DNA of 64,000 nt from positions 1-64,000 of IMG/VR virus record IMGVR_UViG_3300031726_000433. One strand, given 5' to 3'. The translations under genes and the position numbers were made by a program. This document shows, piece after piece, positions 1 through 64,000 of the stretch (positions within the stretch are counted from its first letter, which is position 1; each line of letters starts with the position of its first letter). The notes beneath the pieces were generated by a model that did not search any database, was not told the origin of the DNA, and worked only from the letters and a program-made list of their open reading frames with translations. Source of the DNA: a virus.

Positions 1-1
1 T

Positions 2-286
2 GATTTGAATGATCACGGCTATAAGTCACTGGCTAGTGATAAAGATGGTTACATTCAAAGATCAATGACGCAGTTTAGTCGACCATATGAATTGGATGGA
101 AGAGATGTCGTAGAAGATATGGTTCAATTTCTCCCCGCGGAGAAAAGACCTGGTCAAGTTATTGTTCATAGTTGGAATCCATCTGGAGCACAAGAGATGA
201 TGAAAATGCTTAAGGATGCCGGATTCAATGCGATTCGCTGGGTCTTCAATCCTAAGGATAATCTAAAGGCAAATGGCACATCATAA
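2..286 (+). CDS. 5'-truncated receiver-like protein (cyclic-phosphate-processing REC family-like)
   Basis: Frame is open from the window edge; (H)DL...DGRDVV...VIVHSWNPSGAQEM matches the DHDL...G.DV...HS.N..GA..M pattern of phage stand-alone receiver domains. Confidence 0.55.
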   Translation, partial: DLNDHGYKSLASDKDGYIQRSMTQFSRPYELDGRDVVEDMVQFLPAEKRPGQVIVHSWNPSGAQEMMKMLKDAGFNAIRWVFNPKDNLKANGTS

Positions 287-425
287 AAGAAAGAAACCAA
301 AACACCAGAGAGCTGGTTGTTTGATGTGTAAACCTTACAAAGATGAAAGAACAAAAGGTTCTAAGAACACCGAAAAACCAAGTGTAAGAAGAAAGTTGCA
401 GAAAGGAAAAGATGAAGATCTCTAA
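273..425 (+). CDS. small basic CxxC protein, 50 aa (below the ORF-track cutoff)
   Basis: ATG 273 to TAA 425 reads MAHHKRKKPKHQRAGCLMCKPYKDERTKGSKNTEKPSVRRKLQKGKDEDL; fills the gap and overlaps both neighbours by 14 nt. Confidence 0.7.
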   Translation: MAHHKRKKPKHQRAGCLMCKPYKDERTKGSKNTEKPSVRRKLQKGKDEDL

Positions 426-1050
426 CTCTGATCTTGTTTCATTTACAAAGGATGCTTTCCACAAGGCTAGCAATAATCAGTCAAAGCTTTCTCCTTTTGA
501 ATTGAACATTGAGGGTATGTCTGGAAATAAGGGTCGTCATCTTCTTAATAATCTCTGTTCCATTCCTCAGACAAGATATCTTGAAGTTGGTATGTGGAGA
601 GGTTCTACACTTTGCTCTGCAATCAAGGGAAATTCAGTTATTGCTACAGGCATTGATAATTGGTCAGAATTTGGCGGACCAATGGGTGAATGCAAGAGTA
701 ACGTAGAAAAGTGCAAGGGATCTTCTCAAGTTAAGATCATTGATCAAGATTGTTTCACAGTAGATAAGAGTTCACTCGATGGTCCTTATAATGTTTATTT
801 CTATGATGGTGGTCATTCTGAAATCGAACAATATAAGGCCATCACTTATTTTGATGAAGTTATGGCAGATTCATTTGTTCTTGTTGTAGATGATTGGATG
901 CAACTTGAAGTTGTTCGTGGTACACTGTTTGGTCTTAAGGATATGAAGTATGATATTCTTTGGGAGAATCATTGTAGGTCTGTTGATTTTAACAGAGCTG
1001 ATTGGTGGTGTGGTTTGTATCTTGCTGTTGTTTCAAAACATAAGGGCTAG
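412..1050 (+). CDS. class I SAM-dependent methyltransferase (Methyltransf_24-like)
   Basis: YLEVGMWRGST motif I, GIDNW, YFYDGGHS, VDDW. Confidence 0.85.
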   Translation: MKISNSDLVSFTKDAFHKASNNQSKLSPFELNIEGMSGNKGRHLLNNLCSIPQTRYLEVGMWRGSTLCSAIKGNSVIATGIDNWSEFGGPMGECKSNVEKCKGSSQVKIIDQDCFTVDKSSLDGPYNVYFYDGGHSEIEQYKAITYFDEVMADSFVLVVDDWMQLEVVRGTLFGLKDMKYDILWENHCRSVDFNRADWWCGLYLAVVSKHKG

Positions 1051-1414
1051 ACCTGGTTTCGACAGAGGACAGTGAAGAATAGAATGCGAGTCGTGGTTGA
1101 TCAGCTTGCCACGTAAAAAGCAGATCAAAAATAACAGTCAACGATAACGTTGAAGTCCCCGCTTGGATGATCTCGGCTAACGCCGCGGCACTCCAGGCTG
1201 CAGCCTAAAAAGTTGCAGGGAATGTTTTCTGGTGAATGTCTGAATAACCAGAAGGCACAAACTTTCAGACAAAAACTTTCAAAGGCGGGCCGTCACCCGG
1301 AGAGAGTTTGGTAAGAGACGGAGTTTGACCTAGCCTCGAGGGTAATAGAGGAAACACTCGTAGTATTTTGTTAATCATTTCTTTTGGACCGGAGTTCGAT
1401 TCTCCGCTAGTCCA
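1044..1414 (+). ncRNA. ssrA: tmRNA (one-piece), tag (A)VNDNVEVPAWMISANAAALQAAA at 1137-1208
   Basis: 5' GGGCTAG-ACCTGGTTTCGAC pairs with 3' CTAGTCC-A giving a G3:U Ala identity pair; T-arm CGGAG TTCGATT CTCCG; tag ORF after ATAACA ends ...QAAA-TAA. Confidence 0.95.
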
Positions 1415-1422
1415 AGTTTCAT

Positions 1423-1493
1423 ACACTCATTGTTCAATGGTAGAACATCTGCTTGACTCGCAGAATACAAAGGTTCGATTCCTTTTGAGTGTA
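1423..1493 (+). tRNA. tRNA-Val(GAC)
   Basis: ACACTCA/TGAGTGT acceptor, GTTC/GAAC D-stem, TCTGC-TTGACTC-GCAGA anticodon arm, AAAGG-TTCGATT-CCTTT T-arm. Confidence 0.85.
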
Positions 1494-1495
1494 CT

Positions 1496-1594
1496 CCATT
1501 AGTAGTTTAAAATTAACAAAAACAACGGACTCTGAATCCGGAGTTGAACTCCCAATCGGTCTAGAACGAGATGAAGAGATTGCCTAATGGACCA
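1496..1594 (+). ncRNA. tRNA-like RNA with Gln(CTG) anticodon arm but no D-loop GG and no TTC T-loop
   Basis: CCATTAG/CTAATGG acceptor then A-CCA; TA linker; GTTT/AAAC D-stem; ACGGA-CTCTGAA-TCCGG; 42-nt replacement of the variable/T region containing a CAATC/GATTG stem. Confidence 0.7.
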
Positions 1595-1597
1595 TTT

Positions 1598-1670
1598 GCT
1601 CTCATGGTGAAACTGGATATCACGTTAGTCTTCTAAACTTAAGTTGGGGGTTCGAGTCCCTCTGAGAGCA
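1598..1670 (+). tRNA. tRNA-Arg(TCT)
   Basis: GCTCTCA/TGAGAGC, GTGA-AACTGGATA-TCAC (A20), TTAGT-CTTCTAA-ACTTA, GGGGG-TTCGAGT-CCCTC. Confidence 0.92.
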
Positions 1671-1675
1671 TGTTG

Positions 1676-1684
1676 TGTTATAAT
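1676..1684 (+). promoter_or_regulatory. extended -10 promoter (TGnTATAAT), probably giving a leaderless mRNA
   Basis: TGTTATAAT ends 6 nt before ATG 1691; no SD sequence. Confidence 0.55.
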
Positions 1685-1690
1685 ACACAA

Positions 1691-2164
1691 ATGAGATACC
1701 AATACGATAACTGGACATGTGGACCCTGCGCTGTTATAAACGCCGCTGAAATTCTTGGTAGGAAGCTTGCTTTGAAGAGAGCAATCTCAGCTGCCAAGTC
1801 TAGTAACAGCAAAGGAACATCTTCAAAGGGAATCGAAAGAGCAGTTAAGGCTGCTGGACTTCAATGTGAGAAATTCAAAGGTAATCATACTCTTCTGTTT
1901 AAGAAGACTTGGAAGCACTCCAGAAAAGAAAAACTGAGAGCGTGTTTCAATCAAGTTCTTTTTTCTGTCAAATCAGAACCTGTTATAATTTGTGTTCAAA
2001 ATGATTCTCATTGGGTTACTGCTGTCGGAACGATAAACGATAAGATTCTTGTATTTGATCCAGTCGATGGGTTATATCTTATCTCAGAACAAACATTTGA
2101 AGGTTTGATTGGAAAGCACGTAAAAACATTCATAGGTATCAGAGTTCATAAGCCCTCATGGTGA
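1691..2164 (+). CDS. C39-family cysteine peptidase
   Basis: Q...TCGPCA (catalytic Cys), SHWVT (His), VFDP (Asp); start moved from 1670, which lies in the tRNA, to ATG 1691. Confidence 0.8.
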   Translation: MRYQYDNWTCGPCAVINAAEILGRKLALKRAISAAKSSNSKGTSSKGIERAVKAAGLQCEKFKGNHTLLFKKTWKHSRKEKLRACFNQVLFSVKSEPVIICVQNDSHWVTAVGTINDKILVFDPVDGLYLISEQTFEGLIGKHVKTFIGIRVHKPSW

Positions 2165-2178
2165 AACTGGACATCACG
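2152..2178 (+). pseudogene. 5' remnant of a tRNA-Arg (acceptor 5' strand plus D-arm)
   Basis: GCCCTCATGGTGAAACTGGACATCACG is 25/27 identical to 1598-1624; no anticodon arm, T-arm or matching 3' strand follows. Confidence 0.75.
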
Positions 2179-2677
2179 GATTTCTTATTTGTAAAGAACC
2201 GTTATCAAATTCCCAGTGACAATTTGGACAAAGTAGAATAACATTCTTGTCATCATTTATTTCTCTTACAGTAGTTGAACCAGTTGTTTTTGATATTGCT
2301 ATTATATGAGCACATTCTACATGCTTTGAATAACCACATATTCCACATATTTGCTGTTTATTTCGTTTCGAATTTCTTGCCAATTGTCTGATTTCAGAAT
2401 ACCACCATGATCTGTGAATACCTGACTCTCTATATTTTTCTTTCAACTCATCAAGGGTCAAATTTAAAAACTTATCCTTATCTTTAAAGAATTGGTCTAA
2501 ACATTGTGGACATCTTTCCTTTATTATCTCTTTTGGATGAAGCTTTTTCTTGCAAATTCTACATGCTCTTTTATTTGCTTTTCTCTTTGGATTTATACTA
2601 TTGTTAAATGAATTTGCGCAAGATATTGAACAGAACTTCTTGTTCTTTGTTTCAGCATTGCATAATGTACAATTCAT
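2174..2677 (-). mobile_element. free-standing HNH homing endonuclease
   Basis: N-terminal CxxC..KFCxxxC finger; CGICG...ECAHII...N...NVILLCPNCHWEFD; the only credible minus-strand gene. Confidence 0.85.
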
Positions 2678-2754
2678 GTTGTCGTATACCCTCAGTTTCC
2701 TAAACTGGTGAAAGGTTAATTGGATTCATGTGAGTTCGAGTCTCACCGACAATA
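2678..2754 (+). tRNA. atypical tRNA-Arg(CCT) with rewired D-arm
   Basis: GTTGTCG/CGACAAT acceptor, 7-nt linker TATACCC, TCAGT-TTCCTAA-ACTGG, 21-nt variable region containing GGTT-AATTGGA, GTGAG-TTCGAGT-CTCAC T-arm. Confidence 0.8.
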
Positions 2755-2767
2755 AGTAGAAAGTGTA

Positions 2768-2796
2768 TGTACTTTCGGCTTGAATATTGTTAAAAT
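2768..2796 (+). promoter_or_regulatory. sigma70-like promoter TGTACT-17-TAAAAT with extended -10
   Basis: Same TGTAC-N17-TAnnnT layout recurs at 3706-3734; AAGGA SD before ATG 2816. Confidence 0.5.
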
Positions 2797-2815
2797 TTAA
2801 TCAAAGGAAAACAAA

Positions 2816-3619
2816 ATGACTGTAATTTTGAACAAGACTGGATTTTTTCTAAATTCAAGCAAGAAGAACAAGAAGACAAAAGAATGGGAATCTTTCTCAA
2901 AGAAGATTAATACAAAATCTAGCATTGAACTTTTGACATACTGGAAACATGAGATCAAAATTGGTAATGGCGTTTTAACTGGTGATTTCTTTCACATTCT
3001 CGAAGACATGGATTCTGCTCTTCTTACAACGATTGAGATGTTGACTGATTCGAACTGGAAGAAAAATCTTGTTGGTTGGAAGGATCCTGTCGAAGTTAAA
3101 GATCCTCTTGATTTCGTAGAAGTTTACAAGTATGTCGATATATCAAACCACCACGATCTTGATAATCCAGATTTTGAAATCTATCCTTCTTGTCACGGAA
3201 TTGGTAAACCGTGGGAAGGTGAGTCAATGAATGGTGTTTCTGAAGAAGATAGAAAACGATGTAATACATATGCTATAGAATTTCTTCAGTGGAAAGAGTT
3301 GAGAGCCATTCCTCTTCGTATCGCTCCAAAGATGCAGTTCGGAGAGATCGTTTGGAAGAAAGGTAAGAAGACAAAAGAAAGCGATGATGGTCTCGGAAAG
3401 CTATTTAAGAAGTGGAAGATGAATATTCCTCCGAGAGATATCGACAAGAGGGTTACTAGAGAATTTAACTACACTCTTTCAGTAGGCGAATTTTTTGAGG
3501 GAATCGCTGGTGAACTTTGTTTCTTTAGTACACCAGAGAATAGAAAGCAGCAGATGGACGTTTTGAATGAAAGAGTTGAATCTGTAGAAAAAGATGTTAA
3601 GAAAGGTAAGTATAAGTAA
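2816..3619 (+). CDS. hypothetical protein
   Basis: 267-aa ORF with SD and upstream promoter; no recognisable motif. Confidence 0.8.
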   Translation: MTVILNKTGFFLNSSKKNKKTKEWESFSKKINTKSSIELLTYWKHEIKIGNGVLTGDFFHILEDMDSALLTTIEMLTDSNWKKNLVGWKDPVEVKDPLDFVEVYKYVDISNHHDLDNPDFEIYPSCHGIGKPWEGESMNGVSEEDRKRCNTYAIEFLQWKELRAIPLRIAPKMQFGEIVWKKGKKTKESDDGLGKLFKKWKMNIPPRDIDKRVTREFNYTLSVGEFFEGIAGELCFFSTPENRKQQMDVLNERVESVEKDVKKGKYK

Positions 3620-3629
3620 GAAGATTTGT

Positions 3630-3700
3630 TGCCCCATAATGTAATGGTAGCATGAAACATTCTGAATGTTTTCGTTCGGGTTCGAGTCCTGATGGGGCTG
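3630..3700 (+). tRNA. tRNA-Gln(CTG)
   Basis: TGCCCCA/TGGGGCT, ATGT/GCAT, AAACA-TTCTGAA-TGTTT, TCGGG-TTCGAGT-CCTGA. Confidence 0.9.
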
Positions 3701-3705
3701 AGAGA

Positions 3706-3734
3706 TGTACAAATAGAAGTTGTTGTTATATATT
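3706..3734 (+). promoter_or_regulatory. sigma70-like promoter TGTACA-17-TATATT upstream of tRNA-Gly
   Basis: 17-nt spacing; ends 12 nt before the tRNA 5' end. Confidence 0.5.
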
Positions 3735-3746
3735 AGTAAAGTGATT

Positions 3747-3817
3747 GCGGGTATAGTATAGAGGCAATACGTCATCCTTCCACGTTGAAATCATCGGTTC
3801 GATCCCGATTACCCGCT
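3747..3817 (+). tRNA. tRNA-Gly(TCC)
   Basis: GCGGGTA/TACCCGC-T, GTAT/ATAC, TCATC-CTTCCAC-GTTGA, ATCGG-TTCGATC-CCGAT. Confidence 0.92.
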
Positions 3818-3818
3818 C

Positions 3819-4406
3819 ATGAAGAATGTTTTAGAAGAATTGCAGGTTCCAGAAGGACCGAGTTGGCCGTCAAGGTTAGCTGCAGCTCTTCTTACAAAGT
3901 TGGGCAAGTTAAAAGTAATAGAGATAGGAACTGCGTATGGTAATCACTTAAAAACGTATGGTCATCTTGCCAGTAGAATCGTTTGTATAGATCCAATGTA
4001 TGATTGGGTTCCTGACATCACAGAGAATGATGGATTCGATTCACAAAAAGTTGATCAAAGAAAAATTGCCGTCTGGCATCAAAACGCACTCGAGTGTGGA
4101 AATCACATAGAATTGATCACTGGAAATTCGTATATTTCCCATGAGTCAAATGTTCTAAATGAATCTTTTGAAATATTGTTAATTGATGGGTGCCATCATC
4201 CAGCTTCAGAAGTTGTTAAGGATTATAAACTTTACTTAAAACATTTGACGAATCCTCACTACGTCGTTTGGGATGATCTTAGAGAAAGTGATATAAAAGA
4301 AGCAGTAAGACTTCAAAAAATTTTTCTAGAAGAACAAGGTTTAAAGGTAGAAGAAAAAAGTTTCAATTCTGGCGCAGAAGCATTATTGCAGTTTATTTCA
4401 AAGTAA
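3819..4406 (+). CDS. class I SAM-dependent methyltransferase (Methyltransf_24-like)
   Basis: VIEIGTAYG, CIDP, LIDGCHH, VWDD. Confidence 0.8.
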   Translation: MKNVLEELQVPEGPSWPSRLAAALLTKLGKLKVIEIGTAYGNHLKTYGHLASRIVCIDPMYDWVPDITENDGFDSQKVDQRKIAVWHQNALECGNHIELITGNSYISHESNVLNESFEILLIDGCHHPASEVVKDYKLYLKHLTNPHYVVWDDLRESDIKEAVRLQKIFLEEQGLKVEEKSFNSGAEALLQFISK

Positions 4407-4407
4407 C

Positions 4408-4491
4408 GCTCCTTTCCCATAGTGGTCTAGTGGACTGGTTTTGTAAACCAGCGGGGAAACCCAAACGTCGGTTCGAATCCGACAGGGAGCT
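4408..4491 (+). tRNA. tRNA-Thr(TGT) with long variable arm
   Basis: GCTCCTT/AGGGAGC, CCAT/GTGG, CTGGT-TTTGTAA-ACCAG, variable CGGGGAAACCCAAAC, GTCGG-TTCGAAT-CCGAC. Confidence 0.85.
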
Positions 4492-4613
4492 TTAGAAGAA
4501 GCTCAACTTTTTAAGGGCACTCGAAGGTGTCGGAGTGATTTAAAATAAAATACCTATAACCTGGCATACTTAAGCCAAAGTGAGTACAGAAGCTCACCGA
4601 GGAGATCAAGAGT

Positions 4614-5174
4614 ATGTCAGATTTCACACAGGCTATAGTGGTTGTATTAAGGAATGAAGGTGGTTGGGTGGATAACCCAAAGGATCCAGGTGGCGAAACA
4701 GCGTGGGGCATTTCGACTCTGATAATCAATCAATCTAAGATTACCAATGAAGAACTTGGTTTCACTGCCGGAGTTGATCCAGTCGTTGATAATAGACAAC
4801 CTGGTTGGTTAAAGAAACTTTCCGTAGATGGAGCTAAAGCAATCTATAAGAAGCTTTTCTGGGATAAGTTTCATTACGAGAATATTCTTGATCAAAGAGT
4901 TGCTACAAAGATCTTTGACTGTGGAATTAATTGCGGACCTAAGAGAGCTCACATCATGGCTCAGAAGGCTGCAAATGTCTTGGGACAAGGACTGGTTGTA
5001 GATGGCATTCTTGGTCCTCATTCTATGTCAAGTATAAACGTTTGTGATCCTGATAAGTTTCTTCAAGCAATGTGTGAAGAAATGAAAAAGTATTATATCG
5101 CAATTTCAACATCAAATCCAACCCTGAAGGTATTCTTGAAAAATTGGCTTTACAGAGCTTCATGGGTAGGATAA
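4614..5174 (+). CDS. GH108 lysozyme (endolysin) with C-terminal peptidoglycan-binding domain
   Basis: NEGGWVDNPKDPGGETAWGIS, IFDCGINCG, VDGILGP, FLKNWLYRA; SD GAGGAG. Confidence 0.92.
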   Translation: MSDFTQAIVVVLRNEGGWVDNPKDPGGETAWGISTLIINQSKITNEELGFTAGVDPVVDNRQPGWLKKLSVDGAKAIYKKLFWDKFHYENILDQRVATKIFDCGINCGPKRAHIMAQKAANVLGQGLVVDGILGPHSMSSINVCDPDKFLQAMCEEMKKYYIAISTSNPTLKVFLKNWLYRASWVG

Positions 5175-5245
5175 GCTTCTATAGCTTGAAGGTCAAGCAC
5201 TTCCTTGGTACGGAAGAGTCAAGAGTTCGATTCTCTTTGGAAGCA
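5175..5245 (+). tRNA. tRNA-Thr(GGT)
   Basis: GCTTCTA/TGGAAGC, GCTT/AAGC, CTTCC-TTGGTAC-GGAAG, AAGAG-TTCGATT-CTCTT. Confidence 0.92.
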
Positions 5246-5246
5246 C

Positions 5247-5314
5247 TGCAGCGAGCTAGGAGTAAGCCGACTCTCATAAGGTTGTGCTCAAGGGTTCGAG
5301 TCCCTTCGTTGCAA
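5247..5314 (+). tRNA. tRNA-CAT (Met/fMet/Ile2 unresolved) with shortened D-arm
   Basis: TGCAGCG/CGTTGCA-A, only 14 nt between acceptor and anticodon stems, CGACT-CTCATAA-GGTTG, AAGGG-TTCGAGT-CCCTT. Confidence 0.8.
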
Positions 5315-5317
5315 CAT

Positions 5318-5401
5318 GGAGTATAAGCCGTGAACTGGGTCACGAGTGGTTTGCTAATCCATGACCGAAAGGTCAGCAGGGTTCGATTCCCTGATACTCC
5401 T
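5318..5401 (+). tRNA. tRNA-Ser(GCT)
   Basis: GGAGTAT/ATACTCC, GTGGT-TTGCTAA-TCCAT, variable arm GACC-GAAA-GGTC, CAGGG-TTCGATT-CCCTG. Confidence 0.88.
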
Positions 5402-5404
5402 TAC

Positions 5405-5475
5405 GCTTTCTTCGTATAGTGGCAATACGCTAGTTTCGTAAACTAGTTACCTGAGTTCGATTCTCAGAGAAAGCA
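5405..5475 (+). tRNA. tRNA-Thr(CGT)
   Basis: GCTTTCT/AGAAAGC, GTAT/ATAC, CTAGT-TTCGTAA-ACTAG, CTGAG-TTCGATT-CTCAG. Confidence 0.92.
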
Positions 5476-5509
5476 AACCCCCGTCAACTATTCATTCGGA
5501 TTTCCGAAT

Positions 5510-5581
5510 GACCCTATAGCCAAGTGGAAAGGCACTAGTCTGCAAAACTTCTAATCCTCAGTTCGATTCTGAGTAGGGTCT
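5510..5581 (+). tRNA. tRNA-Cys(GCA)
   Basis: GACCCTA/TAGGGTC-T, GCC/GGC, loop CTGCAAA (only 3 bp of the anticodon stem pair), CTCAG-TTCGATT-CTGAG. Confidence 0.85.
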
Positions 5582-5650
5582 TTTTAAAAACAAAATATGC
5601 TTTAAGGTTTAATGAAACACCTAGTTATCTTACACGCTGTGAGCAAACCC

Positions 5651-5756
5651 AGACTATAAGTTATCTAATAAACTTATAAAGCTTCTACTAATAAGCTTAT
5701 ATAAGCTATGATATACTAATTATATATACTATTCTAGTAATAGTCTAATATTATTA
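5651..5756. repeat. AT-rich cluster of palindromes and inverted repeats
   Basis: TATAAGTT/AACTTATA (5655-5678), AGCTTATATAAGCT (5694-5707), outer AGACTAT/ATAGTCT (5651, 5740). Confidence 0.6.
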
Positions 5757-5769
5757 AGGAGATATCTAT

Positions 5770-6201
5770 ATGGCTACCAAACAAGAACTTGAAGCAAGAG
5801 TCGTAGAACTTGAAGCTAAGCTAGCTGAAGTTGCTGTTCCAGAGTCTGAATTGGTTACTCAACTTAGAGATGAACTTGCTGGAAGGACTGCTAATGCTTT
5901 AGCTTCTGCTGAGCAATGTGACATGCTTAAAGAGAAGGTAACAAAGCTTCTCGAAGAGAATGAAGTTTTGAATGTTCTTAGTACGAAGCTTTCTCAAACT
6001 GTCGATTCTCTTTCTGCAAAGAATGATGAGCTTACGAAGCTTTGTGCTTCATCTATTACTCCAGCAGTTGACAAATGTGTTATACTCTCCGGGAAGAATC
6101 ATGATATAATCCATGCTGAGAGGGTAAAGGATCTAGTCGATCTTCACAGAAAACACTTTGTTGAAGATGATGATCTAGTTCTTGTTGTTAAACCCTCCTA
6201 A
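5770..6201 (+). CDS. hypothetical coiled-coil protein
   Basis: AAGGAG SD; heptad-rich (ELEARVVELEAKL, LKEKVTKLLEEN). Confidence 0.8.
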   Translation: MATKQELEARVVELEAKLAEVAVPESELVTQLRDELAGRTANALASAEQCDMLKEKVTKLLEENEVLNVLSTKLSQTVDSLSAKNDELTKLCASSITPAVDKCVILSGKNHDIIHAERVKDLVDLHRKHFVEDDDLVLVVKPS

Positions 6202-6210
6202 CTTGGAGGA

Positions 6211-7053
6211 TTGGTGAGAGACAGAATTTCTTTTTCCGAATGGCAATCTTATCGTAAAGGTTGTCAATGGCGGTGGAAGATCGATTACGTCGATGGTGTT
6301 CGCACACCGGCGTATGGTATCTACATGGACTTTGGCACCTGCGCTCACGGTGCCATTGAAAAACATAAGACAAGAAAAGATCCTCTTTCAGTTGAAGATA
6401 CAAAGATTCATTTTGAGAAGTCTTTTAGGGATCTCTTCACTAAGAATAAAGATAAGTACAAGGAAAGAGAACGAACTCTTAACGTAGATGATTTTGTTAA
6501 AGCTGGTCACAAGATTATTGATCATCTTGATAAGTGTGAAGAATTAAAAACTGCTGAAGTTGTCTATAATGAACATGAGTTGATTCTACCAATTGATAGA
6601 TCTGATGAAGTGAAGATAAACTTCAAAGGATTTATCGACATGATCATTAAGACTACTGATAAGCGTGACAAGACGATTCTGTATATCATTGACTTTAAGA
6701 CGTGTTCTTGGGGATGGGGAAAAGACAAGAGACAGGATAGAGATCTTCATTCGCAACTTTTTCTTTATAAGCACTTCCTTTCAAAAAAGTTTAACCTTGA
6801 TCCAAAGAACATAAAGACAGCGTTTATTCTTCTTAAGAGAACTCCACCAAAGGGCGGAGATGCCGTCGAGTTCTTTCCAATAAGTGCCGGACCAATCAGT
6901 GTGCAAAGAGCTTTAGACGAATTGAATTCAGATATAACTGATATGGATCAGCGTACTAAAACTGATACACTCAAGAAAAACAGAAACATGTGCAAGAATG
7001 AGTACGGAGATGTTTGTCCGTACTTTGGGACAACAAAGTGTACCAATGAGTAA
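6211..7053 (+). CDS. PD-(D/E)XK exonuclease (RecB/AddB/Cas4-like)
   Basis: [33 protein letters not shown]-terminal Cys cluster (C..CPYF..C). Confidence 0.88.
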
Positions 7054-7312
7054 AATGTATACTGTGCTTGTAATTTGTACAAACTGTAGAAATGAGTTTG
7101 AGGCAAAATCACATAATGCAAAATTTTGTAATAAGAAATGTTTTCACGATCACTATCTTAGAAAAGCTCATTGGTCAATTGATCACAACCATAAGACAGG
7201 AAAGATAAGAGGTCTTCTTTGTTCTAGATGTAATAGAGGTTTGGGACTCTTTAAAGACGACCTCTCGAATCTGTCGAGAGCGATTGACTATTTAAAAGAA
7301 GGAGATAAGTGA
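7046..7312 (+). mobile_element. endonuclease VII-type homing endonuclease, probably internally deleted
   Basis: [27 protein letters not shown] is present but the preceding Q..CxxC seen in the 21391 paralog is missing; start placed at the ATG overlapping the upstream stop. Confidence 0.7.
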
Positions 7313-8637
7313 TGTCAGAGAGAATGAAGATCTTGGTGCTTTGCGATCATCCACTAGTGCCAAGTGGAGTAGGAACTCAGGCAAAGTATTTGATAGAGGG
7401 ACTTCTTAACACTAATAAGTTTAAGTTTGTAGTTTTTGGAGGAGCTGTTAAACATCCAGATTATAAACCACAGATGATTGCTCCAGAGAAGTTCGGTGAT
7501 GGAAATTGGATGATCTATCCCGTTGACGGATATGGCGACAAGGATAAGATGAGAGCGATCCTTCAGAAGGAAAAGCCAGATGCTGTTCTTCTTTTTACTG
7601 ATCCCAGATTCTTTGTTTGGGTGTGGGAGATGGAAGACGAGATCAGATCAGTATGTCCAATCTTCTATTGGCACGTATGGGATAACGATCCTGCTCCGAG
7701 ATTCAATAGCGTGTTCTATAATTCTACTGATTTTATCTCAGCTCTGTCTCTAAAGACATATGGCCTACTTCAGAGCCTAAAGTACAAGACCTGTAACTAT
7801 ATTCCTCACGCTGTTTCACCAGAAACATTTAAACCACTGCCAGAGCTTGAATGTCAGAAGTTTAAGATGGGACATTTCGGTCCTCATTCAGATAAGAAGT
7901 TTATTGCATTCTGGAATAACAGAAATGCTAGAAGGAAGATGACTGGTGACGTAGTTGCATGTATGGCAAAGTTTGCTGACAAGGTTGGTAGGGAGAATGT
8001 CGCCCTCGCAATGCACACTTCAGTTTCAGATCCAGAAGGACAGAATGTCGTAGAAGTCGCTAGAGAATTTGATTTCGAAAAGAACTTGATTATCTCAGAA
8101 CAGAGAGTTAATCCAGAAGTTCTAAATCAATTCTACAATGCTTGTGATGTCACTATCAACATTGCTAGTAATGAAGGATTCGGCTTGGGTACTCTAGAAT
8201 CTTTAATGTCAGGTACTCCGATACTTGTCCATATGACAGGCGGGCTTCAGTTCCAAATCGGCGATTGGTGGGAGGAACTGACAGACTTCTCAGATCAGGA
8301 AAAGATGACTGAACTTGCTAAGAGAAAGTTGAAGAAGGGAACGAGTAAGTGGTGGGGTAAGCCTGTATTTTCATCATCTAGATCATGCACTGGATCTCAA
8401 CCCATCCCATACATTTATGATGATCGGGTTAATCACGATGATGTAGTTAGGTCTCTCGTTGAACTATATGATCTTGGTAGAGAAGGAAGACGGACTATCG
8501 GATCTGAAGCAAGTATGTGGGCCAGAGAAAAGTTTAATCTCAATAAAATGATAGCTGACTGGGATGCCACGCTTACGGAACAGATACTTATATCAAAGAA
8601 TAACACAGGTAAGAATTTACGCGTAGTTGGATTGTGA
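7309..8637 (+). CDS. GT4-like glycosyltransferase
   Basis: [31 protein letters not shown] (EX7E). Confidence 0.9.
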
Positions 8638-8643
8638 GGAAAT

Positions 8644-9585
8644 ATGCCAGGCATTGCAGTGATGGGTGGAGCAGGTTTTATCGGTTCAAATCTTGTTGAC
8701 GAGCTATTGACGCAAGGGCATGAGGTTACAGTTCTTGATAATTTCTCCGAGGGCAAGGTGGAGAATCTTGCTAGATGGAAGGGGTCTAATAGACTCGAGG
8801 TTGTAAGAGGAGATATTAGAGACTTCAACACTGTTAAGAGAGTCCTAGCAAATAAGGAATGGTGCTTCCATCTCGCTGCGATGAGTAGGATTCAGCCGTC
8901 AATCACAGATCCTCTACTTGCATTTAACCAGAACTACATCGGTACTGCGAATGTATTAGAGGCAGCAAGACAAGGTGGAGTTAAGAGAGTCGTTTACTCT
9001 GCATCTTCATCTGCGTATGGGTTGAAGAACCCTATCCCAAACAGGGAAGACATGCCAACAGATTGTCTCAATGCGTATTCTCTATCAAAGAAGGGCGGAG
9101 AAGAACTTTGTGAAATGTACAACAAACTTTATGGCGTTTCCACAATTGCTCTTCGATACTTCAATGTGTACGGTCCGAGACACCAAGAAGAGGGTTCGTA
9201 TGCAACTGTAATTGCCATCTTCAGAAGGCAGAAGAAAGAAGGAAAGAAGATGACGATTGTCGGTGACGGAGAGCAGCGACGTGACTTCACATTTGTTGGA
9301 GACGTAGTTAGAGCAAACATGCTTGCAGCTATGAATAGAGAAGCAACCGGTATATACAACATCGGTACGGGCAATAACTACAGTATGAATGAACTTGCTT
9401 CTAAACTCGGTGGTGAATTCGAATTTGTTCCAGCTAGACCAGCTGAAGCAAGAGTTACATTAGCAGATGCAGGTAAGGCAAGAGAAGTTCTTGGATGGAC
9501 TCCACTTGTATCTCTAGATCAAGGTCTTAAGGTTCTAGATGAGTACGAGAAGAGAAACACCAAGGGACTTATCATAAGCATTTAA
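8644..9585 (+). CDS. NAD-dependent NDP-sugar epimerase (GalE/WbpP-like)
   Basis: GGAGFIGS, SASSSAYG, YSLSK, LRYFNVYGP, GDGEQRRDF. Confidence 0.92.
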   Translation: MPGIAVMGGAGFIGSNLVDELLTQGHEVTVLDNFSEGKVENLARWKGSNRLEVVRGDIRDFNTVKRVLANKEWCFHLAAMSRIQPSITDPLLAFNQNYIGTANVLEAARQGGVKRVVYSASSSAYGLKNPIPNREDMPTDCLNAYSLSKKGGEELCEMYNKLYGVSTIALRYFNVYGPRHQEEGSYATVIAIFRRQKKEGKKMTIVGDGEQRRDFTFVGDVVRANMLAAMNREATGIYNIGTGNNYSMNELASKLGGEFEFVPARPAEARVTLADAGKAREVLGWTPLVSLDQGLKVLDEYEKRNTKGLIISI

Positions 9586-9596
9586 TTGGAGAGATA

Positions 9597-12500
9597 ATGA
9601 AAAAGCTTCTTTTCTGGGGTCCTGTATTAACTGCATCCGGATATGGTGAACACGCTCGTCAGTTATTGGCAGCCGTTCTTAATTCAGGAGAATTCGATGT
9701 CAGTGTTTGCTCTATAAAATGGGGTCAAACACCTTTTATTAATAGCAATGATGAATTCATCTCAAGGATCCATCGTCTAATTTCTAAATTTGAAGCAGAG
9801 AAGAATGAAGGAACAAGATATGATGTGTCAATACAGGTTTCTATACCAAATGAGTTCCAGAAACTCGCTGCAGTAAACATCGGTGTAACTGCAGGTATTG
9901 AAGTTGACAGAGTATCTCCTGAGTGGATTAAGAAGGCAAACGAAAATGTCGATCTGATAATTGTCCCCTCAAAGCATTCTGCAACTTCATATGCCAATGT
10001 CGTATACAAGGACAAGGATGGCGGATCAGAACTCGTATTAGAGAAGCCAGTGTTCATAGTTCCAGAATCTTTTGATTCAACTGTGTTTAATTTAGAAAGG
10101 ACAGAAGAGAAGCCAATCATCGAACTTGATACTGACTTCAACTTCCTCTCAGTTGGTCTTGGATTTGACAAGGCTCCAGGTGAAGATAGAAAAGATCTCA
10201 GCGGTCTTGTAAAGAATTTTTGTGAGACGTTTGCTGGTAATAAGAATGTTGGTCTTGTTCTTAAAGCAAATCTTGTCAATCATTCTTTGATGGATTTTGA
10301 GACGATCAAGACTAGAATAGATCAGATTAAGAAGATGACTGAGTGCGGTGAATTTCCCAAGATTCATCTTGTTCATGGAAGACTTTCAAAGAAGGAGCTT
10401 GCTTCTCTTTATAAGCACCCAAAGATCAAAGCTTATGTTACAACTACTCACGGTGAAGGTTACGGTCTCCCTATCATCGAAGCAGCTGCTTGTGGTCTTC
10501 CTGTTATTGCTACAAATTGGTCAGGGCATGTAGATTTTCTTAGTAACAAGGAAGGCAAGAGAAGATTCATTCCTCTTGAATTTGATCTCAAGGAAATTCC
10601 AGATAGTTCTGTTTGGCCCGGTGTAATTGAGAAGGGAACAAGGTGGGCTTATGTAAAGCCAGACGATCTCAAGATGAAGTTGAAGAAGGTTCAACTAAGT
10701 CCAGAGAAGCCAACTGAATGGGCAAGAGAACTTGCTGTTTATCTAGCCGAAGAATACAGCGAAAAAACTCTGGGAACTAAATTCGTAGAGTCTCTGAAAC
10801 ATTTCTTGGCAGAAGTGTCTGAAGCGTTACCACCTCACGCAAATCAACAGGTGTCGCCAGCTGAAGCCAAGATCAAGCTCAGGGAACAACTTGGTGTGCC
10901 AGAAGATTCCAAGATTCTTCTATATACAATGCCGATGTCTGCAGGTGATGTGTTCATCTCAACTGCCATCATAGATTCTCTCAAGAAGAAGTTCCCAGAA
11001 CATCTTATTCTTTTCGGAACAGATCAGAAGTATTCAAGTATTCTAAAGGATAATCCAAACATCTTCAGAACAATTCAGTTCGAACAGTGGATGATGAACG
11101 TTCCTTTCTGTGAAGGAATCTTTGATGAAGTATACACTCCAAATCTAGCTGTGCAGTTGAACACTTCAAATTGGGTTCATGGTGGAAAGGGTAGACTACT
11201 TGGTCATGAATTCGCTGCTCAATGTGGTGTAGAGTTCGGTGAATACTTTATCAAGCTTGAAGAACTCCAAGGACTTCCAGAAAAGTTTATTGTTCTCCAC
11301 ACTGGTTCTGGTAAGGGACAGTGGGAAGCAAGAAACTACAGACACTGGAAGAAGGTCGTCCACAATCTAAAGAAGAATTTCCAAGACGTAGATATTCAAA
11401 TTGTCCAAGTTGGACTCGATGAAGATCCTTTGATCGAGGGATGCGTCGATCTTAGGGGCCGTACCAATTACAACCAACTTGCTTATGTGATCTCGAAGGC
11501 GTTGTGCCTTGTCGGAATCGATTCTGTAACCATGCACATGGCCGCAGCTCTACATGTTCGTCATGTGTCATTGTTTGGGAGCTCGTATTCTTCATCGACA
11601 GGTCCAGCGTGGACAATGGGATACAACAGTTCGTTTAGAGTTCTTCTAGACGCAAAGAATAGGTGTAACGGTGGAAAAGCTTGCTACAAGTATCAATGTT
11701 CTGTAGATAGAGATAATCCTTGTATCAATGAAATTAGCCCAAGACAAGTTGTAGCAAGCGTTCTATCTTTCACTACAGTTAACAAGGGTGATATCGCAAA
11801 TCCATTTGAAGTTATGACAAAGGAATGGGATGATTGTACTCCGAAGATCGCTGGTTACACTCACGTACTTGATCCTGAACTTCATGGATTTCCGTACATC
11901 GAATCTATTAAGTCAATGTTAGGATTCTGTGATGAAGTAATTGTCGTTGATGGTGGTTCAACTGACGGGTCTCTTGAAAAGATTAAGGCAATTGGAGATG
12001 ATAGAATAAAGATCTTTGATAGAAAGTGGGATTGGACTGAACCCGGAATGGACGGAATGCAGAAAGCTTACGGCCGCGCAATGGTCTCTGTTGGTCCTGA
12101 TGATTTCTTGTGGCAGCAAGATGCAGATGAAGTTGTTCACGAGAGAGATTATCAGAAGATTAAGGACCTTGCAGAAAAGTTCCCGAGTGGAGTTGATTTG
12201 ATTCACCTTCCAGTTGTAGAGTTGTGGGGAGCTCCGGACAGAGTTAGAACAGACAGACACTCATGGAAGTGGAGAATGTCTAGAAACAACTTTAGAGTTA
12301 CTCATGGAATTAATAAGGATGCAAGATTGTTCGACGAAAAGACCGGAAGAACATTTGCCAAGAAGGGAATGTCTGATGGTTGCGAGTATGTAGACATTAT
12401 GACCGGTGAACATCTTCCTCACAAGGGATTCTACACTCAGGAGCTTGAGACAGTTAGACGTAACAATCCTAAGAATTATGGTCAGACGATGAACAAGATC

Positions 12501-12887
12501 TTCTCTGAACTTCCAAGTGTATTTCATTACTCGTGGGCAGATCTTCCAAGAAAGATCAGAAACTTCAAGTCATTCTGGAATAAGTGTTGGGCCAATTTGT
12601 ACAATGAAGAAACTCCAACTGATAGATTTCCCAATGTACTCTCAGAGGAAGATGTATTAAAATATGCTGAAATTCTGAGAGTCAGAGGTGGAGAACACTC
12701 AGAAGCTGAGACATTTAAACTTGAAGGCGCAGGTCCTTCAATAATGTCTGAGTGGTTCGAGAGGGTAAAAAATGCCGATAGATATCTTCATGACAACGAA
12801 GGACAGACCAACTCTACTGAGGAGGTCACTCAACTCTCTGCTGGAGTGCACGCCGAGGAATCTGTTCAGACTAACACTAGTCCATGA
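9597..12887 (+). CDS. three-domain glycosyltransferase (GT4 + GT9 + GT2)
   Basis: GT4: SGYG..., GEGYGLPIIEAAACGLP; GT9: SAGDVF, DLRGRT, GIDSVTMHMAAA; GT2: DEVIVVDGGSTDGS, QDADE. Confidence 0.9.
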   Translation: MKKLLFWGPVLTASGYGEHARQLLAAVLNSGEFDVSVCSIKWGQTPFINSNDEFISRIHRLISKFEAEKNEGTRYDVSIQVSIPNEFQKLAAVNIGVTAGIEVDRVSPEWIKKANENVDLIIVPSKHSATSYANVVYKDKDGGSELVLEKPVFIVPESFDSTVFNLERTEEKPIIELDTDFNFLSVGLGFDKAPGEDRKDLSGLVKNFCETFAGNKNVGLVLKANLVNHSLMDFETIKTRIDQIKKMTECGEFPKIHLVHGRLSKKELASLYKHPKIKAYVTTTHGEGYGLPIIEAAACGLPVIATNWSGHVDFLSNKEGKRRFIPLEFDLKEIPDSSVWPGVIEKGTRWAYVKPDDLKMKLKKVQLSPEKPTEWARELAVYLAEEYSEKTLGTKFVESLKHFLAEVSEALPPHANQQVSPAEAKIKLREQLGVPEDSKILLYTMPMSAGDVFISTAIIDSLKKKFPEHLILFGTDQKYSSILKDNPNIFRTIQFEQWMMNVPFCEGIFDEVYTPNLAVQLNTSNWVHGGKGRLLGHEFAAQCGVEFGEYFIKLEELQGLPEKFIVLHTGSGKGQWEARNYRHWKKVVHNLKKNFQDVDIQIVQVGLDEDPLIEGCVDLRGRTNYNQLAYVISKALCLVGIDSVTMHMAAALHVRHVSLFGSSYSSSTGPAWTMGYNSSFRVLLDAKNRCNGGKACYKYQCSVDRDNPCINEISPRQVVASVLSFTTVNKGDIANPFEVMTKEWDDCTPKIAGYTHVLDPELHGFPYIESIKSMLGFCDEVIVVDGGSTDGSLEKIKAIGDDRIKIFDRKWDWTEPGMDGMQKAYGRAMVSVGPDDFLWQQDADEVVHERDYQKIKDLAEKFPSGVDLIHLPVVELWGAPDRVRTDRHSWKWRMSRNNFRVTHGINKDARLFDEKTGRTFAKKGMSDGCEYVDIMTGEHLPHKGFYTQELETVRRNNPKNYGQTMNKIFSELPSVFHYSWADLPRKIRNFKSFWNKCWANLYNEETPTDRFPNVLSEEDVLKYAEILRVRGGEHSEAETFKLEGAGPSIMSEWFERVKNADRYLHDNEGQTNSTEEVTQLSAGVHAEESVQTNTSP

Positions 12888-13575
12888 CACGTCAGATCAG
12901 ACAACTCATGACGTAATCCATGAAACATTTTACGGAAGATGGGACCACGTAATAGCTCACTCTGAAAATGAAGGTCTTGGTCCGTCAATTAATCAAGCTC
13001 TATCTCATATTTCAGCTCTGAAATCTTGGGATAACAATCCTTCTCCACTCACTCTTTATGTTCAAGATGATGTTCAGTTTTCTCCCGGATGGTTAGAAAA
13101 ACTTTCACAAAAGTTTCTTCAATTAGAGAAACCTCTCAATCTTGGTTTCGCTTCTGGTGTTGAGTGTGTCGAACATCCAATCAAGAAAGATCTTGGTAAT
13201 GGACTTGTTCTTAAAGACTGGATTCGCGCAACATGCATGCTTGCTCGACATGATTACTGGATGAGCATGTGGCCTATTTCTAGAATTGATCCTGAGACTG
13301 GTAGAGAACGCGGGAAGCCAAATGACGGTATGGGAAGTTCTGTAGATTGGTGGTTCATTCGAAATCATCCAAAGTCAGTTTGTCGATCAGGTAGAACTAA
13401 TCTTGTTATTCCTGGTCTTCTTCAACACGTCGGTTATAGAGAATCAACTTGGCTTAAGAGAGAACTTCCAGAATCTGAAATTGATAAAGCTCTTATGACA
13501 CATGGTTGCACATGTAGTTACGATGAAAGTGAAGAAATGACACGCCACTCTAATCTTTGTAAGACAAACAAATGA
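12772..13575 (+). CDS. GT2-like glycosyltransferase
   Basis: TKDRP, LVHD, NEGLGPSIN, VQDDV..GWL, QHVG. Confidence 0.8.
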   Translation: MPIDIFMTTKDRPTLLRRSLNSLLECTPRNLFRLTLVHDTSDQTTHDVIHETFYGRWDHVIAHSENEGLGPSINQALSHISALKSWDNNPSPLTLYVQDDVQFSPGWLEKLSQKFLQLEKPLNLGFASGVECVEHPIKKDLGNGLVLKDWIRATCMLARHDYWMSMWPISRIDPETGRERGKPNDGMGSSVDWWFIRNHPKSVCRSGRTNLVIPGLLQHVGYRESTWLKRELPESEIDKALMTHGCTCSYDESEEMTRHSNLCKTNK

Positions 13576-14612
13576 GAGACATTGTTCTTATTTCATACAC
13601 TACTCTTGACGCATCGGGTGGAGTTCCTCGATGGAATAGAGATTTCGTACAAGGTTTTACTGGAACAAGACACTACTCATGGGACGACGTTCAATGGAAA
13701 GGATCGTGGCAAGATCCGAATGTTTCAGAGTGGGATCGTGCAAGTTGTCTCGGTGCTTGGCTTCATGGAAGAAGATTGGTTAACAAGGAAGATATCATTA
13801 TCACAGACGGTTTCTGGGGAGAATGGTTAAGTTCAGCCGGCTACAATGTAATTTCTGTCGCTCATGGAATTTGGAGTCATTTAACGAAAGAAGATGTTTT
13901 AGCCGGAAAGCAACCAGAGTTTCCTGCTCACCATGCAGTTCAAAAGAAACATAGAAAAGATCATCTCACTAGAGGCGGAAAGATTGTAGCCGTTTCAGAT
14001 TTCATTGCAGATCAAATGAAGGAGCAGTGGGGATTTGATTCTACAGTAATTAACAATGCAATAGATCTAGAAAGATTTAAGCCACCACTCAGCCGAACAC
14101 CTCTAGAGAGGCCTTTGGTAATACATGGCGTAACCACTCATAACAAAGGCTTTGATCACATAGCGGCCTTCCAGCATGCTGTAGATGGTATTGCTGATGT
14201 GATGTTGCTTGATGACGCAGCCAAGAAGTACAAGATGGACAAGTATGATATTCTTGGTCATGCATCTCTTGTAGTTCAACCTTCTGCATATGAAGGCAAT
14301 TCATACTTTGTTTTAGAGACTCTTGCTTGTGATGTTCCAATTGTAGCATACAATGTTGGACTTTTATATTCTATTTCTAAGATCTGTAAATGTGATGGAG
14401 ATGAATGTTGTTGTATTGGTTCTATCATCGATAGGAAATTTAGATCTCCAGAAGAAACAGCGAAGGTCGGAAAGTTTATTCTGGAGTCAGTTCTAAGAGA
14501 TAGAACTCCATATGAGCCAAGGAAAGCAGCTTCTCACTTCTCTATAGGGAGATTTCATAGTGAATGGAAAAGCTATTTAGAAAACTATGAGCGTAATATT
14601 AAGAGTCGATGA
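13572..14612 (+). CDS. GT4-like glycosyltransferase
   Basis: GGVPR, AVSDF, INNAID, PSAYEGNSYFVLETLACDVP. Confidence 0.88.
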   Translation: MRDIVLISYTTLDASGGVPRWNRDFVQGFTGTRHYSWDDVQWKGSWQDPNVSEWDRASCLGAWLHGRRLVNKEDIIITDGFWGEWLSSAGYNVISVAHGIWSHLTKEDVLAGKQPEFPAHHAVQKKHRKDHLTRGGKIVAVSDFIADQMKEQWGFDSTVINNAIDLERFKPPLSRTPLERPLVIHGVTTHNKGFDHIAAFQHAVDGIADVMLLDDAAKKYKMDKYDILGHASLVVQPSAYEGNSYFVLETLACDVPIVAYNVGLLYSISKICKCDGDECCCIGSIIDRKFRSPEETAKVGKFILESVLRDRTPYEPRKAASHFSIGRFHSEWKSYLENYERNIKSR

Positions 14613-15231
14613 TTTTCCATATACAAAGCCAGATGAACAGTGGCGACATAATTTAGAAAATTTCAAGAAGTTCGATGCAATCTTGAAAAAGAATGGTGTC
14701 AGCAGATATGTGTTGGGCGTTATTCCCAAACTAACTTCAGATGATCAACTTTATTATCTTCAAAGCAATCCTAAGATTCAGATTGCCATGCACGGAATTC
14801 AGCATGATGAGAGATTCTTAAATGAATTTCATAGTTTTAAAACAGAAGCTGACATAACTCGCGAAATATATGACATAAATTTGTTGCTTGGATTAACACA
14901 ACACTACATTCCGCCTCACAACGTAATTGACAGAAGAACAGTTAACGCATTGAAAGCGTGCGGATTTTCTACAATTTATTGTGGACCGGGAACGGACAGA
15001 AGAGTTCAGATTTATGCAGAAGATGTAGGCCTTAAAACATACTACAGCGAGCATCCAATTTGGTACGGAAGATCTGACGAATTGATGAATAGAGATAACG
15101 CAGTTGAGAAAATTTTAAATTCAGATCACAACGTTGATCACGTTCTTACTTTGCACTGGACGTGGGAAACAAATATAGGACTTAAGAGTCTAGATCAATT
15201 TTTAAACTTGATAAGGGAAGTGCTCCAATGA
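14587..15231 (+). CDS. polysaccharide deacetylase-like (CE4/DUF2334-type)
   Basis: LRVDD, LGVIP, MHGIQH, YIPPHN. Confidence 0.8.
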   Translation: MSVILRVDDFPYTKPDEQWRHNLENFKKFDAILKKNGVSRYVLGVIPKLTSDDQLYYLQSNPKIQIAMHGIQHDERFLNEFHSFKTEADITREIYDINLLLGLTQHYIPPHNVIDRRTVNALKACGFSTIYCGPGTDRRVQIYAEDVGLKTYYSEHPIWYGRSDELMNRDNAVEKILNSDHNVDHVLTLHWTWETNIGLKSLDQFLNLIREVLQ

Positions 15232-16259
15232 AGAAAACACTTCTCATAGACGCCAGAGTCGGAGGTGATTTTACAATTGATGCCCTGTGGGCCGGGCTTG
15301 TTGATCGTCTAGGACATGAGAGTGTCATTGATTTTCCTCCAGCTGCGAAACACAGAGCTGGAATTCCTCAAATCACTGGAAATGTAGAAAAAGATTACGG
15401 CGCAGAAAGAATGTCTCTTTGTTATACGTCATATCACGACTCGTTTAAATCATATGCACATCAAGATATAAACAGATTGATTGCTCTTAATGAAATAGAA
15501 AGAATTTTCATAGACGAAAGAGATGAATCGTATCTCTTGTATTGTATGACAACTGCTCGTTTTTCGAAGATTCCAGTTGTAGTCGTGGCTGGTCACGACA
15601 GGTTTTGGAATAAATCACCTGAGACACTTCGAGACATGTATGGAAATAACCTCGAAGCTCTCTTCATTGATAATTGGAGAGAGAATTATAGAAGCTTAAA
15701 GAATACATATCCAATGTCATATTCAACGAACTTCGATCATCTTTGGAACGTCTCAGAGAGAGAAGAGCTTTTAAAGAATAAGGTGTACGATATATGTTTC
15801 ATGGGTTATAATAGTCATGGAGATAGAGCAGTTATAGTTGAACACTTATTGTCGAAATACGGAGAAAAAGGAAACTGCCTTTTAATAGAAAAGCGTCCAA
15901 ATATAATGGACACATTCATAAGAAAGAGTGAGTATTTCAAGAAGATGGCTCAATCGAGAATTTGCATAAATCTTAAAGGTGCAGCGGAATGCGGGAAGGC
16001 TCTAAGATTTTATGAGATTCCTTATGTTGGTTCTTATATGATCTCGCAAGTAGATTCAGCAAATCAAGTTTATCCATTTCGAGGCGGCGAACACTGTGAT
16101 TACTTTGATGGTCTTGGAGAATTAGACTACAAAATAAAATTTGCTTTAGAAAATACCTCTCGCAGAGAATATATTGCTAACTCTGGACATTCTCACGCAA
16201 TGAAGTATCATACTGCCAGAGCTAGAGTTGATTACATCTACGAAAGACTTGGTAACTAA
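15228..16259 (+). CDS. glycosyltransferase (CgeB/Glyco_trans_1_2-like)
   Basis: YDICFMG...R, SRICIN, LRFYEI, HTARARV. Confidence 0.82.
   Translation: MKKTLLIDARVGGDFTIDALWAGLVDRLGHESVIDFPPAAKHRAGIPQITGNVEKDYGAERMSLCYTSYHDSFKSYAHQDINRLIALNEIERIFIDERDESYLLYCMTTARFSKIPVVVVAGHDRFWNKSPETLRDMYGNNLEALFIDNWRENYRSLKNTYPMSYSTNFDHLWNVSEREELLKNKVYDICFMGYNSHGDRAVIVEHLLSKYGEKGNCLLIEKRPNIMDTFIRKSEYFKKMAQSRICINLKGAAECGKALRFYEIPYVGSYMISQVDSANQVYPFRGGEHCDYFDGLGELDYKIKFALENTSRREYIANSGHSHAMKYHTARARVDYIYERLGN

Positions 16260-64000: not shown

What the first reader, a model, noticed from the sequence alone, without database searches (positions are those of the whole stretch)
1423..5581. A tRNA array in which many members are architecturally re-engineered
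Seen in one 4-kb array: rewired D-arm Arg(CCU), elbow-less Gln(CUG)-like RNA, Thr(UGU) with a long variable arm, CAU tRNA with a shrunken D-arm, Ser(GCU) with an odd D-arm, Val with U37, and pyrimidine mismatches in the anticodon stems of Arg(UCU), Gly, Ser and Cys. Stems, anticodons and identity bases are retained, which argues against random decay. Known: host defences (PrrC, RloC, PARIS AriB, retron PtuAB, VapC) cleave tRNAs and phage tRNA variants can escape them. Inference: evasion by changing tRNA shape rather than anticodon-loop sequence, possibly with decoys.
Basis: partly seen in the sequence, partly recalled or inferred. Interest (0 to 1): 0.78.

Follow-up and report, generated by a model that had tools for sequence, protein, structure and literature searches.

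The report
Phage tRNA array with non-cloverleaf tRNAs
This stretch is the tail of a large phage tRNA/tmRNA cluster in which several tRNAs really are built differently from the textbook cloverleaf, most strikingly an arginine tRNA whose D-stem is assembled from strands on either side of the anticodon arm, a conserved design shared by many phages that gene finders miss.

Summary
The array is real: tmRNA, 9 ARAGORN tRNAs, and 2 more that only covariance models see. It is the 3' end of a bigger cluster on a about 48%-complete IMG/VR phage contig.

Five flagged oddities are conserved and covary in other phages:
- Rewired Arg(CCU), 2678-2754. It belongs to a family of at least 33 phage tRNAs (Arg anticodons plus two Ile). 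The D-stem 3' strand precedes the anticodon arm; the 5' strand and D-loop follow it. The rewired helix is 100% paired and all 3 pairs covary. Cultured Streptomyces and Microbacterium phages carry it unannotated or mislabelled.
- Thr(UGU) with a GAAA-capped extra arm, also in jumbo phage GAP32.
- Ser(GCU) with a Sec-like D-arm.
- A compact-D CAU tRNA.
- Val(GAC) with U37.

Not supported:
- The U·U anticodon-stem mismatches match the phage background (25% of 453 tRNAs) and are mostly not conserved.
- The "elbow-less Gln mimic" is unique to this genome, not tRNA-like by any model, and probably a relic.

An HNH gene has cut the canonical Arg(CCU) right after U33, and the rewired Arg(CCU) sits beside it.

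These are most likely working decoders. Nuclease evasion by shape is plausible but untested. Earlier reports of this scan noted the rewired Arg and extra-arm families on other phage DNA. I found no paper describing them.

The parts
1044..1414 (+). Phage tmRNA (context; heads this part of the cluster)
   Evidence: ARAGORN. Rfam RF00023, 114 bits. Conserved in L001, L017, L034.
1423..1494 (+). tRNA-Val(GAC) with U37 (loop UUGACUC) and a 3-bp D-stem
   Evidence: Rfam 64.6 bits. U37 is kept in the orthologues L017:4404 and L034:2604, with compensatory anticodon-stem changes. A pyrimidine at position 37 occurs in only 14 of 453 phage tRNAs.
1496..1594 (+). Spacer with a tRNA-Gln(CUG)-type anticodon hairpin ('elbow-less Gln mimic'); probably a relic, not a supported RNA gene
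   Evidence: No Rfam hit. Fold z-score -1.8. No homologue; relatives have a 115-aa ORF here. The 16-nt arm is identical to canonical tRNA-Gln arms only.
1597..1671 (+). Canonical tRNA-Arg(UCU) with U28.U42
   Evidence: Rfam 61.7 bits. The mismatch is not shared by L017 or L034.
1670..2164 (+). Peptidase C39-like ORF lying between the two Arg tRNA slots
   Evidence: Pfam PF03412, E=2e-9. The same ORF follows the rewired Arg(UCU) in L001, L037 and L042.
2151..2183 (+). 5' fragment (positions 1 to about 33) of the canonical tRNA-Arg(CCU), broken right after U33
   Evidence: An 88% direct repeat of 1593-1624. Aligns with Arg(CCU) of L001 and L034 up to the anticodon and no further (alignment A3).
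2174..2677 (-). HNH endonuclease gene inserted at the break
   Evidence: Pfam HNH_2, E=3.6e-12. PHROG HNH endonuclease.
2678..2754 (+). Rewired tRNA-Arg(CCU). Order of elements: 7-bp acceptor, U8 A9, UACC (D-stem 3' strand), C26, anticodon arm, UGAAA linker, GGUU (D-stem 5' strand), D-loop-like AAUUGGAUU, CAU, T-arm
   Evidence: Rfam tRNA 29.1 bits. Family model R1 87.6 bits. L001 homologue with many compensatory changes. Family covariation.
2816..3619 (+). 267-aa ORF of unknown function inside the array
   Evidence: No Pfam or PHROG hit. No relatives in viral contigs.
3629..3701 (+). tRNA-Gln(CUG), essentially canonical (U1.U72)
   Evidence: Rfam 53.1 bits. Orthologues.
3747..3818 (+). tRNA-Gly(UCC) with U30.U40
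   Evidence: Rfam 60.1 bits. The same stem, with U30.U40, is in L034 and L036:310; L001 has G30.U40.
3819..4406 (+). Methyltransf_24-family ORF inside the array
   Evidence: Pfam PF13578, E=1.1e-8. Partly conserved in L034.
4408..4491 (+). tRNA-Thr(UGU) with an extra variable arm (GGG/CCC capped by GAAA)
   Evidence: Rfam 52.9 bits. Family of 19 sequences that includes phages GAP32 and phiA047.
4614..5174 (+). GH108 / PG_binding_3 endolysin inside the array
   Evidence: Pfam and PHROG.
5175..5246 (+). tRNA-Thr(GGU), canonical
5247..5315 (+). CAU tRNA (Met or Ile2) with a compact D region
   Evidence: ARAGORN. Rfam 29.3 bits. Orthologue L034:7006-7074 and L005:6876 with compensatory changes. 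Other compact-D CAU tRNAs occur in viral contigs.
5318..5400 (+). tRNA-Ser(GCU), 7/5 body, 4-nt connector AAGC, 5-bp D-stem with a 6-nt loop, GAAA-capped variable arm, U73
   Evidence: Rfam tRNA-Sec model only, 27.4 bits. Orthologues in L017, L034 and L036 with a covarying D-stem.
5405..5475 (+). tRNA-Thr(CGU), canonical
5510..5581 (+). tRNA-Cys(GCA) with C27.C43 and U28.U42
   Evidence: Rfam 57 bits. L015 has the same anticodon stem fully paired.

Best explanation
The region is the downstream part of a large phage-encoded tRNA/tmRNA cluster. The cluster supplies the phage with its own decoders. Its slots are filled, phage by phage, with either canonical tRNAs or members of phage-specific non-canonical tRNA families.

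The Arg(CCU) gene at 2678-2754 is a working arginine tRNA with a strand-swapped core. The D-stem 3' strand comes directly after U8-A9 and runs into the anticodon stem. The D-stem 5' strand and a D-loop come after the anticodon arm, joined by a UGAAA linker. That D-loop keeps A14, R15, G18, G19, A20 and A21. A short CAU segment, ending in Y48, then leads into the T-arm.

Every new chain junction (9 to 22, 43 to 10, 21 to 46-48) joins residues that are neighbours in the canonical L-shape. I therefore infer that the same 3D core forms, that ArgRS still sees A20 and C35, and that the tRNA reads AGG.

Here it stands in for the canonical Arg(CCU), which an HNH endonuclease gene has cut at the anticodon.

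Thr(UGU) with its GAAA-capped extra arm, Ser(GCU) with a Sec-like D-arm, the compact-D CAU tRNA and Val(GAC)-U37 are likewise maintained, functional variants.

What is shown and what is inferred:
- Shown: the gene anatomy, conservation, covariation, position in arrays, and slot filling.
- Inferred: the folding, the charging and the decoding.
- Not shown: why the designs persist. A conflict over tRNAs is my favoured but unproven driver.
For: Rewired family.
- Two pattern scans and model R1 give at least 33 members at 45-99 bits, against less than 30 bits for canonical tRNAs.
- In alignment A2 (23 sequences), 95% of cells are paired and 17 of 20 pairs show double changes. The rewired helix is 100% paired and all 3 of its pairs covary. 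No shuffle of 500 reached the observed values, and sliding the partners collapses the signal.
- RNAalifold predicts the same helix on its own.
- Anticodons are ACG, UCU, CCU, GCG and UCG, plus two GAU members. One GAU member has G15..C48 where the others have A15..U48.
- All members lie in the same orientation as their neighbours inside tRNA arrays. In 15 of 17 fetched stretches with a rewired Arg(ACG), no canonical Arg(ACG) is seen.
- L001 has a rewired Arg(UCU) and no canonical one in the slot where the window, L017 and L034 have a canonical one.
- Cultured phages carry it.
- A D-arm-less tRNA is accepted by E. coli HisRS, EF-Tu and the ribosome without adaptation (PMC11551756).

Other members.
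- Thr family: 98% of cells paired and 20 of 23 pairs covary. The first pair of the variable arm is G-C in 9 sequences, A-U in 8 and C-G in 1.
- Ser D-stem covariation.
- CAU.
- Val U37 in 3 of 3 orthologues.

HNH break after U33.
Against: - There are no expression, processing, aminoacylation or decoding data for any of these RNAs.
- The 3D argument is reasoning from the canonical tRNA structure, not a model.
- The rewired helix is only 3 bp plus a U.U pair. Positions 27.43 are unpaired in 19 of 23 members.
- The window copy has G1.U72, U where the family has A21, and no encoded CCA.
- The CAU analysis rests on 3 sequences and the Ser analysis on 4.
- The fetched loci are partial, so a 'missing' canonical isoacceptor could lie outside them.
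- Both pattern scans fixed parts of the sequence, so the invariance of the linker and D-loop is partly imposed.
Confidence: 0.78

Rival explanations
1. First reader's reading. The altered shapes let phage tRNAs escape host or rival-phage nucleases that recognise the tRNA body, while the canonical host isoacceptors are destroyed. The altered shapes are the rewired core, the extra arm and the compact or elongated D-arms.
For: - The designs are phage-specific in what I searched. R1 was not found in 302 sampled bacterial genomes. The one hit in a bacterial assembly lies on a 3-kb MAG contig.
- The designs have spread across phages of very different hosts and replace canonical genes slot by slot. 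That suggests an advantage.
- tRNA-cutting defences and resistant phage tRNAs are established (PMC11464382, PMC11555353, PMC10264068).
Against: - No nuclease is linked to any of these tRNAs.
- Known escapes map to the anticodon stem-loop or to dosage, not to body shape.
- The anticodon loops here are canonical, so loop-directed nucleases such as colicin D should still see them.
- Relatives do well with canonical versions in the same slots.
Confidence: 0.3
2. DNA-level selfishness. Homing endonucleases target conserved tRNA genes. Non-canonical alleles persist because their genes lack the cleavage site, or because they are copied along with the endonuclease gene during repair.
For: - In the window an HNH gene sits exactly at the break of the canonical Arg(CCU) and abuts the rewired Arg(CCU).
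- HNH or GIY-YIG genes flank rewired copies in TomSawyer, A3Wally, Mildred21 (the UCG copy), L166 and L112.
- In GAP32 an HNH gene lies 54 nt after the extra-arm Thr.
Against: - Only about 6-7 of 36 rewired loci have an adjacent endonuclease gene.
- Such genes are common throughout phage tRNA arrays. A3Wally has one next to canonical tRNAs too.
- This reading does not explain why the tertiary-contact residues are kept.
Confidence: 0.15
3. Relaxed constraint. The oddities are drift or decay in auxiliary tRNA genes that the phage barely needs.
For: - This fits the scattered U.U and C.C mismatches, which occur at the background rate of 25% and are mostly not conserved.
- It fits the Gln-like spacer.
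- It fits U73 and U31.U39 in the window's Ser(GCU), which the orthologues lack.
Against: It is contradicted for the rewired Arg, Thr, Ser D-arm, CAU and Val-U37 by compensatory changes across many lineages.
Confidence: 0.07

Closest known systems
Animal mitochondrial D-arm-less tRNA-Ser(AGY) ('type III' mt-tRNA; review PMC7609411)
   Same: There is no D hairpin between the acceptor and anticodon stems. The short connector interacts with the variable region, and the anticodon helix is extended.
   Different: The phage family keeps a full D-loop equivalent (A14, R15, G18, G19, A20, A21), placed after the anticodon arm, and a covarying 3-bp D-helix. It is encoded by phages of bacteria and decodes Arg or Ile. 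It sits among canonical tRNAs that use the ordinary bacterial translation apparatus.
Canonical class I bacterial and phage tRNA-Arg (Rfam RF00005), for example the window's own Arg(UCU) at 1597-1671
   Same: It has a 7-bp acceptor, a 5-bp T-arm with a T-loop, and a 7-nt anticodon loop with U33 and A37. It carries Arg anticodons and a GGA motif that supplies A20.
   Different: The order of the D-stem strands around the anticodon arm is swapped. Rfam tRNA scores are at or below threshold (29-32 bits, or no hit at all). ARAGORN misses it.
(8/4) tRNA-Ser and allo-tRNAs of bacteria and phages (Mukai et al. 2017, PMC5389517)
   Same: The window's Ser(GCU) has a Sec-like long D-stem with a small loop and a long variable arm. 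The distant relative L005 has a true 8/4 Ser(GCU) with a 6-bp D-stem.
   Different: The window lineage is 7/5. The would-be 8th acceptor pair and the first D-stem pair are mismatched (A.G and C.A) in all four orthologues.
Class II tRNAs (Leu, Ser, Tyr in bacteria)
   Same: Thr(UGU) carries a stem-loop in the variable region: 3-4 bp capped by a GNRA tetraloop.
   Different: The anticodon is UGU, and G1-C72 and C2-G71 fit Thr identity. The arm is shorter than in tRNA-Ser. In GAP32 the gene is annotated simply as tRNA-Thr.
Nuclease-resistant phage tRNAs (T5 tRNA-Lys against PARIS AriB, T5 tRNA-Tyr against retron Eco7 PtuAB; PMC11464382, PMC11555353)
   Same: These are phage-encoded isoacceptors that differ from the host's, and they lie in large tRNA clusters.
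   Different: In those cases resistance maps to anticodon stem-loop substitutions or to expression level. Here the body architecture differs, and no cognate nuclease is known.

Membership tests
tRNA (Rfam RF00005 cloverleaf): Arg(CCU) at 2678-2754 | D hairpin (stem 10-13/22-25 closed by its own loop) between the acceptor and anticodon stems | tested here: not met
   Only UAUACCC lies there. Its ACC pairs with GGU downstream of the anticodon arm.
tRNA (Rfam RF00005 cloverleaf): Arg(CCU) at 2678-2754 | 7-bp acceptor, T-arm with a T-loop, 7-nt anticodon loop with U33 and a purine at 37 | tested here: met
tRNA (Rfam RF00005 cloverleaf): Arg(CCU) at 2678-2754 | Score at or above the Rfam gathering threshold (29 bits) | tested here: inconclusive
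   The window copy scores 29.1 bits. Of seven other members, three score 29-32 bits and four give no hit at E<=1.
   The window copy scores 87.6 bits. The helix is 100% paired across the family.
Functional arginine tRNA | Expressed, CCA-tailed, charged by ArgRS, decodes AGG | not testable with these tools
   Indirect evidence only: A20 and C35 are retained, and the tRNA fills the isoacceptor slot.
Class II tRNA: Thr(UGU) at 4408-4491 | Base-paired variable arm of more than 10 nt | tested here: met
   A 16-nt variable region with GGG/CCC capped by GAAA. It covaries in the family.
Class II tRNA: Thr(UGU) at 4408-4491 | Leu, Ser or Tyr (or Sec) specificity | tested here: not met
   The anticodon is UGU in all 19 family members.
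tRNA-Sec (RF01852): Ser(GCU) at 5318-5400 | UCA anticodon, 8/5 acceptor/T configuration, score at or above 47 bits | tested here: not met
   The anticodon is GCU, the body is 7/5, and the score is 27.4 bits.
(8/4) tRNA-Ser / allo-tRNA (Mukai 2017): Ser(GCU) at 5318-5400 | 8-bp acceptor stem plus 4-bp T-stem | tested here: not met
   A8 faces G or C in all four orthologues, and the T-stem is 5 bp. L005's Ser(GCU) does fit 8/4.
Nuclease-evading phage tRNA | A cognate host or rival nuclease that cuts the canonical isoacceptor but not the variant | not testable with these tools
   No nuclease was identified. The literature cases map to the anticodon stem-loop.
tRNA or tRNA mimic: spacer 1496-1594 | Covariance-model match, or conservation with compensatory change | tested here: not met

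The most novel reading that the evidence does not exclude
Phages carry monophyletic families of topologically or architecturally altered tRNAs that replace canonical isoacceptors. These are the strand-swapped Arg/Ile core, the GAAA-capped extra arm on Thr, and compact or elongated D-arms. On this reading they persist because the altered body makes them invisible to tRNA-directed immune or competitor nucleases. That would be escape by shape, a second route beside the known anticodon stem-loop substitutions. The rewired core would also be the first natural non-cloverleaf tRNA used by bacterial ribosomes.
Probability: 0.3. Interest if true: 0.95.

Novelty: new variant of a known kind. Interest (0 to 1): 0.82.

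Why it matters
Textbooks and recent papers state that all bacterial-world tRNAs are cloverleaves (PMC11551756). A widespread, covarying family whose D-stem strands are wired in a different order shows that the L-shaped core can be built with another chain topology.

The family occurs in cultured, easily grown phages (Streptomyces phage Mildred21, Microbacterium phage A3Wally). Folding, charging, decoding and nuclease sensitivity can therefore be tested directly.

It also exposes a blind spot in annotation. These genes are unannotated, or labelled 'tRNA-OTHER' or 'tRNA-Phe(gaa)'. Phage tRNA repertoires and codon-compensation analyses therefore miss an arginine tRNA in these phages, in several arrays apparently the only Arg(ACG).

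The slot-by-slot swapping of canonical and non-canonical versions among close relatives gives a natural system for asking what selects tRNA body shape.

Tried and rejected
1. My first reading was that the Arg(CCU)-like RNA was a wreck left by the HNH insertion. I rejected it when blastn found a 77%-identical copy in L001 with compensatory changes and a different Arg anticodon, and then a whole family.
2. I looked for relatives through the 267-aa array ORF and found none.
3. A strict Ser D-arm pattern in viral contigs gave only two chance hits inside coding sequence.
4. blastn of the CAU and Ser stretch against GenBank phages gave no match.
5. A scan for the 16-nt arm of the Gln 'mimic' gave only ordinary tRNA-Gln genes and coding hits.
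6. Linkage to homing endonucleases as a general rule was not borne out: most family loci lack one.
7. An 8/4 reading of Ser(GCU) is not met. An 8/4 reading of the CAU tRNA is possible in the window and L034, but a 7/5 reading fits equally well and L005 is 7/5.
8. Anticodon-stem mismatches as a special feature of this array: rejected against the background.
9. Not tried: alternative genetic codes, and any 3D modelling of RNA (no tool was available).

Full report
**What is there.** The window is the first 64 kb of a 98.7-kb IMG/VR phage contig that CheckV rates 48% complete. It has about 39% G+C and a constant positive GC skew. ARAGORN finds a tmRNA (1044-1414) and nine tRNAs between 1423 and 5581. 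Rfam confirms eight of them at 53-65 bits. At threshold it adds the CAU tRNA (29.3 bits) and an Arg(CCU)-like RNA at 2678-2754 (29.1 bits). Ser(GCU) at 5318-5400 appears only as a sub-threshold tRNA-Sec match.

The tRNAs are interleaved with ORFs:
- a peptidase C39-like protein (1670-2164);
- an HNH endonuclease on the minus strand (2174-2677);
- a 267-aa protein of unknown function;
- a Methyltransf_24 protein;
- a GH108 endolysin.

**Relatives.** I used the PD-(D/E)XK exonuclease just downstream (6211-7053) as a handle. This fetched syntenic arrays from viral and metagenome contigs. They are L001 (the same as L013 and L031; 71% amino-acid identity), L017, L034 and L036 (62-67%), and more distant ones (L004, L005, L037, L042).

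In L001, L017 and L034 ten to seventeen further tRNAs precede the tmRNA, so the window shows only the tail of the cluster. The slot order is conserved: tmRNA, Val, Arg(UCU), C39 ORF, Arg(CCU), Gln, Gly, Thr(UGU), Thr(GGU), CAU, Ser(GCU), Thr(CGU), Cys, exonuclease. This allows comparison gene by gene.

**The rewired Arg.** I first took 2678-2754 for debris of the HNH insertion. blastn then found a 77%-identical copy in L001 (3728-3804) that ARAGORN does not see. That copy differs by compensatory changes in four acceptor pairs and three anticodon-stem pairs, and it carries UCU instead of CCU.

Two pattern scans of IMG/VR and a covariance model built from 23 sequences (R1) gave at least 33 members. 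Most score 69-99 bits and two divergent copies score 45. Canonical tRNAs score below 30.

The layout is:
- acceptor (7 bp), then U8 A9;
- UACC, then C;
- the anticodon arm;
- UGAAA;
- GGUU;
- AAUUGGAUA;
- CAU;
- the T-arm and the acceptor 3' strand.

On alignment A2, 95% of cells pair and 17 of 20 pairs show changes on both sides. The helix between the three bases before C26 and the three after the linker is paired in all 23 sequences. Its three pairs take four pair types each (for example A-U 13, G-C 6, C-G 3, U-A 1). No shuffle of 500 reached the observed values, and sliding the partners by 1-3 columns drops pairing to 38-48%. RNAalifold finds the same helix unprompted.

**How it most likely folds (inference).** Read against the canonical numbering, the pieces are:
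- U8 and A9;
- 22-25, the D-stem 3' strand;
- position 26;
- the anticodon arm;
- a 5-nt bridge;
- 10-13, the D-stem 5' strand;
- A14 A15 .. G18 G19 A20 .. A21;
- three nucleotides ending in U48.

All residues that make the classical core contacts are present: U8-A14, R15-Y48, G18/G19 with the T-loop, and A9 with the 12-23 pair. This mapping rests on established tRNA crystal structures. The three new junctions connect residues that are neighbours in the L-shape.

One GAU member (L189:4482-4558) has G15 with C48 where the others have A15 with U48. A20 and C35, the main ArgRS determinants in E. coli (my own knowledge), are retained.

**Evidence that it decodes.** Members always lie in the orientation of the surrounding tRNA genes. 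Anticodons are ACG (most), UCU, CCU, GCG and UCG, with two Ile(GAU) members. In 15 of 17 fetched stretches with a rewired Arg(ACG), no canonical Arg(ACG) is present.

In this phage lineage the slot before the C39 ORF holds a rewired Arg(UCU) in L001, L037 and L042, and a canonical Arg(UCU) in the window, L017 and L034.

In the window, a 5' fragment of the canonical Arg(CCU) (2151 to about 2183) aligns with the L001 and L034 genes up to U33 and stops there. The HNH gene follows, and the rewired Arg(CCU) begins one base after its start codon.

Homing-endonuclease genes also flank rewired copies in TomSawyer, A3Wally, Mildred21, L166 and L112. Most loci have none.

**Distribution and annotation.** blastn finds the family in cultured Streptomyces BE-cluster phages and in Microbacterium phages. 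Mildred21 has four copies:
- an Ile(GAU) copy next to its CCA-adding enzyme gene, unannotated;
- one copy labelled 'tRNA-OTHER';
- an Arg(UCG) copy labelled 'tRNA-Phe(gaa)';
- an Arg(ACG) copy, unannotated.

The Rfam tRNA model gives 29-32 bits for three of seven other members tested and nothing for the other four. R1 was not found in 302 sampled bacterial genomes of two phyla. The search method does detect the one copy that lies on a 3-kb contig of a Bacteroidetes MAG.

I found no paper describing this topology. A 2024 paper states that all known bacterial tRNAs are cloverleaves. It also shows that E. coli HisRS, EF-Tu and the ribosome accept a D-arm-less tRNA (PMC11551756).

**Thr(UGU).** The 84-nt gene has a 3-bp variable arm capped by GAAA. 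L036 has the same design with a 4-bp arm capped by GAGA. L001, L017 and L034 have ordinary 72-nt genes in that slot.

Full-length homologues exist in jumbo phages GAP32 and fHe-Yen9-04, where they are annotated tRNA-Thr, and in Aeromonas phage phiA047, where the gene is unannotated. A pattern scan gave at least 15 more.

On 19 sequences, 98% of cells pair and 20 of 23 pairs covary, including the first pair of the extra arm. The acceptor keeps G1-C72 and C2-G71, which fits Thr identity (my own knowledge).

**Ser(GCU), CAU and Val.**
- Ser(GCU): the four orthologues share a 4-nt connector (AAGC), a 5-bp D-stem whose two middle pairs covary, a 6-nt loop and a paired variable arm. The body is 7/5, not the published 8/4, although the distant relative L005 has a true 8/4 Ser(GCU) (PMC5389517). 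The window copy alone has U73 and U31.U39.
- CAU: the tRNA has an orthologue in L034 that ARAGORN misses, and a relative in L005. The three share a tiny D hairpin and a 3-bp pairing between the bases before the anticodon stem and the variable region. With only three sequences this is suggestive at best. Other compact-D CAU tRNAs occur in viral contigs. L017, L036 and L021 have a normal CAU tRNA in that slot.
- Val(GAC): U37 is present in all three orthologues. A pyrimidine at position 37 occurs in 3% of 453 phage tRNAs.

**What does not hold.** One or more anticodon-stem mismatches occur in 25% of the background phage tRNAs, with U28.U42 and U30.U40 among the commonest. The window's Arg(UCU), Cys and Ser mismatches are not shared by orthologues.

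The 1496-1594 'Gln mimic' has no model match, no significant fold and no homologue. It sits where relatives carry a 115-aa ORF. Its anticodon arm equals that of ordinary tRNA-Gln(CUG) genes. I read it as a relic or a recombination scar.

**Why the designs persist.** This is not shown.
- Escape from tRNA-directed nucleases is attractive, given the phage restriction, the wide spread and the slot replacement. But the documented escapes act through the anticodon stem-loop or through dosage, and no nuclease is tied to these tRNAs.
- Hitch-hiking with homing endonucleases explains the window's local history but not the family.
- Drift explains only the mismatches and the Gln relic.

**Earlier notes of this scan.** Earlier reports of this scan describe the same rewired Arg family and extra-arm Lys/Asn/Thr tRNAs on other phage genomes. 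I treated them as leads. My conclusions rest on the calls cited above.

Noticed in passing
window 1044-1414: Phage-encoded tmRNA (tag ending LQAAA), conserved in L001, L017 and L034. Streptomyces phage Mildred21 also has an annotated tmRNA in the same kind of tRNA cluster.
   Followed up: partly
window 1670-2164; L001:3827-4306; L037:4956-5447; L042:2146-2598: A small peptidase C39-like ORF is conserved between the two Arg tRNA slots across distant members of this phage lineage. Its stop codon lies inside the next tRNA gene.
   Followed up: partly
window 412-1050 and 3819-4406: Two Methyltransf_24-family ORFs lie beside or inside the tRNA cluster. Their substrate is unknown.
   Followed up: no
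L034:7076-7197 and L017:6914-7036: A conserved element of about 120 nt lies between the CAU and Ser genes. It has a 7-bp acceptor-like closing stem and a T-loop-like motif. ARAGORN and Rfam do not report it.
   Followed up: no
L017:7122-7201 and L036:1514-1598: A further tRNA-like sequence follows Ser(GCU). It has an acceptor stem and a T-arm but an odd anticodon region. ARAGORN and Rfam do not report it, and it is absent from the window.
   Followed up: no
L321:2737-2957 (Microbacterium phage A3Wally, MZ150783): A sub-threshold match to bacterial RNase P class A RNA (72 bits; gathering score 100) lies between two tRNA-Arg genes.
   Followed up: no
L208:980-1480 (minus strand): A TadA-like deaminase ORF (dCMP_cyt_deam_1 / MafB19-deam) lies directly downstream of a rewired tRNA-Arg(UCU).
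   Followed up: no
L405 (Mildred21, MF155946 73703-73779): A rewired tRNA with an Ile(GAU) anticodon sits between the phage's tRNA nucleotidyltransferase gene and an FtsK-like gene, away from the main array.
   Followed up: partly
L034:2677-3022 and L017:4730-5085: A 115-aa ORF (N-terminus MKKIFVFGSNLSGIHGAGAA) fills the Val-to-Arg(UCU) spacer in relatives. The window has the 102-nt Gln-like spacer there instead.
   Followed up: no
L322:1639-2328 (Cronobacter phage GAP32): An HNH endonuclease gene lies 54 nt downstream of the extra-arm tRNA-Thr(UGU).
   Followed up: no

What the first reader, a model, noticed from the sequence alone, without database searches (positions are those of the whole stretch)
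2678..2754. tRNA-Arg(CCU) with a topologically rewired D-arm
Seen: normal acceptor, anticodon and T arms, but only 7 nt (UAUACCC) where the D-arm should be and a 21-nt variable region UGAAA-GGUU-AAUUGGA-UUCAU. GGU(U) at 2714-2717 can pair with (U)ACC at 2687-2690, which sits exactly where D-stem strand 22-25 belongs (then C26 and the anticodon stem). It is followed by a textbook D-loop A14 A15 U U G18 G19 A20. Known: A20 is the major ArgRS identity base, G18/G19 dock on the T-loop, and U8:A14 and R15:Y48 are conserved; all are available here (U2685, A2718, A2719:U2729). Inference: the 5' D-strand and D-loop have been moved 3' of the anticodon arm, rebuilding the L-shape with different backbone connectivity. 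I know of no description of this cloverleaf class, but could not search.
Basis: partly seen in the sequence, partly recalled or inferred. Interest (0 to 1): 0.9.

Follow-up and report, generated by a model that had tools for sequence, protein, structure and literature searches.

The report
Phage arginine tRNA with transposed D-strand
This 77-base gene is an intact arginine tRNA (anticodon CCU) from a large, almost purely viral class in which one strand of the D-stem plus the D-loop sits after the anticodon arm instead of before it. That makes it a non-cloverleaf tRNA that standard finders miss and that I could not find described.

Summary
Window 2678-2754 (+) has normal acceptor, anticodon (CCU) and T arms, 7 nt in place of the D-arm, and a 21-nt "variable" region. 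ARAGORN and Rfam at gathering threshold miss it.

Two pattern scans that left the proposed helix free recovered 146 distinct 77-nt relatives, nearly all from viral contigs.
- **Helix:** the proposed helix (2688-2690 ACC with 2714-2716 GGU) is Watson-Crick in 146/146, with 12 different triplet pairs.
- **Rival hairpin:** UGAA/UUCA pairs in only 48% of cells and shows no covariation.
- **Tertiary pair:** the 15:48-equivalents covary (A-U 92, G-C 39).
- **Identity base:** the base after GG ("position 20") is A in 23/23 Arg-anticodon members and in 1/123 others, matching the bacterial ArgRS determinant.
- **Context:** members sit in phage tRNA arrays and fill anticodon slots that canonical tRNAs leave empty. 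This phage uses AGG 125 times and has no other CCU tRNA.

Best reading: a working tRNA-Arg(CCU) with a rebuilt core. Expression and charging were not tested. I found no published description. Earlier agents of this scan noted the same class on other DNA (Felix O1-like phages), and I re-found the Felix O1 copy myself.

The parts
2678..2684 (+). Acceptor stem, 5' strand (GUUGUCG)
   Evidence: Pairs with 2747-2753, 7 bp including G1.U72. In the family, all 7 pairs show double-sided changes and 97% of cells are paired.
2685..2687 (+). U8, A9 and an invariant U (22-equivalent) linking the acceptor stem to the core helix
   Evidence: U and A are invariant and the third U is at least 98% conserved in 146 members. 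None of the three was fixed by a search pattern.
2688..2690 (+). Core helix, 5' strand ACC (equivalent to D-stem positions 23-25)
   Evidence: Watson-Crick with 2714-2716. This holds in 146/146 members with 12 triplet combinations.
2691..2691 (+). C, position-26 equivalent between the core helix and the anticodon stem
   Evidence: C in 145/146 members. It may pair with the invariant G2710; this is an untested inference.
2692..2708 (+). Anticodon arm: stem 2692-2696/2704-2708, loop UUCCUAA, anticodon CCU at 2699-2701, A37 at 2702
   Evidence: Sequence. Stem pairs 16:30 to 19:27 covary in the family. The closing 15:31 pair is U.U in 132/146 members and U.G here.
2709..2713 (+). Linker U-GAAA from the anticodon stem to the core helix
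   Evidence: The first base varies. GAAA was fixed by my search patterns. Variants found with the model have shorter or longer linkers.
2714..2717 (+). Core helix, 3' strand GGU (equivalent to D-stem 10-12) plus an invariant U (13-equivalent)
   Evidence: Covaries with 2688-2690.
2718..2726 (+). Open D-loop-like strand AAUUGGAUU: A14, A15, U16, U17, G18, G19, A20 (2724), U, U
   Evidence: Matches the D-loop AACUGGAU of this phage's own canonical tRNA-Arg(UCU) at 7 of the first 8 bases. Column 47 (2724) is A in 23/23 Arg members and in 1/123 others.
2727..2729 (+). CAU, the 3' remnant of the variable loop; U2729 is the 48-equivalent
   Evidence: C and A are invariant. U2729 covaries with A2719: A-U 92, G-C 39.
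2730..2746 (+). T arm GUGAG-UUCGAGU-CUCAC
   Evidence: Sequence. Same T-loop as the phage's canonical tRNA-Arg. The stem covaries in the family.
2747..2754 (+). Acceptor stem, 3' strand, and discriminator A2754; no encoded CCA
   Evidence: Sequence. None of the other nine tRNAs in this array encodes CCA either.
1597..1671 (+). Canonical tRNA-Arg(UCU) of the same array (context: the AGA decoder)
   Evidence: ARAGORN and Rfam; sequence.
2174..2677 (-). HNH endonuclease ORF whose start codon abuts the 5' end of the tRNA (context only)
   Evidence: Pfam PF13391, E 3.6e-12. It is the only minus-strand ORF among 81 in the record.

Best explanation
Window 2678-2754 encodes a functional phage elongator tRNA-Arg(CCU) that reads AGG.

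**Proposed fold.** Its core is rebuilt by a segment transposition. The canonical order is 8-9 | 10-21 | 22-26 | anticodon arm | 44-48. Here the order is 8-9 | 22-26 | anticodon arm | 44-45 + AAA | 10-21 | 46-48. The 3' D-stem strand (ACC) stays in place and pairs across the anticodon arm with GGU. This forms a 3-bp helix that stacks on the anticodon stem, giving about 10 layers, as in the canonical D-stem plus anticodon stem. The D-loop sequence follows as an open strand running into the T stem. It supplies A14 (to U8), A15 (to U48), G18G19 (to the T-loop) and A20.

**Proposed function.** The RNA would be cut out by RNase P and 3' processing, receive CCA from the host enzyme, and be charged by host ArgRS through A20, C35, U36 and A73. 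It would then supplement AGG decoding alongside the canonical tRNA-Arg(UCU) 1 kb upstream.

**Shown:** the helix, the 15:48-type covariation, the link between A20 and the anticodon, and the array context.

**Inferred:** the L-shape, processing, charging and decoding.

Why viruses keep this wiring is unknown. Escape from host nucleases that target tRNA is a plausible but untested reason.
For: - Together they gave 146 distinct 77-nt members.
- **Core helix.** 100% Watson-Crick with 40, 62 and 19 double-sided changes at the three pairs. The 17 highest mutual-information pairs are all helix pairs of this model. The next two are 42:52 (15:48) and 23:47 (base 35 with 'position 20').
- **Identity elements.** They match the bacterial Arg set A20, C35, U/G36, A/G73 (review PMC9976931). 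This gene has all four.
- **Array context.** Of 184 occurrences, 161 have canonical tRNAs in the locus and 124 have one on the same strand within 300 nt. In loci with at least 5 canonical tRNAs, the member's anticodon is never duplicated for UAU (0/35), ACG (0/10), UCU (0/3) or CCU (0/2).
- **3' trailer.** It starts with C in about 95% of members and is CCA in 33/145. The Pseudomonas phage PA11 variant encodes CCA.
- **Codon need.** This phage uses AGA 881 times and AGG 125 times, against 288 CGN codons. It has a canonical UCU tRNA and no other CCU tRNA.
- **D-loop match.** The open strand matches this phage's own canonical tRNA-Arg D-loop at 7 of its first 8 bases and has the same T-loop.
- **Feasibility.** The E. 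coli translation machinery accepts even a fully D-armless tRNA (PMC11551756).
Against: - There is no expression, processing, modification or aminoacylation data for this gene or for any member.
- Nearest-neighbour energy does not favour the helix: -13.7 kcal/mol with it against -13.6 without it here, and it appears in the minimum-free-energy fold of only 16/146 members.
- No 3D model was made, so backbone feasibility rests on my reading of canonical tRNA geometry.
- This copy departs from the family consensus at two points: U instead of A/G at the 21-equivalent (2726; 2/146 members) and a U.G instead of U.U pair closing the anticodon stem.
- A14, G18G19 and GAAA were fixed by the search patterns, so their invariance is partly by construction.
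- Related sequences share ancestry, so counts overstate the number of independent events.
Confidence: 0.8

Rival explanations
1. A tRNA mimic that is not used for decoding. It could be a decoy or sponge for host nucleases or toxins that target tRNA, or a processing signal (RNase P/RNase Z punctuation) in the array transcript.
For: No charging or decoding data exist. Phages face many tRNA-targeting defences (PMC13056530). The class is restricted to a few anticodon families (Ile, Arg, Met, one Val), which could reflect particular nuclease targets.
Against: A decoy would not need the aaRS identity base to switch with the anticodon (A20 in 23/23 Arg members against 1/123 others). It would not need to fill exactly the anticodon slots missing from canonical arrays. 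It also would not need to keep U33, A37, a 7-nt loop and the discriminator rules.
Confidence: 0.08
2. A D-armless tRNA with a class-II-like extra hairpin (UGAA/UUCA closing a 12-nt loop), with the 7-nt UAUACCC as a plain connector. This would resemble mitochondrial tRNA-Ser(AGY) with an added arm.
For: In this one sequence the 4-bp hairpin can form, and it has the same computed energy as the helix model (-13.6 against -13.7 kcal/mol).
Against: Across 79 members only 48% of cells pair. The A34:N49 position is unpaired in 77/79, and no pair shows a compensatory change. The closest cultured relatives (Streptomyces phages) have AGAA/UACA. The hairpin is possible here only because this copy carries a rare U at 2726 (2/146).
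Confidence: 0.03
3. A decaying or nuclease-damaged tRNA pseudogene next to a homing endonuclease, with no function in this phage.
For: An HNH ORF abuts it on the opposite strand. It lacks the C74 that 95% of members have, and it carries two rare substitutions.
Against: All 20 model base pairs are intact. Its 81.6-bit score lies within the range of the full 77-nt members, 72-97 bits. Every canonical tRNA in the same array also lacks an encoded CCA. It is the phage's only CCU tRNA, and the phage has 125 AGG codons.
Confidence: 0.04
4. A working tRNA whose identity is not arginine: it is charged by another synthetase, or by a phage factor, so that AGG is read differently.
For: Nothing direct. Non-canonical tRNAs such as the allo-tRNAs sometimes carry mismatched identities (PMC5389517).
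Against: The full bacterial Arg determinant set is present, and it is specific to the Arg-anticodon members. No aaRS or other tRNA-charging gene was looked for in the record, apart from a null search for a CCA-adding enzyme. AGG usage looks ordinary.
Confidence: 0.03

Closest known systems
Canonical bacterial/phage tRNA-Arg (Rfam RF00005), for example this phage's own tRNA-Arg(UCU) at 1597-1671
   Same: 7-bp acceptor stem, 5-bp anticodon stem with a 7-nt loop, and a 5-bp T stem with the same T-loop UUCGAGU. It shares U8-A9, a D-loop sequence A-A-Y-U-G-G-A-U, and the Arg determinants A20, C35, U36 and A/G73.
   Different: There is no D hairpin. The 5' D-stem strand and the D-loop lie 3' of the anticodon arm, so the secondary structure is a three-way junction rather than a four-way cloverleaf. 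The helix is 3 bp plus U.U, and there is an extra GAAA linker. RF00005 aligns it only by deleting the D-arm (29.1 bits).
D-armless animal mitochondrial tRNA-Ser(AGY/GCU) and other truncated mt-tRNAs (PMC4013460; PMC10412605; PDB 7U2A/7U2B as cited in PMC10412605 and PMC11551756)
   Same: [quoted passage not shown] Standard tRNA finders have trouble with them.
   Different: The mitochondrial forms have lost the D-loop and the elbow contact, and they fold into a Y-shape with a remodelled T arm (PMC11551756). They need co-evolved factors (PMC4013460). The phage class keeps every D-loop element (A14, R15, G18G19, position 20) and a covarying D-stem-like helix, only with different connectivity. It would have to work with ordinary bacterial machinery.
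mt-tRNA-Ser(UGA) and tRNA-Pyl compact cores with an extended anticodon stem (PMC10412605)
   Same: They compensate for changes in the core by adding layers to the anticodon/D stack so that the overall arm length is kept.
   Different: They are still cloverleaves with a D hairpin; no strand is transposed.
allo-tRNAs with an 8/4 or 9/3 acceptor branch (PMC5389517)
   Same: They are non-canonical tRNAs found by metagenome mining. UAU and Arg anticodons are frequent among them, and they are compatible with bacterial translation.
   Different: The departure is in the acceptor/T branch, together with a long V-arm. The D hairpin is present. They are mostly bacterial, and their identity is mostly Ser-like.
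Circularly permuted or split tRNA genes (PMC3978253)
   Same: tRNA segments are encoded in a non-canonical order.
   Different: In those cases the gene is permuted but processing restores a normal cloverleaf RNA. Here the mature RNA itself would carry the permuted segment order; no splicing or ligation signals are needed or seen.

Membership tests
tRNA (functional elongator tRNA, isoacceptor Arg-CCU) | 7-bp acceptor stem plus discriminator, and a 5-bp T stem with a GTTCRA T-loop | tested here: met
   Sequence. Rfam RF00005 aligns these parts with high posterior probability. The pairs covary in the family.
tRNA (functional elongator tRNA, isoacceptor Arg-CCU) | Anticodon arm with a 7-nt loop, U33 and a purine at 37 | tested here: met
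   Loop UUCCUAA at 2697-2703: U33, CCU, A37.
tRNA (functional elongator tRNA, isoacceptor Arg-CCU) | Canonical four-arm cloverleaf with a D hairpin between positions 9 and 26 | tested here: not met
   [quoted passage not shown] ARAGORN does not call it. RF00005 deletes the D-arm. For this reason I file it as a new variant, not a standard member.
tRNA (functional elongator tRNA, isoacceptor Arg-CCU) | Tertiary core: D-stem-like helix, U8:A14, R15:Y48, G18G19 to the T-loop | tested here: met
   The helix and the 15:48 pair are supported by covariation. U8 is invariant and was not fixed by any pattern. A14 and G18G19 are invariant but were fixed by the patterns, so they are consistent rather than proven.
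tRNA (functional elongator tRNA, isoacceptor Arg-CCU) | Bacterial arginine identity set: A20, C35, U/G36, A/G73 (PMC9976931) | tested here: met
   A2724, C2700, U2701 and A2754 are present. Family-wide, A20 is specific to Arg anticodons, 23/23 against 1/123.
tRNA (functional elongator tRNA, isoacceptor Arg-CCU) | Transcribed, end-processed, given CCA, aminoacylated and used on the ribosome | not testable with these tools
   No RNA data were available. This is the main open point.
Rewired-D viral tRNA class (defined here by model R1) | Layout: acceptor, UAU, NNN, C, anticodon arm, N-GAAA, N'N'N', U, A-R-N-N-GG, N4-5, Y, T arm; with NNN:N'N'N' Watson-Crick | tested here: met
   81.6 bits, E 1.5e-20, full-length match. 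ACC:GGU is one of the 12 triplet pairs seen.
Rewired-D viral tRNA class (defined here by model R1) | Location in a phage tRNA array, on the same strand, filling an otherwise empty anticodon slot | tested here: met
   It lies between tRNA-Arg(UCU) and tRNA-Gln in a nine-tRNA plus tmRNA array (ARAGORN count). No other CCU tRNA is present.
D-armless mitochondrial-type tRNA | Loss of the D-loop/T-loop elbow elements (no G18G19, no A14/R15) | tested here: not met
   AAUUGGA is retained and conserved. It may work partly like a D-armless tRNA, but it is not one.

The most novel reading that the evidence does not exclude
Bacterial viruses maintain a widespread class of elongator tRNAs (Ile, Arg, Met) that are not cloverleaves. 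One D-stem strand and the whole D-loop are transposed to the 3' side of the anticodon arm, and the L-shaped core is rebuilt with a different backbone path. These tRNAs would be charged and used by unmodified bacterial synthetases, EF-Tu and ribosomes. The class has not been described, and it may persist because the altered core escapes host enzymes that attack tRNA.
Probability: 0.55. Interest if true: 0.92.

Novelty: new variant of a known kind. Interest (0 to 1): 0.86.

Why it matters
The cloverleaf is treated as universal outside organelles. A 2024 paper states that all known bacterial tRNAs are cloverleaves and that armless tRNAs exist only in mitochondria (PMC11551756).

A natural, abundant and strongly covarying class with the D-strand in a different place would have several consequences:
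- It would show that the tRNA core tolerates a change of topology while keeping its tertiary contacts and synthetase determinants.
- It would reveal a blind spot in phage annotation. ARAGORN called 2 of 184 occurrences. One of about 80 Streptomyces phage records annotates the gene, and with the wrong identity. Felix O1's 'missing' AGA tRNA is one of these.
- It would change estimates of phage tRNA repertoires and of codon supplementation for AUA, AGA and AGG.
- It would give tRNA engineers a natural scaffold that may be orthogonal to core-recognising enzymes.
- It would make testable the idea that phages restructure tRNAs to evade tRNA-targeting immunity.

Culturable carriers (Felix O1, Pseudomonas PA11-like phages, Streptomyces Samistivirus) make direct experiments easy.

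Tried and rejected
- **Standard finders.** ARAGORN and Rfam at gathering threshold report nothing here.
- **Thermodynamic folding.** It gives no support. The minimum-free-energy fold mispairs the T arm with the variable region (z -1.3), and the helix is energetically neutral. The argument therefore rests on covariation.
- **Alternative hairpin.** UGAA/UUCA was rejected.
- **Synteny search.** Using the downstream ORF (2816-3619) found no related viral contigs, so I could not compare close relatives of this phage.
- **Sequencing runs.** No RNA holder is listed; all 24 runs are peat metagenome DNA. I did not use read laying, because contigs of DNA runs cannot show expression.
- **CCA-adding enzyme.** PF01743 gave no hit in the record, but the record is only about 48% complete, so this is inconclusive.
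- **HNH link.** tblastn with this HNH protein found homologues near a member in only one other locus, plus Felix O1 ORF44. I do not claim a general association.
- **Bacterial genomes.** Of 35 pattern hits in 185,579 species genomes, 12 scanned with the model were chance matches, including the only isolate genome, Natronobacillus. The true members are all on MAG contigs.
- **Literature.** Eight full-text searches and eleven papers read turned up no description of this architecture. Subscription-only papers are outside the library.
- **3D modelling.** No RNA 3D modelling tool was available.

Full report
**1. The observation**

- The acceptor stem has 7 bp, with G1.U72.
- The seven bases UAUACCC stand where a D-arm should be.
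- The anticodon arm has the loop UUCCUAA, giving anticodon CCU.
- A 21-nt stretch, UGAAA-GGUU-AAUUGGA-UUCAU, follows the anticodon arm.
- The T arm is standard and the discriminator is A2754. No CCA is encoded.

ARAGORN finds nine tRNAs and a tmRNA in the same 4.5-kb array but not this gene. Rfam's tRNA model misses it in the default run. With permissive filters it reaches 29.1 bits, and only by deleting the D-arm and treating 18 nt as an insertion.

**2. Relatives**

A blastn search of GenBank phages matched only the element itself (window 2683-2748). It hit 74 Streptomyces Samistivirus genomes, and the element is annotated in just one of them, as 'tRNA-Leu'. The Streptomyces copy has different acceptor, anticodon (GAU) and T stems.

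I then scanned IMG/VR with GAAA-N4-AATYGG-N10-GTTCRA, which leaves the proposed helix free. A second scan with AG in place of AA at the 14-15 equivalents gave 48 more members.

The stricter pattern run over 185,579 prokaryotic species genomes gave 35 stretches. Of these, 12 were chance matches, including the only isolate genome. The rest were on MAG contigs. The merged set is 146 distinct sequences (alignment A2).

A covariance model (R1) scores the window's gene at 81.6 bits (E 1.5e-20). It is the only member in the window and in the 98.7-kb record. The model also finds looser variants:
- variants with shorter or longer linkers;
- a variant in Pseudomonas phage PA11 that encodes CCA;
- an unannotated Arg(UCU) copy in Felix O1 at 25951-26029. 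The Felix O1 genome paper expected an AGA tRNA and did not find one (PMC3185647).

**3. Structure**

*The helix.* In the formal count on 146 sequences, columns 11-13 pair with 37-39 (window 2688-2690 with 2714-2716) in 438 of 438 cells. All pairs are Watson-Crick with no G-U. There are 40, 62 and 19 double-sided changes at the three pairs (79-sequence version). Twelve triplet combinations occur: CCC:GGG, CUC:GAG, ACC:GGU, CGG:CCG, UCC:GGA, GCC:GGC, CGC:GCG, CCG:CGG, AAC:GUU, CCA:UGG, CAC:GUG and AGG:CCU. Neither the search patterns nor my membership filter (acceptor, anticodon and T stems only) used these columns.

*The rival hairpin.* UGAA/UUCA pairs in 48% of cells with no compensatory change. 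It is possible here only because this copy has a rare U at 2726.

*An unbiased ranking.* An APC-corrected mutual-information ranking puts the model's helix pairs in the top 17 places. The next two are 42:52 and 23:47.
- Columns 42:52 are the 15:48 equivalents: A-U 92, G-C 39, G-U 4, other 11 (Fisher p 8e-24). This is the signature of the Levitt pair.
- Columns 23:47 link the middle anticodon base to the base after GG.

*Topology.* The fold is nested, a three-way junction. The 3-bp helix closes over the anticodon arm with C on one side and N-GAAA on the other. Counting U.U (2687.2717), the three pairs, a possible C2691:G2710 layer and the 5-layer anticodon stem gives about ten stacked layers. 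That is the length of the canonical D-stem/26:44/anticodon stem stack. This last point is my inference.

*Thermodynamics.* Nearest-neighbour energies are neutral about the helix, as expected for a short stem held by tertiary contacts.

**4. Function**

*Identity elements.* The base after GG is A in all 23 members with Arg anticodons (ACG, UCU, CCU, GCG) and in 1 of 123 with Ile, Met or Val anticodons, where it is U. A20 is the main bacterial ArgRS determinant, together with C35, U/G36 and A/G73. U20 and A73 belong to the Ile set (PMC9976931). This gene has A2724, C2700, U2701 and A2754. Its open 'D-loop' AAUUGGAU matches the D-loop AACUGGAU of the phage's own canonical tRNA-Arg(UCU) at 7 of 8 bases, and the T-loops are identical.

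*Array context.* Members lie in phage tRNA arrays. Of 184 occurrences, 161 have canonical tRNAs in the locus and 124 have one on the same strand within 300 nt. ARAGORN calls only 2 of the 184. Where at least 5 canonical tRNAs are present, the member's anticodon is never duplicated for UAU, ACG, UCU or CCU. In several arrays the member is the only Arg tRNA, for example L083, L091 and L039. A recurrent trio is Leu(UAA), Arg(UCU) and the rewired Ile(UAU). It covers the rare codons UUA, AGA and AUA.

*3' end.* The 3' trailer begins with C in about 95% of members and is CCA in 23%.

*This phage.* It is a peat-metagenome myovirus-like fragment with 40% GC. It uses AGA 881 times and AGG 125 times, against 288 CGN codons. 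It carries a canonical UCU tRNA and this CCU gene. None of its tRNAs encodes CCA.

Together this supports a decoding tRNA over a decoy or a wreck. There is no direct evidence that the RNA is made, charged or used.

**5. Comparison with known forms**

It works like an ordinary tRNA-Arg but fails the cloverleaf criterion.

It is not a mitochondrial-type D-armless tRNA. Those have lost the D-loop and the elbow and fold into a Y-shape (PMC4013460, PMC10412605, PMC11551756). This class keeps every D-loop element.

It is not an allo-tRNA. It is not a permuted gene that is repaired by processing (PMC3978253).

A tandem duplication of segment 10-45, followed by loss of the outer copies, would give the observed order. 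That is speculation.

**6. Novelty**

Eight full-text searches and the reviews I read describe nothing like this. A 2024 paper states that all known bacterial tRNAs are cloverleaves.

Earlier agents of this scan reported the same class in Felix O1-like phages on other DNA. I verified the Felix O1 copy independently.

**7. Verdict**

The structural claim is strong, about 0.95. The functional claim, a working tRNA-Arg(CCU), is about 0.8. I file it as a new variant of a known kind, of high interest.

Noticed in passing
window 1044-1414 (+): The phage encodes a full-length tmRNA at the head of the tRNA array (Rfam 114 bits). ARAGORN's tag peptide ends in ...AALQAAA.
   Followed up: no
window 2174-2677 (-): An HNH endonuclease ORF (PF13391) is the only minus-strand ORF among 81 in the record. 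Its start codon abuts the 5' end of the rewired tRNA, so its upstream signals would lie antisense inside the tRNA gene. HNH genes also overlap or abut the variants in PA11 (L280:769-1221) and Felix O1 (ORF45). By homology, however, this HNH recurs near a member in only one other locus.
   Followed up: partly
window 5318-5400 (+): A weak Rfam tRNA-Sec-like match (27.4 bits, below gathering) fills the gap between tRNA-Met and tRNA-Thr. ARAGORN does not call it. It may be another non-canonical tRNA.
   Followed up: no
window 4408-4491 and 5247-5315 (+): There is an 84-nt tRNA-Thr(UGU) with an unusually long variable region. There is also a 69-nt tRNA-Met(CAU) that ARAGORN calls but Rfam does not list even at E up to 10.
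   Followed up: no
window 1670-2164, 412-1050, 3819-4406, 4614-5174 (+): Protein genes are interleaved with the tRNA array: a peptidase C39-like ORF, two Methyltransf_24 ORFs, and a GH108 plus PG_binding_3 endolysin.
   Followed up: no
L001:961-1482 (Streptomyces phage EGole) and the other Samistivirus records: The rewired Ile(GAU) gene sits directly after a 'nucleotidyltransferase' gene and before an FtsK-like translocase. It is annotated in only 1 of about 80 records, as tRNA-Leu(UUA).
   Followed up: partly
L281:25951-26029 (Felix O1, NC_005282): An unannotated rewired Arg(UCU) variant (51 bits) lies in the tRNA cluster and is partly overlapped by the annotated HNH ORF45. It would be the AGA decoder that the genome paper expected and did not find.
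   Followed up: yes
L280:1195-1277 (Pseudomonas phage PA11): A looser variant (Arg UCU, 47 bits) has a 6-bp anticodon stem, a 2-nt linker and a longer 3' strand. It encodes CCA. It is unannotated or hidden under an HNH CDS in PA11-like records.
   Followed up: partly
L003, L004, L007, L015, L042, L061, L109, L121: A three-gene mini-array recurs in many viral contigs: tRNA-Leu(UAA), tRNA-Arg(UCU) and the rewired tRNA-Ile(UAU). It covers the rare codons UUA, AGA and AUA.
   Followed up: partly
L040:5527-5600, L087:6932-7023, L117:5513-5583, L098:4462-4882: ARAGORN calls suppressor-type tRNAs (anticodons CUA and UUA) and a permuted tmRNA in some of the fetched phage arrays. This hints at recoded phages among the carriers.
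   Followed up: no
alignment A2, columns 15 and 31 (window 2692 and 2708): The closing 'pair' of the anticodon stem (27:43) is a conserved U.U mismatch in 132/146 members and U.G here. It is unexplained. It may belong to the junction with the core helix rather than to the stem.
   Followed up: no
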